In this document: positions 1 through 64,000 of the stretch, piece by piece
How positions within the stretch are numbered: position 1 is the first letter of the stretch
How the letters are laid out: each line of letters begins with the position of its first letter
Origin: Candidatus Woesearchaeota archaeon
Lineage (GTDB): Archaea; Nanobdellota; Nanobdellia; Woesearchaeales; GW2011-AR4
Assembly (NCBI GenBank): GCA_018303655.1
Contig: JAGVXT010000021.1
Span: forward strand, 18,811-82,810
Length of the DNA stretch: 64,000 bases
Direction: 5' to 3'
The notes under the pieces: generated by a model
What the model saw: the letters and a program-made list of their open reading frames with translations, nothing else
Told to the model about the DNA's origin: nothing
Databases searched by the model: none
Position numbers and translations under genes: made by a program

Positions 1-1
1 T

Positions 2-352
2 TACGTTGGAAGAAAAAACAGCAATATACCGAAAGGCAAACAGGAAACTCGAGAAAACTCAAAACAGAGATGGGAACTAGGCAATAATCTTGTGTTGTTT
101 AATTCTAAATCTGAGGGATTATCTTACAATGGACTTGTAGTAAAAGATGGTACAAATATTTACGTGTTTGGAAACGATATTGACGGCGAGATAGCCGCAT
201 TGAGAAAACTTGTAGATAACCAAGAATTCTATTTTAGTAAAAGTGTAGCTTCAAGAGCGGATTATATTTCAGAACAAGATTTGGATGGTTTGTTTGTTTT
301 TGATTATCTGCATACTGATGAGAACACCGAGGTAAATATAAATGGTTTTTAA
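2..352 (+). CDS. 3' end of a hypothetical protein (partial, runs off the window start)
   Basis: Frame is open from position 2 (YVGRKNSN...) through the listed 92..352 ORF; its stop overlaps the next ATG. Confidence 0.7.
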   Translation, partial: YVGRKNSNIPKGKQETRENSKQRWELGNNLVLFNSKSEGLSYNGLVVKDGTNIYVFGNDIDGEIAALRKLVDNQEFYFSKSVASRADYISEQDLDGLFVFDYLHTDENTEVNINGF

Positions 353-2657
353 AAACTTAAAATTAATTTTAGTGTATTTGATCTTAATACTTATAGTCCC
401 ATCTATTTTCGCATTGACACTTCAAGAACTAATTGACTCTTACAATTTTGGATATAATGACGGCACACTTAATATTAATCAGTTTTCTGATTATATGTCA
501 GACTCAAACTCAAATGGACAGAATGATACTTTAATAATAAACATTACCGTTAACTCTACTTACACTGCTTTTTTTGAGGTTTATTTTGATTTGGCAGAAG
601 AAAGTGGAACTTTGTCCAGCAAGATTAATCAAAGCATATCTTCCGGTATATCGAACGTCAATATAAGCTTTGACACTCGCTTATTAAACAAAAATAAATA
701 CAATTATTCTGTGAGAATTTATAACACGACAAATATTTTAGTCTTTAGTAAATACAGCATAGAAACAAGCACCTATAGCGAATTTGAGAATGGAACGAAT
801 ATAAACAGCATAACTGACGAGAATGTAAATGGTAATTACATAAGGATTAATTTAACGCTCAATGTCTCCCAAAATCAAGACACTAATATAACTGCCTATT
901 TAAAATTTAATGAAACCATAATAAGTGCGACAAAACCAGTAACATTATCGTCTGGAACACAAATAGTTTCATTGGATTTTGATAATGAGACTATAAAATC
1001 CACTCATTATAATGGAAACTTCACTTTAGACTCTGTGTCAATAGGTAAAAAACTGATTAAGCCGAGCTATAGCACATCAACCTATAATTATGAAGATTTT
1101 GCAAAAACCTCTTACTTCAGAAACTACAGTAGCGCAGGCATTGATACCAATGCAAATAACTTGTCAGAATTCCTAGAAGTAAACTTTACTATAGCAGTTA
1201 AAAACACAACTACTTATGAAATACAAGCTGAAATATATGACCAATTCAACAATTTTGTCAAAAATCTATCCGCATCGCAAAGCTTGTCTATTGGAAATAA
1301 GACTCTAAGCATAAGGATAAATGGCTCTGACATCTATTCTACAAAAATAAGCGGGCCATATCTATTAAGTGTCGCAAGGCTAATAGAAAATGGAAATATT
1401 ACAGACAAGCAGTTTGAACCTCATACAATAACAAATTTAACCTATACAGATTTTGAGAGACCGCCTTTGCCGGACTTGAAATTGAATATGACTGTAATTT
1501 TCAACCAAACAACAAATCAGTCTAATGTTACAATAAAACTCAACAATACCGGAGAGTCAACAGCTTTTAATGTATTCCTTGATGTTTTTAACAATGAAAC
1601 TTTTTCAGCTATAAATAGTACTGTAATACTAAATGTCAACGAATCAAAAATTTATAATTTTATAGTAAGCAATACATCCAATACAACCCTGTTCACAGCC
1701 ATAGCAGACTTTGACAATCTGGTTGATGAAAGCAACGAAAGCAACAACATTGTGCAGAATACTCCTCCAACAGTTGTTTCTTTAGCTATAGAATCAATAA
1801 CCGCAATGTACACCAATGGAACATTAAAAATCTTTGAATTTGTAATTTTAAATGATGGCGATGCAACAGTTACAGATGTCCAATGGTGGTTTGACACGAA
1901 TGACAGCAATGTAATTAACAGCACCTCAAATACCAGCTTAAGCGCAGGAGAAAGGGCATTTGTTTACTTGCAATACAACTTCTCTGATCAAGGAAGCTAT
2001 AATGTGAAGGCAAATGCAACTGGATTAAGCCAATCAACTGCTGTATCTTCTTCCTTAAGCTCCACTGTAGGCGTGGGGGATTTGGCAATAACAAGCTTCA
2101 GCGCTTCTAACATTGCTGTAACCAATGTGATATTTGAAATACAGGCTCAAAATAATCTGCTGCAAAACCTAACAAACCTAAATTGGTCGTTAACAACAGC
2201 AGACGGGAGTATAATCAACTCAACTAGCCAATTCAGCTCGATACAGCCAAATGAGACTGTGTTTATATTTGTAAGCTATGACTATGGCAAGACTGGAACA
2301 TTCAGCCCGGTTGCTTCTGTTACAAATCAAACATATTCAGACTCAAAAAGCCTAACTTTAGACATAAAGCATATACAGGCTTATAACCTGACTGTTGCAA
2401 ACGAATCTGGCTCAAAAAGAATATTTGAGTTTATAATTAAAAATTCTTTAAATACAAACTTAACAAATACAAATTGGACATTTGACACTAAAAACAGCAA
2501 TGTCATAAATGCCACTTCAAACAGCATATTGCAGCCAAATGAGCAGATGTTTATTTACATAGACTATAACTTCACAGCAACAGGAACATTTAATGTTAAT
2601 GCAACAGCAAGGAATGGAACTTTAAGCGATTCAAGGAATCTGACAATAACAATATGA
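342..2657 (+). CDS. Large secreted/surface glycoprotein with CARDB/Ig-like repeats
   Basis: N-terminal signal peptide, many N-x-S/T sequons, CARDB-type motifs (LPDL...N.G...AD..N.VDESNESNN), repeated 'IFEF.I.N..W.FDT..SNVIN' modules. Confidence 0.8.
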   Translation: MVFKNLKLILVYLILILIVPSIFALTLQELIDSYNFGYNDGTLNINQFSDYMSDSNSNGQNDTLIINITVNSTYTAFFEVYFDLAEESGTLSSKINQSISSGISNVNISFDTRLLNKNKYNYSVRIYNTTNILVFSKYSIETSTYSEFENGTNINSITDENVNGNYIRINLTLNVSQNQDTNITAYLKFNETIISATKPVTLSSGTQIVSLDFDNETIKSTHYNGNFTLDSVSIGKKLIKPSYSTSTYNYEDFAKTSYFRNYSSAGIDTNANNLSEFLEVNFTIAVKNTTTYEIQAEIYDQFNNFVKNLSASQSLSIGNKTLSIRINGSDIYSTKISGPYLLSVARLIENGNITDKQFEPHTITNLTYTDFERPPLPDLKLNMTVIFNQTTNQSNVTIKLNNTGESTAFNVFLDVFNNETFSAINSTVILNVNESKIYNFIVSNTSNTTLFTAIADFDNLVDESNESNNIVQNTPPTVVSLAIESITAMYTNGTLKIFEFVILNDGDATVTDVQWWFDTNDSNVINSTSNTSLSAGERAFVYLQYNFSDQGSYNVKANATGLSQSTAVSSSLSSTVGVGDLAITSFSASNIAVTNVIFEIQAQNNLLQNLTNLNWSLTTADGSIINSTSQFSSIQPNETVFIFVSYDYGKTGTFSPVASVTNQTYSDSKSLTLDIKHIQAYNLTVANESGSKRIFEFIIKNSLNTNLTNTNWTFDTKNSNVINATSNSILQPNEQMFIYIDYNFTATGTFNVNATARNGTLSDSRNLTITI

Positions 2658-2686
2658 TCTGGCAGTAACTTTAAACTATAAGAATT

Positions 2687-3619
2687 TCATCCATAAAACA
2701 ACTCTTCTTTTCCAAGATTTTCCTTGTACCAATCATAAGCTCTTTTAACTCCTTCATGTATATTGACTTCCGGCTTCCATCCTAATGATTTTAATTTTTC
2801 AATTGAAGGGATTCTTGTCATGATTTCTCTTTCTTTTGTTCTTGTGTCCTTTCCAAAGCCGACAATTTTTGGCTTTAGGCTTTTGCCGGAGACTTTGATT
2901 ATTGATTCAGCAAGCTCTTTCATTGTAATCTGGTCTGTATTTGCTATGTTGTATGCTTCTCCTTTTGCGCCTTTTTTTCTGACTGTTTCAATTCCGCTAA
3001 CAACATCGGTAATGTAAGTGAAGCACCTTACCTGGCTTCCGTCTCCAAAAACAACAGGCGCTTCATTGTTCAAAACTTTTTGGATAAAAATTGGCATGAC
3101 CCATTCAAAGCCCTGCCCTGGGCCATAAACATTAAACAGCCTAACAGGATTTATGTCCATGCCATATTCCTGAACATAGCCTTTTGCATACATCTCTGCT
3201 GTTAGTTTTGAAACTCCATAGATGCTAACAGGGCTTTTTGGGCTGTCTTCTTTTATTGGTATTTCTCTTGGCTCGCCGTAAACTTCTGAAGAAGAGGTAT
3301 AAACAATCTTTTTCACATTTGTCCCAAGCGCGCACCTGAAGACGTTTACTGTGCCGTCTATGTTGACAGCCAGTGTGTTTAAAGGCTTTTTATCGGAATT
3401 GACTACTCCAAGCTCGGCAGCAAGATGATAAACAACATCACAATCTCTCATTTCCCATCTTATGTCTTCAAGCACGGACTTTTTTACAAATTCAAGCTTA
3501 GGATGTGTAAATTTAATCGGCTTAATATCAAGAACTTTAACATCATTTCCTTCATTAAGGAGATGCCTGACTAAGGTGTGCCCTATAAAGCCATTTCCTC
3601 CAGTGACCATTATTTTCAT
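2687..3619 (-). CDS. NAD-dependent nucleotide-sugar epimerase/dehydratase (extended SDR)
   Basis: GGNGFIG Rossmann motif, SSSEVYG, YGVSK, RLFNVYGP. Confidence 0.92.
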   Translation of the reverse strand: MKIMVTGGNGFIGHTLVRHLLNEGNDVKVLDIKPIKFTHPKLEFVKKSVLEDIRWEMRDCDVVYHLAAELGVVNSDKKPLNTLAVNIDGTVNVFRCALGTNVKKIVYTSSSEVYGEPREIPIKEDSPKSPVSIYGVSKLTAEMYAKGYVQEYGMDINPVRLFNVYGPGQGFEWVMPIFIQKVLNNEAPVVFGDGSQVRCFTYITDVVSGIETVRKKGAKGEAYNIANTDQITMKELAESIIKVSGKSLKPKIVGFGKDTRTKEREIMTRIPSIEKLKSLGWKPEVNIHEGVKRAYDWYKENLGKEELFYG

Positions 3620-3771
3620 GTTAACTTAGTTGGATTTTTGGTATATTTTTAAATTATTTGTTTTTTAATGTGTATTTATTTCAATATAGTAAATAATTCA
3701 ATTTTATTATGTTTATTTTCAATATAGAAAAAATAAAGTTTAAATGTGGGTGGGTGTTTTCCACTTGAATA

Positions 3772-4965
3772 ATGAAAATTATTCATTTAATGGGCTATTT
3801 TGTGCCTGAGCTAGGCTATCAAGAGTACTACTTGGCGAAGAAGCACAGGGAAATGGGGCATGATGTTTATGTAGTGGCTTCTGACATGCTTTATCCCTTC
3901 CCAAACATAGAAACAATGCTAAAGGAAGCTGGCATCAAAAACACATCAAGAAAAAGAAAGGCAGGTTTCAGCGTTATTGATGGCATCAAGGTCTGCAGGC
4001 TAAAGCATTTTTTTGAGTACTCTGACTTTATTTTGGCTAGGGGATTGAAGCAGGCTCTGGCTAAGATAAAGCCGGATGTAGTTTTTGCGCATGAGAGCAG
4101 GCAGGGCTTGCCTGCATTAGCCGCTTATTATAAAAAATTGTTCAATTACAGGCTTGTTGTAGACCAGCATGACTTCTACCACAAAATTCCCAGCCATCAC
4201 TGGTGGAAGAGACTTTTCAGGTTTTTGGATTATTTTCTGTTCAGGAAGTTTATTGTGAATTACAGCCTTAACAATGCGGACAGGATTGTTGCAGTAACCG
4301 AAGAGACAAAAGAATTCCTGGTAAATATCCATAAGATAGCGCCAAAAAATATTTTATTGATACCTTTGGCAGTTGACACTGGTTTTTTTAAGTTTGACAA
4401 CAAAGCAAAGACAAGCATAAGAAAAAAATTCAATATCAAGAAAGATGACATTGTTTTGGCTTTTTCCGGGACAATAGTAAGGAGAAAGGGCATAGAATTG
4501 CTGCTGGAAGCCGTGTCTGAAATAAAAAATGGAAACATAAAGCTGCTTATTGTTGGAGGAGGCGATAATATTTATATGCAGGAGCTGAAGAATTTAAGCA
4601 AAAAGCTTGGAATTGAAAATAGGACTGTATTTACAGGATTTGTAAAAAAAGATTATGTTAAGGATTATTTTTCTGCAGCTGACATCGGAGTGTGGCCAGG
4701 AAACAACTCCGTAAGCATAATGGAGGCAATGGCATGCAATCTTCCAATAGTGATTGTGGATCTGCAGTTAAGCTATTTGGCAAGCTACAATAACGGCTTG
4801 AAATTTCCAGAGCACAATAAGGAAAAACTAAAGGCAGCATTAAAAAAACTCATTGGAAATAAAAATTTAAGATTAAAAATGGCCAATAATTCTGCATCTG
4901 CAATAAAAAGATATTATAGCTATGATGCGATTGCAGGGGAATTTTTGAATGCAGCTAAAGGCTGA
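3772..4965 (+). CDS. Glycosyltransferase family 4
   Basis: GT-B motifs RKGIELL, EAMACNLP. Confidence 0.9.
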   Translation: MKIIHLMGYFVPELGYQEYYLAKKHREMGHDVYVVASDMLYPFPNIETMLKEAGIKNTSRKRKAGFSVIDGIKVCRLKHFFEYSDFILARGLKQALAKIKPDVVFAHESRQGLPALAAYYKKLFNYRLVVDQHDFYHKIPSHHWWKRLFRFLDYFLFRKFIVNYSLNNADRIVAVTEETKEFLVNIHKIAPKNILLIPLAVDTGFFKFDNKAKTSIRKKFNIKKDDIVLAFSGTIVRRKGIELLLEAVSEIKNGNIKLLIVGGGDNIYMQELKNLSKKLGIENRTVFTGFVKKDYVKDYFSAADIGVWPGNNSVSIMEAMACNLPIVIVDLQLSYLASYNNGLKFPEHNKEKLKAALKKLIGNKNLRLKMANNSASAIKRYYSYDAIAGEFLNAAKG

Positions 4966-6025
4966 ATTTTTTAAGTATATTGACAATATTCCTGCTCGCA
5001 TTTCCATTCCCGTAATTCTCGCTTTGCTTTCCTTTTGGATTAAAATTCCTTACTGCATACCTTATCTTTGCTTTATTTGCTCCTGCAAGAATGTTCCAGC
5101 CGTCATTCACTGTCTCCGTCCATTCTGTCGAGTCTCTCAAAGTGATGCATGGAACTTTGAAAAAATAGGCTTCTTTCTGCATCCCTCCTGAATCAGTAAT
5201 TATTTTTTTTGCGTTTTTCTCAAGAATTAAAGTATCAGCGTAGCTTAACGGCTTTGTTACAATTATGTTTGAATTTTTAAGCTTTTTATCCAGATTGTAC
5301 AGCTTAAGGCATTTTGCCGTTCTGGGATGGACCGGAAAAACAATTTTTTCGCCGATGCTGAGCAGGGCACCCATTATATTGGACAAGTTCTCCTTAATGT
5401 CCGTGTTTCCCGCACGATGCACTGTTGCAAGCAGATAGGATTTTTTGTTGAGCTTTAATTTCCCCAAAATCCTGGAATTTTTTTCAGCAATGCCGATGTT
5501 CCGCTTTATAGAGTCTATCATAACATCCCCTACTTTAAATACATTTTTTGTAATCCTTTCTTTTTTCAGGTTTTGGACAGCTGTCCATGTTGGGCAGAAC
5601 AGTATATCAGAAACTCTGTCTGTCTCTACTCTGTTGATCTCTTCAGGCATGGACTTGTTAAAGCTTCTCATCCCTGATTCAATATGGGCAATCTTGATTC
5701 CAGATTTTGATGCTGCCATTGCCCCTGCCAAAGTCGAGTTTGTGTCTCCAAAAACAATGACCAAGCTTGGCTTTTCCTTCAGAATAATCCGGCACAGGCC
5801 ATCAATCATTTTTTTGATTTGCTTGCTGCGCTCCGCTGACCCAACGCCAAGGTTATAATCCGGCTCCGGTATCCTCATGTTCTTAAAGAAAATTTTGGAC
5901 ATTTCATAATCATAATGCTGCCCGGTGTGGACTACAACTTCATCAAAGTGCTTTCTTATTTCGTGAGATAAAACAGCCAGCTTGATAAACTGCGGTCTTG
6001 CGCCGACAACGCTGAGAATCTTCAT
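4955..6025 (-). CDS. wecB: UDP-N-acetylglucosamine 2-epimerase, non-hydrolysing (WecB/WbpI-like)
   Basis: VGARPQFIK, HTGQHYD, GDTNST, HIESGMRS, PEEINR, TDSGGMQKEA. Confidence 0.93.
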   Translation of the reverse strand: MKILSVVGARPQFIKLAVLSHEIRKHFDEVVVHTGQHYDYEMSKIFFKNMRIPEPDYNLGVGSAERSKQIKKMIDGLCRIILKEKPSLVIVFGDTNSTLAGAMAASKSGIKIAHIESGMRSFNKSMPEEINRVETDRVSDILFCPTWTAVQNLKKERITKNVFKVGDVMIDSIKRNIGIAEKNSRILGKLKLNKKSYLLATVHRAGNTDIKENLSNIMGALLSIGEKIVFPVHPRTAKCLKLYNLDKKLKNSNIIVTKPLSYADTLILEKNAKKIITDSGGMQKEAYFFKVPCITLRDSTEWTETVNDGWNILAGANKAKIRYAVRNFNPKGKQSENYGNGNASRNIVNILKKFSL

Positions 6026-6771
6026 TTTTTATCTGATTCCTTTTTCTTCAGCTCATTGGATTTTTCTATCATGTCAAGAAAATCAGACTTTACATCTTTC
6101 TTTAATATTCCTATATTGGGCATAACGCAATGCCCCCCTATGAATCCAGGGTATAATACGGGCCTCACGACATTGGGGTTTGCTATTTTACAGCCGTCAT
6201 TGTATGTTTCATTGAATCTTGTTACTGCCTGCTTAAAATCCGCATTGAATTTTTTGCATATTCTTTCCATTTCCTGATGATATGCTATGCACAGGCCATA
6301 GTATGTTGTGCCAAAAATCTTGCCAAGCTCCGTTTCCATTGGCGATTTCATAGTCTCAGTTTTCATTCCCAACGATTCGAAGTGCTTTTTTGCGTCTTCT
6401 CCTGATTTTTTGTCTGCAGGCCCTATGAACTTGACAAAAAGCAGCAGACCTTTTTTTATTTCAGGGTGCTTTCCCCTGACAGGAGAATGCACCATGCTTT
6501 TTTTGGTTTTATCGTAAATTGCTTTTGTAGTGCCCGGCCTTACAGTTGAGTTTATTACAACAAGCTTGGGATTGTATTTTTTAATGTAGTTAGCGGCTAT
6601 GCCTGCAAAATTATCCATGTAAGGTATGCATATGTGCATAATCTCTATTTCTTCATTAATTTTAATGTCTTCTATATCTCTTTTGAACAGCTTGTACTTT
6701 CCTGAATCTTCTATCACCTGACACAGAGCATTTCCAACTTCGCCTAGGCCTATCACCAATACATTTTTCAT
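6022..6771 (-). CDS. Short UDP-sugar 6-dehydrogenase family protein (WecC/WbpA-like, no C-terminal domain)
   Basis: IGLGEVG, STVRPGTT, HSP.RG, ETELGK, PGFIGGHC catalytic Cys; only 249 aa. Confidence 0.8.
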   Translation of the reverse strand: MKNVLVIGLGEVGNALCQVIEDSGKYKLFKRDIEDIKINEEIEIMHICIPYMDNFAGIAANYIKKYNPKLVVINSTVRPGTTKAIYDKTKKSMVHSPVRGKHPEIKKGLLLFVKFIGPADKKSGEDAKKHFESLGMKTETMKSPMETELGKIFGTTYYGLCIAYHQEMERICKKFNADFKQAVTRFNETYNDGCKIANPNVVRPVLYPGFIGGHCVMPNIGILKKDVKSDFLDMIEKSNELKKKESDKK

Positions 6772-7760
6772 AAAAACACCACCTTGCTGTTTTTTGCGGA
6801 TTCGAGCATTTTTGACGCAATTTCCAGAACTTTAAGCCCGTCTTCTCCTGTTACCATTGGCCTTTTGTCCTTGATAATGCAGTCTGCAAATTCCTCGAGC
6901 TCTGCAAGCAATGGCTCTTTATAATTTATTTTTATTTTTATCATATCTCCTTCAACAATGCTTGTGATGCCTTTTGAATAATCAAATTCTTTTTCAGCAA
7001 ACTCATTTTTGTAGAAATACAATTCTTGAGTCAGGTATTTAGCAACAAACATGCCTTTTTCCCCGGTAACGTAAAGCTCCCTTACTTTTTTTGGAGTAAG
7101 CCAGTTTGTGCTTATTATGCCAACAACATTATTCTCAAATTTTATAATGGCATTGAGCATGTCTTCATGGCTTGCGTGTATCCTTTGCCCTGTCTCTGCA
7201 TAAATCCTCTTTATTTTGGCATTATTAAGGTGCATCACAATATCAATGTCATGGACAGCCAAGTCAGTTGTAACTCCTACGTCTATCACCCTGTGGGGAA
7301 ATGGGCTGAACCTATTGGCAGTTATGCTGTATACCTTTCCTAGCTCATTATTTTCAAGTCTTTTTTTAATTTCAGTAACTACCGGATTGAATCTTTCAAC
7401 ATGCCCGACCATTAATTTTACATTTTTTACTTCAGCGGCTTTTATCAGCTTTTTGGCTTCCTGAAGGCTGTCGGTGATGGGCTTTTCAATAAGCACATTA
7501 ATCCCTTTGTTTATAAAAAACATGGCAACACCCTTATGCAGCTTTGTAGGCACGCATACTGAAACAGCATCCAGCTTTTCATCAATTTCTTTATAGTCTG
7601 TAAATGGCTTTGCATTATGCTTTTTAGCTATTTCATTTGCTGCTTTTTCATCTTTGTCGCAAACAGCAATTAATTCTGCATTGCCCATATCTGAGTAAAT
7701 TCTTGCATGGCTCTTGCCCATTGCGCCTGCGCCTATGACAGCAACCTTAAGTTTTTTCAT
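6768..7760 (-). CDS. Gfo/Idh/MocA oxidoreductase (WlbA/WbpB-like sugar 3-dehydrogenase)
   Basis: IGAGAMG, EKP, GHVERFNP, DLAVHDID. Confidence 0.9.
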   Translation of the reverse strand: MKKLKVAVIGAGAMGKSHARIYSDMGNAELIAVCDKDEKAANEIAKKHNAKPFTDYKEIDEKLDAVSVCVPTKLHKGVAMFFINKGINVLIEKPITDSLQEAKKLIKAAEVKNVKLMVGHVERFNPVVTEIKKRLENNELGKVYSITANRFSPFPHRVIDVGVTTDLAVHDIDIVMHLNNAKIKRIYAETGQRIHASHEDMLNAIIKFENNVVGIISTNWLTPKKVRELYVTGEKGMFVAKYLTQELYFYKNEFAEKEFDYSKGITSIVEGDMIKIKINYKEPLLAELEEFADCIIKDKRPMVTGEDGLKVLEIASKMLESAKNSKVVFL

Positions 7761-7861
7761 TTTGATATGGGCAAGAAAATAGAGGGGAATTTATAAATTA
7801 TATGGTTTAAGGTACATTGTTAATTTGTCAAAAAACTTAAGCACTTTTATCTGTCAGCATA

Positions 7862-8068
7862 TTAACTTTTCTTCTTCCAATAGAAAAAAACAGCTAAAAT
7901 AACCAAAACAGAAATAACAGCTATTGCAGCTAACGGACTATAATCTTTCTTTTGCATTTCTTCTTGAAATTTTTTTGTTGCATTTGCTTCTGGCTCTGTA
8001 ATATTTGCAATTTCGCTTATTGTTATATTTTCAACTGTGGGTATTTTCTCTTTAACGGATACAGCAAA
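7862..8068 (-). pseudogene. Start-less C-terminal fragment of a membrane-anchored surface protein
   Basis: Manual translation FAVSVKEKIPTVENITISEIANITEPEANATKKFQEEMQKKDYSPLAAIAVISVLVILAVFFYWKKKS*; sequons, TM helix and basic tail; in-frame stop just upstream. Confidence 0.6.
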
Positions 8069-8086
8069 ATATTAAAATATGGGATA

Positions 8087-10999
8087 TTAATTTAATTTTT
8101 TGTCTTTTTTTTTTGAATATATTATATATCCAAACAATGTTATTGTTATTACGGACAATATAATTAATATAATTTTTACTGCTTTAGATGTCAATTTAAT
8201 AGTTATAAACGATGCTCCAGTAATATCCGTTAGTTCTTTTATTGATTTTTCAGGTATACTTTCCCCCGTCTTTATTAAGTGAGAAGCGGCATTTCCAGAT
8301 TCTAAAACTTGAATTTGTCCAATATTATCTTGACCATAATTAACCCATCTTACAGCATTATTGATAATAGGATCAATCTCTATGGACCTTGTTATGTTGT
8401 AATCTCCATTTGGAATATTAGGTCTTAAATCTACTGTAAAGTTAACTTGGCCACCATTTGGACCTAAGGTTTCAGCAACCAATGGCAAACAATAAGGCGC
8501 TTCTGCCCTATTAGTATCGGTAGCCTTATCTTGATTAAAGCACTTTGTCTTATTTACGTCAGTAATCCAGAAGAACATCCTTAAGGGTAGTAATGCTCCA
8601 ACAGCATAGCCTTCTTTTACTGGAATGTTTATTGTATAGTCTATGCTTATATTTGAAGTAGCACTTAAAGTGTTGGTTGTGATATTTTCAAATAATATAA
8701 CAGAAGTGTCTGTTCCAGTTACTCTCTTCCAAATGTCCTTTGTTGTTTGGTTTATTGTTCTTAATAAGTCAATACATTCTCCTGAGTTGAAGCAGTTATA
8801 GAGGAATTGTAACCAATTGTGTTCTTCTGTTGTAAGACCTTTTCCTATAAGAGACATAGGCACAACTACCATCTTATTACTATCTGCAATGAACGAATCC
8901 GTTTTACCATAATGTAAATCTGCAGTATATTGACATGTATAATCATCAGGAGCAAATGTATTTGTAGCAGGAAATGGATTAGTTTTAGTTTGTCTAGTAC
9001 TAAAACCACCACAAGTAACTGACATTCTCTGACTACCTGAAAATGTCAGTGTTTTATTTGTAACACTATCTGTTAAATTAAACGTAATAGTCCAATTAGC
9101 ATAAGCAAACTGGAAAGTTTTCGAAAAGCTGCTGTTTCCAAAACCGTCATTCGCTCTTACTCTCCAGAAATAGGTATCTTCATCGTTTGAAGGCAAAGTA
9201 ACATTAACGCCAGTAACTCTATCTGAGTCTTGTGGCACAGAACTGTTGAAGTAGACTCTGTTTCCATTAAAATCACTTTGATTATTAACCTCTATTGTGT
9301 ATGTGATTGTATCAATTCCATCATCATCAACTGAATTGTTCCAATTAAATTCCGGCAAATTAGAAGGTTGATTGCCGAAGCCTGAATTGTTTGCTGGTGT
9401 CTGCAATGTAGGGGCTGTAGGCTTTGTGTTGTTGATAGTAACTATTCTTGCGCTGGATCCTGTATTACTGGAGTTATCAGTGCAGGTAACATTCCATTGC
9501 CATACATTTCTGCTTATATTTACCAGTATCCAGTTAGTTAGGGTTCCATTTTTAACACTTGAATTAGTCTGTTTTAAGGTATTATTAAAGTAAAGTCTGC
9601 AACTCATATTCAGCAATCCAAAGTCGTCAGTTGCTGTAAAGTTAAATCTAAAAGGCCTGTCTTTGAAAAATAAAATAGCATTGTTATCTGGCTTTTCCAA
9701 AGTAACTGTTGGTTGTGCCACATCAGTTAAATTTATTGTAAGATTTCCGCTTGTAGAACTTCTGTTTTGATTTCCAGCTTCATCTTTACATCCTATTGAA
9801 ATATTATATAAACCAGGAGAAGTAAATTCTTTTGTGTCTGGCAAAGTGCAAGTTAAAATATTTCCAGGTGCATTTGTGCAATTTGTTAAAGGATCATTGG
9901 CAATCATATCTGTATAGTTTAAATTTAGAGTGCTTATAGCGCAAAAAGAAGGTTCGCTTAAATTTATTTTTACTGTAGGGGTTTTATCAGAAGTTTTACA
10001 AGAATTTTGCTTGTTTGTGTTCCAGTTTGTGCAGCCTAAGCCTCCTTCAGAAGTTATATTATAAAACTTTATTTCTGGCGGTGTTGTGTCTGCTGCTGAT
10101 ATTTCTACAACTGCTATAATTGTTCCATTTCCTCCATAATCATTTCTATCAGAATTTCCATAACCAATGCCTATTCGATTAGTATTATTCATAGTTATAA
10201 AATCAGCATCACCTGTTTTGGGGGGAGTTTGACTGTTTACTGCTGTTGTAGCAAGTGTTTCACTTCCAATATTACAACCTCCAATATAACCACTGCCTCC
10301 TCCTCCAGCTCCGCCATCTCCTCCTGAAGGGTCAATACCTCCGCCTCCTCCGAAGTATCCATCTCCTCCGCCTCCTCCAACTGCCGCTCCACCTTGATGA
10401 TAACCTGTTCCTCCATTCGGAAATCCTCCAAAAGCTCTATTATCTGTAGCAACAGCTGAACTATTGCCTCCGAATAAAGAACCTCCTGCAAAACTTCCAG
10501 CACCGCCAGCAGTCTGGGTTCCACCTGAACCAGGAGTATCACCAATACCACCAGAACCACTTAATCCTTTTGTACCTCCTCCTGCACCCCCTTGTGCTCC
10601 TCCTGAACCTCCTCCACCTCCTGCAATTGCTAAAAGTTCATCATCACTTTGCCTTGCTATTTGACTTCTACCTCCTCCACCTCCTGCAAGAGGCCTGTCA
10701 ATATTTCCTGTTCCATTGCCACCTTGGCCTACAGTAAGGACTATAGTTTCACCTACTGTAAAATTAATAGTACAATTTGTAAAGCCACCAGCACCTCCAT
10801 GATTAAGCCCAGGACCTGCACCATCTCCTCCAGCTCCGCCACCTCCCCACATTAAGAAATAAACATTTGAGGTGGTGACTGGAATGACAAAAGTTTGATT
10901 AAAACCTGTAGAATTAAAGAAATACTTGGTTGTCGTAGCACTGACAAAAGGTATAACTAATAAAAACATTGCAAAAAACCAAATAAACTTCTTAAACAT
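8087..10999 (-). CDS. Large surface protein: glycine-rich domain, Ig/FnIII-like domains, C-terminal TM anchor
   Basis: Signal peptide, 'WGGGGAGG...GGAGGF...VGQGG' glycine-rich domain, YFWRVRANDG FnIII-like motif, ITG motif then TM and KKK tail. Confidence 0.82.
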   Translation of the reverse strand: MFKKFIWFFAMFLLVIPFVSATTTKYFFNSTGFNQTFVIPVTTSNVYFLMWGGGGAGGDGAGPGLNHGGAGGFTNCTINFTVGETIVLTVGQGGNGTGNIDRPLAGGGGGRSQIARQSDDELLAIAGGGGGSGGAQGGAGGGTKGLSGSGGIGDTPGSGGTQTAGGAGSFAGGSLFGGNSSAVATDNRAFGGFPNGGTGYHQGGAAVGGGGGDGYFGGGGGIDPSGGDGGAGGGGSGYIGGCNIGSETLATTAVNSQTPPKTGDADFITMNNTNRIGIGYGNSDRNDYGGNGTIIAVVEISAADTTPPEIKFYNITSEGGLGCTNWNTNKQNSCKTSDKTPTVKINLSEPSFCAISTLNLNYTDMIANDPLTNCTNAPGNILTCTLPDTKEFTSPGLYNISIGCKDEAGNQNRSSTSGNLTINLTDVAQPTVTLEKPDNNAILFFKDRPFRFNFTATDDFGLLNMSCRLYFNNTLKQTNSSVKNGTLTNWILVNISRNVWQWNVTCTDNSSNTGSSARIVTINNTKPTAPTLQTPANNSGFGNQPSNLPEFNWNNSVDDDGIDTITYTIEVNNQSDFNGNRVYFNSSVPQDSDRVTGVNVTLPSNDEDTYFWRVRANDGFGNSSFSKTFQFAYANWTITFNLTDSVTNKTLTFSGSQRMSVTCGGFSTRQTKTNPFPATNTFAPDDYTCQYTADLHYGKTDSFIADSNKMVVVPMSLIGKGLTTEEHNWLQFLYNCFNSGECIDLLRTINQTTKDIWKRVTGTDTSVILFENITTNTLSATSNISIDYTINIPVKEGYAVGALLPLRMFFWITDVNKTKCFNQDKATDTNRAEAPYCLPLVAETLGPNGGQVNFTVDLRPNIPNGDYNITRSIEIDPIINNAVRWVNYGQDNIGQIQVLESGNAASHLIKTGESIPEKSIKELTDITGASFITIKLTSKAVKIILIILSVITITLFGYIIYSKKKDKKLN

Positions 11000-11592
11000 C
11001 TTCTACCTCTATATCTTTTAAGGCAACTGAATCTATTCTTTTTTGCAACGTATTTATCCCTTGGCTTGTAATCTCAAATTTAATGCATGTTTCTCCGCTT
11101 TTGATCATGGATAGAATCACAAGTTACTATATTTCCATCCAAACTGCAATAATACCCAGCTTTACCAAAATCTATTTTCTTTGTAGAGCCAGCTATACCA
11201 ATTGTATAAGCCTTTTTACTGCATACAGTTTTATTTTTCTGAACAACTTTTTCGCTTAGTTTTTCATAGCTTTGATAAGATTCAGTTCCAATTGCACATG
11301 TTACATTATAAACAAGCTGTTCTTGAGAGCAATCGGTATTTGCTCCTGATGTATTCAAACAAAGCGTGTAATTATGGTAATAAATACAATTATTATATAC
11401 ATTTCTTTCTCTAGTAACATGATCAAAAACGTCTTCTTTTGCATTGTAAAATTCAGTAGTGCAGTCTTGGATTTCATTGACGGTTACATTATTATCCAAA
11501 ACTATTGCAGAAATGACGCTTATTGTTGATAATATTGTTAAAATTGATAGAATTAGAAAGGTCTTTGATTTGAAAAGAATCATGCTCACCAC
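10992..11592 (-). pseudogene. Secreted Cys-rich protein, apparently frameshifted near 11100
   Basis: ORF 11080..11592 has a signal peptide and Cys pairs; an alternative frame continues SGETCIKFEITSQGINTLQKRIDSVALKDIEVEDV* to a stop overlapping the ATG of the next gene. Confidence 0.6.
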
Positions 11593-11675
11593 ATTTAATT
11601 TCTATAAGGAAAGTTATGATATAAATATTTTTCGGTTTTTGTATTTTAATGAATGATTTGATTTTTTGCAGGCGC

Positions 11676-12329
11676 TTAATTTTTCATAACTAAAGCGTTA
11701 AATTCATTTACTTTTATTTTTTTAACAGAATTAAAACTGGATGTTTTCCCCAGCCTTGTCAGATGGCTGAATGAAGGGTAATGCACATGCTTGTAGTAGT
11801 ATGGCAGTTTTTTTAGAAATTTTCCTAAAGATATTTTAAAGGAATGTGTCGAGTATTTTTCCTTGTCGATTATTACAGCATAGCCATTTTTTCTTAGCAT
11901 GTTTTTTGCTTTTTTAAGGAATTTTGAAAAGTCATTTTTATGCAAATATTGGAAAACTTCTATAAAAAATATCAAATCATATTTTCTAACATCATCATAG
12001 TTGAGGTAATCTGCTGCTAGGAATCTTGCATTCCTGTTTTTTTTAAAAAATTTTTTTGCAGTTTCCACTCTTTTTCTGGAGAAATCTATTCCAATATATT
12101 CTATTTTTTTTGAAAATGTCAGCTGATTTATGAATCCAAACCATGTGCCATGGCCGCAACCAACCTCAAGTATATTTATCCTATCTTTTTTTTTCAGTGA
12201 ATTCAAAATTTCCAAAACGCTCTTATTGAATATCTCCCTAAAACTTTTGGAAGGTGTCCATTTTGCAAAAATGGATGTTGCCTTGTCAAAATTGCCAATT
12301 ATTTCATATTTCCTTTTTTGTTTGTTCAT
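11676..12329 (-). CDS. Class I SAM-dependent methyltransferase
   Basis: ILEVGCGHG motif I, GIDFS, YDLIF; likely start MNKQKRK overlapping the upstream gene end. Confidence 0.88.
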   Translation of the reverse strand: MNKQKRKYEIIGNFDKATSIFAKWTPSKSFREIFNKSVLEILNSLKKKDRINILEVGCGHGTWFGFINQLTFSKKIEYIGIDFSRKRVETAKKFFKKNRNARFLAADYLNYDDVRKYDLIFFIEVFQYLHKNDFSKFLKKAKNMLRKNGYAVIIDKEKYSTHSFKISLGKFLKKLPYYYKHVHYPSFSHLTRLGKTSSFNSVKKIKVNEFNALVMKN

Positions 12330-13356
12330 TTGCAGATTCTCCCGAAGAGGGCTTTGAGCCCTGCTCAAAAGCCTTTCTGTAAGCCGAAAAAAGCTTTGCT
12401 CCAAGGCTTGCCATCAGCGGCCTGTGGATTTTCTTGAAGCAGCTGGAATTCACCAGTTTGCCTCCAAATCTTTTTTTGAATTCCCTCACCCCGTACTCTT
12501 CACCAGGAACCCCTGCTCCCTGAAAATCAAATATCTCGTATCCGTTTTTGCACCCGTATTCCAGCACATGCCAGACCAATGCGTCATTCGGGAAAAGATT
12601 AAGGTGATCTGAAGATGCCCCCGCATAGAAATCAAACATCTTCTTTTTGTGGAGCAGTATAATCCTTCCGGCAATGCATTTGCCCTCATGCATGGCTAAA
12701 AATAGTTTGGCATTTTCCGGCATCAGGTCAAAAACCGCATTAAAAAAGGATATATCCGGAATAAGCACTCCAACTTTATCGTAGGTTTCCTTTATAAGTT
12801 TGTAAAAGCCAGGCAACGAGCTCCTGCCTGACTCAATTATCTCCAAATTTTTTGCGGCTTTCTTGATGTTTTTCCTTCTGGATTTGTGGATTGCCATGAA
12901 AACTGCATCAGGGTCTTTATCCAGGCTGATCTCGAAGTTAAGGGTTGCTGTCCTGCTGTACCCTTCCGATTCGTACAGCCCCTCAAGAAAGCTGTCATTG
13001 TCGACTTTGGCGCTTGAATAAAGGGCCTTTCTCCTTATGTATTTATCATAATGCTTGATGATGAACTCCGCTGCTTCTCTTCCATGCTCGGAATCCTCAT
13101 ACAAAGGAGCATTTTCTATTATAGCTATAGAAGTCAATGATTTAAGAAATTTTTTTGATTCTATTTTTACAAGCATGCATGCAAGGAGCTTTTCTTCCTC
13201 ATTGGAAACTGCAAGCCTGATGCCGCTTCTGTTTCCTGCACTGCTGTAAGCATCAGCCATCTCATACTTCTGGAAGACAGTGGAATGCGTGTTGCTGTCT
13301 ACAAATTCGTTCCATTTTTCCTTGCCTGGAGATATTAGCTTAAGCCCCATTTTCAT
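12304..13356 (-). CDS. FemAB/FemX-like GNAT-fold protein
   Basis: WNEFV...STVFQ, RRKNIKKA, FPNDALVW, FDFQGAG, GVREFKKRFGG. Confidence 0.88.
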   Translation of the reverse strand: MKMGLKLISPGKEKWNEFVDSNTHSTVFQKYEMADAYSSAGNRSGIRLAVSNEEEKLLACMLVKIESKKFLKSLTSIAIIENAPLYEDSEHGREAAEFIIKHYDKYIRRKALYSSAKVDNDSFLEGLYESEGYSRTATLNFEISLDKDPDAVFMAIHKSRRKNIKKAAKNLEIIESGRSSLPGFYKLIKETYDKVGVLIPDISFFNAVFDLMPENAKLFLAMHEGKCIAGRIILLHKKKMFDFYAGASSDHLNLFPNDALVWHVLEYGCKNGYEIFDFQGAGVPGEEYGVREFKKRFGGKLVNSSCFKKIHRPLMASLGAKLFSAYRKAFEQGSKPSSGESANEQTKKEI

Positions 13357-13442
13357 CCTGCTGAGGTATTGAAAAACTTAGGCAAATACTTAAACATTTT
13401 GAAAAAGCCCTATTCAAGAAAATGTGTTTTCCATATTCCCTA

Positions 13443-14963
13443 TTAACTCGTCGGGGATGCTAAGTGCTTTGACAAGGACCTTATATGCCTGGATAACATG
13501 CCGGGAAGCTTTAGAATAGCAGTTGGATCTCTTTTCAGGAGATAAAGGAAAGACCATGGCCTTTTTTTGAGCTTTGATATTGTAAATTCCCTGTAGAACA
13601 TTTCCCTGTATTTTATAAGCTCTTCCTGGGGCAGGTTAGGAAGCTTAATCATGTAATCGCCGAACAATGCCAAATGGTGGTCAGTAAGGTTTTTCATATG
13701 CTCCTCCTTATCTATATAGCCGTTCTTGATGCAGTCATTGTAAAAAGCCGTGCCTGGGAGAACTGATGGGAATATAACTGTGATTTTATCCAAAGGCAGT
13801 TCCTTTGCAAATTCTATGGAATTCCTTATAGACTGGTGGGTCTCGCCTGGCATTCCTATTATGAAGTATGCATTAAGGATAAATCCCAGCTCATGGGCGA
13901 TGCCTGCAATTTCTCTTACCTTGTCAAGCGACAGCTGCTTGTTCATCACTGTATTCAGCATGTAATCATCCCCTGACTCTATGGGAAGATTCAGCGAATA
14001 GCAGCCTGATTTTCTCATAAGTGTAAGGACTTCCCTGTCCAAAGTTCTTATGGAGACTCCTGCAGGCACTTTCCAGTATATATTCAGTTTTCTTTTTATG
14101 ATTTCATTGCAGATGGCCTTTGTCCTTTCCCTGCTGACCGTAGGATTGTCATCTTCAAGCGCAATTTCTTTTGCATTATACTTCTTGACAAGATGCTCTA
14201 TTTCATCCACAACATCAATAGGGTCTCTTGGCCTCCATGTCGGCCCGCCTACAGAATGGACGCTGCAGAATGTGCATCTTTGGTGGCAGCTTCTGCTTGT
14301 TATCACGGACATCTCCCTTTTTGATTTTTTGTCCCACCTGACTGCGCTGTTTTCAAAGTATTTCTCAACTTTTAAAAGGTGCCTCGCAGGCCATGGAAGC
14401 TCGCTTGGGTTTTTTATGAATTTTGTTTTTGGGTTTTTTCTCATTTCCCCGTTGTCCATGTATGCTATGCCATCTATGTCCAGAAGATTTGGATTGTTAT
14501 TTTCAATATGATTGACAAGGTCAAGGGTTGTGAGCTCAGCTTCAGCAATTAAAACATAGTCAATGTATCCTGTCTTAAGAAAATCCTCGTAATTAACGCT
14601 GGGGTGTATTCCCCCGACAAAAACCTTGATGTTTGGGTTTATTTCTTTTATAATTTTACATGTTTCAACAGTAAATTTCATCCTTATCGCAAAAGGGCAC
14701 GATACTCCCACAACATCGGGATTTTCCTGCTTGATTCTTTCTTTAAGCTCGTCAAAAGAAAGCCCGACATGGTATATCCCTTCCTCAAATTGTTTTACAT
14801 CCCCTTCCACCGCAGCATCTATTATGCTAACTTTGTACTCGTTTTTTTCAAGAACAGCAGCTATATATGCAAGGCTCAAAGGAAGGACAACGTTTACATC
14901 CTTTTTCCTTCTTGTCCTGTTCAAATAAGGGGGATTTATCAAAAGCACTTTTGTATTTTTCAT
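13443..14963 (-). CDS. B12-binding domain radical SAM protein
   Basis: LINPP...PLSLAYIAA, GGIHPS, SRSCHQRCTFC (CxxxCxxC), IESG, IIGMPGET. Confidence 0.92.
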   Translation of the reverse strand: MKNTKVLLINPPYLNRTRRKKDVNVVLPLSLAYIAAVLEKNEYKVSIIDAAVEGDVKQFEEGIYHVGLSFDELKERIKQENPDVVGVSCPFAIRMKFTVETCKIIKEINPNIKVFVGGIHPSVNYEDFLKTGYIDYVLIAEAELTTLDLVNHIENNNPNLLDIDGIAYMDNGEMRKNPKTKFIKNPSELPWPARHLLKVEKYFENSAVRWDKKSKREMSVITSRSCHQRCTFCSVHSVGGPTWRPRDPIDVVDEIEHLVKKYNAKEIALEDDNPTVSRERTKAICNEIIKRKLNIYWKVPAGVSIRTLDREVLTLMRKSGCYSLNLPIESGDDYMLNTVMNKQLSLDKVREIAGIAHELGFILNAYFIIGMPGETHQSIRNSIEFAKELPLDKITVIFPSVLPGTAFYNDCIKNGYIDKEEHMKNLTDHHLALFGDYMIKLPNLPQEELIKYREMFYREFTISKLKKRPWSFLYLLKRDPTAILKLPGMLSRHIRSLSKHLASPTS

Positions 14964-15113
14964 CTGGAATCAAGTTGCTTTATCCCTATATAAAGTTTTC
15001 TGAATCCCGGGCTTCAGATTTAGCCATTTTGGGGAATTTGTTATCTTGGATTTCTATAAAATCTGAACAAATTATTTAAATACCTGCTGTTAGCGCTGTC
15101 TTGAGGTGGCTTT

Positions 15114-15251
15114 ATGGGAAACATGATAAAAGGTGATGTGTATTTCTGTGAGGATTGCAAGCTTGAAGTGACAGTCACCAAGCCGTGCGATGAGGATTAC
15201 TGTGACATGATGTGCTGCGGGCAGCAGCTGAAAAAGAAGCATGGCAAATAA
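15114..15251 (+). CDS. Desulforedoxin-like Cys-rich microprotein (45 aa; not in the ORF track)
   Basis: GAGGTG SD at 15103-15108; MGNMIKGDVYFCEDCKLEVTVTKPCDEDYCDMMCCGQQLKKKHGK with CxxC...CCG pattern. Confidence 0.75.
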   Translation: MGNMIKGDVYFCEDCKLEVTVTKPCDEDYCDMMCCGQQLKKKHGK

Positions 15252-15278
15252 CAATTAAAAATGAAATGATATGGGGGA

Positions 15279-15419
15279 ATGAATATGGAAGGAAAAGAAT
15301 GCAATGCTGACAGCGATATAGTAAAGGAAATTTTGTATATAGCTGAAATTCACGGCTTGACAAATAGGGAAAGATGCATAAAAATTGCGGATATTCTGAA
15401 CAGGCATTTTTCAAAATAG
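15279..15419 (+). CDS. Small hypothetical protein (46 aa; not in the ORF track)
   Basis: MNMEGKECNADSDIVKEILYIAEIHGLTNRERCIKIADILNRHFSK; GGGGG upstream; fills the gap between co-oriented genes. Confidence 0.45.
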   Translation: MNMEGKECNADSDIVKEILYIAEIHGLTNRERCIKIADILNRHFSK

Positions 15420-15431
15420 TCTGTAAGGCAA

Positions 15432-16982
15432 ATGATTGGCATAATCCTGGAAAACACAAATAAAAAATCGCTTTACGTATTCAAAACTCTCTTTGGCATA
15501 ATGGGATTTGAATATTATTTTATCAATGAAAAAGATGCGGAAAGCTATCCTGTGGTTGTTTATTACGGAAATAATCCTAATTTAAAATCCAAATACGCGA
15601 TAGAAATACCTGTTTCAGGGGATTTCATAGGCAAAATCGGGAAGAGCCCGTACACAAGATCAAATGGAAAGATAATATTTAACATAGACATTGTATCGCT
15701 ATCTTTCTTTCTTTTGGCCAGGCAGGAGGAGATGGACAACAAGGCAAGGGATATGCACAAAAGATTTGACCATTCTGAGACAATTCTGAAGGATTTCATA
15801 AAAGAGCCCATAATTAATAATTACATCAGGCATCTGGAAGAGCTTATCATTGAAGAGTTTAGAAAGCAGAATCTGCCATTGCTTAAAAAGGCATACTGGC
15901 CTTGTGCAGAAGACTTTGCCGCTTCACTGACGCATGATGTTGATGTGCTTTACAAGTACAATTTCATCGGCTCTTTGGTTCAGGCTAAAAAAATACTGGT
16001 TTTATTTCTAAAGCTGAAATTAAAGCTTGCGTTTTCCTCTGCTTACACAATGATTCAATGCATAATCACAAACAAAAAGCCCTACTGGCAGATGCTGAAC
16101 GTCGCTGATTTCGAGAAAAAATACGGATTTGTTTCATCATTTTACCTTTGCGCGAAAAGAAGGCACAAGCTTGACCCATACTATGATGTCAGGAGCGATG
16201 AAATAAAAAATGCCATAAGAAAGCTGCACAGCATGGGCTTTGAGATTGGAGTTCATGGAAGCTACACCTCTTACCTGGATTTTGAAAAATTAAGAGAGGA
16301 AAAGGAGATACTGGAAAAGGCTTTGAACGGAAAAGTTACCGGCAACAGGCAGCATTTTGGCAGGTTTGAAGCGCCTTACACATGGAGGCTGCACAATAAG
16401 CTTTTTGCTTATGACTCAACTGTCGGGTACATCAACATGAGCGGATTCAGGGCTTCAATCTGCTTTCCATTTATTGCTTATGACGCTCTTGAAGACAAGG
16501 AGCTGGATTTGATAGAAGTACCTTTCACCACATCAGACGGAACTCTTTTTGGCCCCATGAATCTGAGCAAGGAAGACGCATGGAAGGACACGGAAAAGCT
16601 TATCGATAAGATAAGGGAAAATAACGGGCTGATTGTCCTGGACTGGCACCAGCGTGTGATATATGAGGAAGATTACCCCGGATACTGGTGGGTTTACGCA
16701 AAGGCTGTTGAGCGCATAAAAGAATTAAAAGCATACGTCGCGCCTTTAGGCGAGATAACTGAATGGTGGGCAGCAAGGGGGAATTTGATTGTTAAATCCG
16801 GCAAAAAAAACAAAAGCTACGAGATAAGCTCAAAAAAAGAATTGAAAAATGCATCTTTCCTTCTTTACAATGCAGATAAATTCAAAATTGAGGGAAACAG
16901 CAAATACGATGCAATTAAGAAAGATGGCTGTTTTTTGATAAAGTTTGAAATGCTTAAGGATGCTGTGATAAAAATTGATTAG
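15432..16982 (+). CDS. Polysaccharide deacetylase family protein (CE4/NodB fold, with N-terminal extension)
   Basis: LTHDVD, EIGVHGSY, GNRQHF, YDSTVG...GFRAS, DWH. Confidence 0.87.
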   Translation: MIGIILENTNKKSLYVFKTLFGIMGFEYYFINEKDAESYPVVVYYGNNPNLKSKYAIEIPVSGDFIGKIGKSPYTRSNGKIIFNIDIVSLSFFLLARQEEMDNKARDMHKRFDHSETILKDFIKEPIINNYIRHLEELIIEEFRKQNLPLLKKAYWPCAEDFAASLTHDVDVLYKYNFIGSLVQAKKILVLFLKLKLKLAFSSAYTMIQCIITNKKPYWQMLNVADFEKKYGFVSSFYLCAKRRHKLDPYYDVRSDEIKNAIRKLHSMGFEIGVHGSYTSYLDFEKLREEKEILEKALNGKVTGNRQHFGRFEAPYTWRLHNKLFAYDSTVGYINMSGFRASICFPFIAYDALEDKELDLIEVPFTTSDGTLFGPMNLSKEDAWKDTEKLIDKIRENNGLIVLDWHQRVIYEEDYPGYWWVYAKAVERIKELKAYVAPLGEITEWWAARGNLIVKSGKKNKSYEISSKKELKNASFLLYNADKFKIEGNSKYDAIKKDGCFLIKFEMLKDAVIKID

Positions 16983-17012
16983 AATTCTGCATACAGGCTT
17001 GATTATAAATAT

Positions 17013-18983
17013 TTAATAAAATTTCTTACCTGTTTTTTTATTTTCCAACAACTCGTCCACAACATTCAGGAATCTTTCTGTCGCTTTCCCGTCAATTCTG
17101 TGATAATATTCTAAAATGGATTTTTCTCTTTTTATTTTTATTTTTTTGGAGAATGATTCATCAAACAAAGAACGTTTAATAGCTGTTGGCAAATCTTTTT
17201 TGTTAGTTATTTTTATAAAAGCTTTATTCTTCATATCTCCAAAAAAGTCGTAATTTTCAATAAGGTTGAGCTGTATAACAGGCTTGCCCATAACCGATGC
17301 CTCAAGTATTACAGTTGAGCTTATGGAAACAACAAGATCTGAGCAAAAAAGCAAGGAATAAAGATCCGTATCTTTTGTGACAATTGCCTTATACTTCAAA
17401 TGAGATAGAATTTCATTATAAAAAGAACTATCATCGTCAACATGTAATTTTACAACTAATTCAACGTTCTTTATATTTCTTAGAGATTTGACAATCTCAA
17501 TCAAAGCCGTTCTTGGCTCTGAAGAATCTTCAAAAGGTTGTGATGCAAATACCACCAGTTTTTTTTTATGATCTACTCCAAATTTTCTACACAAGCTTTT
17601 TTTTGAATATTTGTTTTTATTTTCATAGAATATATCTGTTCTTGGTTGACCTGTTATAGCTATTTGATCCTGCCTGTAATTTCCGTTTTTTATCAATAAA
17701 TCTTTAAATTTTTTTCCGAATACAGCAGTCTTTTCTGCTAAGATGCAGTTTAATTTATTTTTATAGCAATGTAAATCCTTTTTACTATAATCATAAGTTA
17801 CTTTAATTGGGGCTATTACACCATGTTGGAGTCCTACTGATGGAATGTTACACATATGTGAAGCAAAAACTAAGAATCTAGAATTGCCATTCTCGTCAAT
17901 GCAGATAGTAATATCAATATTATAATTTTCAATCAGTTTTTTGCTTACTTCCATGTTTCTTGCAGCGCTTAAAAATGAGTCAAACCTGTTAAAGAAGTAG
18001 GATTTGATTTTTGGCTTTAGAATAAAACTAAGATCTATTCCATTATAAGTCAAAGTTTTCTTTAGTTTATTATCTTCATCCAGCCTGTTCCATGCCTTTC
18101 TTAGCCTTTGCCTCAAGAATCCTATATTTTTTGTTATTTCAACGTCAAAATAGCTCCTGAATATAAAATAGTCATAGGGAACAAACGGCCATTTTTTCTC
18201 CCTGATAGATTTCCATTGCGCGTTTTTATCAATCACAACATCAAGAGGCAGTACATTATGCTCGTTTTTGCGAAGCAATTCCCTTAATATGGTGTACGAA
18301 TTATGGTCTCCTCTTATGCTCTCGCTTAAGTTTGTCCAGTCCTGCGTAAACAAAAGAACATTCTTCTTTCCATGCTGCATTTTAATTTGAAAAGACCGCG
18401 TAAAACCCTGGAATATTCTGATAATTCTCGGGAGAGAGCCAAAAAAAAGCTTTTTTATTTTTATTAGATGATTAGTTTTTTCCAAATTTTTACCTTCATT
18501 ATTAATAACAATTCTGAGTCTTATGCCCTTTGTTGATTCCTGCACAATGGAAATGAATTCTTCATCATTATTTAAGAGAAGTATTCTTTTTATATTATTT
18601 TTATTTACTAAAGATCTAACAACATAAATTTCTTTCATTACCCCAACTAGTTGTTCATAAAACCCCTGCCTTACAAACCACCACATTGAATAACCATTAT
18701 ATTCAAGTAACTCTACTAAGGATTTTTCATTTAGAATTTTTTCATGGGGGAAATTTTCTACAAATTTCAATAATTTTTTTTTAAGGGAGTCTAAATTGAT
18801 GTCCTTTGTATAATCACTTATTAGCAAATATTTCAGGCCATGTTCTCTGAAATAAGTCTCCATAGAATTATTCCACAGCACAAATATTTTTTTTTTAAGA
18901 TTTAGGGGATTATTCTCAATTAGATAGTTAACAGTGTTAATATCATTTTTTTTAACTACAAATATATAAGTAATTCTATTCAT
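17013..18983 (-). CDS. GT-B fold surface-polysaccharide protein (CDP-glycerophosphotransferase/capsule-synthesis-like; possible nonulosonate transferase)
   Basis: GLQHG, TGQPRTD, FASQP, VKLH, SSTVILEA..GKP, DGKATER. Confidence 0.75.
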   Translation of the reverse strand: MNRITYIFVVKKNDINTVNYLIENNPLNLKKKIFVLWNNSMETYFREHGLKYLLISDYTKDINLDSLKKKLLKFVENFPHEKILNEKSLVELLEYNGYSMWWFVRQGFYEQLVGVMKEIYVVRSLVNKNNIKRILLLNNDEEFISIVQESTKGIRLRIVINNEGKNLEKTNHLIKIKKLFFGSLPRIIRIFQGFTRSFQIKMQHGKKNVLLFTQDWTNLSESIRGDHNSYTILRELLRKNEHNVLPLDVVIDKNAQWKSIREKKWPFVPYDYFIFRSYFDVEITKNIGFLRQRLRKAWNRLDEDNKLKKTLTYNGIDLSFILKPKIKSYFFNRFDSFLSAARNMEVSKKLIENYNIDITICIDENGNSRFLVFASHMCNIPSVGLQHGVIAPIKVTYDYSKKDLHCYKNKLNCILAEKTAVFGKKFKDLLIKNGNYRQDQIAITGQPRTDIFYENKNKYSKKSLCRKFGVDHKKKLVVFASQPFEDSSEPRTALIEIVKSLRNIKNVELVVKLHVDDDSSFYNEILSHLKYKAIVTKDTDLYSLLFCSDLVVSISSTVILEASVMGKPVIQLNLIENYDFFGDMKNKAFIKITNKKDLPTAIKRSLFDESFSKKIKIKREKSILEYYHRIDGKATERFLNVVDELLENKKTGKKFY

Positions 18984-19007
18984 GGTGCTGTCTGCTAATA
19001 AGCTCCT

Positions 19008-19850
19008 TTATAAAAACTTTACTGGCATAATAAAGACTAGTTGAAGATAATCTCTAAAACATAAAATTGTATTGTGGGCGATAGCCCTACAATACATCTC
19101 GGCTCTTTGAGACTTCATATTCAAAGAGCTGACGCTAGTTCCAAATTTTCTTTTGATGGAAAAAATCACAGATTCAGCCATGCTTCTCCTATTGTAAACT
19201 CTTTTCTTAAAATTTTTCAAAACTTTATGCCTTACAAAACCTCTGAAGGCATTCTTTCTTACTTTGACGACTGGGGCAATTCCATTGTCCCACAAAAATT
19301 CATAGAATTTCTCTGAATCGTATGCAGAATCTGCAACTAATTTGCAAGGAAATCTTGCGAACCTTTTAACCAAATATTCTGCATCTTTGATGTCATGCGA
19401 TTTTCTTGCTCTTGTCCTAAGAGCAAGAATTCTCTTGCTTCTTGTGTCAACAGCAAGAGAAATTTTTATGGGAATGTCGACGGGATATGGCTTGTCAATC
19501 CTTTTATAATAGTAAGGGCTTGGCAAAGTCCTTGACATGCCTGTTGAGTCAATCGCAGCAATCTTAACTTTCATGCTTGCTGTGGCAGCAAGCAAAGTTT
19601 GCCAAATTTCAATTGGCATTCTGTAAGCAAACTTTGCTAAGGCAGAATAAGTTGGAACTTTAAGTCCCAAATCGTTTAGCAGATTGCTTGTTCTCCTGAA
19701 ACTCAACTTACATTCTTGCTTTACAAGTAAAGCAATAACATGCTGCCAAAGCTCGTAAGTCTTTGGCCCGAATTTATTTAAATGTCTGGGCAGTTTTGCT
19801 TTCCTTAGCAAACGCTTAACTTTATTTTCTAGTCTTTTTTCCTTTTTCAT
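19008..19850 (-). CDS. IS5-family DDE transposase
   Basis: IDSTG, HD, ADSAYDSE, YNRRSMAESVIFSIKRKFG (YREK signature); probable ATG at 19850. Confidence 0.92.
   Translation of the reverse strand: MKKEKRLENKVKRLLRKAKLPRHLNKFGPKTYELWQHVIALLVKQECKLSFRRTSNLLNDLGLKVPTYSALAKFAYRMPIEIWQTLLAATASMKVKIAAIDSTGMSRTLPSPYYYKRIDKPYPVDIPIKISLAVDTRSKRILALRTRARKSHDIKDAEYLVKRFARFPCKLVADSAYDSEKFYEFLWDNGIAPVVKVRKNAFRGFVRHKVLKNFKKRVYNRRSMAESVIFSIKRKFGTSVSSLNMKSQRAEMYCRAIAHNTILCFRDYLQLVFIMPVKFL
19022..19034 (+). repeat. 13-bp direct repeat (left target-site duplication) CTGGCATAATAAA
   Basis: Identical copy at 19925-19937 on the other side of the transposase. Confidence 0.8.
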
Positions 19851-19924
19851 GGTGGGGTGCACTCCCCACCCCCAGCAGCCTAACGGCTGCTTGGGTTATT
19901 AAATCTTGAGATTTTCAACAACGC
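19035..19924 (-). mobile_element. IS5-family insertion sequence (~890 bp)
   Basis: DDE transposase, imperfect terminal IRs (GACTAGTTGAAGAT vs GCGTTGTTGAAAAT), flanking 13-bp direct repeats. Confidence 0.82.
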
Positions 19925-19937
19925 CTGGCATAATAAA
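19925..19937 (+). repeat. 13-bp direct repeat (right target-site duplication)
   Basis: Identical to 19022-19034. Confidence 0.8.
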
Positions 19938-19984
19938 ATAAATTTTTTATTAGAGAAGTCTAGAAAATATCATAAATTGACTAT

Positions 19985-21466
19985 CTAAGACTGGGCTAAA
20001 GAAGCTTTTCCTTCATCGTTCTCTGAAGTAGAGGCTCTTATTTTCATATAATAATGCTCTTCAGCATCCTTAAATCTCAAATATCCCCCTATTCTTCTTA
20101 AACATGACTTCACAGTTTTTTTAAAACCCCATAACCGATAATAGTCTACTATAAGTCTTGCAAGAATCCACGGTCTTGCATAACAATAGGCTCTCAGTTC
20201 CTTTTCAATATCATTTCTTATCTGAATTAATTCTTCATCTGTAAAATCAGTCATATTAATTTTCAAATCAGAAGCATCTCCGAGATTTTCAACGTATTTA
20301 TCCTCATCATCAATTTTATTTTTCCATTCTTCCCACAATGGCGTGCCAGGAAATGCTGTTGCAAAGAAGAAATTTGCTGGTAAGCCTATTTCCTTACAAA
20401 AATCAACAGTTTCCCTTATTGTTTTCATATTTTCCCCGGGGTATCCAAGCATGAAAGTCCCTCCTGATTTCAAGCCCAGCCCCTTTATTTTCTTGTATAT
20501 TTCTTTGGCTTTCTGCAGATCTATCCCCTTCTTCATATTATCAAGTATTGTTTGGCTTCCACTTTCTAATCCATAAGATATAGAAAAGCAGCCTGCTTTT
20601 TTCATTTTTAAGATAAGGTCCTCATACAAATATTCCAATCTGGTGAGACAATGCCACTTGAGATTTAACTTTTGTTCTATCATTTTGTCGCACATCTCTC
20701 CAACAATCTTCCTGTTAAGCAGAAATAAATCATCAAAAAACATTATTCCATTTATGTTGTATTTTTCTTTTAGATGCTTCATCTCAGCTACAATGTTATC
20801 AGCGCTTCTAAATCTCGCTTTCTCGCCCATAAATGAATGATAGCAGAACTTACAAAGAAAAGGACATCCTCGTGTTATTATCATTGGCATCATTCTTCGA
20901 TTCTGTTCAACTTCTTGTGTGTTTTTAATATAAGTTTCAAAAGGGAACAAGTCCCATTCAGGGAAAGGAATATTGTCAATATTCTCTATTATTTTTCTTG
21001 GAGAAGTATAGATTATGTTTCCATTTTCCTTATATGCAAGTCCATCGACTTTTTTTAGAGCGATGCTTTTTTCCAGAGCATCGGCAAGTTCACAAACTGT
21101 TACTTCTGCTTCTCCAATCATTAATATGTCAGAAGAAGTATATTTAAAAAGAAGATGTGGAATCTCATTAGATATATTACCACCAATAACTATAGGCTTG
21201 TCCGGGTGATATTTTTTCAAAACCGGAGTAAGAAACTTTAAATATTTGTATAATGTTATAACTCCTCCAGTACATACCATATCATAATTTAATTCTCTTA
21301 TCTTATTTTCTACTTCACTTCTATCATAGCGGAAACCATTTATGTCCAGAACCTCAACCTTATGATTGGCTTTTCTCAGAACAGCAATTAGGTATGCCAT
21401 TCCAAGAGGTAATGTAAATGGTGGAAATCTTTCACTTATTGGGCAGTTGACTAAAAGTACTTTCAT
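19985..21466 (-). CDS. B12-binding domain radical SAM protein
   Basis: PLGMAYL, TRGCPFLCKFC, GLESGSQ, MLGYPGE. Confidence 0.92.
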   Translation of the reverse strand: MKVLLVNCPISERFPPFTLPLGMAYLIAVLRKANHKVEVLDINGFRYDRSEVENKIRELNYDMVCTGGVITLYKYLKFLTPVLKKYHPDKPIVIGGNISNEIPHLLFKYTSSDILMIGEAEVTVCELADALEKSIALKKVDGLAYKENGNIIYTSPRKIIENIDNIPFPEWDLFPFETYIKNTQEVEQNRRMMPMIITRGCPFLCKFCYHSFMGEKARFRSADNIVAEMKHLKEKYNINGIMFFDDLFLLNRKIVGEMCDKMIEQKLNLKWHCLTRLEYLYEDLILKMKKAGCFSISYGLESGSQTILDNMKKGIDLQKAKEIYKKIKGLGLKSGGTFMLGYPGENMKTIRETVDFCKEIGLPANFFFATAFPGTPLWEEWKNKIDDEDKYVENLGDASDLKINMTDFTDEELIQIRNDIEKELRAYCYARPWILARLIVDYYRLWGFKKTVKSCLRRIGGYLRFKDAEEHYYMKIRASTSENDEGKASLAQS

Positions 21467-21674
21467 TCTTAAACATCTAAACCATCAAGCTTTTATCCAT
21501 AAATATAAATATTTTTGATAATATTATTTATGGAATTACTTGACATTATTGACACCAATATTTAAATTTTCCTATAGCAAAGTGTTGAGGTCACAAAAAA
21601 TTACAGTAAATCTTATAAATCAACTAAAATTCTCATGGATAAATCTATTAGATTGGGAAGGGAGGCTTATTTAT

Positions 21675-23390
21675 ATGCGGCAAACAAAAGCTACTGAAGA
21701 GGAAAAAGAGATATACATATTGGGTATAAATTATGTTGGTGCTGATGCTTCTGCATCTTTGCTTAAAAATGCCAGAATAATTGCATCGGCTATGGAAGAA
21801 AGATTCACAAGGATAAAAAAAGATAGAAGTTTCCCTACTAATGCGATAAACTTCTGTCTAAAATATGCAAATTTAACAATTGAAGACATAGACCTAGTTA
21901 CTTACTATATGATTCCTGAAGATTTGTTTAATAATCTTGTTATACATCACCTTGGAAAGTACTATCCCAAGTCAATTCCCCTATTTACATCTACTTTAAA
22001 TAGGGCCTTAAAAGTTAACAATGTTGAGAAAGAAATAAGAGAAAGATTAAACTATCATGGAAAGATATATTTCTGCGATCATCATTTGGCTCATATAGCT
22101 TCAAGTTTCTTCTTATCTGAGTTCGATGATGCAGCTGCAATATCTATGGATGGTTTGGGAGAAATTGCCAGCACTTTTATAGCTGATGTTGAAAATAATG
22201 AAATTAAAGTATTAAAGAGAGTAGACTTTCCTCATTCACTGGGAATGTTGTATAATGCAGTTACACACTATTTAGGATTTGATGCCGTCCAAGATCCTGG
22301 TAAAGTAATGGGTTTATCTTCCTATGGGGACCCTAAAAAGTATATAGATGAGTTTAGGAAAATTGTTATTCTTAAAGAAGATGGAACATATGAATTGGAC
22401 TTGAGTTATTTTGAATTTCCATTTAGAAGGGATGTCTGGATTTCTGATAAATTCATCAAGGTGTTTGGACCCAGACGAGAGCCAGATAGTCACCTTGAAA
22501 AAAGATATGAAGATGTAGCAGCTGCATTACAAGTCAGACTTGAGGATGTTTACTTCCACATGGTAGAGTATGCCAAGAAAGCCACTAATAAAGACTATCT
22601 TTGCCTTTCTGGAGGTGTAGCTTTAAACAGTGTAGCTAATGGGAGGATTCTAAAGAAAGAGATTTTTAAGGATATATATATTCCTCCGGCATGTGGAGAT
22701 GATGGTTTATCGATAGGGGCACCATTGTATTATAATTTTTGCGTCCTAAAAAATAAAAAAAGATATCCTTTGGAAACACCTTATTTAGGACCCGAATATA
22801 GCGATGAAGAGATTGTTAAAATAATTAAAAAATTTAATTTGAAATACTACAAGTCAGATAATGTATGCAAAGAAACTGCAAAGCTAATAGCAGACAACAA
22901 AATTATAGGATGGTTTCAGGGAAGAATGGAGATAGGACCAAGAGCTTTGGGAAACAGAAGCATTCTTGCAAATCCTGCTTTAAATAATGTCAAAGAATTA
23001 CTGAATTCGAGGGTGAAATTTCGTGAATCGTTCAGACCTTTTGCTCCGAGCGTTTTAGTTGAAGATGTAAAAGACTGGTTTGAATATGACCATCCTGTAC
23101 CATATATGCTGTTTGTGTTCAAGATAAATGAAGATAAACAAAAGTTAGTGCCGGGAATTACCCATATTGATGGTACTGGAAGACTGCAAACAGTAAGTAA
23201 GACAACCAATGAAAAATATCATAAGTTGATAAGCGAATTTAAGAGATTAACTGGCATACCAATGGTTGTTAACACGTCATTTAACATCAAAGGAGAACCA
23301 ATAATTGAAAGTCCTGTTAATGCTATCAAATGCTTCTTAGGAAACGGTTTGGATTATCTTGTTATGAGTGATTTTGTAATAAAGAAATAA
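21675..23390 (+). CDS. O-carbamoyltransferase (NodU/CmcH/TobZ family)
   Basis: EERFTR.K, HHLAH, DG.GE, SLG..Y, GKVMGL, GGVALN, GRMEIGPRALGNRS, FRPFAP, NTSFN; likely start MRQTK after GGAGG. Confidence 0.95.
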   Translation: MRQTKATEEEKEIYILGINYVGADASASLLKNARIIASAMEERFTRIKKDRSFPTNAINFCLKYANLTIEDIDLVTYYMIPEDLFNNLVIHHLGKYYPKSIPLFTSTLNRALKVNNVEKEIRERLNYHGKIYFCDHHLAHIASSFFLSEFDDAAAISMDGLGEIASTFIADVENNEIKVLKRVDFPHSLGMLYNAVTHYLGFDAVQDPGKVMGLSSYGDPKKYIDEFRKIVILKEDGTYELDLSYFEFPFRRDVWISDKFIKVFGPRREPDSHLEKRYEDVAAALQVRLEDVYFHMVEYAKKATNKDYLCLSGGVALNSVANGRILKKEIFKDIYIPPACGDDGLSIGAPLYYNFCVLKNKKRYPLETPYLGPEYSDEEIVKIIKKFNLKYYKSDNVCKETAKLIADNKIIGWFQGRMEIGPRALGNRSILANPALNNVKELLNSRVKFRESFRPFAPSVLVEDVKDWFEYDHPVPYMLFVFKINEDKQKLVPGITHIDGTGRLQTVSKTTNEKYHKLISEFKRLTGIPMVVNTSFNIKGEPIIESPVNAIKCFLGNGLDYLVMSDFVIKK

Positions 23391-23418
23391 TTCTAAAAAA
23401 AGAAATTTTATTTTTGGA

Positions 23419-23925
23419 TTAATTAGTCTTTTCTTCTTTCAATATTATGTCTGCAACTTCTCTTATCGCCCCTTCGCCGCCTTTCTTTTTTGTGACAATA
23501 TTTGCGGCTTTTTTAACTTCAGGATATGAATCGCTGACAGCTATTCCGATGCCGGCATATTTTATGCATTCAATATCAGTTATGTCATTCCCGATAAAAC
23601 AGACTTCCTCTTTGCTTATGCTTCTTTTTGCAAGCTCTTTTTTCAAAATTGGTAATTTGTTATTTATTCCTTGAATGCATGGAATTTTTAGCTTGCCGCA
23701 TCGCGTTTTAACGACTTTATTCTTTTCCTTTGATATCACAATAACTTCAATGCCATTCTTCTTAAGCAATTCTATTCCCAGGCCGTCTGACCTGTTGCAT
23801 ATGACCGATTCCTTGCCGTTTTCATCAACAGTGACCTTATTATCAGTCATAACGCCATCAAAATCGCATGCCAAAAGTTTTATTTTAGCAGGATTTGCAG
23901 CTTTTTTGATTTTGTTTTCTTTCAT
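23419..23925 (-). CDS. KdsC-like HAD phosphatase (nonulosonate/KDO phosphate phosphatase)
   Basis: DFDGVMTD, SDGLG, GNDITD, GGEGAIRE. Confidence 0.9.
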   Translation of the reverse strand: MKENKIKKAANPAKIKLLACDFDGVMTDNKVTVDENGKESVICNRSDGLGIELLKKNGIEVIVISKEKNKVVKTRCGKLKIPCIQGINNKLPILKKELAKRSISKEEVCFIGNDITDIECIKYAGIGIAVSDSYPEVKKAANIVTKKKGGEGAIREVADIILKEEKTN

Positions 23926-23931
23926 AACAGC

Positions 23932-24786
23932 TTACCAACAGGTTTTCCCCCCATCAATGACTAAATTTGTTCCTGTCATATAAGAAGATGCGTCTGAAAC
24001 AAGGAATACAATCGCTGCCTTGTATTCATCCTTATCAGCCATTCTTCCCAAAGGGATAAGATTCGCTAATCTTTTGACAAACCCTTCACTCTGATCATTA
24101 TAGACTCCTCCTGGTGATATGGAATTAACCCTTATGCCTTTTTTTGCCCAGTAAGTTGCGAGATACCTTGTCATTCCGATTAGCCCGGATTTGACAACAG
24201 AGTAGGATATTGGCTTGGTAAATTGCTCCTCTTCCTTTTGCCCAGGCTCTCGGTAAATCCTTTGGTCAGGTGCTATAAGCGCCAAATCAGAAGCTATATT
24301 CAAAATAACGCCTTTTCCCTGTTTCGTCATTTGCGCTCCTATAATTTTGCTGCATAAAAATGCGCCCGTTAATCCAACATCCATGTCCTTGTTCCACGTA
24401 CGCAGCGGAAAGTTTTCCAAGCGTGACTTTAATCCGGCAGATCTGCCTTCAACTTTAGGATTGTTTGCTGCATTATTAATCAGAATGTCAACTTTTTTGA
24501 ATTGCTTCATAACCTTTGACAATAATTTTTTTACTGCTTCTTCATTGGTAATATCACAATAATATGCTTTTGCCTTGACTCCAAAAACATTTGCAATTTC
24601 TTGAGCGCATTCCTGCGCTCTTTTTTCATCAATGTCAATCAATATGGGTATGCCTCCCATTTCTGCTATGGCCTCCGCATGTTTTGCTCCAAGCAAACCT
24701 GCTCCGCCAGTGATAACGGCTACCCTGCCATTTAATGCGAAAGCTTCTTTTACAGAATCTTTATGCTTAACCATTTTATTTTTCAT
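23932..24786 (-). CDS. SDR oxidoreductase (PtmA-like, nonulosonate-cluster type)
   Basis: TGGAGLLG, NNAANNP, YSVVK, ISPGG. Confidence 0.88.
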   Translation of the reverse strand: MKNKMVKHKDSVKEAFALNGRVAVITGGAGLLGAKHAEAIAEMGGIPILIDIDEKRAQECAQEIANVFGVKAKAYYCDITNEEAVKKLLSKVMKQFKKVDILINNAANNPKVEGRSAGLKSRLENFPLRTWNKDMDVGLTGAFLCSKIIGAQMTKQGKGVILNIASDLALIAPDQRIYREPGQKEEEQFTKPISYSVVKSGLIGMTRYLATYWAKKGIRVNSISPGGVYNDQSEGFVKRLANLIPLGRMADKDEYKAAIVFLVSDASSYMTGTNLVIDGGKTCW

Positions 24787-25547
24787 AATGATCGTGTTTG
24801 TCCTCCGTCCACCACTAAACAGGCTCCAGTAATAAATGATGCTTTTTCAGATGATAAGAAAAGCACCGCATCTGCAACTTCTTCCGGTTTTCCAAAGCGC
24901 TGCATAGGAACTTCTGCGGCAATGTATTTCTTAAAGAACTCCTTACGTTTTGCTAAGTTCTTTTCCCAACTTCCGCCAGGGAAAAGGATATTTCCCGGAG
25001 CAACGGCATTCACGCGAATATTCTTATCTGCCACTTCTCTGGAAAGCTGTTTCATGGCATGCAGCAAGCCAGCTTTTGCAGCAGTGTAGGGAAGATGCCC
25101 TCCAACTGTCTCTATGCCTACTATGGAAGAAATAAAAACAATAGAACCTCCTTGTTTTGTGAGATATGGGATGGATTTGCTGGCAAGCATCATGCTTCCA
25201 ATAAGGTTTGTGGCAAGCATTGACTGCCAATCTTCAAATTTTAAATCAAATCCGTTCTTTCCTGTTCCGCTTCCAATATTGGCAATTACAATATTTATTT
25301 CACCAAAATGGGAAACTGCCTTTTTGAGGGCGCTGTCAATGGTTTTAGGATTAGCCATATCGCCGTGGATCTTCAGGACATCGTTCCCTTCGCCAAGTAT
25401 ATGGCGTGCTTTCTCGAGACTTTCTGAATCTCGCCCTGTGATGGCTACCTTTGCTCCTTCTTTTGCAAAAGCCTGTGCAATAGCAAGGCCTATACCTTTA
25501 CTGGAGCCTGCTATAAACACAACCTTATTCTTGAGTTTTAAGTCCAT
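24783..25547 (-). CDS. SDR oxidoreductase
   Basis: GSSKGIG, YTAAK, VAPGNI, VDGG. Confidence 0.9.
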   Translation of the reverse strand: MDLKLKNKVVFIAGSSKGIGLAIAQAFAKEGAKVAITGRDSESLEKARHILGEGNDVLKIHGDMANPKTIDSALKKAVSHFGEINIVIANIGSGTGKNGFDLKFEDWQSMLATNLIGSMMLASKSIPYLTKQGGSIVFISSIVGIETVGGHLPYTAAKAGLLHAMKQLSREVADKNIRVNAVAPGNILFPGGSWEKNLAKRKEFFKKYIAAEVPMQRFGKPEEVADAVLFLSSEKASFITGACLVVDGGQTRSL

Positions 25548-25554
25548 TTTGTCT

Positions 25555-26397
25555 TTAGTTATAGTTGCAATATTTTAAAACAAATTTTTTATTATTTTTC
25601 GCATATGCCATAGTATCAATTGAATCATCACGTGCAGCTTGCAGTATAAAAGGCCTTGTGTATTTTGCAGCTTTAATCAGTTTAAAGCATGTGGTAAAAT
25701 CCACAGACCCTTGGCCCAAAGGAACGGTCTTTCCATTAAAAATTCTGTCCTTGATATGCACGCTTCCGATCCATTCTTTAAGTATTACCAATTCCTTAGA
25801 GGGGTTGTGCCCTAATGCTGCAGCATTTCCTGTGTCATAATTAAATTTTACCAGAGGATGTTTTATTTTCTCAAAAATGTGTTTCATTGCATATGGCTCC
25901 AAATCTGTTTCTAGATGAATCTCAATTTCAGCTTTTTCCGTATCATTCAAAACTGCATTTAATACATTTAAAAGGCTTGCCTGCTGCTTTTTTGTTTTTA
26001 GCGATGAAGCATCAACAAATGGCAGTACAATATATTTAATCTTCAACATTTTTGCACGTCCAATGAGCCAGCGCAGATGCTCAACAGCATCCTTGTTAAT
26101 ATCCCCATTTTCCTGGATTAATAATATTTTCATATAGTAATCTGCGCAGATAGAGATGACTTGAACTCCTGTTTCTTTTATTTTCTTTTGTATATGTGAT
26201 ATTCCCTCATCACTTTTTACCGGGTTTTTATCCTCGTTTGGCACTTCATAAATCCATTCTATGCAGTCAATTCCGGCTTCTCTTGCAAGGTCAAACTCCA
26301 GTTTCCATGTGTCAAAAGGAAACCACTGAATCATCTTTCCTCTTGGCGGTGAAAGCCGACCTTGCATAATTCCGATTGGATTTGGGAGTTTACTCAT
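25555..26397 (-). CDS. Sugar-phosphate isomerase/epimerase (xylose-isomerase-like TIM barrel)
   Basis: GIMQGRL, IEW, LETD, YDTGN, VHIKDR, LGQG.VDF. Confidence 0.87.
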   Translation of the reverse strand: MSKLPNPIGIMQGRLSPPRGKMIQWFPFDTWKLEFDLAREAGIDCIEWIYEVPNEDKNPVKSDEGISHIQKKIKETGVQVISICADYYMKILLIQENGDINKDAVEHLRWLIGRAKMLKIKYIVLPFVDASSLKTKKQQASLLNVLNAVLNDTEKAEIEIHLETDLEPYAMKHIFEKIKHPLVKFNYDTGNAAALGHNPSKELVILKEWIGSVHIKDRIFNGKTVPLGQGSVDFTTCFKLIKAAKYTRPFILQAARDDSIDTMAYAKNNKKFVLKYCNYN

Positions 26398-26824
26398 TCA
26401 GCACCTCGACCAATTCTATCCATGCTCCGTTAGGGTCTCTGCAAAAAACAACTTTAGCATAGCCATCTGGAGAAGCCTCTGGAGAGGAATTGAATTTTAT
26501 CCCTTCTCCAAGCAATCGCTTATATTCTTTTTCCACATTATCCACTGTAAATGCTATATGGGAGCATCCTAATCCGGTAATATAGGTATTTTCTGGTTTT
26601 TTTGGATGTGATTTAAAATATAATAATTCAATTAAATTTCCATCTGGCGCTTTCATTTTTATTGTTCTTACTGAGGCATTTTTAAGGGACAGTACAGAAT
26701 CAATATAATTTCCGGATTCTAATTTATCCTTGACTATTTCAAATCCAAGCAAGTCTCTGTAAAAATGGAGTGATTTATCCAAATCACTCACAACTATGCC
26801 TGTATGCCTTATTGCCTTGATCAT
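26390..26824 (-). CDS. VOC/glyoxalase family protein
   Basis: HTGIVVSD..S..FYRDLLG, IEL, HIAF.V, DPNG..IELVE. Confidence 0.9.
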   Translation of the reverse strand: MIKAIRHTGIVVSDLDKSLHFYRDLLGFEIVKDKLESGNYIDSVLSLKNASVRTIKMKAPDGNLIELLYFKSHPKKPENTYITGLGCSHIAFTVDNVEKEYKRLLGEGIKFNSSPEASPDGYAKVVFCRDPNGAWIELVEVLNE

Positions 26825-28164
26825 TGCTTTTCAGCCTCTTCTATAGCTTCTTCAAAAACTTCCAATCCTTCATCTAAAGCATTGTCTGGTATTGTCAGCG
26901 GAGGTCCTATCTTTATAGACTCCCTTCCTGTATGAACCAACAAAAGCCCTTTTTCCATGGCTTTGTAACACACCTTTGTGGCAAAGTCTGCATCGGGCTT
27001 TTTTGTCTTTGGATTGATAAATAATACGCCAGCCAATAATCCTTTGCCTAAAACATAAGATATTCTATTAGGATATTTTTCTTTAATTTCATTTAATCTG
27101 GAATGCAAAATTTTTCCCTTGCGCTCGGATTCTTTGATTAAATTTTTGTCAAATAGTTCTTCGAGAACAGCCAACCCTGCTGCACAACAGACTGGATTAG
27201 CGGAATGCGTGCTGCTCATAGAGCCAACATCTGGTATATCCATTACATCTTTTCTTCCCAATACCGCCGATAGTGGAAGGCTTGAGCTAATCCCTTTCCC
27301 GCAGCATATAATATCCGGCTCGATATCATAATGCTGGTATGCAAATAGCTTGCCGGTTCTTCCAAATCCTCCCTGAATATCATCAACACAAATCAAAATA
27401 TTATGCTCTTTGGCAAATTTGGAAAGTTCTTGAATATAATCGCTTGGATAAAAAACAGCTCCCCATCCTATATAGGCTTCAAGCATGAACCCAACTATGT
27501 CTTTATTGATATTAACTTTCTCTTCTAATTTTTTGATGTCATGCCTAAATTTTTCTTTGCCTGATATTTTGCCATTAAGCACCCATGGATATGGAAATTC
27601 CAGCCTGTGTACATTTGGGTCGTCAAAGCCTATCCATGCTCTTGACTTTTGGTTTCCACCCAGCATTTGCGCCCCCATGGTTCTTCCATGCATGCTGCCC
27701 TCAAAGGAGATTATTCCGGGTTTTCTCTTTCCAACTTTATGGGAGTACATGCGCATTAATTTTATTGCGCATTCCGTAGCTTCAGTGCCAGATGATAATA
27801 AAAAGGCTTTTTCAAATTGTTTTGGCACAGATTTTATAAGTTTTTTGATATACCTTGCTCTGATTTCTGTTATGAATGTATAGCTATGTAAAAGGTCATT
27901 GTCAATAATGCTGCTGATTGCCTTTTTTACTTTGGGATTTGAATGCCCGACATTAGCCACGAAAATAGTTGAGGTGAAGTCTATCCAGCAATTCCCCTCT
28001 TTATCCCAGACTTGGAAATTCTTTGCCTTGTCCCATACAACAGGCAATTGCCCATGCATGGACCTGACTTCATATTTTTTTAAGTTATTGATTAGGTTCA
28101 TAGCATTGGAGTTGGGGATTTTGGTGACTATTCTCCTGAATTTTGTTTTAATCATTTTAATCAT
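26821..28164 (-). CDS. Class III PLP-dependent aminotransferase
   Basis: SSGTEATE, HGRT, DDIQGGFGRTG, GKG, STH. Confidence 0.92.
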   Translation of the reverse strand: MIKMIKTKFRRIVTKIPNSNAMNLINNLKKYEVRSMHGQLPVVWDKAKNFQVWDKEGNCWIDFTSTIFVANVGHSNPKVKKAISSIIDNDLLHSYTFITEIRARYIKKLIKSVPKQFEKAFLLSSGTEATECAIKLMRMYSHKVGKRKPGIISFEGSMHGRTMGAQMLGGNQKSRAWIGFDDPNVHRLEFPYPWVLNGKISGKEKFRHDIKKLEEKVNINKDIVGFMLEAYIGWGAVFYPSDYIQELSKFAKEHNILICVDDIQGGFGRTGKLFAYQHYDIEPDIICCGKGISSSLPLSAVLGRKDVMDIPDVGSMSSTHSANPVCCAAGLAVLEELFDKNLIKESERKGKILHSRLNEIKEKYPNRISYVLGKGLLAGVLFINPKTKKPDADFATKVCYKAMEKGLLLVHTGRESIKIGPPLTIPDNALDEGLEVFEEAIEEAEKQ

Positions 28165-28192
28165 AATGACCTTGTATTTTTGTAATCTGATT

Positions 28193-28906
28193 TTAGGATT
28201 TTGTATAAAGGATGCCCTTTTTTTCTATTATGAATTGTAAATACTCAAAATCTTCCGGCTGGTCAACTTCCGCAGAGAAGGGGGTTATAAAGGCCAATAT
28301 TTTTGGCCCATGAAGGTTGTTGTGCTTCATTATAAAGTCTGGTACGAGCACATCAACATAGCCATTAGGATGGTAAGCTGGCGGAAAGCTTTGTCTTGGC
28401 AGGTTATAATATTCCGGCCTGGTGTCATCAGGAAACATGCCCACTAGAAATCCATTATTGATTTCGAATGCCTTGCGCGGAGATTCAGCCATTTCATGAA
28501 CTGATCGCAAAGATGATGCCTTATCATTGTTTTTTAAGGCCTTGATCGCCTTGTCAATTAATGATGGCTCCCTTAAAGGTGTTGTAGGCCTGAGGTGCAC
28601 CAGCAACTCCGGCAGACTGCCTTCCTTTTTTTTATGCCATTCTAAAAAATGGGATATAAATTCTATATCTGTAGACGTATCAATAGCCAACTCTCTGGGC
28701 CTCAAAAATGGGACCTCTGCCCCGTATATTTTGGCTATGTCTGCAATTTCCTGGGAATCCGTTGAGACTATTACCCTGTCAATATTTTTTGATCGCTTCG
28801 CTGCAATAATCGAATAAGCTATTAATGGGTAGCCTCCAAGAGGTTTGATATTCTTCTTTGGAATCTTTTTTGACCCGAACCTAGCAGGGATTATTGCAGT
28901 TATCAT
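28193..28906 (-). CDS. neuA: Acylneuraminate cytidylyltransferase (CMP-nonulosonate synthetase)
   Basis: IPARFGSK..PKKN, VSTDS, PFLRP, LRPTTP, RQ. Confidence 0.92.
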   Translation of the reverse strand: MITAIIPARFGSKKIPKKNIKPLGGYPLIAYSIIAAKRSKNIDRVIVSTDSQEIADIAKIYGAEVPFLRPRELAIDTSTDIEFISHFLEWHKKKEGSLPELLVHLRPTTPLREPSLIDKAIKALKNNDKASSLRSVHEMAESPRKAFEINNGFLVGMFPDDTRPEYYNLPRQSFPPAYHPNGYVDVLVPDFIMKHNNLHGPKILAFITPFSAEVDQPEDFEYLQFIIEKKGILYTKS

Positions 28907-28908
28907 TG

Positions 28909-29943
28909 TTAATCTAAATTTTCTACCTTCCTTAATTTTTTAAGGATTGGGATCTCTGACTCGTAAATTCTTTTTTTCCCATCCCCCAGATATAAGGGCA
29001 TCAATCTTGCCACCTCGCAAATGATCTCTATGCCTTTTCTTTCCAGGCTTGCAGACTGGTCGCTTCCGAACATGGATCTGTCCAGAGTTATATGGCGCTC
29101 TACCATGCAAGCTCCCAATGCTATGGCAATCAAAACCGGGTACACCCCTGGCTCATGGCCGCTGTAGCCAACAGGGCAATTGAAGAATTTCCTGAAGGTT
29201 TTTATGACATTTAAGTTATGCTCATTTGGCGGAGTGGGGTATGTTGAAGTGCAGTGCATGATGATTAGATTATTTTCCCCTAAAATATTTACAGCCTTTT
29301 GTATCTGCTCCATTGTGCTCATCCCAGTAGACAATATAATTGGCTTGTTGGTTGATTTTACTTTCATTAAAAGTTTTTTATTAGTCAGCATTGCTGATGC
29401 AATCTTATGGCATGACACATCAAATTTTTCCAGAAAATCAATGCTTTCTTCATCCCAGGCAGATGCAAACCAGATGATATTTTTTTTCCTGCAGTACTCA
29501 TCAATTTCCTTGTATTCATCATAGCCAAATTCTAATGCGCGCTTCAAGTCACCATTGGTTTTGCCAAAAGGGCTTTCTCTGGACATTTCCAGTTCTTCTT
29601 TTGGGTAAACTTTCTCAATAGTCCTCTTTTGAAATTTTACCGCATCACATCCGGATTCAGCTGCAATATCAATCAATTTTTTGCAAATTTCCATGTTTCC
29701 ATTATGGTTTATTCCAATTTCAGCTGTGATAAAAACTGGTTGGTCATGACCCACAAGCTTGCTTCCAATCATAACAGGCTTAGGGTTTCTTTCTTCGAGA
29801 TACATCTTCTCATAAATTTTCCAAGCCTGGGAAATTGCCTGAGTTTTGTTGGGGATAATCCCCTGGCTGTTGTTCACTAATTCAGTAATTTTTCTATTTA
29901 ACTCTTCTGGAATTGTTATTGACTCATATCCTTCTTTTGGCAT
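28909..29943 (-). CDS. neuB: N-acetylneuraminate synthase family protein with N-terminal ribbon-helix-helix-like extension
   Basis: AEIGINHNG, AVKFQKR, KIASA, LSTGMS, HCTSTYP, GYSGHE, ERHITL, SD; no C-terminal SAF/AFP domain. Confidence 0.92.
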   Translation of the reverse strand: MPKEGYESITIPEELNRKITELVNNSQGIIPNKTQAISQAWKIYEKMYLEERNPKPVMIGSKLVGHDQPVFITAEIGINHNGNMEICKKLIDIAAESGCDAVKFQKRTIEKVYPKEELEMSRESPFGKTNGDLKRALEFGYDEYKEIDEYCRKKNIIWFASAWDEESIDFLEKFDVSCHKIASAMLTNKKLLMKVKSTNKPIILSTGMSTMEQIQKAVNILGENNLIIMHCTSTYPTPPNEHNLNVIKTFRKFFNCPVGYSGHEPGVYPVLIAIALGACMVERHITLDRSMFGSDQSASLERKGIEIICEVARLMPLYLGDGKKRIYESEIPILKKLRKVENLD

Positions 29944-29965
29944 TCATATCACCCAAACCTTGTGG

Positions 29966-30028
29966 GTACGGTACGTATATTTAAATATATCTGTTTTTTA
30001 GAGAAATTCTGTAAAAGTACCGTACTTT
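29966..30028 (-). promoter_or_regulatory. neuB promoter: TATA box flanked by two GTAC-N-GTAC sites
   Basis: GTACGGTAC at 29966-29974, TATATTTAAATATA at ~29976-29989, palindrome AAAGTAC-C-GTACTTT at 30014-30028. Confidence 0.6.
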
Positions 30029-30119
30029 AAATAACAATTTGATGTTAAAAGGAAGGGGCGGTTTTCTCAAATACTAAACAAAATCGCTTTCAATAAAATT
30101 TATATATTAAAGGGGACTG

Positions 30120-31182
30120 ATGGTTGGCATGCTAAATAAAAGATATGAATTTGATGGAAAACCGACACTTAAATTAAATAAGCTCCAGCTGAAAAATAAA
30201 AAGCTTGTAGAAGATAAAATTAATTCAAAAGAATACACCTTTGAAAAGGTTAATTGCGTTATTTGCAATGGCTCTGATTTTGAATTATTGGCAGAGAAAG
30301 ATAGATATGGTTTATATGTTCCTACAGTAATTTGCAAAAAATGTGGTTTACTTCAAACAAATCCGAGAATGAATCAGGAATCCTACAATAAGTTTTATGA
30401 TTCAAATTATAGGAGATTATACGAGGGAGGGGAAAACGAAGAGAACATTGCATCCTTCTTTAATAAACAAGTATCTCATGGAGAGTCAATCCTAATGCTT
30501 ATAGAGAGAGAGAGCAAATAATAGATTTGAGAATAAGTTTGTTGTTGAAATTGGAGCAGGTGCAGGAGGCATACTGCAGGCTTTTAAGAACAGAAACAAC
30601 AAAGTCTTTGGCTTGGATTTAGGAACAGAGTACATTAAATTTGGAAAACAAAAGGGCATAAACTTAGAGATAGGAACCATTAAGGAACTAAATAAATTAA
30701 AAGAAAAGCCTGACTTAGTAATTTATTCTCATGTTTTAGAACATATATTAAATCCCTATGAAGAACTAAGAAGATTAAGGAAATACCTAAAGAAAGACAG
30801 CCTAGTCTATATTGAAGTCCCAGGCGTTAAAAACTTAGAGCAATCCTACAACCAGGATTTCCTCAAGTATCTCCAAAATGCACATGTGTATCACTTTTCA
30901 TTGAAAACTTTAGGAAATCTGACAAAGAAAGCAGGTTTTGATTTAATTTATGGAAATGAAAGAATTAATTTAATATTAAGAATAGGGAAAGCGAATAACC
31001 ACTTCCATAGCGATTACAAAGAAACAATTAGCTTTTTGATGAATCTCGAAAGAAGAAGAAAAAATCCACTCAACATGCTTAGAATAAAGAGTCAGGTTTT
31101 TGATTTCCTAATATCCCTAAGCAGAAGAACTAGCACTTTTAAAATAGGAAGAAAAATATATCATTCAATTAAACGTAAATAA
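30120..31182 (+). pseudogene. Zn-finger class I SAM methyltransferase split by a frameshift at an (AG)6 tract
   Basis: Frame 1 has CVIC...CKKCG then stops at 30521; the +1 frame from 30514 reads ANNRFENKFVVEIGAGAGG...SHVLEH...IEVP. Confidence 0.85.
30503..30514 (+). repeat. (AG)6 simple sequence repeat at the frameshift site
   Basis: atAGAGAGAGAGAGcaaataa. Confidence 0.9.
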
Positions 31183-31341
31183 GAGAAAACTGCCCAGAAT
31201 TATTGTTCTTGAGGTATCGCATTCGCTCAATAGATAGAACACTCCTGAAAATTACTTGCTCCGTTTCACTCCGCACCACGCTGCGCTCTTGGCTTAGCCT
31301 ATTAATAGGGTCCCGATGAAAAACGTTTTTTATTTTGAATA

Positions 31342-32832
31342 TTAGGTAGCTCTAAGCCTCCTTAATAATTCTTTTACTTCAGAAACAGTCACCAATCCCC
31401 ATATGAATAAAGATATAACATAAATTGCTCCTGAAACTAATAATATAAGCGGTATTTTAACAAATAAATTCATGGTCATTTGTAGATTGAGGTAGTTCAC
31501 TATTAAAAGGAAGACTATAGAAATGGCAAGATTCTTTATCCATCTAATATACGGTATCTGTATAAGATTTTTCTTTTTAAGAATATAAAGTCCTAAAAGC
31601 GCCATTGATAGGTAAGATATTGCAGTTGCTACTGCAGCTCCCGTAAATCCGAATTTTGGTATTAAGAGAAAATTGAAAAATATGTTTAATATTGCACTTA
31701 TTCCTATTATTTTCGTATTAATACCTGGTTCTCCTATACCAGAAAAAATTCCGCCATTTATTCCCTGAAATGTATGGAACATGATGCCTATTGCCAATAT
31801 TTTCAGAGCCATGCTTCCAATCACATAATTGCTGCCATAAAATAATTCCAGAATTATACTGGAAAATATGATTAATAATGATAAAACTGGCAAGATTAAA
31901 ATCAAAGAAAATCTGTATAATAACCCTATTCCCTTTTTTAGCTCCGTTTTCATTCCTTTATTCCATAATTCAGAGGTAATAGGTAAAAGAACATATCCAA
32001 TAGCACTGGTTATATACCATGTAAGCATTGCAGTGGGTAATACCGCACTGTAGATGCCAACTTCTTCCAACCCTCTAAAATAAGTGATCATTAACTGGTC
32101 AGAATATCCTATCACTATTCCTACTGAAGAAATTAAAATTACTTGTATTCCGTACTTTCTCAGCCTCTTGAATAATGGCTTATCCCAAAAAAATTTATTT
32201 TTAGTAAACGCATCAAAATTTTTATATAAAAACGGAAAGTAAACAAAAAGCAGGATTAAAGAGGTAATAATGTATGCTATAACGGGGCTTAATATGCCAT
32301 AATCCATTTTAAAAAATATTAAGGATATGGCAAGTATCAATATCATTCTTATGATATCTACGCTTGAGAATAGTCCCATCTTTTGGAATCCTTGAAATGA
32401 TGATTTTATTAAAAGTACAAAACTATCAACGAACAAACTTATTGCCATTAATATCAGAACTATCGGTCCAAAGTCGTGTTTTAAAAAATTGACGCCTAAA
32501 TATTTTGCAAAAATCAAAATAATAATTAGAAATATAATATTATTTACTAATAAAACGATGCTAGCGTATATTATTGAATTTTTTATATTCTGGAATTCTG
32601 ACTTTGCTGTAAATTTAGGGATAAAAAAAGCCAAAGCGGTATCTAACCCCAAACCTTTAAAAAAACTAAAGAATCCCAAAAACGCTATTGTTGCGTAGAA
32701 AAGCCCGAATTCTTCAACAGTCAAATTTCTTGCAAAAAAAATCCTAACAAAGTATCCAATAAAAGCCGCGACTATAGAAATCACAAAAACTATTACTACA
32801 TTTTTCAAAGCCTTTTTTGTGTAATTAGTCAT
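31342..32832 (-). CDS. Flippase (Wzx/MOP family)
   Basis: Multiple TMs, FARNL..EEFG, D..MI...G..EVGIYS, LIPKFG..GAA.AT. Confidence 0.92.
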   Translation of the reverse strand: MTNYTKKALKNVVIVFVISIVAAFIGYFVRIFFARNLTVEEFGLFYATIAFLGFFSFFKGLGLDTALAFFIPKFTAKSEFQNIKNSIIYASIVLLVNNIIFLIIILIFAKYLGVNFLKHDFGPIVLILMAISLFVDSFVLLIKSSFQGFQKMGLFSSVDIIRMILILAISLIFFKMDYGILSPVIAYIITSLILLFVYFPFLYKNFDAFTKNKFFWDKPLFKRLRKYGIQVILISSVGIVIGYSDQLMITYFRGLEEVGIYSAVLPTAMLTWYITSAIGYVLLPITSELWNKGMKTELKKGIGLLYRFSLILILPVLSLLIIFSSIILELFYGSNYVIGSMALKILAIGIMFHTFQGINGGIFSGIGEPGINTKIIGISAILNIFFNFLLIPKFGFTGAAVATAISYLSMALLGLYILKKKNLIQIPYIRWIKNLAISIVFLLIVNYLNLQMTMNLFVKIPLILLVSGAIYVISLFIWGLVTVSEVKELLRRLRAT

Positions 32833-32861
32833 GCTGCATATTAGATTATTTAATTTTGATG

Positions 32862-34718
32862 TTAAGCAACCTCAAATATTATCATTCCATTATTGCTGAA
32901 AACGGATCTGAACTTGCTTGATTTTATAAGCCCCTGAATCTTGTTATTTGTTTCATTTGCTCCAAACTTTCTAGCGGTTTGGCCGTCAATCACAATGTAT
33001 TCATACTGGCCTTTCTTAAGCCATTCATAATTCTGCTCAGCTGTCAGGTTAAATCCATTGCGCTGATAGGTTCTGGTGTCATCGCACCAATGGCATATAA
33101 ACTTATCAAGGCCAAGTATCAGCGCATTGTTCGAAAATGTGAATGTTTTTTTTCCAGGCGCTATGTTTTCCTTAAACCAAATGTAGCCCTGGATTTCCTC
33201 GTTTGATGTCCAAAATCCTCCCGGAGGCCATAAGGCTGTGTTTACTGTATACTTAGGAATAAAAGATGTTGTGATGATGCCATAAAACAAAATTCCAAGC
33301 ATGAGCAGCGAAGCTGCAGTTATTGCCGCATTTGATTTTGTAATGCTTTTAACAAGGCTTTTGGCAAAATTTTCTATCAAGCTTATAGCCTCTCCGGACA
33401 ATAATGAGACAGGGATTGCAAGCAGCATCCATGCCCTGAACGGGGATAATTTTATTGGAAACCTGGCAGCATTGACTGCATAAAAAGCAAAAGCAAGCCA
33501 CAGTAATGTGACAAGCCTGCTGTAATTTTCCTTCCTGAACATTTCCTTGTATTTTGAAACAAGAAAAATAATGCCTATTGCTGTTAATAGGGAAAGAATA
33601 ACTCCTATCCCTATTGGATTATTTATCATGTTAACTCCCTTGGCAAAAATAAAATCAGATAAATTGTAAATTCTGTCTCCGGTGCCTGCTATGCCTACAA
33701 CACTGGGATTTGTGCCTAAAAAAGTTCTTACAAGACCATTAAAGCCATAAGCCTTTATCATCGGCATCCACCATAGAATGAAAGACAGCAATAAGCCGGA
33801 AAATCCCGCAAGAAATTCGTACATAAAAAATTTCCTTTCAACTAAAATTCTGCCAATGAAGTATATTAGGAGAAATAAGCCAAAATAAGTGCTGTGGGTT
33901 GGGGATGAAGTCAATGTTGGCGCAATAACTATTGCAGATGCCATCCACCATGCTTTGTCATCTTTTATTTTTTCAATAGCATAAAATGAAACAAAGAACA
34001 ATGGCATTGTCAAGGCGATTGCCCATATAAAATGGCTTAAGAAAGATGGTATGGCAAATAGTGAGAATGCTGCAAATAATGCTTTCTTTGGGCTGTTTGT
34101 GAATGCTTTCGCAAAAAAATAGAAGAATATGATGCTTAATGACACAATTAATGCATTGAAAAACTTGAGAGTCCAGTAAACTGAATTATTTGACTGGTGC
34201 AGAATTCCCATGAGCATATCATATGCAGGGGGATAAGGGTCTATGTAATGGAAAGGGTTTCCAACATTTCGTGCAAAAACGGTCTTTTCAATGGATACAT
34301 ACTTGACGCCCATGGCATGGCTCCATGAATCATCATCCTCTAAATAGGGATATGCAAAAGCCCCTTTAGCATTCATATAAAGAGAAGCAGAAAATAAGAT
34401 AAGCGCTATTAGTGGAAATATGCTTATTGAAAAGTCTTTTGAGTTTTTAAAAATAATTCTGCCTTTCTTGAAATCTTTAAATATCCTGATAAAAATCAGC
34501 AAAATGCTTGCCAACAGGAATATCCTCCAGTCCAGGGGAATTCCGATAAGGTTGAGCAGCAAGCCAAAGGATATCATAGCTCCAAGCCCAATCCCAATCC
34601 TCATTATGTTTCTCTCTAAAAAGTCCTCTGACTCCCTGGCTAATAAGCCAGCACCTAGTCCAAATCCCCATGTGTACAAAAAAAATAAGATTATGCTTAA
34701 TGCAAACATCAATAACAC
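32862..34718 (-). CDS. Multi-TM membrane protein, probable GT-C fold glycosyltransferase
   Basis: About 13 TMs, EDDDSWSH acidic loop, YPP, C-terminal soluble domain with 'W.KEN'. Confidence 0.65.
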   Translation of the reverse strand: MLLMFALSIILFFLYTWGFGLGAGLLARESEDFLERNIMRIGIGLGAMISFGLLLNLIGIPLDWRIFLLASILLIFIRIFKDFKKGRIIFKNSKDFSISIFPLIALILFSASLYMNAKGAFAYPYLEDDDSWSHAMGVKYVSIEKTVFARNVGNPFHYIDPYPPAYDMLMGILHQSNNSVYWTLKFFNALIVSLSIIFFYFFAKAFTNSPKKALFAAFSLFAIPSFLSHFIWAIALTMPLFFVSFYAIEKIKDDKAWWMASAIVIAPTLTSSPTHSTYFGLFLLIYFIGRILVERKFFMYEFLAGFSGLLLSFILWWMPMIKAYGFNGLVRTFLGTNPSVVGIAGTGDRIYNLSDFIFAKGVNMINNPIGIGVILSLLTAIGIIFLVSKYKEMFRKENYSRLVTLLWLAFAFYAVNAARFPIKLSPFRAWMLLAIPVSLLSGEAISLIENFAKSLVKSITKSNAAITAASLLMLGILFYGIITTSFIPKYTVNTALWPPGGFWTSNEEIQGYIWFKENIAPGKKTFTFSNNALILGLDKFICHWCDDTRTYQRNGFNLTAEQNYEWLKKGQYEYIVIDGQTARKFGANETNNKIQGLIKSSKFRSVFSNNGMIIFEVA

Positions 34719-34750
34719 AATGGGTAAGAAAGGAAAGGCGTATAAAAAGC

Positions 34751-35461
34751 TTACCTTTGTATCAGGAACTCAACATGCCATGTCAGAAATTCGTTAAAAA
34801 ACGGGATTTTTGCAAGATTTATTGGAAAATGTCTTGTCGATACGCCTATTGTCTTTAACCCGCTTTCCCTGATCAGCTTTTTTGCTTTGCTGATTGCCAT
34901 GATGTACAGTTTTCCATATTCATCATCATAAGATGAGTAGCTTCTCACCTTATAAAATTTTCTCGCCAGTTTTATTGCTGTTTTTTCCCCAAAATAATGG
35001 AAAGGCTTGAACTGGTGGGCCCCGACCGGGCTCCAGAAAGGAGGGAAGCTTAGGTAGCATATGCCTCCTTTTTTTAATATCCTTCTTATTTCCAGCAGCA
35101 TTTTTTTAGGCTCTCTTAGGTGCTCTATAACGCTGGAGCAGAAAACAATATCAAAGCTGTATGGCTTAAATGGAAGGATTGCAGCGTCCGCATTGACAAA
35201 TCTTTTATTAATTGCATTGAATTTTTTGCTGTCCATGTCCAGAGAAATGACATGCGCGCCATTCTTGGTTAGCGCGTAAGAATATCCTCCCCTGCCTGAT
35301 CCTATATCAAGAACTCTGGTGCTTTTTAACATGATATTTTTTCTTTTTAGCGACTTTATGACCATCTCTGCCTGAAATTTCTCAAATTCAAAATAGTCCA
35401 TTTCAGACTTATTTCTACTTTTGGCAAGCTTGTAAAGTTTTATGTATTCTTTTATATGCAT
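34751..35461 (-). CDS. Class I SAM-dependent methyltransferase
   Basis: VLDIGSGRG, LPF..SFD, VIEHL, LKKGG. Confidence 0.9.
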   Translation of the reverse strand: MHIKEYIKLYKLAKSRNKSEMDYFEFEKFQAEMVIKSLKRKNIMLKSTRVLDIGSGRGGYSYALTKNGAHVISLDMDSKKFNAINKRFVNADAAILPFKPYSFDIVFCSSVIEHLREPKKMLLEIRRILKKGGICYLSFPPFWSPVGAHQFKPFHYFGEKTAIKLARKFYKVRSYSSYDDEYGKLYIMAISKAKKLIRESGLKTIGVSTRHFPINLAKIPFFNEFLTWHVEFLIQR

Positions 35462-35549
35462 CTTTGCGCTAATTTCAACAACAATGCAGGATTAAAATGA
35501 TTTCCCCGACACAGAAAGGTATTTAAATAGTTTGCCTTTTTGGAATGCT

Positions 35550-36431
35550 ATGAAAATTGTTGTTACAATACCGGCTTTTAACGAGGCAAAAAGCATTGGA
35601 AGGCTGATAAAAGATATAAAAGAAGCCATGGGCAGCAGCAGGTACAGCTACAGCATTTTAGTTGTAGATGACGGGAGCACGGATAAAACTGCGGAGATTG
35701 CAAAAAAATCAGGAGCCGTTGTTTACTCGCACCCTAAAAATTATGGGCTTGCGGAAACTTTCAAGACAGAAATAAAAAAGTGCCTGGAATTAAAAGCAGG
35801 TGTAATAGTTCACATAGACGCTGATGGCCAGTATCTTCCTAAAGAGATTCCCAGGCTGTTGAAAGAAATTAAAAATGGCTACGACCTTGTCTTGGGTAGC
35901 AGATTTGAAGGCAAAATAGAGTACATGCCGCTAATAAAGAGGATTGGAAATGCTGCATTCTCCAAGGTTGTGTCCCAAATAACCAGAATAAAAATAACAG
36001 ACGCCCAAACTGGCTTTCGGGCATTCACAAAAGAAGTTGCGCAGCTTCCGGTAATTTCAAACCACACCTACACCCAAGAGCAGATTATAAGGGCTGTAAA
36101 AAATAAGTTTAAGATTAAAGAAGTGCCGATTTACTTCGCAAAAAGAGATGGAGAGAGCAAGCTGATAAGAAATCCCTTTGAGTATGCTGCAAAAGCTTGG
36201 ATAAACATCATAAGGATTTACAGGGACTTTGAGCCATTAAGATTTTTTGGGATTTTTGGGAGCCTCATATTTGGAGTCGGGATTGTGCTTGGGCTTTATC
36301 TTGTTTATTTCCAGTTTTTTGGAGGAGGCGCTTTCCGGCATTTGGGATTGATGATGCTTGATATTTTAATCTTAAGCATCGGCTTGCAGGTAATAATATT
36401 TGGGTTCCTGGCCGATATGTACGCAAAATAA
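35550..36431 (+). CDS. GT2 glycosyltransferase (Dol-P-sugar synthase-like, two C-terminal TMs)
   Basis: IPAFNE, VDDGSTD, DADGQY, GSRF, DAQTGFRA. Confidence 0.92.
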   Translation: MKIVVTIPAFNEAKSIGRLIKDIKEAMGSSRYSYSILVVDDGSTDKTAEIAKKSGAVVYSHPKNYGLAETFKTEIKKCLELKAGVIVHIDADGQYLPKEIPRLLKEIKNGYDLVLGSRFEGKIEYMPLIKRIGNAAFSKVVSQITRIKITDAQTGFRAFTKEVAQLPVISNHTYTQEQIIRAVKNKFKIKEVPIYFAKRDGESKLIRNPFEYAAKAWINIIRIYRDFEPLRFFGIFGSLIFGVGIVLGLYLVYFQFFGGGAFRHLGLMMLDILILSIGLQVIIFGFLADMYAK

Positions 36432-36434
36432 ACC

Positions 36435-37160
36435 TTAATTTTTTGCAGTTTTTGTAATGAAGAAGTAAATTCTTTCCTTGCCTTTATAGAGCTTGAAAAC
36501 AGGCACAAGCAGCTTCAGGGCTGTCCTGCTTGGCAGCTTGGTGAGGATATTCTTGTCAAGCAGATTCAGATAATATGCCAGCCTGGGATGTGTCCCGTAT
36601 TCTGTCCTTAGGGTGTAATTATCATTTTTACTTAAAAAACTGTTTATTTCATCAATGTCGGGGGAGCCTTTGACCTTTATGTCATGGATGCCCTTGGATA
36701 TCGTGCCAGTTTTGTTCCATTTGCTTAATATTTTTTTATGCCACTTGTGAAGCCCGAAAATGGTGGTAAACGCGACATATTTTTTTGAAACCCTGTACAT
36801 TTCCTCCAGAGTTCTTCTTCTTTTCCCGCTTGGAAGGTGCTCGTAGCAGTCAGTTGATATCACAACATCAAACTCGTTATTTTTGAATGGGAATTTTTCA
36901 ACAGCCGAGTGCTTTAATTGCTTTAGGTACGGGCTTGGCTTGCCATGAAATTGTATGTCTATTCCTGTGACGGGAGTTTTTATGAATTTGGTGATTCCGG
37001 CACCTCCTGAGCCTATCTCCAGAATTCTTAAGTTTTTATTTTCCTTCTTGAGTTTTTTTACGAAGTTAACGATAGGCCGGTTTCTTAAAACCTGGTTTAC
37101 AGGTATAGCTAGCATTGAATCATAGCTGAGCTTTTCCCTTAAAAAATTTTTTAGATTCAT
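36435..37160 (-). CDS. Class I SAM-dependent methyltransferase
   Basis: ILEIGSGG, FPF.NNEFD, EH, EMYRV. Confidence 0.85.
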   Translation of the reverse strand: MNLKNFLREKLSYDSMLAIPVNQVLRNRPIVNFVKKLKKENKNLRILEIGSGGAGITKFIKTPVTGIDIQFHGKPSPYLKQLKHSAVEKFPFKNNEFDVVISTDCYEHLPSGKRRRTLEEMYRVSKKYVAFTTIFGLHKWHKKILSKWNKTGTISKGIHDIKVKGSPDIDEINSFLSKNDNYTLRTEYGTHPRLAYYLNLLDKNILTKLPSRTALKLLVPVFKLYKGKERIYFFITKTAKN

Positions 37161-37330
37161 TTCAAGGACTATCAATCATTAAAGTTTTATATATTTTATT
37201 TTTTAATTTTGACGTATATCTAATTTAATGTCCGGGTTGATTAGTATTATTTAAACCTTATTATTTGTTTTTGGGCATGGCCAACGCCCCACAAAACACT
37301 TAAATACAGAAATTGTTTCTTTCTCCGCAT

Positions 37331-38422
37331 ATGAAAATACTGGTTTTTACAAGCAGGTACACTGCATCAAGGGACATAATCAGCGAGGACTTCGGAAGAC
37401 AAGTGAGGCTGTTTGAGCAGCTGGGAAAATTCGGGCATAAGATAGACTTTTTCTGCGTGGATTACAAAAAATTGGAAAACAAGGATACAAAGCTCCATGG
37501 CATGAATATTTTCATCAGGTCGTTCAAGCCTGCAGGATTTTTCAGCTTTTTATCGGATTTGAGGAAAGTAATAAGCAATAAAGATTACGACTTGGTCATC
37601 GCCACTTCTGACCCGTTGTGGGGCGTCATAGGCTATTTTTTATCAAAGAAGTGCAAAAAAAGATTTGTATATGACATACAGGACAACTATTTAGTCTATA
37701 AAAGCTACAAGCTGCCGTTTTTCGGGTTCTTTGAGAGGTATGTGACGAGAAACTCTGATTTGGTCATATGCGCAAGCGACATTTTGGCAAATAATGCAAA
37801 AAAAATAAGGAAAAAGAAAACTGTGACAATACCAAACGGCGTTGACACAAAAATTTTCAGGCCTTTGGACAAGGCAGATTCCAGGAGAAGGCTAAGGCTG
37901 CCTATTGATGCCAAAATAATATCCTACATAGGTTCCATACAGAAAATACAGGGAATGGATATATTGATAAAAGCTTATGAAGAGTTGAGGAAGGAAATAA
38001 AAAATATCAACTTGCTGGTTGCCGGAAGAGTCGGAACCGTCTTCAGGGAAAATTTTGATTTTAACAAGGAAGGCATTATATATCTAGGCTCGCTGCCGCA
38101 AAAAAAAGTTGTTTATGCCATTAACGCCTCTGATGTATTGGTGATTCCCTATCCCAAAAACATCTTTACAGATGTCATGTTTGCGCCTTACAAGATTGTG
38201 GAATTCATGGCCTGCAACAGGCCTATCGTGATTACAGATGCAGGGGAAATGCACAGGCACATAAAAAACAAAAAAATGATTGCAAAGGCCGGAAATATTG
38301 GGGACTTAAAGGAAAAAATAAAGTATGCCCTCAAATTGGAAAAATCCAATTCCAGAAATGCAGCAATGAAGTTTGACTGGAAGAATATTGCGAGAAAGCT
38401 GAATAAGGCTATAAAAGAATGA
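37331..38422 (+). CDS. Glycosyltransferase family 4
   Basis: IPNGVD, KIVEFMAC.RP. Confidence 0.9.
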   Translation: MKILVFTSRYTASRDIISEDFGRQVRLFEQLGKFGHKIDFFCVDYKKLENKDTKLHGMNIFIRSFKPAGFFSFLSDLRKVISNKDYDLVIATSDPLWGVIGYFLSKKCKKRFVYDIQDNYLVYKSYKLPFFGFFERYVTRNSDLVICASDILANNAKKIRKKKTVTIPNGVDTKIFRPLDKADSRRRLRLPIDAKIISYIGSIQKIQGMDILIKAYEELRKEIKNINLLVAGRVGTVFRENFDFNKEGIIYLGSLPQKKVVYAINASDVLVIPYPKNIFTDVMFAPYKIVEFMACNRPIVITDAGEMHRHIKNKKMIAKAGNIGDLKEKIKYALKLEKSNSRNAAMKFDWKNIARKLNKAIKE

Positions 38423-38469
38423 AATAATAATCTTTATAAGCTGTTATAGGCTTCTTAAGAGCGATTTAA

Positions 38470-39498
38470 ATGTTGAATATTGGCGTTATAGGGTGCGGCT
38501 ATTGGGGTCCGAATTTAGTGAGAAATTTCAGTCAGATTAAGGAATGCAATGTTCTATGGTGCTCTGACTTAAGCGATGACCGGCTTCAGCAGATAAAAGA
38601 AATTTATCCAAGAGTAAAAACCACAAAAAACTACATGGAGGTTATAGAAGATAAAAATGTTGATGCTGTTGCAATTGCAACCCCTGTTTCCACACATTTT
38701 GAACTTGCAAAAACAGCATTGCAAAACAACAAGCATGTGCTTGTTGAGAAGCCTTTGGCTGACAACTCAGAACACGCCAAGGAACTGATAGAAATAGCTG
38801 AGAAAAACAAGAAGATTATGATGGTTGACCATACATTTGAGTATGCATCTGCAATAAACAAGATAAAAGGAGTACTGGAGGCTGGGGAGCTTGGGAAGCT
38901 CTTTACAATTGACATGATCAGGGTGAACCTTGGATTGTTCCAAAAGGATATCAATGTTGTATGGGACCTGGCGCCGCATGACATATCCATATTGCTCTTT
39001 TTATTGGGAAGAATGCCAACAAGCGTCAAGGCTGATGGAATGGCTTACATTTTGGAAAATATAGAAGATGATGCGCATATAACCTTGAAATTTCCGGATA
39101 AAATAACAACGCATATGCATGTAAGCTGGCTGGACCCGCTAAAAATAAGAAAAACCACAATAGTCGGAAATAAAAAAATGCTTGTTTATGACGACACTGA
39201 GCAGACAGAAAAAATAAAAATATTTGACAAAGGAGTGACTTTGGAGAAAAATAATCTTCCAAAAGACGAGTATTATGCCACCTGGGAAGAATTCAGGCTG
39301 GTTTACAGGAGAGGCGAAGCCAAAGTCCCTGTTTTGGACAATAAGGAGCCTTTGAATGTCATGTGCAGGCATTTTGCGGAATGTATCAAAAATAATAAAA
39401 AGCCGCTAAGCGACGGGCTTTCAGGCTTGAGGGTTGTTCAGGTTATAGAGGCCATACAGGAATCCCTCAGAAGCAAGGGCAAAGATGTTTTTCTTTAG
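38470..39498 (+). CDS. Gfo/Idh/MocA oxidoreductase
   Basis: IGCGYWG, VEKP, DLAPHDIS, SWLDP.K.R. Confidence 0.92.
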   Translation: MLNIGVIGCGYWGPNLVRNFSQIKECNVLWCSDLSDDRLQQIKEIYPRVKTTKNYMEVIEDKNVDAVAIATPVSTHFELAKTALQNNKHVLVEKPLADNSEHAKELIEIAEKNKKIMMVDHTFEYASAINKIKGVLEAGELGKLFTIDMIRVNLGLFQKDINVVWDLAPHDISILLFLLGRMPTSVKADGMAYILENIEDDAHITLKFPDKITTHMHVSWLDPLKIRKTTIVGNKKMLVYDDTEQTEKIKIFDKGVTLEKNNLPKDEYYATWEEFRLVYRRGEAKVPVLDNKEPLNVMCRHFAECIKNNKKPLSDGLSGLRVVQVIEAIQESLRSKGKDVFL

Positions 39499-39542
39499 CG
39501 AATAAAGCAAATTTTTTAAACTGAATTGTGCAACCAACAAAA

Positions 39543-40016
39543 ATGGGACACAGCATAATAGACAAGGTTAAGCTGGGAAAGAATGTGCAGATATACAATT
39601 TCGCAAACATATACGGCTGCGAGATAGGCGACAACACAAAGATAGGAAGTTATGTGGAAATAAGGGAGAATGTTAAAATAGGAAAAAACTGCAAAATACA
39701 GGCTTTTGCGTTCTTGCCACAGGGCGTCATTCTGGAAGATGAGGTTTTTATTGGGCCTCATGCATGCTTTATTAACGACAAAATACCAAGGGCCGCAGTA
39801 AAAGGCAAGTTAAAGCAGATAGGTAAGGATTGGAAGCCGCTGGCAACAATAGTTAAAAAAGGGGCTTCCATAGGCGCTAATGCAACTATACTTGGGGGAA
39901 TTACAATTGGAGAGAACTCCATTGTAGGAGCCGGGTCTGTTGTGACTAAAGATGTTCCAGATAATGTAATTGTTGCGGGAAATCCTGCCAGAATATTAAA
40001 AAAATTAGGCAAATAA
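39543..40016 (+). CDS. Hexapeptide-repeat N-acetyltransferase (WbpD/WlbB/FdtC-like)
   Basis: LbH repeats, [31 protein letters not shown]. Confidence 0.92.
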
Positions 40017-40017
40017 A

Positions 40018-41124
40018 ATGCAAATCCCCCTTGTTGATTTAAAAAAGCAATATCTAAGCATAAAAGATGAGATCGATTCCGCTATACAGGAAGTGCTGGA
40101 CAATACAGCATTTATACTTGGAAAAAAGGTCGAAGATTTTGAAGGGAAATTTGCAAGGCTGTGCAATGCAAAGCACTGCGTTGGCGTAAATAACGGAACT
40201 TCTGCATTAAGGCTGGCTCTCCTTGCACTTGGCATCAAAGCTGGCGATGAAGTTATAACAACGCCATTTACATTTATAGCAACAGCAGAGGCAATCTCCC
40301 ATATTGGAGCCAGTCCGGTTTTTGTTGATATAGACGAAAAAACTTATTGCATTGACCCGGAAAAAATAAGGGAAAAAATAACAAAAAAAACCAAAGCCAT
40401 AATTCCTGTTCATTTATTCGGCCAGTCTGCAGATATGGATCCTATACTCGAAATCGCAAAAAAGCACAACTTAAAAGTCATAGAAGATGCTGCCCAAGCC
40501 CATAATGCGCTGTATAAGGATAAAAAAGCCGGCTCTATGGGTGATGCAAGCTGCTTTTCATTTTACCCCGGCAAGAACCTGGGAGCATATGGGGAAGCTG
40601 GCGCTGTATGCACCAATAATAAAGAAATTGCAAAAGAGCTTGTCTTGCTGAGGCAGCATGGAGAGCTGACAAGATATTATCATGACATAATAGGCGACAA
40701 CTGCAGAATGGAGGCAATTCAGGGCGCTGTGCTTGGAGTGAAGATAAAATACATAGAGGAATGGACTGAAAAAAGAAGAAAAAATGCGGAACACTACAAT
40801 AAATTACTGAAAGAATCCGGTATAGCGTTGCCTTACGAGGCAGATTATGCAAGGCACGTTTATCATATTTATGCAATAAGGTTAAAAAACAGGGACATGC
40901 TGAGAGAGTTTCTTGGAAAAAACGGCGTATCCGCAGGAATACACTACCCTATTCCGGTTCATCTGCAGAAGGCTTATTCCTTTATGGGCATGAAGAAAGG
41001 CTCATTCCCAGTATCTGAAAAAGTTGCTGGCGAAATTCTATCCCTTCCGATGTATCCGGAGCTTTCAGAAGAGCAGATGGAGTACGTCTCAAATAGTATA
41101 AATGATTTCATCAAAAATGCGTAA
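40018..41124 (+). CDS. DegT/DnrJ/EryC1/StrS aminotransferase (WbpE-like)
   Basis: NGTSAL, TFIAT, EDAAQAH, SFYPGKNLGAYGEAG. Confidence 0.95.
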   Translation: MQIPLVDLKKQYLSIKDEIDSAIQEVLDNTAFILGKKVEDFEGKFARLCNAKHCVGVNNGTSALRLALLALGIKAGDEVITTPFTFIATAEAISHIGASPVFVDIDEKTYCIDPEKIREKITKKTKAIIPVHLFGQSADMDPILEIAKKHNLKVIEDAAQAHNALYKDKKAGSMGDASCFSFYPGKNLGAYGEAGAVCTNNKEIAKELVLLRQHGELTRYYHDIIGDNCRMEAIQGAVLGVKIKYIEEWTEKRRKNAEHYNKLLKESGIALPYEADYARHVYHIYAIRLKNRDMLREFLGKNGVSAGIHYPIPVHLQKAYSFMGMKKGSFPVSEKVAGEILSLPMYPELSEEQMEYVSNSINDFIKNA

Positions 41125-41126
41125 AA

Positions 41127-41723
41127 ATGCTGAAATTTTTCATTAAAGCCGTAACAAGAATTCTCTCCACTGATTTTTTTGCAAAGCTTCTGTTTGGGAT
41201 TGACTGCAGCAAAAGCACAGCTGGCTATCAGATAGGATTTTCAACAATTCTGATGAAAAAGGCGCTTAAAAAACTTGTAAAAAGCAATGACAAGGTGCTT
41301 GACATCGGCACTGGCGCATTGGCCATACACGGCATCTGGATAAGAAAGAATATTGGCGCTGATGTGGTTGCTACTGAGATAAGCGATAAATATATAGAAA
41401 GCGCGAAAAAGGTTGCAAAATATAATAATATTAACATCAAGATACTAAAATCAGACCTGTTCAAAGGGATAAAAGGCAGATTTGACTGGGTTATATTCAA
41501 TCCGCCATTCAGAAACAGGAAAGATTCCAACGGGTACAGGATAGTTGAAAGGCTTCTGAAGGATGCCCCGGAAAACACAAGGCTGATGATTGTTGTAAAT
41601 GCCTTTTACGCAAACCAAAAAAGGATTGAAGAAACCATTAAGAATAATGACTATGCGATAAAAGATACCATAACAAAATTTCTTAATCCGTCAAAAGTCT
41701 ATATAGTTGAAAAACAGGCTTAG
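41127..41723 (+). CDS. SAM methyltransferase, HemK/RlmF-like (NPPF)
   Basis: VLDIGTG, SDLF, FNPPF. Confidence 0.82.
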   Translation: MLKFFIKAVTRILSTDFFAKLLFGIDCSKSTAGYQIGFSTILMKKALKKLVKSNDKVLDIGTGALAIHGIWIRKNIGADVVATEISDKYIESAKKVAKYNNINIKILKSDLFKGIKGRFDWVIFNPPFRNRKDSNGYRIVERLLKDAPENTRLMIVVNAFYANQKRIEETIKNNDYAIKDTITKFLNPSKVYIVEKQA

Positions 41724-43909
41724 GATATTACCACGCGCTTTGCATTAGAAGGTATACCATACATAATTAGGTTCTTTCCAATAGGTTTGTATTGAACATC
41801 TGCATAATTTTTATTGTCTGTGGTGAACTGCATTTTATTTATTTTTTTCCTTATATGCTGCATTAAGGTGATGTCGGTATAAAAATAATTAGGCAGATTA
41901 TTTTCCAGCTCTATTGAAAACCTGCTTCCCTGCTTTTTTACCCTGCTTATAGCCAATGTTTCCCTTGCTTTATAGTATTTTATTATATCATCAGCGCTGG
42001 CAAACCATACGTCACTGTATTTCTGGAAGAAGTTAAACATGCCAGTAACGAATTTTGGGCATTCTTTATCATATTCCGGAACATGCCCTGATATAATCAT
42101 GTAGTCGCAGCCGCTTCTGTATCTTCTGATGAACTCTTGCCTGACCTTGGTGCAGTTTTTTTTATCAAACATCTCCCCTATGCAAACTCCCCAGAAAAGC
42201 TTTGCAGGAAGGAAAAAATCCAAAGGGGCATTAGGAATAGGCCATTCTCTTATCCATTGGATATACTTTGAGGCTGAAAATGCAACTTTCTCCATAGTGC
42301 CTTTTTCAGTTGCAATGCCGTATGGGGCAGCATAGGAAAAAACATGGGACAATGGGATTTCATTGCGCCATTTGCCAATCCATATTCTCTCAGAGCTTTG
42401 TATTTCGCTTGTTATCGCATCTGCATCGAGCCTGTAAATTCTTGGATGCGTATTTGTATGCAATAAATATGACAAATCCTTATTTTGAAATCTTTTTCTC
42501 AACGGCTTGCCTATTCCTAAAAAGCAAAATAAGGTGCTTAATAATGTCGAGAGCAAAGGATATTCTTTCAGATAAAATATTCTATTGCCGATATAGCAAA
42601 AGCGGTGATAGCCTATTCCCAAAGTCCTTGTGGCTATTGCCATTTGAACCCATCTCGGCATTTTTCCTTTTGCCCTGTAAAGGTAATCGTTTATCTTTGC
42701 GTCATCGGTGATTGCGTTAAATGCCATTTTTTTATTTGACTTCCATCTTGTTATGTAGGCGTTTGAAACAGGTTCTGAGCTCAGATGCACAATATTTCTT
42801 GTCTTAGGCTGGTAAGAGAAAATAGAAGCTATATCATCTATATTTTTTTTTTCAGTGTCAAAGTACATTCCTATTTTCCAGTAGGCTCTTAATGAATGTG
42901 CTGGATAATACCCCTGCGGCTTTCCGGTATACTCTTTTTTGTCAATCTGTTGCCAGTAAGGCCTTTTTGGCTCTGACATTGAATGCCAACTGGCTCCGAA
43001 GAAATTCTTTCCTTTTTCCATGTGAATTCCGTCATTCGGCAGCGCCAGATAAGGGCACATTGCAAAAAATGCATTTTTATCTTTAAAGCAGGCATAGTAA
43101 GGATGTTTTAATGTTGTTATATTTCCCCCATCCGTTTTATTTGAATAAAAAGAATTGGTAGATAATTCTTTATGGATATTATCAAGCCTGAACCAAACCA
43201 AAGAGTTCAGAAATTCAACCTTGTTTCCATCCATGTCCTTTGCTTTGTCGTATTCCATCTCTATCTCTGCTTTTGCAATCATATTTTTGCCGTTGGAGCT
43301 CCAGAAATAATATGTTATTGCTATCGGCAAATATCCTTCCTTTGCGCATTTGTTTCCAAAAATCTTCATTGTTCCGCTTATTTTAATTATCTTGATGATG
43401 TTGGAATCAGAAATAATGCTGAAGTTTGTATCTTGCATGTATTTTTGGAGAAATAAATTTCCTCCGGAAGTGACTAATTGCAGAGGCCCGTACTCATTTT
43501 TATTGATTTTTATTTTTTCTATAGAATAGCCGTTTTTTTCAAATAGAATTGATATTTTTTTTGTTGAAATAGCAAGATAAGAATTATTTTTCATTTCAAT
43601 TTTTTTTTTAGGAATTGCATATTTGCTTGGATTTTTTGATATACTATAAAAAATCCGGATGTATTTTATATTGCTTCTATTCGCTATGATTGCTATATTA
43701 TTTTGACTTATATTATTGGAATAATTCAATTTTTGGGCATAATCTTCCTTGTCTATTAAATCAAACAGCAGTTCTCTGCCGTTGTTGTCAAGAACCTTTA
43801 TGCTGCCAAAATCCGTATTCTCAGGAAATTTCAATTCATCAAAACTTACCAATAATAAAGAATTTTTAATTATTGGATAAACATTTAAAATTATACTTTC
43901 TTTTTTCAT
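41720..43909 (-). CDS. Hypothetical protein with C-terminal polysaccharide-deacetylase-like domain
   Basis: Long ORF; C-terminal ITDD, HTNTHP, APYG, SGH, VWFAS pattern. Confidence 0.6.
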   Translation of the reverse strand: MKKESIILNVYPIIKNSLLLVSFDELKFPENTDFGSIKVLDNNGRELLFDLIDKEDYAQKLNYSNNISQNNIAIIANRSNIKYIRIFYSISKNPSKYAIPKKKIEMKNNSYLAISTKKISILFEKNGYSIEKIKINKNEYGPLQLVTSGGNLFLQKYMQDTNFSIISDSNIIKIIKISGTMKIFGNKCAKEGYLPIAITYYFWSSNGKNMIAKAEIEMEYDKAKDMDGNKVEFLNSLVWFRLDNIHKELSTNSFYSNKTDGGNITTLKHPYYACFKDKNAFFAMCPYLALPNDGIHMEKGKNFFGASWHSMSEPKRPYWQQIDKKEYTGKPQGYYPAHSLRAYWKIGMYFDTEKKNIDDIASIFSYQPKTRNIVHLSSEPVSNAYITRWKSNKKMAFNAITDDAKINDYLYRAKGKMPRWVQMAIATRTLGIGYHRFCYIGNRIFYLKEYPLLSTLLSTLFCFLGIGKPLRKRFQNKDLSYLLHTNTHPRIYRLDADAITSEIQSSERIWIGKWRNEIPLSHVFSYAAPYGIATEKGTMEKVAFSASKYIQWIREWPIPNAPLDFFLPAKLFWGVCIGEMFDKKNCTKVRQEFIRRYRSGCDYMIISGHVPEYDKECPKFVTGMFNFFQKYSDVWFASADDIIKYYKARETLAISRVKKQGSRFSIELENNLPNYFYTDITLMQHIRKKINKMQFTTDNKNYADVQYKPIGKNLIMYGIPSNAKRVVIS

Positions 43910-45123
43910 TTTATTTGGGAAATTAATTCATTAAACTTTCTTCCTATCAAATCCCAGGAGTATATTTTTTTTACTTTCCTTTTGCCATTTAGTGCCAGGC
44001 TTTTCCTAAGCTTTTCATTATGCAATAATTTTATTATAGCAGCTGACAATTGCTTTGAATCTTTCTGCCTTACAAGAAGCCCAGTCTTGTTATTCTCTAA
44101 TATATCTGGGATTCCGCCGACATTGCTCCCTATTACACAAGTTCCTGATGCCAGCGCCTCAAGGAAGACAACTCCAAGCCCCTCCGTGTCGCCGCTTTCT
44201 GTAATTATGGACGGGCCTACAAATAAATCGGCAGTGGCGTAAAATTCCGGCAGATGCATGTTTTCCATTCCTCCGGCAAAGAGCACGTTTTTATCAAGCT
44301 TGAGCTTTTTTGTGAGAATTTCCAGGTTGCTTCTTTCCGGGCCATCCCCAACAACAACAAGCTTCGCTTCAGGAAATTCTTTCACAACATCTTTCATCGC
44401 CATTACAAGGTATTTAATTCCCTTTTTTTCAGCGAGCCTGCCTACGCTCAGGATAAGTTCTTTTTTTACACCAAGTTTTCTTCTTAAGCTTGTATTCCTG
44501 TTTTTCTGCGTGAATAGTTTCAGGTCAACGCCCATTGGAATTATATTTATTTTTTTTTGACCTGAGATTTTTTCCAATTCTTTTTTTGTATAACTGCTGT
44601 TCGCAGTGCAAAAATCCGAATTGCTCACAGCTAAATAGGAGAGGAATCTGAATAATCTGTTTTTCAGCGGAAAAACATCTCCGGCATGGGCTGTTACAAT
44701 ATAAGGAACTCCGAACATTTTTTTGCATAAATAAGCTAGAAAACCCTGGGGCACTGTCCAGTGCGCATGTATCACATTAATTTTCTCCTTTTTTATTAAT
44801 ATTATAGTATTAAAAAATTCAAAGGCAACAAGCAGCGGCAATTGAATGTAGGCAATTTTATATCTTTTTAAGTTTGCAAAAATCCCGCCTTCATAACAAA
44901 CCTTTTGCAGCTTGTACGGAAAGAAATAGCTGAACCTGTATATATTTACATTGTCAATAACTTCATGCTTCTTCGCTTTGTGGAAATGCGGCGCCAATGC
45001 AACTACCTTATGGCCATGGCTGGCCAACAGTCTGCTTAGCACAAAGACAAAATTCGGCTCCGTGTCATTCCTCCATCTAGGGAATGTCGTAGCTGTCACT
45101 AAGATGTTTTTATTGGACATCAA
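43906..45123 (-). CDS. Glycosyltransferase family 4
   Basis: HAHW, PMGVD, VGRLAEKKG, EGLGVVFLEA. Confidence 0.95.
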   Translation of the reverse strand: MMSNKNILVTATTFPRWRNDTEPNFVFVLSRLLASHGHKVVALAPHFHKAKKHEVIDNVNIYRFSYFFPYKLQKVCYEGGIFANLKRYKIAYIQLPLLVAFEFFNTIILIKKEKINVIHAHWTVPQGFLAYLCKKMFGVPYIVTAHAGDVFPLKNRLFRFLSYLAVSNSDFCTANSSYTKKELEKISGQKKINIIPMGVDLKLFTQKNRNTSLRRKLGVKKELILSVGRLAEKKGIKYLVMAMKDVVKEFPEAKLVVVGDGPERSNLEILTKKLKLDKNVLFAGGMENMHLPEFYATADLFVGPSIITESGDTEGLGVVFLEALASGTCVIGSNVGGIPDILENNKTGLLVRQKDSKQLSAAIIKLLHNEKLRKSLALNGKRKVKKIYSWDLIGRKFNELISQIK

Positions 45124-45162
45124 GTAAAGAATATAGTTATTTATTTAAAAAGCTTGTTAAGC

Positions 45163-46653
45163 CTAGGAAGCCAAGACATTTCTTAAGGTTTTATATACTT
45201 TAAGCTCCGGTGTAAAGGAAAAAAGTCCGTGCTTCCATCTGAATTCCAGCCATTTCATGGCTATCGAATAGGGAAGCTTGTTCCATTTGGGAAAAAGGTA
45301 TTTGAACCAGTCTGAGTTTAAGTATGATATCTGCTGTATGTTGTCCAGGTATTTCCTGTCTGTTTCGCACAGGCTAAAATTAACCAAAGTGCTTCCCCAA
45401 TAAAACTTTGACCATTCTTCAAAGCTTTTTGGCGGCTCAAAGCCGTGCTTTATGGCAAGCTCGTACAAGGGAGTTCCGGGATATGGTGTGTAGATGCCTA
45501 TTCCATGGACCTGGGCTCTTGAATTTTCTTCCTTCAGTTTGACCACCATCCTGCACGTCATCTCTATTTCCTCTTTGGTTTCTGTCGGGAAGCCCATCAT
45601 AAAGCTGTACATTGGAGCTATATTATATTTTTTAGTGTCCCTGTTTACCTCATACACCTGTTCTGCCGTATTCGGCTTGTCAATCATCTTGAGTATTCTG
45701 GGGCTTGCGCTCTCTATTCCAAACCTGAATGAGGAGCATCCTGATTTCACTACCTTTTCCTTTATTTCATTTGGCATTTTTGTGTATGTAAAAACCGTGA
45801 TGCCGGAGGAAGTCCACTTTACATCCATGTTTTCCTTTATCATCAAGTCTGCAACATTTTCAACTCTCTTTAAATCCACGAAATAATTATCGTCATGCGC
45901 CCAGATTCCGTCAACCTTGAAGTCATCTACCACCTGCTTGAACATCTCAAAAGTTTTGTCAGCAGGCATGCCCCTCCAGTACATCCTGTTGAAAAAAAGA
46001 TTGTAGCAAAAAGAGCATTTATGCGGGCATCCCCTGCTGGTCACGCCTATGTCAAGCATCCGCCTTACTTCCCCGTCAAACATCATGCTTCCCTCATTGA
46101 TGTACTTTTCAACATCCACAAGGTGCCATGGAGTTGGCTTTATCTCGGCAAGGTTCATCATCTTTTCATCAGGAGTGTGAATTTTTTTTCCGTTTTCCTT
46201 AAAGGAGATGCTGTTTATTTTTTTTAGGTCTTCCTTGTTTTTTAGTGAATTGACAAGCTTCCTGAAGTTTATGTCGCCTTCGCCTCTCACAATTATATCT
46301 ACATATTCATTCTCCAAAGTCTGGTCCGCAAGCATGCTTGCATGAACGCCGCCCCACACAAGCGGTATCGTGTTATCAGCCAAAGACCTGATGTATTTTG
46401 CAGTCTCCAGCCCGTAATTGATCGGCAGGCCTGTCATTGCAGATATGGCAATGCATACAGGCTGTTGGTTTACATAACTGGTAAGCTTGCTTTTCCAGTG
46501 GGGATCCACCCTCTGGTCCAGGATTTTTACATTATATTCATCAAGAAGCTCCGAGGCGATAGACATCAGGCTATGTGGCGGAGAGAAAGCTGTTTTTTTG
46601 TTGGTTTCCCCTCCGGATGGATAGATTAATACTACATCAACACTTTCTGCCAT
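45163..46653 (-). CDS. B12-binding domain radical SAM protein
   Basis: WGGVHAS, GEG, SRGCPHKCSFC, GIES, MMGFPTET; likely start MAESVD. Confidence 0.92.
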   Translation of the reverse strand: MAESVDVVLIYPSGGETNKKTAFSPPHSLMSIASELLDEYNVKILDQRVDPHWKSKLTSYVNQQPVCIAISAMTGLPINYGLETAKYIRSLADNTIPLVWGGVHASMLADQTLENEYVDIIVRGEGDINFRKLVNSLKNKEDLKKINSISFKENGKKIHTPDEKMMNLAEIKPTPWHLVDVEKYINEGSMMFDGEVRRMLDIGVTSRGCPHKCSFCYNLFFNRMYWRGMPADKTFEMFKQVVDDFKVDGIWAHDDNYFVDLKRVENVADLMIKENMDVKWTSSGITVFTYTKMPNEIKEKVVKSGCSSFRFGIESASPRILKMIDKPNTAEQVYEVNRDTKKYNIAPMYSFMMGFPTETKEEIEMTCRMVVKLKEENSRAQVHGIGIYTPYPGTPLYELAIKHGFEPPKSFEEWSKFYWGSTLVNFSLCETDRKYLDNIQQISYLNSDWFKYLFPKWNKLPYSIAMKWLEFRWKHGLFSFTPELKVYKTLRNVLAS

Positions 46654-46775
46654 ATAACTCGCTCTATGGTCATTCTTTAATAGAGTTTCGTATTTAAAGT
46701 TTTCTAAAACCTGCTGCAGCTGGTGCCAGTGATAAAACCAAATCTTTAAATAAAAAGCAGTCGCTTCTTTGGGCA

Positions 46776-48230
46776 ATGAGCAGCGTCAGGAGAATTGCCG
46801 TAAATACTGTATCTTTGGGCATTGCAGAGATAGTTGCAAAGGTTGCCCAATTCATTATTTTTGTTTATGTAGCCAGGCAATTGGGCAATGCTATGTTTGG
46901 AAGATTCAACTTTGCCTATTCATTTTCATTGATAGCGGTGATATTTGCCGATATAGGAATAAACTATATGATTATCAGGGAGATTTCCAGAAAAAAAGAG
47001 CTGTTGAATAAGTTCATTAGCAACTCTTTCTTAATAAAAATAGTGCTGGGCACTATAATTTTTATTTTAAGTGTTGCTGTTCTGAACGCTTTCAATTATC
47101 CCAAAGAGACCAGGATTCTGGTTTATTTGTTTTTAGTGTATATGTTTTTGCGCTCCAATACGGAGCTTCTATTTTCTGTTTTTAAGGCATTTGAAAGGAT
47201 GCACTATGAAGCTTTGATAAAAAGCTTGGGAATCATCTTGATTCTTATTTTAGGCATATACAGCCTGATGTTTGCGAAAAACATAATTTTTCTCGGCTTT
47301 CTGTATGTCCTGGTCGAGCTTTCAGTGTTCTTGGTGACTTTGGCCGTTGTGACGACTAAATTCGTGAGGATTAAACTGGAGGCTGACTTTGCCTTCATTA
47401 AGAAGATAATAAAGCTTGCATTCCCGTTTACATTGGCTGTTATTTTTTCAGGGGTTTATTTTTATATTGACACAATCATGCTTTCATTCATGAAGGGTGA
47501 TGTTCCTGTAGGGGTATACAGCGCTTCCTATAATATAACGTTGGCTTTGTTGTTTATACCAAGCATGTACACCTTTGCCATATACCCGATCCTGGCAAGC
47601 AGTTATGATAAATCTAAAAAAAAGGTTACTTTTATATATGAAAGATCTTTCAAGTACCTGTACATACTTGGCTTGCCTATAAGCATTGGCCTTTTTATTA
47701 TTGCAAGAAATATAATTCTTTTTGTTTACGGGCAGAATTATTCATCCTCAATAATTGCACTGAAAATTTTGGCATGGTTTGTGCTGTTTAAATTTTTAAG
47801 CTACCTGACCGGGATTGTGCTTTCCTCAATAAATATACAAAAATACAGGACCTACAGCCAGGGCACAGCTGCGTTTTTGAACCTTGGGCTGAACCTTATA
47901 TTAATCCCAAAATATAGCTTTATAGGGGCCGGAATTGCCACTTTAACAAGCGAGATAGTTTTATTTGCGCTTACTTTTGCCTTTGTTTCCATGCATTTTC
48001 ATGCTTTCAATGTGCTGAAAATTCTGTATAAGCCATTAATTGCTGCGGCTGTAATGGCAATTGCAGTTATTTTTTTGGAGCTGAACATGTTTTTGGTCAT
48101 AATAATCGGTGCTGTTGTGTACTTCACGGTTTTATTTTTGCTAAAATCATTTGATGAAAAAGATTATTCATTGATGAAAAAATTGATAAAAATAGGCAAT
48201 CCTGATAAACATGAAATGTCATCCAGCTAG
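46776..48230 (+). CDS. Flippase (Wzx/MOP family)
   Basis: Multiple TMs, ARQLG..FG, D.G, DTIML...VGVYS, LIPKY..IGAGIAT. Confidence 0.93.
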   Translation: MSSVRRIAVNTVSLGIAEIVAKVAQFIIFVYVARQLGNAMFGRFNFAYSFSLIAVIFADIGINYMIIREISRKKELLNKFISNSFLIKIVLGTIIFILSVAVLNAFNYPKETRILVYLFLVYMFLRSNTELLFSVFKAFERMHYEALIKSLGIILILILGIYSLMFAKNIIFLGFLYVLVELSVFLVTLAVVTTKFVRIKLEADFAFIKKIIKLAFPFTLAVIFSGVYFYIDTIMLSFMKGDVPVGVYSASYNITLALLFIPSMYTFAIYPILASSYDKSKKKVTFIYERSFKYLYILGLPISIGLFIIARNIILFVYGQNYSSSIIALKILAWFVLFKFLSYLTGIVLSSINIQKYRTYSQGTAAFLNLGLNLILIPKYSFIGAGIATLTSEIVLFALTFAFVSMHFHAFNVLKILYKPLIAAAVMAIAVIFLELNMFLVIIIGAVVYFTVLFLLKSFDEKDYSLMKKLIKIGNPDKHEMSSS

Positions 48231-49455
48231 AAAATATTCTGTTTTGGAAAGCATAAAAAACAGGAAAGAAGTTAAAGAAGATGCAGCAATAAATTTTTTG
48301 CAAGGAGAATTGCATGACATAGCCTATTCTTATGTTAACGGGGGTTTTTCCAGAAAGGGCTTTGTTTTTTATCCGTTGATGAAGGGTTTGTCGAACGAAA
48401 ATAAAAATAAAATAATTGGATTGAGAACAGTTGCTGAATTTCTTGATGAGCGTGGCTATGATTTCAGCAGCACGTTGGGCTTATTCAAAAAATTTAAGGT
48501 AAATGGAAAGAGCGCGCCTTTGTTTTTATCCTGTTTGTATAATGATTTTTCAAATGCAGGGAAGCCGAAAACAGAAACCAGAAGAGTGGGATGCGAAGAA
48601 TTTGACTTGAGCAGTTATCCAAGGGAAGATTATGGGTATTTGAAACCGGTAGTGGAGCTAAAGGGGTTTGCTGAAGGTAAGTTGGAGGAATATTTAGTGG
48701 ATCTGCACATACACGGGAGCATAGCCACCAGAGATTATGTAAGGGGCTGGAGCGACTTAGACACGCTTATCATAATAAAGAAAAGTGCCTTGGACAGTCC
48801 TAAGCTGCTTGTTAAGCTGAGGGATTTGCTTTACATGTCTAAAAAGTATTTTTACAAAATTGATCCTTTGCAGCACCATGGCCACATGGTTATAACAGAA
48901 TATGACCTTGATTATTACTGCCAAACATTTTTCCCTTTGATTTTATTTAAGTACTCAAAATCTGTTTTTGGGAAAAAAAGCCTAAATGTCAAAGTTAGAG
49001 ACAGCAAGACAGAGAATGTAGATCGCTTTTGCTCTTTCGCGGATTATTTCAGGAACCTGTACCTGAACAAGAAGTTTTCTATGGGCAGCTACGAGCTGAA
49101 ATTCCTTTTTCATGCCATTGCCCTGTTTCCGACATTGTACCTGCAGGCCAAGGAAATACATGTCTATAAAAAATTCTCATTTGGCATGGCAAGAAAGGAT
49201 TTTGATGAAGTGCTGTGGAATCCGATAGATGAAGTCACCAGTATAAGAAAGGAATGGAAGGCACCAGGCGAGATGCCATTTATTGGGACAATCTCAAGCA
49301 TAAATCCTTTGCTTGCTTATCAGATAAATTCAAAATATCTGGATATGTCCAATAAAATTCAGAGATTAAATAATTTTGACATTAAGAAGATTGTTGTGGG
49401 GATGTATGCGCTTTCGGAAAGTGCATTGAGCAAGATAAAGCCTAGTGATTCCTGA
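48211..49455 (+). CDS. Pol-beta-like nucleotidyltransferase domain protein
   Basis: hHGSIA...WSDLD signature. Confidence 0.7.
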   Translation: MKCHPARKYSVLESIKNRKEVKEDAAINFLQGELHDIAYSYVNGGFSRKGFVFYPLMKGLSNENKNKIIGLRTVAEFLDERGYDFSSTLGLFKKFKVNGKSAPLFLSCLYNDFSNAGKPKTETRRVGCEEFDLSSYPREDYGYLKPVVELKGFAEGKLEEYLVDLHIHGSIATRDYVRGWSDLDTLIIIKKSALDSPKLLVKLRDLLYMSKKYFYKIDPLQHHGHMVITEYDLDYYCQTFFPLILFKYSKSVFGKKSLNVKVRDSKTENVDRFCSFADYFRNLYLNKKFSMGSYELKFLFHAIALFPTLYLQAKEIHVYKKFSFGMARKDFDEVLWNPIDEVTSIRKEWKAPGEMPFIGTISSINPLLAYQINSKYLDMSNKIQRLNNFDIKKIVVGMYALSESALSKIKPSDS

Positions 49456-50647
49456 AAAGGCTCCTAAATGAAAATAATATTCTTCTGAAAGCAGAACTGC
49501 TTGTTATGAGAATGAATGCGAGTATTAGCTTGTTCTTGAAGCCTCTTTCAGTCTTGTAGCCCAAGGGGAAGAAGCATGGGTAATGAGAGTGCTTAAGCTT
49601 ATTGGCGTACTCAACCTGATCATTTAATATCTGGATTCTTTTTTTTATGATTGGGTCAATATTGCTCTGCATGCATTTTATGGAAAGCCTTTTTTTTATA
49701 TATCTGCTTAGCCTTCCGTCAGCGCTTGAATAGCAGCATAATTGATTCAATAGGCTTATGGGAAGTATGGAGTAAAAGTTCTTGTATTTCACAAAGTGAT
49801 TTATCATCTGGCTTACCGCTCTTTCATTGTTCCATTCCTTCACGAATGAAATCCTGTTTTTGTTGCCCTTAAATATGATGTTTTGTTTTTTTGCGTTTAT
49901 AAGGTTGTTTTTATCCCTTGATAGGAATGCGTTGAATTCCGTAACAAAGTCCATTGACACATAAACCGCCTCTTTCAATAAATCGAAAAGCTCTGCTTCT
50001 CTTGGCTTTTCATTTAGCCTAAACCAATTTTTCCTGAGGTTGTTTACCCTCCCAGAAAAATTTTTCCATGCTGGTTTTTTTAAGCCGGCAATTTCATTGA
50101 AAATATTGAAACTGTGACCTAATGCATTGAGCCTTACCAGAACCATCCTGGCATTAAGCCTTTTTGAAAGGAGTATGTAAAGGTAATCAACCGGAAAATG
50201 CCTTAAAATAACGTCTGCTGTAAGGCAAGTTTTGATTTTTTTAAGCTCTGATTTTGAAGGCGTGTGGATGGCAATTTCCTTTCCGTATATTTTTATGAAA
50301 TTTGAGTTTGGATAGATGTATCTCATGTTTTTCATGATATCCTCAGTTATGATAAAAAAAGGATGAAAAACCAGATAGCTTGAGTCTTTATCGGTGTAAG
50401 TTCTCCTAAGAAATGATGGAAGCCTTGAGCCTTCTTTCAGCACAAATATAAGGTCTATGTCGGATATTCCTGGGACGCTTACATGCCCGAATGTATAGAC
50501 TGAAAGTATTTCCTTTGTTTTTTCTGCTTTGCGCCTTATCTTATCCAGCACACGTTCATAATCTTTTAGCCCGTACTTAATGGGGTGCGCATAGAATGAA
50601 ATATCTTCCTTTTTTAAATTCTCAATGTAGCGGTTTTTTATTTTCAT
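49442..50647 (-). CDS. Pol-beta-like nucleotidyltransferase domain protein
   Basis: YTFGH...PGISDIDLIFV signature. Confidence 0.62.
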   Translation of the reverse strand: MKIKNRYIENLKKEDISFYAHPIKYGLKDYERVLDKIRRKAEKTKEILSVYTFGHVSVPGISDIDLIFVLKEGSRLPSFLRRTYTDKDSSYLVFHPFFIITEDIMKNMRYIYPNSNFIKIYGKEIAIHTPSKSELKKIKTCLTADVILRHFPVDYLYILLSKRLNARMVLVRLNALGHSFNIFNEIAGLKKPAWKNFSGRVNNLRKNWFRLNEKPREAELFDLLKEAVYVSMDFVTEFNAFLSRDKNNLINAKKQNIIFKGNKNRISFVKEWNNERAVSQMINHFVKYKNFYSILPISLLNQLCCYSSADGRLSRYIKKRLSIKCMQSNIDPIIKKRIQILNDQVEYANKLKHSHYPCFFPLGYKTERGFKNKLILAFILITSSSAFRRILFSFRSLFRNH

Positions 50648-50653
50648 GCAGCA

Positions 50654-51454
50654 CTATCTGTACCTTATCGGGTTTCTCTTTTTCATTTCTGCGTACAAGT
50701 AATTGAATTCCTCTCCTGTTATTTCTTTGTTGTTCAGCTTTTTCAGTATGATGCCGAAGTTATAGGGCCCTTCCGCAACCCTGAAGTAATCTATTACCTT
50801 GAATCCAAGAAACTGGAAATATGTTTCATGAAGGCTGCTTATGTAAGCTCCATGGCAATGCACGCTGTAACCATCCTTTTTTGTAAGATCAGATAGAATG
50901 GCATAAATTTCCATGGCCCTGCAAACGTTTGAATGCTTTTCGTCCTCGATGCTTGGGTTGTCGTGCAGCAGGTTGTTTGAAAAGGTTATGTCAAATTTTT
51001 TGCTTGCTTTTGAACCAAAATTTTCCAGACTCAGAATTTTTCCATTGTCTTTTGCCATCAAGCTGGTGGTGTTTGCCCTTGTCTTGCCTAAGAAGCCCAA
51101 ATGTTCGGTTTTTGCATCAACAGGCAATATTTCCAATAAATCAATGCCTGAGAAATCAACGTTTGACAGTACCTTTCTAAGCTCGCTTATTTTTGACTCT
51201 TCAATCTCAAAAATGTTTTTTGCCAGGTTAAATTCAACAAATGGCTCTATAATCGTGAAAAATTCATTTAACCTGTTCTTGGCAAGAAAAGAGCAGTTTA
51301 TGATATTCAAGAGCAAAGGGTCATAGCTGGAATTCAATATTTTTGGAAATTTGTCCTTTTCAAACAAGACTATTCCGTTTCTTGTTTTTTCATGAAAAAT
51401 TTGCACTTTGCTGTTAATTGTGTCATCAATGCCTTTCCTGATGTCAACTTCCAT
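50654..51454 (-). CDS. Hypothetical protein, possibly a degenerate methyltransferase fold
   Basis: Weak LLEI..., FDITFS, LTKKDG pattern; no glycine-rich motif I. Confidence 0.5.
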   Translation of the reverse strand: MEVDIRKGIDDTINSKVQIFHEKTRNGIVLFEKDKFPKILNSSYDPLLLNIINCSFLAKNRLNEFFTIIEPFVEFNLAKNIFEIEESKISELRKVLSNVDFSGIDLLEILPVDAKTEHLGFLGKTRANTTSLMAKDNGKILSLENFGSKASKKFDITFSNNLLHDNPSIEDEKHSNVCRAMEIYAILSDLTKKDGYSVHCHGAYISSLHETYFQFLGFKVIDYFRVAEGPYNFGIILKKLNNKEITGEEFNYLYAEMKKRNPIRYR

Positions 51455-51582
51455 AAGCTTGGATTATAAACCTGTTTTATAAAACTTTCCTCAATATTTA
51501 TGCCGATAGTTGGGTGTTTTATTGTCGTTGTATCACAGAAAACTTTATATATGGCAATACATACTTAACAATTGTGAATTAA

Positions 51583-52986
51583 ATGAAAGTATTGCTTATA
51601 CTGCCTCCAAATATAGGAAGGTATGTTGTTGCTACAGTCCCGCATGCCGGCCTTGCTTATCTTGCAGCTATTTTGGAAAGGGATGGCCATCAGGTTGAAA
51701 TACATGACATGAGGATTTATTCTGATGACAGGCTTTTGGCAAAAAAGATTGAAAGCTTCAAGCCAAGGCTTATAGGCCTTTCAACAGCAAGCATCGGGTA
51801 TAAGATGTCTTATGAAATAATCAACACGATAAAGAAAAAATACCCGAATATCCCATTGGCCATCGGTGGGTCATACGCTTCCACGGTTCACACAAAAGTT
51901 TTGGAGGATACTAAAGCAGATTATGCTGTTTATGGGGAAGGGGAACAAACCTTTTTGGACTTGGCAAAAGGAATTGCTCCGAGCAAAATAAAGGGGCTTA
52001 TCTGGAGGGATAACGGGGAGATTATAATGAATCCGCCTTATCCGCTTGTGCAGGATCTTGACAGCATGCCTTTTCCAAAATATGAGAAATTTGAATTAAG
52101 CAAGATGCTTGAGAAAAGGATTCCAATAGTAAGCTCAAGAGGATGCCCGAACAGGTGCACTTTTTGCTCCATACAGCTTGTCATGGGATATCCGTTCAGG
52201 ACCCGAAGCCCTGAAAATGTCTTGAAGGAAATTGAATACTGGTATAAGAAAGGCTACGACACATTTGAGTTCAGCGATGATAATTTCACCTTCAACATGC
52301 CGAGGGCAGAAAAGATATGCGACTTAATAATAGAAAGCGGCATGAAAATAAAGATAATTTTTGGCAATGGCTTGAGGGCTGACAGGGTTAACGCAAATCT
52401 GCTTAAAAAATTAAGGGAAGCAGGATGCATCTGGATAGGCTACGGGCTTGAGACTTCTGATTTGCACAGCCTGGAGCTGTTGAAGAAAGATTTGGATGTA
52501 AACCAGCTGAAATGGGCTGTCAAGGAGTCAAAAAAGCTGGGAATTGAAGTGCAGGTCCATAACATAATCGGAACGCCTGGGTCAACATTTGACACTTTTA
52601 TGAAAGACATTAAGCTTGCGGATGACTTGGGCATTGACCAAGTAAGATTCTTTAACATGATTCCGTACCCCGGAACTGAGATGTTTGAATGGGTAAAGCA
52701 GAATGGCAGGTTTTTGCACCAGCCTGATGAATATCTGAACAGCCTGGATTACTGGGCTGAAGAGCCTGTTTTTGAGACAGATGACTTCACAAGAGAAGAA
52801 AGAATCAAAGCTTTCCGCATAGGCCAGGACAAGGTTATGGAGCTTCATTTAAGAAGGCACTTTGGCAAGGGCTTGGGAAGAATGGGCTTTAAATTATACA
52901 AGAACAGCCTGATAAAAAAGTATGGCATGAAGCCGGCTACAAAAGCTTGGATTATGCTCAAAAGATTAAGAATAAAGCAGCATTAA
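51583..52986 (+). CDS. B12-binding domain radical SAM protein
   Basis: [34 protein letters not shown]. Confidence 0.92.
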
Positions 52987-53924
52987 TCCTGATTTTTATT
53001 ATATTTAAAAAAATCTATAGTTTTTCTCAAGCCTTCTTTTAACTCGATTTTCGGCTCCCATTTCAGCATTTTTTTTGCCCTTGATATGTCAGGGCATCTT
53101 ACATGCGGATCATCTATTGGCAATGGCCTGAAAACAATTTTGCTCCTGCTTTTTGTAAGCTCTTTTATTAATTCAGCAAACTCGAGAATGGTGTGTTCTT
53201 CGGGATTTCCAAGATTGACAGGCTCGCTTATGTTTGAAAGCATTAAATTGTATATGCCCTCAACCAGATCGTTCACATAGCAGAAGCTTCTTGTCTGGTT
53301 ACCTTTTCCATAAACGGTCATCGGTTCGTTTTTTAATGCCTGCGTTATGAAGTTCGGCACAACCCTTCCGTCATTTTTTCTCATCCTTGGGCCATAAGTG
53401 TTGAAAATCCTGACAATTTTTGTGTCAAGTTGGTGTATCCTATGGTAGGCCATTGTAAGCGCTTCCGCAAACCTTTTGGCTTCGTCATAGCATCCCCTTA
53501 TTCCAATGGGGTTGACATTGCCCCAGTAAGTTTCAGGCTGCGGATTTACCAGTGGATCGCCGTAAACCTCTGATGTTGAGGCAAGCACATACTTTGATTT
53601 TTTAGCCAATGCCAATCCAAGAGTGTTATGTGTGCCAAGGCTTCCAACCTTTAATGTCTGTATAGGTATTTTCTGGTAGTCAATCGGGGATGCAGGCGAT
53701 GCAAAGTGCAGCACAAAATCAAGCTTTTCATTGACAACAATATGCTTGCTTACATCATGGTAAATATAAGTAAAATCTTTGCTGCTTCTCAAGTGGCTTA
53801 TGTTGCTTATGCCGCCTGTTGCAAGATTGTCCATGGCGATTACCTTGTATCCTTTGCCTAAAAGAAACTCGCAAATGTGGCTTCCGATAAATCCTGCTCC
53901 TCCTGTTATTAATGCTGTTTTCAT
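52983..53924 (-). CDS. uxs: UDP-glucuronate decarboxylase (UDP-xylose synthase)
   Basis: [38 protein letters not shown]. Confidence 0.92.
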
Positions 53925-54655
53925 TTTTGCTTGTAATATCTGTTTGCCTTTTCCAGCTGCTCAATGCTTCCTATATCATACCATTTCTTATCTGTAACAA
54001 AGGAATGCACCTGCTCCCTTTTGTGAAGCCATTCTATGAAATTGCCGGTTTTGTCAGGGTTGTTACCCTGCTCAATGTATTTTTTTATTAAGGGTATTGT
54101 CTTCTTTGGGAACAGATAAATTCCTGTTGAAGCAAGTGTTGATTTTGGGGCAACAGGCTTTTCCTCAAAATTCACGATGATGCCATTATCTATATCAACA
54201 ATTCCATAATGCTTCGCTAATTTAATGTCCTTTACATCATAAAGGACGATAACATTTGATTTTTTCTTTTTGAAGAAATTGGCAGCATCCTCTAAGGGCA
54301 TCTCAAAAAGGTTGTCGCCTGCAACCACTATGATATCATTGTCAAGGTTTTTTTTGGTGATGGTGTGGTGTATGTCGCCCAAAGCGCCAAGCCTGTCTTC
54401 ATTGCTTTTGGTGCCGTCGTTTATTATTTCAATCGGGTTTTCTGCATTAAAATTGTTGATCCATTTTTTGAAATGCTGCTCGAATTTGTCGTTTGTGACA
54501 ATGTAGATTTTATTGATTGAATCTATCTTGCTTAATTTTTTTATTATATGTTCTATTATGGGCTTTCCTGCAACATTCAGCAACGGCTTTGGAGTGTTTT
54601 CTGTCAGGGGATACAGCCTTGTTGCATATCCTGCTGCCAATATTATCGCGTCCAT
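53921..54655 (-). CDS. Sugar-1-phosphate nucleotidyltransferase
   Basis: [30 protein letters not shown]. Confidence 0.92.
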
Positions 54656-55957
54656 TTAGTGCACTTCCTTTCTTCCAATGCTGATGTACGTGAAGCCATC
54701 ATTTTTCATGTCTTCTAGCCTATAAATGTTCCTACCGTCAATGATTAATGGATGCTTCATCAGGGATTTTATTCTTTTCATATCAATTTCTTTGAACTCG
54801 TCCCATTCCGTGACTATGACAAGAGCGTCTGCATCTTTTGCGGCGTCGTAAGTGTTGCTGCAATATTCAATATTTTTCAGTATGCCTTTTGATTTTTCCA
54901 TTGCCTTCGGATCATATGCCTTTATTTTTGCCCCTTCTTTCTGCAACTCTGTTATGATGTCAACAGAAGGCGCGAATCTCATGTCATCAGTGTTTGGCTT
55001 GAATGCCAGCCCCAGAATGCCGATTGTCTTGCCCTTTACAATCCACAATGCCTTTTCTATCTTGCTTACAAAATGATTTCTTTGATTATTGTTTATTTCC
55101 TGAACTGCCTTGAGCAGACTGAAATCATATCCGAATTTTTCTGATATCCTTATGAATGCTTCTGCATCCTTTGGAAAGCAAAAGCCCCCATATCCAATTC
55201 CTGCGTCAAGGAAGCTTCTTCCGATTCTTTTGTCATAGCCCATTCCTTCCGCCACTTTTTCGACATCAGCACCTGCTGCCTCGCAGATGCTTGCTATTGC
55301 ATTTATGAAGGATATTTTTGCTGCAAGAAATGAGTTTGATGCGTGCTTTATGATTTCAGCGCTTTTTATGTCTGTGAATATGATTGGAGCCTTTAATGGT
55401 GAGTACAGTTTTTTCATTATATCTTTTGCCCTTTCGCTTTCGCACCCAATCACTATCCTGTCAGGATGCATGAAGTCATTGACAGCGCTTCCTTCCCTCA
55501 AAAATTCGGGATTGCTGACAACATCAAAATCAACTTTGTGCGCATTGTAGCTTTTTATTGACTTTGCAATTTTATCCCCCGTTTCAACAGGCACGGTGCT
55601 TTTCTCAACAATTATCTTGTAAGAGTCCATTACATCCGCAATAGTTCTTGCAACGTCTTCAACGTAGCTCAAATCAGCTTCCCCATTCTTCTTTGGAGGA
55701 GTGCCTACGCAGATGAATATTATATCTGATTCTTTTATTGATTTTTTAAGGTCTGTTGTGAAGCTTATTTTTCCTTTTTTCCTGTTTTTTATTAATAACT
55801 CCTCCAAACCGGGCTCAAAGATTGGAATAATATTGTTATTCAGATTCTTTATCTTGTCCTCTTCTATATCAACGCAGACAACATCGTTTCCAAGCTCTGC
55901 AAAGCAAGCCCCCGTGACCAAGCCAACATAGCCTGCTCCCACAACTGCAATTTTCAT
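54656..55957 (-). CDS. ugd: UDP-glucose 6-dehydrogenase
   Basis: GAGYVGL, KSTVP, SNPEFLREG, GYGGFCFPKD, GLAFKPNTDD. Confidence 0.95.
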   Translation of the reverse strand: MKIAVVGAGYVGLVTGACFAELGNDVVCVDIEEDKIKNLNNNIIPIFEPGLEELLIKNRKKGKISFTTDLKKSIKESDIIFICVGTPPKKNGEADLSYVEDVARTIADVMDSYKIIVEKSTVPVETGDKIAKSIKSYNAHKVDFDVVSNPEFLREGSAVNDFMHPDRIVIGCESERAKDIMKKLYSPLKAPIIFTDIKSAEIIKHASNSFLAAKISFINAIASICEAAGADVEKVAEGMGYDKRIGRSFLDAGIGYGGFCFPKDAEAFIRISEKFGYDFSLLKAVQEINNNQRNHFVSKIEKALWIVKGKTIGILGLAFKPNTDDMRFAPSVDIITELQKEGAKIKAYDPKAMEKSKGILKNIEYCSNTYDAAKDADALVIVTEWDEFKEIDMKRIKSLMKHPLIIDGRNIYRLEDMKNDGFTYISIGRKEVH

Positions 55958-55985
55958 ATAGCTTTAGAACAGAAACATATTTAAA

Positions 55986-56014
55986 TATCTTACCATTATC
56001 CTACTTTATCATAC
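55986..56014 (+). promoter_or_regulatory. Three TATCnTAC direct repeats next to a TATA box (candidate operator)
   Basis: TATCTTAC 55986, TATCCTAC 55997, TATCATAC 56007; TTTAAATA at ~55980 in the 64-bp divergent intergenic region. Confidence 0.55.
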
Positions 56015-56021
56015 CTTTAAA

Positions 56022-56822
56022 ATGCCTAAAACTAAAATATCCATAACCATCAATGGGAAGACTTTGCAGGACATAGATTCTATCATTGACAATATATATA
56101 TTCGCAACAGAAGTCAAGCTATAGAGCACCTTGCGAAGAACGCTTTGGGAGAGAACAAGGCTGCTGTTATTCTACTTGGGGGCAATGACGGGCATTTAAG
56201 AATCTCAAAGGAAGATTACAGGCCGACTGCAAGAATAAAAAATAATTCTGTTATAGAACTGGGGCTGAAAAAGCTGAGGGAAAACAATTTCAAGACTGTG
56301 TTCATTGTCGCAAGGCATAATTTATTGACAAAATTGTTTGAAATGCTGAAAGACGGCACAAACTATGGCGTAAAAATAAATTATATTGAAGAAAAATCCT
56401 CCAATGGCACTGCAGATTCTTTGAGGCTGTTAAAAGGAAGGGTTAATGCCAATTTCCTTGTTGTTTACGGCGATTTAATCTTTAACAAGATAAACATTGA
56501 GGAATTGTGGAATGACCACATAAAGCAGAATGCAATTGCAACAATAATGCTTACAACATCTTCAAAGCCAAGCGAAAAAGGAACTGTAAGGGTTGAGGGC
56601 AATAAAGTACTTGCCTTTACGCAAAAGCCTAAAAAATCCGATATTTACCTTGTGTTTTCCCCTATATTTGTTGCAGAGCCCCAGATTTTTGAGTACTCCG
56701 GAGCCAGCCTGGAATTCAATGTTTTTCCTGAACTGGCTGACAAAGGGCTTTTGAACGGACATTTGAGTTCCGAGAAAGAGGTACACATTCATACAAAAAG
56801 AGACGTTGAGAATTTAAAATAA
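56022..56822 (+). CDS. Ribbon-helix-helix domain fused to a degenerate sugar-phosphate nucleotidyltransferase domain
   Basis: N-terminal KISITI...IDSI...RNRSQAIE (RHH); GTADSL, VYGD, QKP NTP_transferase remnants; GxGTR motif lost. Confidence 0.78.
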   Translation: MPKTKISITINGKTLQDIDSIIDNIYIRNRSQAIEHLAKNALGENKAAVILLGGNDGHLRISKEDYRPTARIKNNSVIELGLKKLRENNFKTVFIVARHNLLTKLFEMLKDGTNYGVKINYIEEKSSNGTADSLRLLKGRVNANFLVVYGDLIFNKINIEELWNDHIKQNAIATIMLTTSSKPSEKGTVRVEGNKVLAFTQKPKKSDIYLVFSPIFVAEPQIFEYSGASLEFNVFPELADKGLLNGHLSSEKEVHIHTKRDVENLK

Positions 56823-56966
56823 GGTGGACAGCTTTTCCAGTTTCCCACACATAAGTGAAGTACTGCTGGAAACGGAGGCTTGCTTAACTTCCGTGAACCC
56901 GGAAAGTGCTTGGTGCACATCCTTTCGGGATGGGAACGGGTGAACCAAGCCCCTATGACCGTCCAA
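56823..56966 (-). rRNA. rrf: 5S rRNA gene with a 28-nt insert in loop C
   Basis: Helix I TGGACGGT/GCTGTCCA, CATAG, CCCGTTCCCATCCCGAA...CACGGAAGTTAAG, AGTAC, TGGGAAAC; ends approximate. Confidence 0.92.
56896..56923 (-). other. Putative BHB-type intron in 5S rRNA (AGGATGTGCACCAAGCACTTTCCGGGTT)
   Basis: CCCG/CGGG 4-bp helix with AAA and UUC bulges; removal restores CCCGAACACGG. Confidence 0.75.
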
Positions 56967-56987
56967 GCAGATGAGTAGATTTGGAGG

Positions 56988-57003
56988 ATTTAAAAAGGTT
57001 TCT
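56988..57003 (-). promoter_or_regulatory. BRE/TATA promoter of the 5S rRNA gene
   Basis: Minus-strand AGAAACC-TTTTTAAAT about 24 nt upstream of the 5S 5' end. Confidence 0.6.
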
Positions 57004-58116
57004 CTATATTTCTACAATAACCTTCCTCTCTTTTTCATTAACTTCTTTTATTGTTTTGTGATTTTTTAATTTTTCCTTAATCTCTTTCCATGAATGTTTT
57101 TTCGATGCCTTATTGAGTTCGTCAATAATTTCTTTTATCAGCTGGTAGTTCTGGTAAATAAGCTCTCCTTTCTGCCTTGATTCGTGCTCTTCCTTTCTAA
57201 GCTCTCTTATTGTCTGCTGCTGGCTTTCGATGATTCTTTGCAGTTCCTTTAGCTTCTTGTCAAACTCTGTTTCTTTTGGCTCCTTGAAATGAGAGAAGAA
57301 AAATGAGACAGCCTCGCTGAATGCTGGAAATGATTTTTTTTGGTTATTTTTATAAAATTCAAAATCAAACGGAATGACATCAGCAACATTGTTATTTTCA
57401 TCGAAAACAACAAAAGCCTCAATTTTTTTATTTGTTATCTTTTTAATTGAGTTTGTGATTAATTGTGCTTGTTTTTTGTCAATGTTTTTCGGATTAATGC
57501 TTTTGTCAATATTTGAAATCAGGCAGACCTCCTCTGAATACAGGCCTCCTAAGCCAAGCTCTGTTGCCAGAGAAGTCACTAACGAGTCTTTTTTGGAATT
57601 TTTTAACAGAATTGCTAAATCCTCTTCCTTTAACTCAAATAAGTTATAGCTCATCACAGGATATACATATTTCAGTTTTGGCTTTATGCTCCTTTCCCGG
57701 AAATCATGGTGCTCAAGCGCATTCATAATTACATTATGCTCGTCGCAGAGAATTGCGTTTCCTTTTCCAAAGAATTCAGCATAAAGGAATTTCTTTTCTT
57801 CTTTGGCCCTGAACGTTAATTTTATGATTCTTTCAGGATTTATCTGTTCCATCTCTGTCAAAAAATACCCATCAATATGCTTCCTTAAAAACTGCCCGAA
57901 GCCAAGGATTTCCTCATAAGATTCCTTTTCTTCTGCAATGAAAATGGATTTTCCTATGTCAATCCGCAGAAGCCTTTTGCCTGCATTGGTCTTGTAAAGG
58001 CTGAAAACTATCAGTTCTTTCTCAGGCTGGTATATCTTGTCTATTCTTGAGTCTTTCAAGGCTTGCAGCTCTTTAACAAGGTAATGCAAATCTATTGACG
58101 ATAGCTGTTTTTTCAT
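57004..58116 (-). CDS. NFACT/Rqc2 (RqcH/FbpA) family protein, N-terminal and coiled-coil part only
   Basis: LSSIDL..LVKEL, RIDKIYQ, LRKHI, EQ..ERI, EFFGKGN.IL, GLGGLYSEE, GELIYQNY. Confidence 0.85.
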   Translation of the reverse strand: MKKQLSSIDLHYLVKELQALKDSRIDKIYQPEKELIVFSLYKTNAGKRLLRIDIGKSIFIAEEKESYEEILGFGQFLRKHIDGYFLTEMEQINPERIIKLTFRAKEEKKFLYAEFFGKGNAILCDEHNVIMNALEHHDFRERSIKPKLKYVYPVMSYNLFELKEEDLAILLKNSKKDSLVTSLATELGLGGLYSEEVCLISNIDKSINPKNIDKKQAQLITNSIKKITNKKIEAFVVFDENNNVADVIPFDFEFYKNNQKKSFPAFSEAVSFFFSHFKEPKETEFDKKLKELQRIIESQQQTIRELRKEEHESRQKGELIYQNYQLIKEIIDELNKASKKHSWKEIKEKLKNHKTIKEVNEKERKVIVEI

Positions 58117-58490
58117 GCTTTCTTCAGAACTACCAAATCGCCGTTCTTAACACTGGAAAAGACTTTTGCATTTTTAACATTTCCGAAAACATTGACTTTT
58201 GAAGCTGCCCTTATTTCATTTCCTTTGGAAGCTGGAGTCTTGCCAAAAAATATGCAAAAGCAGCTGCCTTCAGGCCAATAGGCAATATCCCCTTCTGAGA
58301 CAACTTCTTTTGCATCAGGCTCAGCTTCAATATTTGCAGGAATCACAAAATAAATCTCGTCTTCCCACCTGTTCGCAGAGCCTTCTATCGGCAAAGCGTC
58401 ATAAACAGCTTTTGCTGTTGGGGTATTTTTAAGCTCTGCAACAGCATTTATTTGTCCAGAAGTAATTTTCATTTTCATTTTCATTTTCAT
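58113..58490 (-). CDS. Cyclophilin-like fold protein (DUF369/TM1367 type)
   Basis: TPTA....ALP...NRW.DEIYF, GDIAYWP.G..CIFFG.TP; start lies within the (ATGAAA)4 repeat. Confidence 0.85.
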   Translation of the reverse strand: MKMKMKMKITSGQINAVAELKNTPTAKAVYDALPIEGSANRWEDEIYFVIPANIEAEPDAKEVVSEGDIAYWPEGSCFCIFFGKTPASKGNEIRAASKVNVFGNVKNAKVFSSVKNGDLVVLKKA

Positions 58491-58502
58491 TTTAATTTTA
58501 AT
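58467..58502 (-). repeat. Hexamer tandem repeat (ATGAAA)4 preceded by (ATTAAA)2 at the gene start
   Basis: Plus strand TTTCAT x4 followed by TTTAAT x2. Confidence 0.8.
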
Positions 58503-58543
58503 ATAGGTATAGGCGAGGCAAAAATTATTGGTAGGAAAATTTT

Positions 58544-58646
58544 TGCCGAGCACAGTGAGCTGAGCGAGTGAGATGCTTGCGAGTCCGACGAGCAAGCTCG
58601 CGGACAAGTCGAGCTATCGCATTTGACTGTTGTTGCGAAGCAACGG
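58544..58646. other. GC-rich structured intergenic element (REP-like or ncRNA)
   Basis: Hairpins CGAGC-AA-GCTCG inside TCCG/CGGA, and GTTGC-GAA-GCAAC. Confidence 0.45.
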
Positions 58647-58682
58647 ATTAAAATTGTGTACTATTTTAATGATTTTTAATTA

Positions 58683-59864
58683 TCAAATTTCTTCATTTTC
58701 TATTTTGACAGCCTTCTGCTTAAGCCAGTTCTCTATCCTGTCCATGCCTCTCTCAATCTCCTTTATAGAGGTTGCATAGCTTAATCTTACGTGCCTGTCG
58801 CTTCCAAATGCAATTCCGGGAACAACAGCAACAAGTGCTTCATCAAGCAGCTTTGATACAAATTCCATTGATGACATTCCAGTTTCACTTATATCGGGAA
58901 AAGCGTAAAACGCGCCTTCAGGCTCAACGCAGCTTATTCCGCCAATTTCGTTCAGCCTTTTATGGATGAATTTTCTTCTTTCATCAAAGGCATGCACCAT
59001 CTGCCTTACACTCTCTTGAGGCCCGTTCAACGCTTCCAATGCAGCATACTGGGCAATGCTTGTAGGATTGCTTGTGGAATGGCTTTGCAGGTTGTCCATT
59101 GCCTTGATGATTTCCTTCGGGCCTGCTGTATATCCAATTCTCCATCCGGTCATTGCATAAGTTTTTGAAACAGAATTGGACAATATCGTCAGGTTTTTGA
59201 TTTCTTCATTTAAAGAGCCAATGCTTAAGTGCTTCACATCTCCATAGGTGAAATGCTCGTAAACTTCATCAGACAAAACATAGAAATTGTGCTCAACAGC
59301 AAGCTTTGCTATTTTTTTTATTTCCTCATGGCTTACTATTGCGCCGCTGGGATTGCTTGGAGAATTTAGGATAAGCATCTTTGTCCTTGGGGTTATTTTT
59401 TCTTCTACCATGTCTGCTGTTAATTTAAATTTCTCATCAGTTTTGCATAACACCGGCTTTGCTTCAGCTATCTTTATCATCTCCTCGTAGCTTACCCAGT
59501 AAGGAACAGGCAAGATTGCCTCATCACCTTTGTCAAGAACAGCCATTGCAATGTTGAAAAGCGAATGCTTGCCTCCGCAGCTTACCAGTATTTCAGAAAC
59601 ACCATAATCTATGTTATTATCCCTTTTTAGCTTGTCAGCTACAGCCTTCTTTAATTCCGGAATGCCTCCAACAGGAGTATATCTTGTAAAATTGCTGTCA
59701 ATCGCCTTCTTTGCAGCAAGCTTTATGTTATCTGGGGTGTTAAAGTCAGGCTCCCCTGCCCCGAAGATAACAACATCCTTGCCATCTTTCTTAAGATGCT
59801 TTGCTTTGGCATCAATTGCAAGCGTAGCACTCGGCGCAATGTTTCTTACCCTTTGTGCTATCAT
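58683..59864 (-). CDS. aspC: Aspartate/aromatic aminotransferase class I/II
   Basis: GEPDF, NSPSNPSG, SDEVY, SKTYAMTGWRIG, VRLSYA. Confidence 0.92.
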   Translation of the reverse strand: MIAQRVRNIAPSATLAIDAKAKHLKKDGKDVVIFGAGEPDFNTPDNIKLAAKKAIDSNFTRYTPVGGIPELKKAVADKLKRDNNIDYGVSEILVSCGGKHSLFNIAMAVLDKGDEAILPVPYWVSYEEMIKIAEAKPVLCKTDEKFKLTADMVEEKITPRTKMLILNSPSNPSGAIVSHEEIKKIAKLAVEHNFYVLSDEVYEHFTYGDVKHLSIGSLNEEIKNLTILSNSVSKTYAMTGWRIGYTAGPKEIIKAMDNLQSHSTSNPTSIAQYAALEALNGPQESVRQMVHAFDERRKFIHKRLNEIGGISCVEPEGAFYAFPDISETGMSSMEFVSKLLDEALVAVVPGIAFGSDRHVRLSYATSIKEIERGMDRIENWLKQKAVKIENEEI

Positions 59865-59950
59865 TCAACCACCCAGTTTTTTTTTTGGCTATCAAACTTA
59901 TGTCAAAAACCAAGTATTTATAATACTTTTTATATTGGTTTTTGAGCGGT

Positions 59951-59984
59951 GACATGCGAAAGCTCGCTTTCGCTCGCTTATGTC
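59951..59984. other. GC-rich intergenic hairpin
   Basis: GCGAAAGC-TC-GCTTTCGC perfect stem within GACAT/ATGTC. Confidence 0.5.
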
Positions 59985-60004
59985 GGGCGAAAATCTCCTA
60001 TGTA

Positions 60005-60517
60005 TTATTTAATAAGTTTGGAAATTTTTGACATATTAAAGCTTTTTGTAGTGTCAATCTCTATTATCTTGTGTTTTTTCTTTTTTGCCTCTTCAAGGCA
60101 CACATTGAATATTTCTGCCTGAATGTTTTCCTCTATTTTATTTTTTGAATATTTTCGCTTTTTCAGCCTTTTATTCAGTTCTTTGATGTTGCACTTTGTG
60201 ACAATGCAGAAATCAACATATTTTTTGGGCAGATAATGCGAAAGGTGCGAGTCAATAACTATCCCTTTGTATTTTTTAATTCTATTTTTAGTAATGTTTG
60301 ATTTTTTTAATGTTTTGATTTTTTTAATGAGAAGTTTATTAAGTTTTTTAATGTCTACAATTTTTGTTTTTCTCTTTCTGTCGTAGCCTTCTGACAATTT
60401 GTATTTGTTTATGATCTTGTTAACATCCAGATAATGATATTTCAGCCTATTGGCTAGTTTTTTTGCTATAGTTGTTTTTCCTGTTCCAGGCGTTCCTGTC
60501 ACTATTATGGTTTTCAT
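60005..60517 (-). CDS. Fap7/AK6-type adenylate kinase/ATPase
   Basis: TGTPGTGKTT, DSHLSH, RL..R.Y...KI.EN.QAE. Confidence 0.9.
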   Translation of the reverse strand: MKTIIVTGTPGTGKTTIAKKLANRLKYHYLDVNKIINKYKLSEGYDRKRKTKIVDIKKLNKLLIKKIKTLKKSNITKNRIKKYKGIVIDSHLSHYLPKKYVDFCIVTKCNIKELNKRLKKRKYSKNKIEENIQAEIFNVCLEEAKKKKHKIIEIDTTKSFNMSKISKLIK

Positions 60518-60571
60518 TGAGGAAAGCTAACCATCATTATATTTAAATATTCTTAATCAATTCTATGGCTT

Positions 60572-60982
60572 ATGCAGGAAGAGATTATTTTATCAACCTC
60601 AAAAAAGCAGGAATTGGCTGATATAACCGATAAGGTAAACGGCATAATTAAAAAGTCAAAAGTCAAAAATGGAATATGCAGCGTATTTGCAGCCCATGCA
60701 ACAGCAGCAATAATTATAAATGAGAACTACGACCCAAACATATGCCTGGATTTGCTGGATGCATTAAACAAATTGATACCAGCAGGAGTCTGGCGGCATG
60801 ACAGAATTGACGGGAATGCAGATGCCCATATAAAATCAGCAATATTGGGCCCAAGCGAGACAATACCTATAAAAAATGGCGAGCTTGATTTGGGTAGATG
60901 GCAGTCGTGCATGTTTGTAGAATTGGACGGCCCGAGAAGCAACAGAAAGATAATTGTAACAATACTGGGTGATAAAGATTAA
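60572..60982 (+). CDS. YjbQ/UPF0047 family protein
   Basis: HATAA..INEN.DP, H...GNADAHIK, LG.WQ....ELDGPR. Confidence 0.93.
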   Translation: MQEEIILSTSKKQELADITDKVNGIIKKSKVKNGICSVFAAHATAAIIINENYDPNICLDLLDALNKLIPAGVWRHDRIDGNADAHIKSAILGPSETIPIKNGELDLGRWQSCMFVELDGPRSNRKIIVTILGDKD

Positions 60983-61436
60983 CTGCGACTTGTGCGGCAA
61001 AACAACGGAAAGCCTTGCAAAAGCAATAATTGAAGGAGTGCAGCTTGATGTCTGCAGTGACTGCGCGAAATTCGGAAAAGTAATTGAAGCTGTAAAAAGA
61101 CCAAGCGCAAAAGAGCAACATAAGCAATATATCAAGCAGCAAGCAAAGGAAGAAAAGGTTGAGCTTCTTGTTGAAGATTACGCTGAAATAATCAAAAAGA
61201 AGCGTGAATCGATGGGATTGACGCAAAAAGACTTTGCAAACAGGATAAATGAAAAAGATGTTACAATCCACAAGATTGAAACAGGCTCATTTAACCCTCC
61301 TTTGCCTTTGGCCAAAAAACTTGAAAGATTTCTTGGAATAAAGATCATTGAGCAGCACGAGGAAAAATTTGAAAGCTCAAGGAAAAATAAAGATGAGGGA
61401 TTTACTTTAGGAGACTTTATTAAGCTTAAGAAGTGA
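60969..61436 (+). CDS. Archaeal multiprotein bridging factor 1 (Zn ribbon + HTH)
   Basis: CDLCG...IEG..L.VCSDCAKFG, HTH, C-terminal TLGD; GTG start. Confidence 0.93.
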   Translation: MIKINCDLCGKTTESLAKAIIEGVQLDVCSDCAKFGKVIEAVKRPSAKEQHKQYIKQQAKEEKVELLVEDYAEIIKKKRESMGLTQKDFANRINEKDVTIHKIETGSFNPPLPLAKKLERFLGIKIIEQHEEKFESSRKNKDEGFTLGDFIKLKK

Positions 61437-62808
61437 TTCTTCTGTAGATTTCATATCTACAAGAACCTTTTTCTTTTTCATACACTTTTTTGAACTTGGC
61501 AAGGGTGCTTTGCAGTATTTTCACATTTTCTTCGCACAAAGTGTCAATTTCGGCAGATGGGCAGGGAAGATCGCAGTTATTAAAAAGCACTATATCAGCT
61601 TTGTCTTTGTCTTTGCTGATAAGATTAATCATCTGCTGGGAAGAATACAAAAGGCCGCTGATTTTGATGTCAGAATGAAGCGCATATAATGGGTTTGTAA
61701 TCCACACATTGCCTTTATTGTCTTTAAGATAATTCTGAAGCTGCAAAAACCCTTCATCATCTGCCTGGGATATGTAGTTGACTTCGTTGAATGATTCAAA
61801 AACCGTTGAAATCCAGAACACACATATAATGCAAAATAATGCCAATGCGGTTTTTTTATAGCGTATTTTTTTGTATATTTCCAAAAGACAATGTGATGTA
61901 AGCAGGTACAGAAAAGGAAGAACAAGAAGCATAAACCTCATTTCCTTTTGCTTGACAAGAGTAAAGATGACAATATAGATTAATGGAGATAAAAATATTG
62001 AATAAAATGCAGGATTTCTTTGGAATGCAAACGGCAAAAAGAACAGCAATATCAAAAAGAAATTTTCTTTGAGCAGTCCGGTAATATAAAACCCACCTTC
62101 TTTGTACATCGGCCACCCGGTTGTCCTTGCCAGATAGCTTTGAGTTTTATAAGGCAGCAGCATATCGTGATACAAATAATGATTAACCAAAAGGTACAGC
62201 ACAATTGGCAGCAAAAACCCTATAGTTATGTAAAACAACCTTTTGTGAAAATTAGGTTTTTTATAAAAATAAATCAAAAATGGGATATAAAGTCCCAACA
62301 AAGCAAACACCTGGAAAAACCTTGTCATTACGGCAATGCCTGAAAAAAGCCCCATGAGAAAAAATTTATTGCTTAAAAAAAAGTAGAAAGCCAATAGCGC
62401 AAAGAAAGCAGATGGTATCTCTGTCAGTATGTTTGAGCTGAAAAAAAGAAAATTAAATGAAAATGCGGTAAAAAACGCTGCCAATAATCCTATTTTCTTT
62501 GAAAAGAGATTTAATCCAATTCTATAAGTCATAAAGATGGTAAGAACTGCAAATACAACAGACACAATCCTTGCAAAATATATGGCATCAAAGCCAAGCT
62601 TCCAGCCTATGCCGAGTATAAACGGGAATATCAATGGCCTTGACTCCTCCCACAAGCCTGATTTTCCTGATGAGAATATGTACTTTCCCATGCTGATATA
62701 TACAGAACTATCCCACCAGACATCCTTATAGAAATTAATAAAAAGCGCATTTGCGCAGATAAAAGCAAGCATTATTATGATTATTCCAATGTTGTTCTTA
62801 AGCCTCAT
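61426..62808 (-). CDS. GT-C membrane glycosyltransferase (ArnT/PMT-like)
   Basis: WWDSSVY, RP, multiple TMs, LTE, KEMRF. Confidence 0.82.
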   Translation of the reverse strand: MRLKNNIGIIIIMLAFICANALFINFYKDVWWDSSVYISMGKYIFSSGKSGLWEESRPLIFPFILGIGWKLGFDAIYFARIVSVVFAVLTIFMTYRIGLNLFSKKIGLLAAFFTAFSFNFLFFSSNILTEIPSAFFALLAFYFFLSNKFFLMGLFSGIAVMTRFFQVFALLGLYIPFLIYFYKKPNFHKRLFYITIGFLLPIVLYLLVNHYLYHDMLLPYKTQSYLARTTGWPMYKEGGFYITGLLKENFFLILLFFLPFAFQRNPAFYSIFLSPLIYIVIFTLVKQKEMRFMLLVLPFLYLLTSHCLLEIYKKIRYKKTALALFCIICVFWISTVFESFNEVNYISQADDEGFLQLQNYLKDNKGNVWITNPLYALHSDIKISGLLYSSQQMINLISKDKDKADIVLFNNCDLPCPSAEIDTLCEENVKILQSTLAKFKKVYEKEKGSCRYEIYRRITS

Positions 62809-62851
62809 TTTGTTAAAAAATACTCAGGAATAAATAATACTTTCTAAAGAA

Positions 62852-64000
62852 TCAGTCAATCTTGTTGCCGTGCTTGTTCAGCATGTACCATTCCATTGGG
62901 GTCTTGGACAATGCTTTGAAAATGCCGACATTCACATAATATGTGACAACCAATCCATAGCTGAATGAAGATGCTAACATTGGCAAAGACAATCTTGCCT
63001 TGTTTGCCTTTATAAGAGCAATGCAGCTTGCAAACAGCAAGCCGCTGGTCAATGCTATATTCCTTGTTAATTCGTAAAGGAATCTGCCCCATTCAATTGG
63101 GGCTGGAGCATGGGTTATAAAGCTCAGTGTTCCTGTTATGAAAAGCCCTGCCAAAAGCACTGAAATCAGGTAACCGCTGCAGAATATTCCCTGCATGTAA
63201 AACTTGTCTATAAAATTAAGATGATTGCTCTTAGCAATGTCTCTAAAATGCCTCTTCCATGAGTAGATAACCCCATAGGCCCATCTCATTTGCTGTTTGT
63301 ACAGGTCTTTAAGCGTGTACGGGACTTCACTATCACATTCTAGGTCATCAAGATATTTTATTTTATATCCTCTCTCAAGAAGCCTTAGGGAAAACTCTAT
63401 ATCCTCTGTCAGGTTTCCGCTTTCCCAGCCGCCAAGCTTGATTAGTACATCTTTCCTTACAGCTTCTGCAGAACCGCACAGAAAAGTAATCTTTCTCCTG
63501 TTGTATATGAATGGTATTGTTATATGGTGGCATGTTGAAACAATTGCCGCTCCAAGAGCAGTTATCATGTTCTGATTTGCATTTACCAATTTCCATCTTG
63601 CCTGCACGCCTGCTATTTTATCGTCTTTCATGAAAGGCTGCACAATTTTTTTTATAAAGTCTTCGTGCGGCATGAAATCAGAGTCAAAAATAACAAGGAT
63701 AGAGCCTTTTGAATGCTTCAGCATGTTGTTAAGGTTGCCTGGCTTATAGCCTTCATTGCTTTTTCTCTTGATTATTTTTACTAAATCATGCTCGTTTGCA
63801 AACTCCTGCAGTTTTTCTGAGATTTCCGGCTTGTTGCTGTCATCCCCTATTATTATTTCGTACTTGTCTTTTGGATAATCAAAACTCAAGCAGCTTTTGG
63901 CGCATCTTATGGCTGCAAGCTCATTAAATGTGGGAATCTGCACAGTGACAAAAGGTAGTTCTCCATCATAGCTTTTCTCATTTTTATGCTCCCGCTTCTT
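62852..64000 (-). CDS. Processive GT2 glycosyltransferase (cellulose-synthase-like), partial at the window end
   Basis: QIPTFNE, DDS, K.GNLN, FDSD, TED, QQMRW; frame open to position 64000. Confidence 0.9.
   Translation of the reverse strand, partial: KKREHKNEKSYDGELPFVTVQIPTFNELAAIRCAKSCLSFDYPKDKYEIIIGDDSNKPEISEKLQEFANEHDLVKIIKRKSNEGYKPGNLNNMLKHSKGSILVIFDSDFMPHEDFIKKIVQPFMKDDKIAGVQARWKLVNANQNMITALGAAIVSTCHHITIPFIYNRRKITFLCGSAEAVRKDVLIKLGGWESGNLTEDIEFSLRLLERGYKIKYLDDLECDSEVPYTLKDLYKQQMRWAYGVIYSWKRHFRDIAKSNHLNFIDKFYMQGIFCSGYLISVLLAGLFITGTLSFITHAPAPIEWGRFLYELTRNIALTSGLLFASCIALIKANKARLSLPMLASSFSYGLVVTYYVNVGIFKALSKTPMEWYMLNKHGNKID

Follow-up and report, generated by a model that had tools for sequence, protein, structure and literature searches.

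A predicted bulge-helix-bulge intron in the 5S rRNA gene of a Woesearchaeales archaeon, one of three such sites in its lineage

Introduction

Archaeal introns are known in tRNAs, in 16S and 23S rRNA, and in a few mRNAs. Outside tRNA and rRNA, the intron of cbf5 was described in one report as the only other bulge-helix-bulge (BHB) intron then known (PMC7714728). Relaxed forms of the splicing motif have been defined (PMC4090602), and their cleavage has been tied to specificity loops L1, L2 or L3 of the splicing endonuclease EndA (PMC5829648). Insertions in 5S rRNA have been described as expansions kept in the mature molecule, which lack complementarity to the 5S core and spare its conserved motifs (Stepanov and Fox 2021, PMC7812874). 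The accessible text of that study lists four bacterial orders and the Halobacteriales as the groups concerned, with no DPANN lineage, and treats the confirmed cases as retained; it presents 5S positions 42-43 as blocked by uL5 and positions 52-53 as tolerant. Phrase and topic searches of the published literature, in which most items were represented by titles and the beginnings of abstracts and few subscription papers were included, returned no 5S rRNA intron, and the accessible portions of two further papers (PMC6125680 and PMC12918454) mention none.

Here we describe a 5S rRNA gene with a 28-nt insert in the genome of a groundwater Woesearchaeales archaeon, within a stretch of 64,000 nt that was analysed as a whole (the window; contig JAGVXT010000021.1). 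The genome holding the window is called G000, and other G and L labels denote compared genomes and loci.

The 5S rRNA gene and its 28-nt insert

The sole Rfam match within the window is a 5S rRNA gene on the minus strand (RF00001, 56966-56823, 144 nt), which scores 55.7 bits against a gathering score of 38. The RF00001 alignment has 29 bases opposite a single loop-C position of the model, and confirms the proposal of an earlier note on this DNA that a 28-nt insert at 56896-56923 interrupts the conserved loop-C motif CCGAAC. The parts of the gene are listed here in order of transcription, with the evidence for each in parentheses.

56924..56966, minus strand: 5S exon 1, 43 nt, ending CCCG-AA (Rfam RF00001; boundary from the register under which the intronless consensus is regained)
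56926..56929, minus strand: exon strand of the central helix, CCCG (pair probability 0.74-0.84; 96.9% of cells paired in the site-A alignment of 8 genes, with one double change)
56896..56923, minus strand: predicted BHB intron of HBh' type, 28 nt, at site A (alignment, register and fold)
56902..56922, minus strand: intron hairpin, GGA/UUC and GUGC/GCAC with loop ACCAA, forming the h' helix (fold)
56898..56901, minus strand: intron strand of the central helix, CGGG, followed by the 3' bulge UU-C (fold and covariation)
56823..56895, minus strand: 5S exon 2, 73 nt (Rfam RF00001)

The first base of the insert completes the 5' bulge (AA-A, the hyphen marking the predicted cut), a 21-base hairpin follows, and the last six bases consist of CGGG and two bases of the 3' bulge (UU-C). 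The minimum-energy fold of the precursor includes both the central helix, in which CCCG (56929-56926) pairs with CGGG (56901-56898), and the inner hairpin (pair probability 0.57-0.59). The helix, the 3-nt bulges and the hairpin are as the note had drawn them; helices I-V of the 5S rRNA are still foldable with the insert hairpin in place. The intron-side helix h', which closes the 5' bulge, has four of its first five pairs in this gene, and four or five of five in all 42 inserts considered below. The exon-side helix h reads U-A, an A-C mismatch, C-G and C-G; the note had called it weak, and its strict pairs indeed have a probability of 0, with a cost of ~7 kcal/mol for the strict fold. The insert falls in the relaxed HBh' subclass and lacks the continuous exon-side helix that marks the strict hBHBh' motif.

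Cutting both 3-nt bulges after their second base would release the 28 nt and give a 5S rRNA of normal length. The note's claim that these cuts restore the canonical 5S sequence stands, and its length of about 115 nt is corrected to 116 nt. The predicted product matches the nearest intronless relative at 104 of its 116 bases, and the register used (17) is the single best one for this gene under a profile of intronless genes.

The insert's own folding energy is unexceptional (z -1.6). A loose BHB-plus-hairpin filter, which was defined with the inserts already known, has 1,164 matches in G000, or ~1.8e-5 per position and length; the 5S insert passes it with position and length fixed by the alignment, and its geometry exceeds chance expectation. 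The identical 28 bases are present in the 5S gene of another species of the genus (G025) and on metagenome contig L245, possibly from the same sample as the window, and the insert is thus no artefact of one assembly. A 13-mer from the intron core is confined to three of 289 loci, all with this same intron, and BLAST finds no other copy in G000, so that no donor sequence was found.

Two other explanations of the insert were rejected. A group I or group II self-splicing intron has a catalytic core of some hundred bases, against 28 nt here, and a tandem duplication does not fit an insert whose end is complementary to the exon and not a repeat of it.

Inserts at three sites in related 5S genes

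5S genes were gathered from 60 relatives (matches in 42 of 61 genomes), from the genus (27 of 43), from an even draw across the order (136 of 151, with all long matches taken and only some of the short ones) and, by DNA search, from the family (46 of 70). This gave 73 complete 5S genes, 71 of which were parsed, 36 being of normal length and 35 long. Left out of the counts were two short genes on which parsing failed (L008 and L011), one unreadable entry (L175), two with the 3' half alone (L213 and L217) and two short genes that were chance matches (L053 and L106). G205 is among the intronless references and in the family tallies, G163 and G174 enter the order tally only, and none of the conclusions depends solely on these three genomes.

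Inserts are present in 35 of the 71 parsed genes, for a total of 42 at three sites six bases apart (11 at site B, nine at site A and 22 at site C), with up to two per gene and both B and C occupied in seven genes. We take sites B, A and C to correspond to E. coli 5S positions 40/41, 46/47 and 52/53 respectively. Inserts occur in 21 of the genus's 28 complete genes for 5S rRNA; the order draw, with filters that lose weak matches, has a match longer than 130 nt in nine of 136 genomes. The exons keep helix III in 34 of the 35 insert-bearing genes, the other being unscored. A pattern search through named genomes lacked stringency: among the 80 listed of its 119 matches are 11 5S genes, eight of them with inserts, and six of these eight repeat sequences already counted and were not recounted.

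Two side observations concern these sequences. The site-B insert at locus L212 111-210 (G009) is 74 nt long against 28-44 nt for the others, and may hold a nested intron or a repeat. Four entries titled 'uncultured Methanosarcinales archaeon' (L057, L074, L087 and L122) have Woesearchaeales-type 5S genes with inserts, and their titles are probably mislabelled.

Excision registers were chosen with a profile built solely from intronless genes, under which the register used is the best or tied best for 38 of the 42 inserts; the other four were set by hand, three at site B, where the profile preferred a neighbouring register, and one in a gene with a shorter loop. The note had looked to homologous inserts for BHB geometry and covarying pairs, and the relatives provide both. 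At the register that restores the canonical 5S, 37 of 39 distinct inserts have a central helix with four of four Watson-Crick pairs and the other two have three of four. The same full helix appears in 0-3 of the 39 when the register is shifted by 1-5 nt, in 0-7 when the 3' strand is slid by 1-3 nt, and in a mean of 0.63 (maximum 4 in 2,000 rounds) when the inserts are shuffled.

The central helix is maintained by compensatory changes, most clearly at site C, where the exon and intron tetramers co-vary (CUCG/CGAG in 13 inserts, CACG/CGUG in four, and three others). Tetramers from the same gene are fully Watson-Crick at this site in 19 of 20 cases and swapped pairs in none of 212, a control that is weak at site A (5 of 34 swapped pairs fit) and at site B (10 of 20). 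In an alignment of 17 of the 20 distinct site-C inserts, the three most divergent being omitted, pairing is 100% in the central helix, 92.9% in the intron stem and 50% in the exon-side helix, with 24 two-sided changes and 0 of 500 shuffles as high. The eight site-A genes show 96.9% pairing in the central helix, 83.3% in the intron stem and 68.8% in the exon-side helix, with one double change and 8 of 500 shuffles as high; these shuffle counts are not probabilities, given that the genomes compared are related, and the site-A covariation comprises few events among related genomes.

Twelve further metagenome matches at site A include ten with all four pairs of the central helix and two that are plain tandem duplications without a BHB. 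Three of the ten (L242, L244 and L249, with inserts of 32-35 nt) lie in a quite different 5S lineage and may represent independent use of the same insertion site; on the one contig examined, the 5S gene of L244 adjoins a DUF1512 gene.

Inserts of the same design in rtcB and EF-2

The ligase RtcB is encoded in G000, and rtcB is itself interrupted. A 30-nt insert in its active-site motif (G000:C18, L044 2772-2743, minus strand) contains an in-frame TGA and has a central helix with four of four pairs and a 10-bp stem. RtcB was matched in 58 of 70 family genomes, and in 22 family genomes chosen for rtcB stops or split matches there are 26 inserts at five positions, with stops or frameshifts. When the register is the one that restores the motif of uninterrupted relatives, the central helix has four of four pairs in 13 of these and three of four in 12, with one unsolved. 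The 12-nt inserts of L229 and L230 (rtcB of G016 and G001), which each include a stop codon and have a fully paired exon-side helix, are nearly as short as BHB introns get. In EF-2, the first GTPase motif likewise holds a 30-nt BHB insert, with stops and full stems, in four of 22 genomes, at the following loci.

L259 (G031): EF-2 insert
L260 (G021): EF-2 insert
L262 (G206): EF-2 insert
L263 (G214): EF-2 insert

With such stops or frameshifts, the inserts in rtcB and EF-2 must be removed if the proteins are made, and in the case of rtcB the ligase would have to act on the very transcript that encodes it. Their likeness in size and build to the 5S inserts is the strongest indirect argument that the 5S inserts are spliced as well. 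A genome-wide hunt for mRNA-intron motifs in G000, which served solely as a background rate, gave the 1,164 motifs mentioned above and 57 ORF-joining candidates, from which rtcB was recovered and the remainder was noise. Open frames of ~930-1,220 aa with split matches were also seen, in rtcB of G061, G067, G196, G205 and G211 and in EF-2 of G063, G034 and G036; these are consistent with inteins near the mini-intron positions of other genomes.

These interrupted frames bear on the foremost rival explanation, that the insert is an expansion segment of the Halococcus or Thermoanaerobacterium type, whose hairpin remains in mature 5S rRNA and faces outward from the ribosome. The insert is a self-contained hairpin with which helices I-V remain foldable, as retention would have it, and site C, if our numbering of it as 52/53 holds, coincides with a position at which bacteria retain an expansion in mature 5S rRNA (PMC7812874). 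Retention does not, however, explain the fixed 4-bp helix, the 2+1 bulge register at three sites, the covariation with the exon, or the same design with stop codons in rtcB and EF-2. Moreover, the insert splits and pairs with CCGAAC, the nearby positions 42-43 are blocked by uL5 according to the same study, and uL5 is unchanged here, with no internal indel relative to three intronless relatives. We consider a retained expansion unlikely.

Splicing enzymes and tRNA introns

Excision as a BHB intron would call on EndA and RtcB. G000 has one EndA gene (PF01974 and PF02778), with Tyr, His and Lys aligned to the catalytic residues of solved enzymes, and tblastn at E 1 finds no second EndA subunit in this genome; given the single subunit gene, the enzyme is probably a homotetramer. 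Its best match is PDB 3iey_A, presumably from Nanoarchaeum equitans. Compared with PDB 1a79, which we take to be the M. jannaschii EndA, the G000 protein has no insertion at the specificity loops, and none before the His, where 3iey_A has six extra residues, and the EndA of 12 family relatives has no such insertion either. As relaxed cleavage has been tied to those loops (PMC5829648), a loop-less EndA counts against easy cutting of a relaxed junction.

The tRNA genes weigh the other way. ARAGORN finds only 16 tRNA genes in G000, the majority containing introns; several further ones carry inserts in the D-loop or T-loop, and automatic re-splicing solved part of 23 candidate regions. The tRNAs include non-canonical introns with broken exon-side helices, two of them in the D-loop. 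Removing the D-loop introns of the C18 tRNA-Met and C25 tRNA-Asn (named by anticodon), whose exon-side helix has one of four pairs, regains a near-full cloverleaf; since these tRNAs are restored by removal of introns as relaxed as that of the 5S gene, the cell must handle such a junction somehow.

The neighbourhood of endA varies. A 383-aa ORF with a LAGLIDADG domain (L043 1973-3124, G000:C36) lies directly downstream of endA in G000 and is distantly like the 5S-linked nuclease described below (E 3.7e-19), and in G036:C1 and G024:C21, unlike in G000, no more than about 1-2 kb separates endA from the 5S gene.

A second rival explanation has the insert cut out and the ends left unjoined, giving a 5S rRNA in two base-paired pieces of 43 and 73 nt, like bacterial intervening sequences. 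The fold places loop C within the closure of helix III, and such pieces would presumably stay paired. Against this, RtcB is present, the like inserts in rtcB, EF-2 and tRNAs need ligation to yield a product, and the register giving back the canonical loop is kept with single-base precision. A two-piece 5S rRNA appears to us even less probable than a retained expansion.

Gene context and copy number

The predicted intron lies in what appears to be a stand-alone 5S gene, with the following flanking features.

56989..56996, minus strand: TATA-like box TTTTTAAA, ~26 nt before the 5S 5' end; a likely promoter, with the 5S gene standing alone (sequence)
56816..56822, minus strand: T-rich tract right after the 5S 3' end, in overlap with the convergent gene's stop codon (sequence; similar tracts in genus relatives)
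57004..58116, minus strand: upstream neighbour, NFACT_N (Rqc2-like) gene, a synteny marker (Pfam PF05833, E 2.6e-48)
56022..56822, plus strand: downstream convergent neighbour, nucleotidyltransferase-domain gene, a synteny marker (Pfam PF00483, E 4.7e-21)

A TATA-like box, read by eye, is found upstream of all 28 complete 5S genes of the genus, with or without inserts, and the T-rich tract is a likely terminator. The NFACT_N gene occupies the same position in several relatives, whether the insert is present or not. In the convergent gene (56022-56822, plus strand) the nucleotidyltransferase domain begins at residue 48, and the 47 N-terminal residues have no Pfam match.

The note's case would have been weakened by an uninterrupted 5S gene elsewhere in the genome, and BLAST, Infernal and nhmmer find no second copy or fragment in G000, an assembly that is 88% complete and in which the 16S and 23S genes are not assembled. 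Genus genomes carrying inserts likewise showed no second full copy. A preprint reports one 5S gene in 203 of 208 complete Nanobdellota genomes, and its accessible text mentions no 5S intron (10.64898/2026.05.13.725050). The last rival explanation, a dead copy or assembly artefact with a normal 5S gene elsewhere, is lent some room by the 88% completeness, the unassembled large rRNA genes and the two simple duplications among the 12 metagenome matches, and is nonetheless highly improbable in view of the same insert in a second species, the inserts in 21 of 28 genus 5S genes without a second full copy, the intact promoter box and helices, and the single 5S gene usual in the phylum according to that preprint.

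Possible mobility of the inserts and a candidate nuclease cassette at site C

The predicted introns are distributed patchily, as seen when their sites are placed on an EF-2 tree, which mixes carriers of site-A, site-B and site-C inserts in well-supported groups: G000 (site A) clusters with G016 and G021, both site C (support 99/98), as does G020 (site A) with G019 (site B; support 100/99). The EF-2 loci (L254-L276) include two variants ~63% identical within one genus, which suggests paralogues or exchange; since this tree of a single marker splits the genus into two deep variants, only its small, well-supported groups are used.

A free-standing LAGLIDADG_3 gene of ~225 aa, in three families, lies just downstream of the 5S gene and antisense to it at eight of 19 site-C genes, as follows.

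L032, L033, L035, L036, L037, L289, L278 and L280, antisense: LAGLIDADG gene downstream of a site-C 5S gene

Five of these eight genes were used to build the search profile. With at least 1,000 nt of flank, no such gene was found beside 5S genes with A or B inserts only (0 of 13) or beside intronless 5S genes (0 of 19), and it is absent downstream of all nine site-A genes, G000 included. An orphan 5S 3' half, starting near site C, follows the LAGLIDADG gene in five of the eight cases. From this arrangement, site C may harbour a homing-like cassette made up of intron, new 3' exon and nuclease. Orphan 5S 3' fragments also occur in two other settings, ~1.4 kb downstream of a site-B gene with no nuclease (L216, G196), and with no 5' half in the 3.6 kb examined (L288, G030). 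We infer that introns of this kind are near-neutral elements, with frequent gain, loss or exchange.

Discussion

The 28-nt insert in the 5S gene of the window is very probably a BHB intron spliced by EndA and RtcB, a known mechanism in a host RNA, 5S rRNA, for which the literature searched gave no earlier report. The note had arrived at this interpretation from the window, and it gains support from the comparative predictions, which held, and from the presence of EndA and RtcB genes in the same genome. Beyond what the note described, the insertion site is one of three 5S intron sites in the lineage, and inserts of the same design interrupt the rtcB and EF-2 frames.

In the proposed pathway the 5S gene would be transcribed alone from its own TATA box, and the 3' end of the intron would pair with the last bases of the exon to form the 4-bp central helix. 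The 5' cut would fall within a genuine bulge of 3 nt that the intron hairpin closes, and the 3' cut on the margin of an internal loop bounded by the native helix III, as in the relaxed HBh' form. EndA, probably as a homotetramer, would cut after the second base of each bulge, RtcB would seal the exons into a 116-nt 5S rRNA, and the released intron would be circularised or degraded.

A broader reading for the Woesearchaeales joins these observations. Micro-introns of the tRNA type would have escaped into 5S rRNA at three sites and into the rtcB and EF-2 messages, placing ribosome assembly, translation and the ligase itself on one EndA/RtcB pathway; a plain single-subunit EndA would cut relaxed motifs without a known specificity loop; and a free-standing LAGLIDADG nuclease would spread at least one 5S intron by homing. 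We lean towards this reading as a whole, with considerably less assurance than we attach to splicing of the 5S insert.

If the insert is spliced, 5S rRNA joins the substrates of EndA, and provides a very short substrate for a loop-less EndA acting on relaxed junctions. With rtcB perhaps needing its own product for its expression, the lineage could serve as a model for the genome-wide spread of protein-spliced introns. There is also a consequence for annotation: seven of 27 5S matches in the genus are below the Rfam cut-off and one gene with two introns was missed altogether and found by DNA search alone, so that DPANN 5S genes can be scored as missing because inserts push their matches to or below the cut-off.

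Several described systems come close to this one. The retained 5S expansions of Halococcus and the Thermoanaerobacterales are likewise self-folding inserts in 5S rRNA, 13-109 nt long and, in bacteria, in the same region (PMC7812874). The G000 insert differs in that it both splits and pairs with CCGAAC, and theirs do neither; the only archaeal site given in the accessible text of that study is at 104.1-105. The relaxed HBh' introns of tRNAs (Marck and Grosjean 2003, as presented in PMC4090602 and PMC5829648) share with it a central helix of 4 bp, an intron-side helix that is present and an exon-side helix that is broken, multiple introns per gene and, by prediction for the 5S insert, cutting behind the second base of the bulge and the EndA/RtcB pathway. 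Here, by contrast, the host is an rRNA, and the EndA is without the loop insertions credited with relaxed specificity (PMC5829648).

The introns of the crenarchaeal cbf5 pre-mRNA and of the HVO_1309 5' UTR resemble the 5S insert in having a host that is neither a tRNA nor a large rRNA (PMC7714728, PMC2738675); theirs were found to be spliced by experiment, while the present one is in a structural RNA and is known from sequence. The rtcB and EF-2 inserts look like further cases of the cbf5 type. The 16S introns of the Thermoproteales (Jay and Inskeep 2015, PMC4496867) have an rRNA host, a length below 50 nt, an ORF-less hairpin and a BHB core in common with the 5S insert, and in both systems the sites are a few bases apart and some introns appear to owe their spread to a nuclease whose gene lies outside them (co-conversion). 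Those introns differ from the insert described here, which lies in a stand-alone, single-copy 5S gene of a DPANN lineage, and the nuclease, found at site C only, is free-standing beside the gene, whereas that of the Thermoproteales is inside another intron (PMC4496867).
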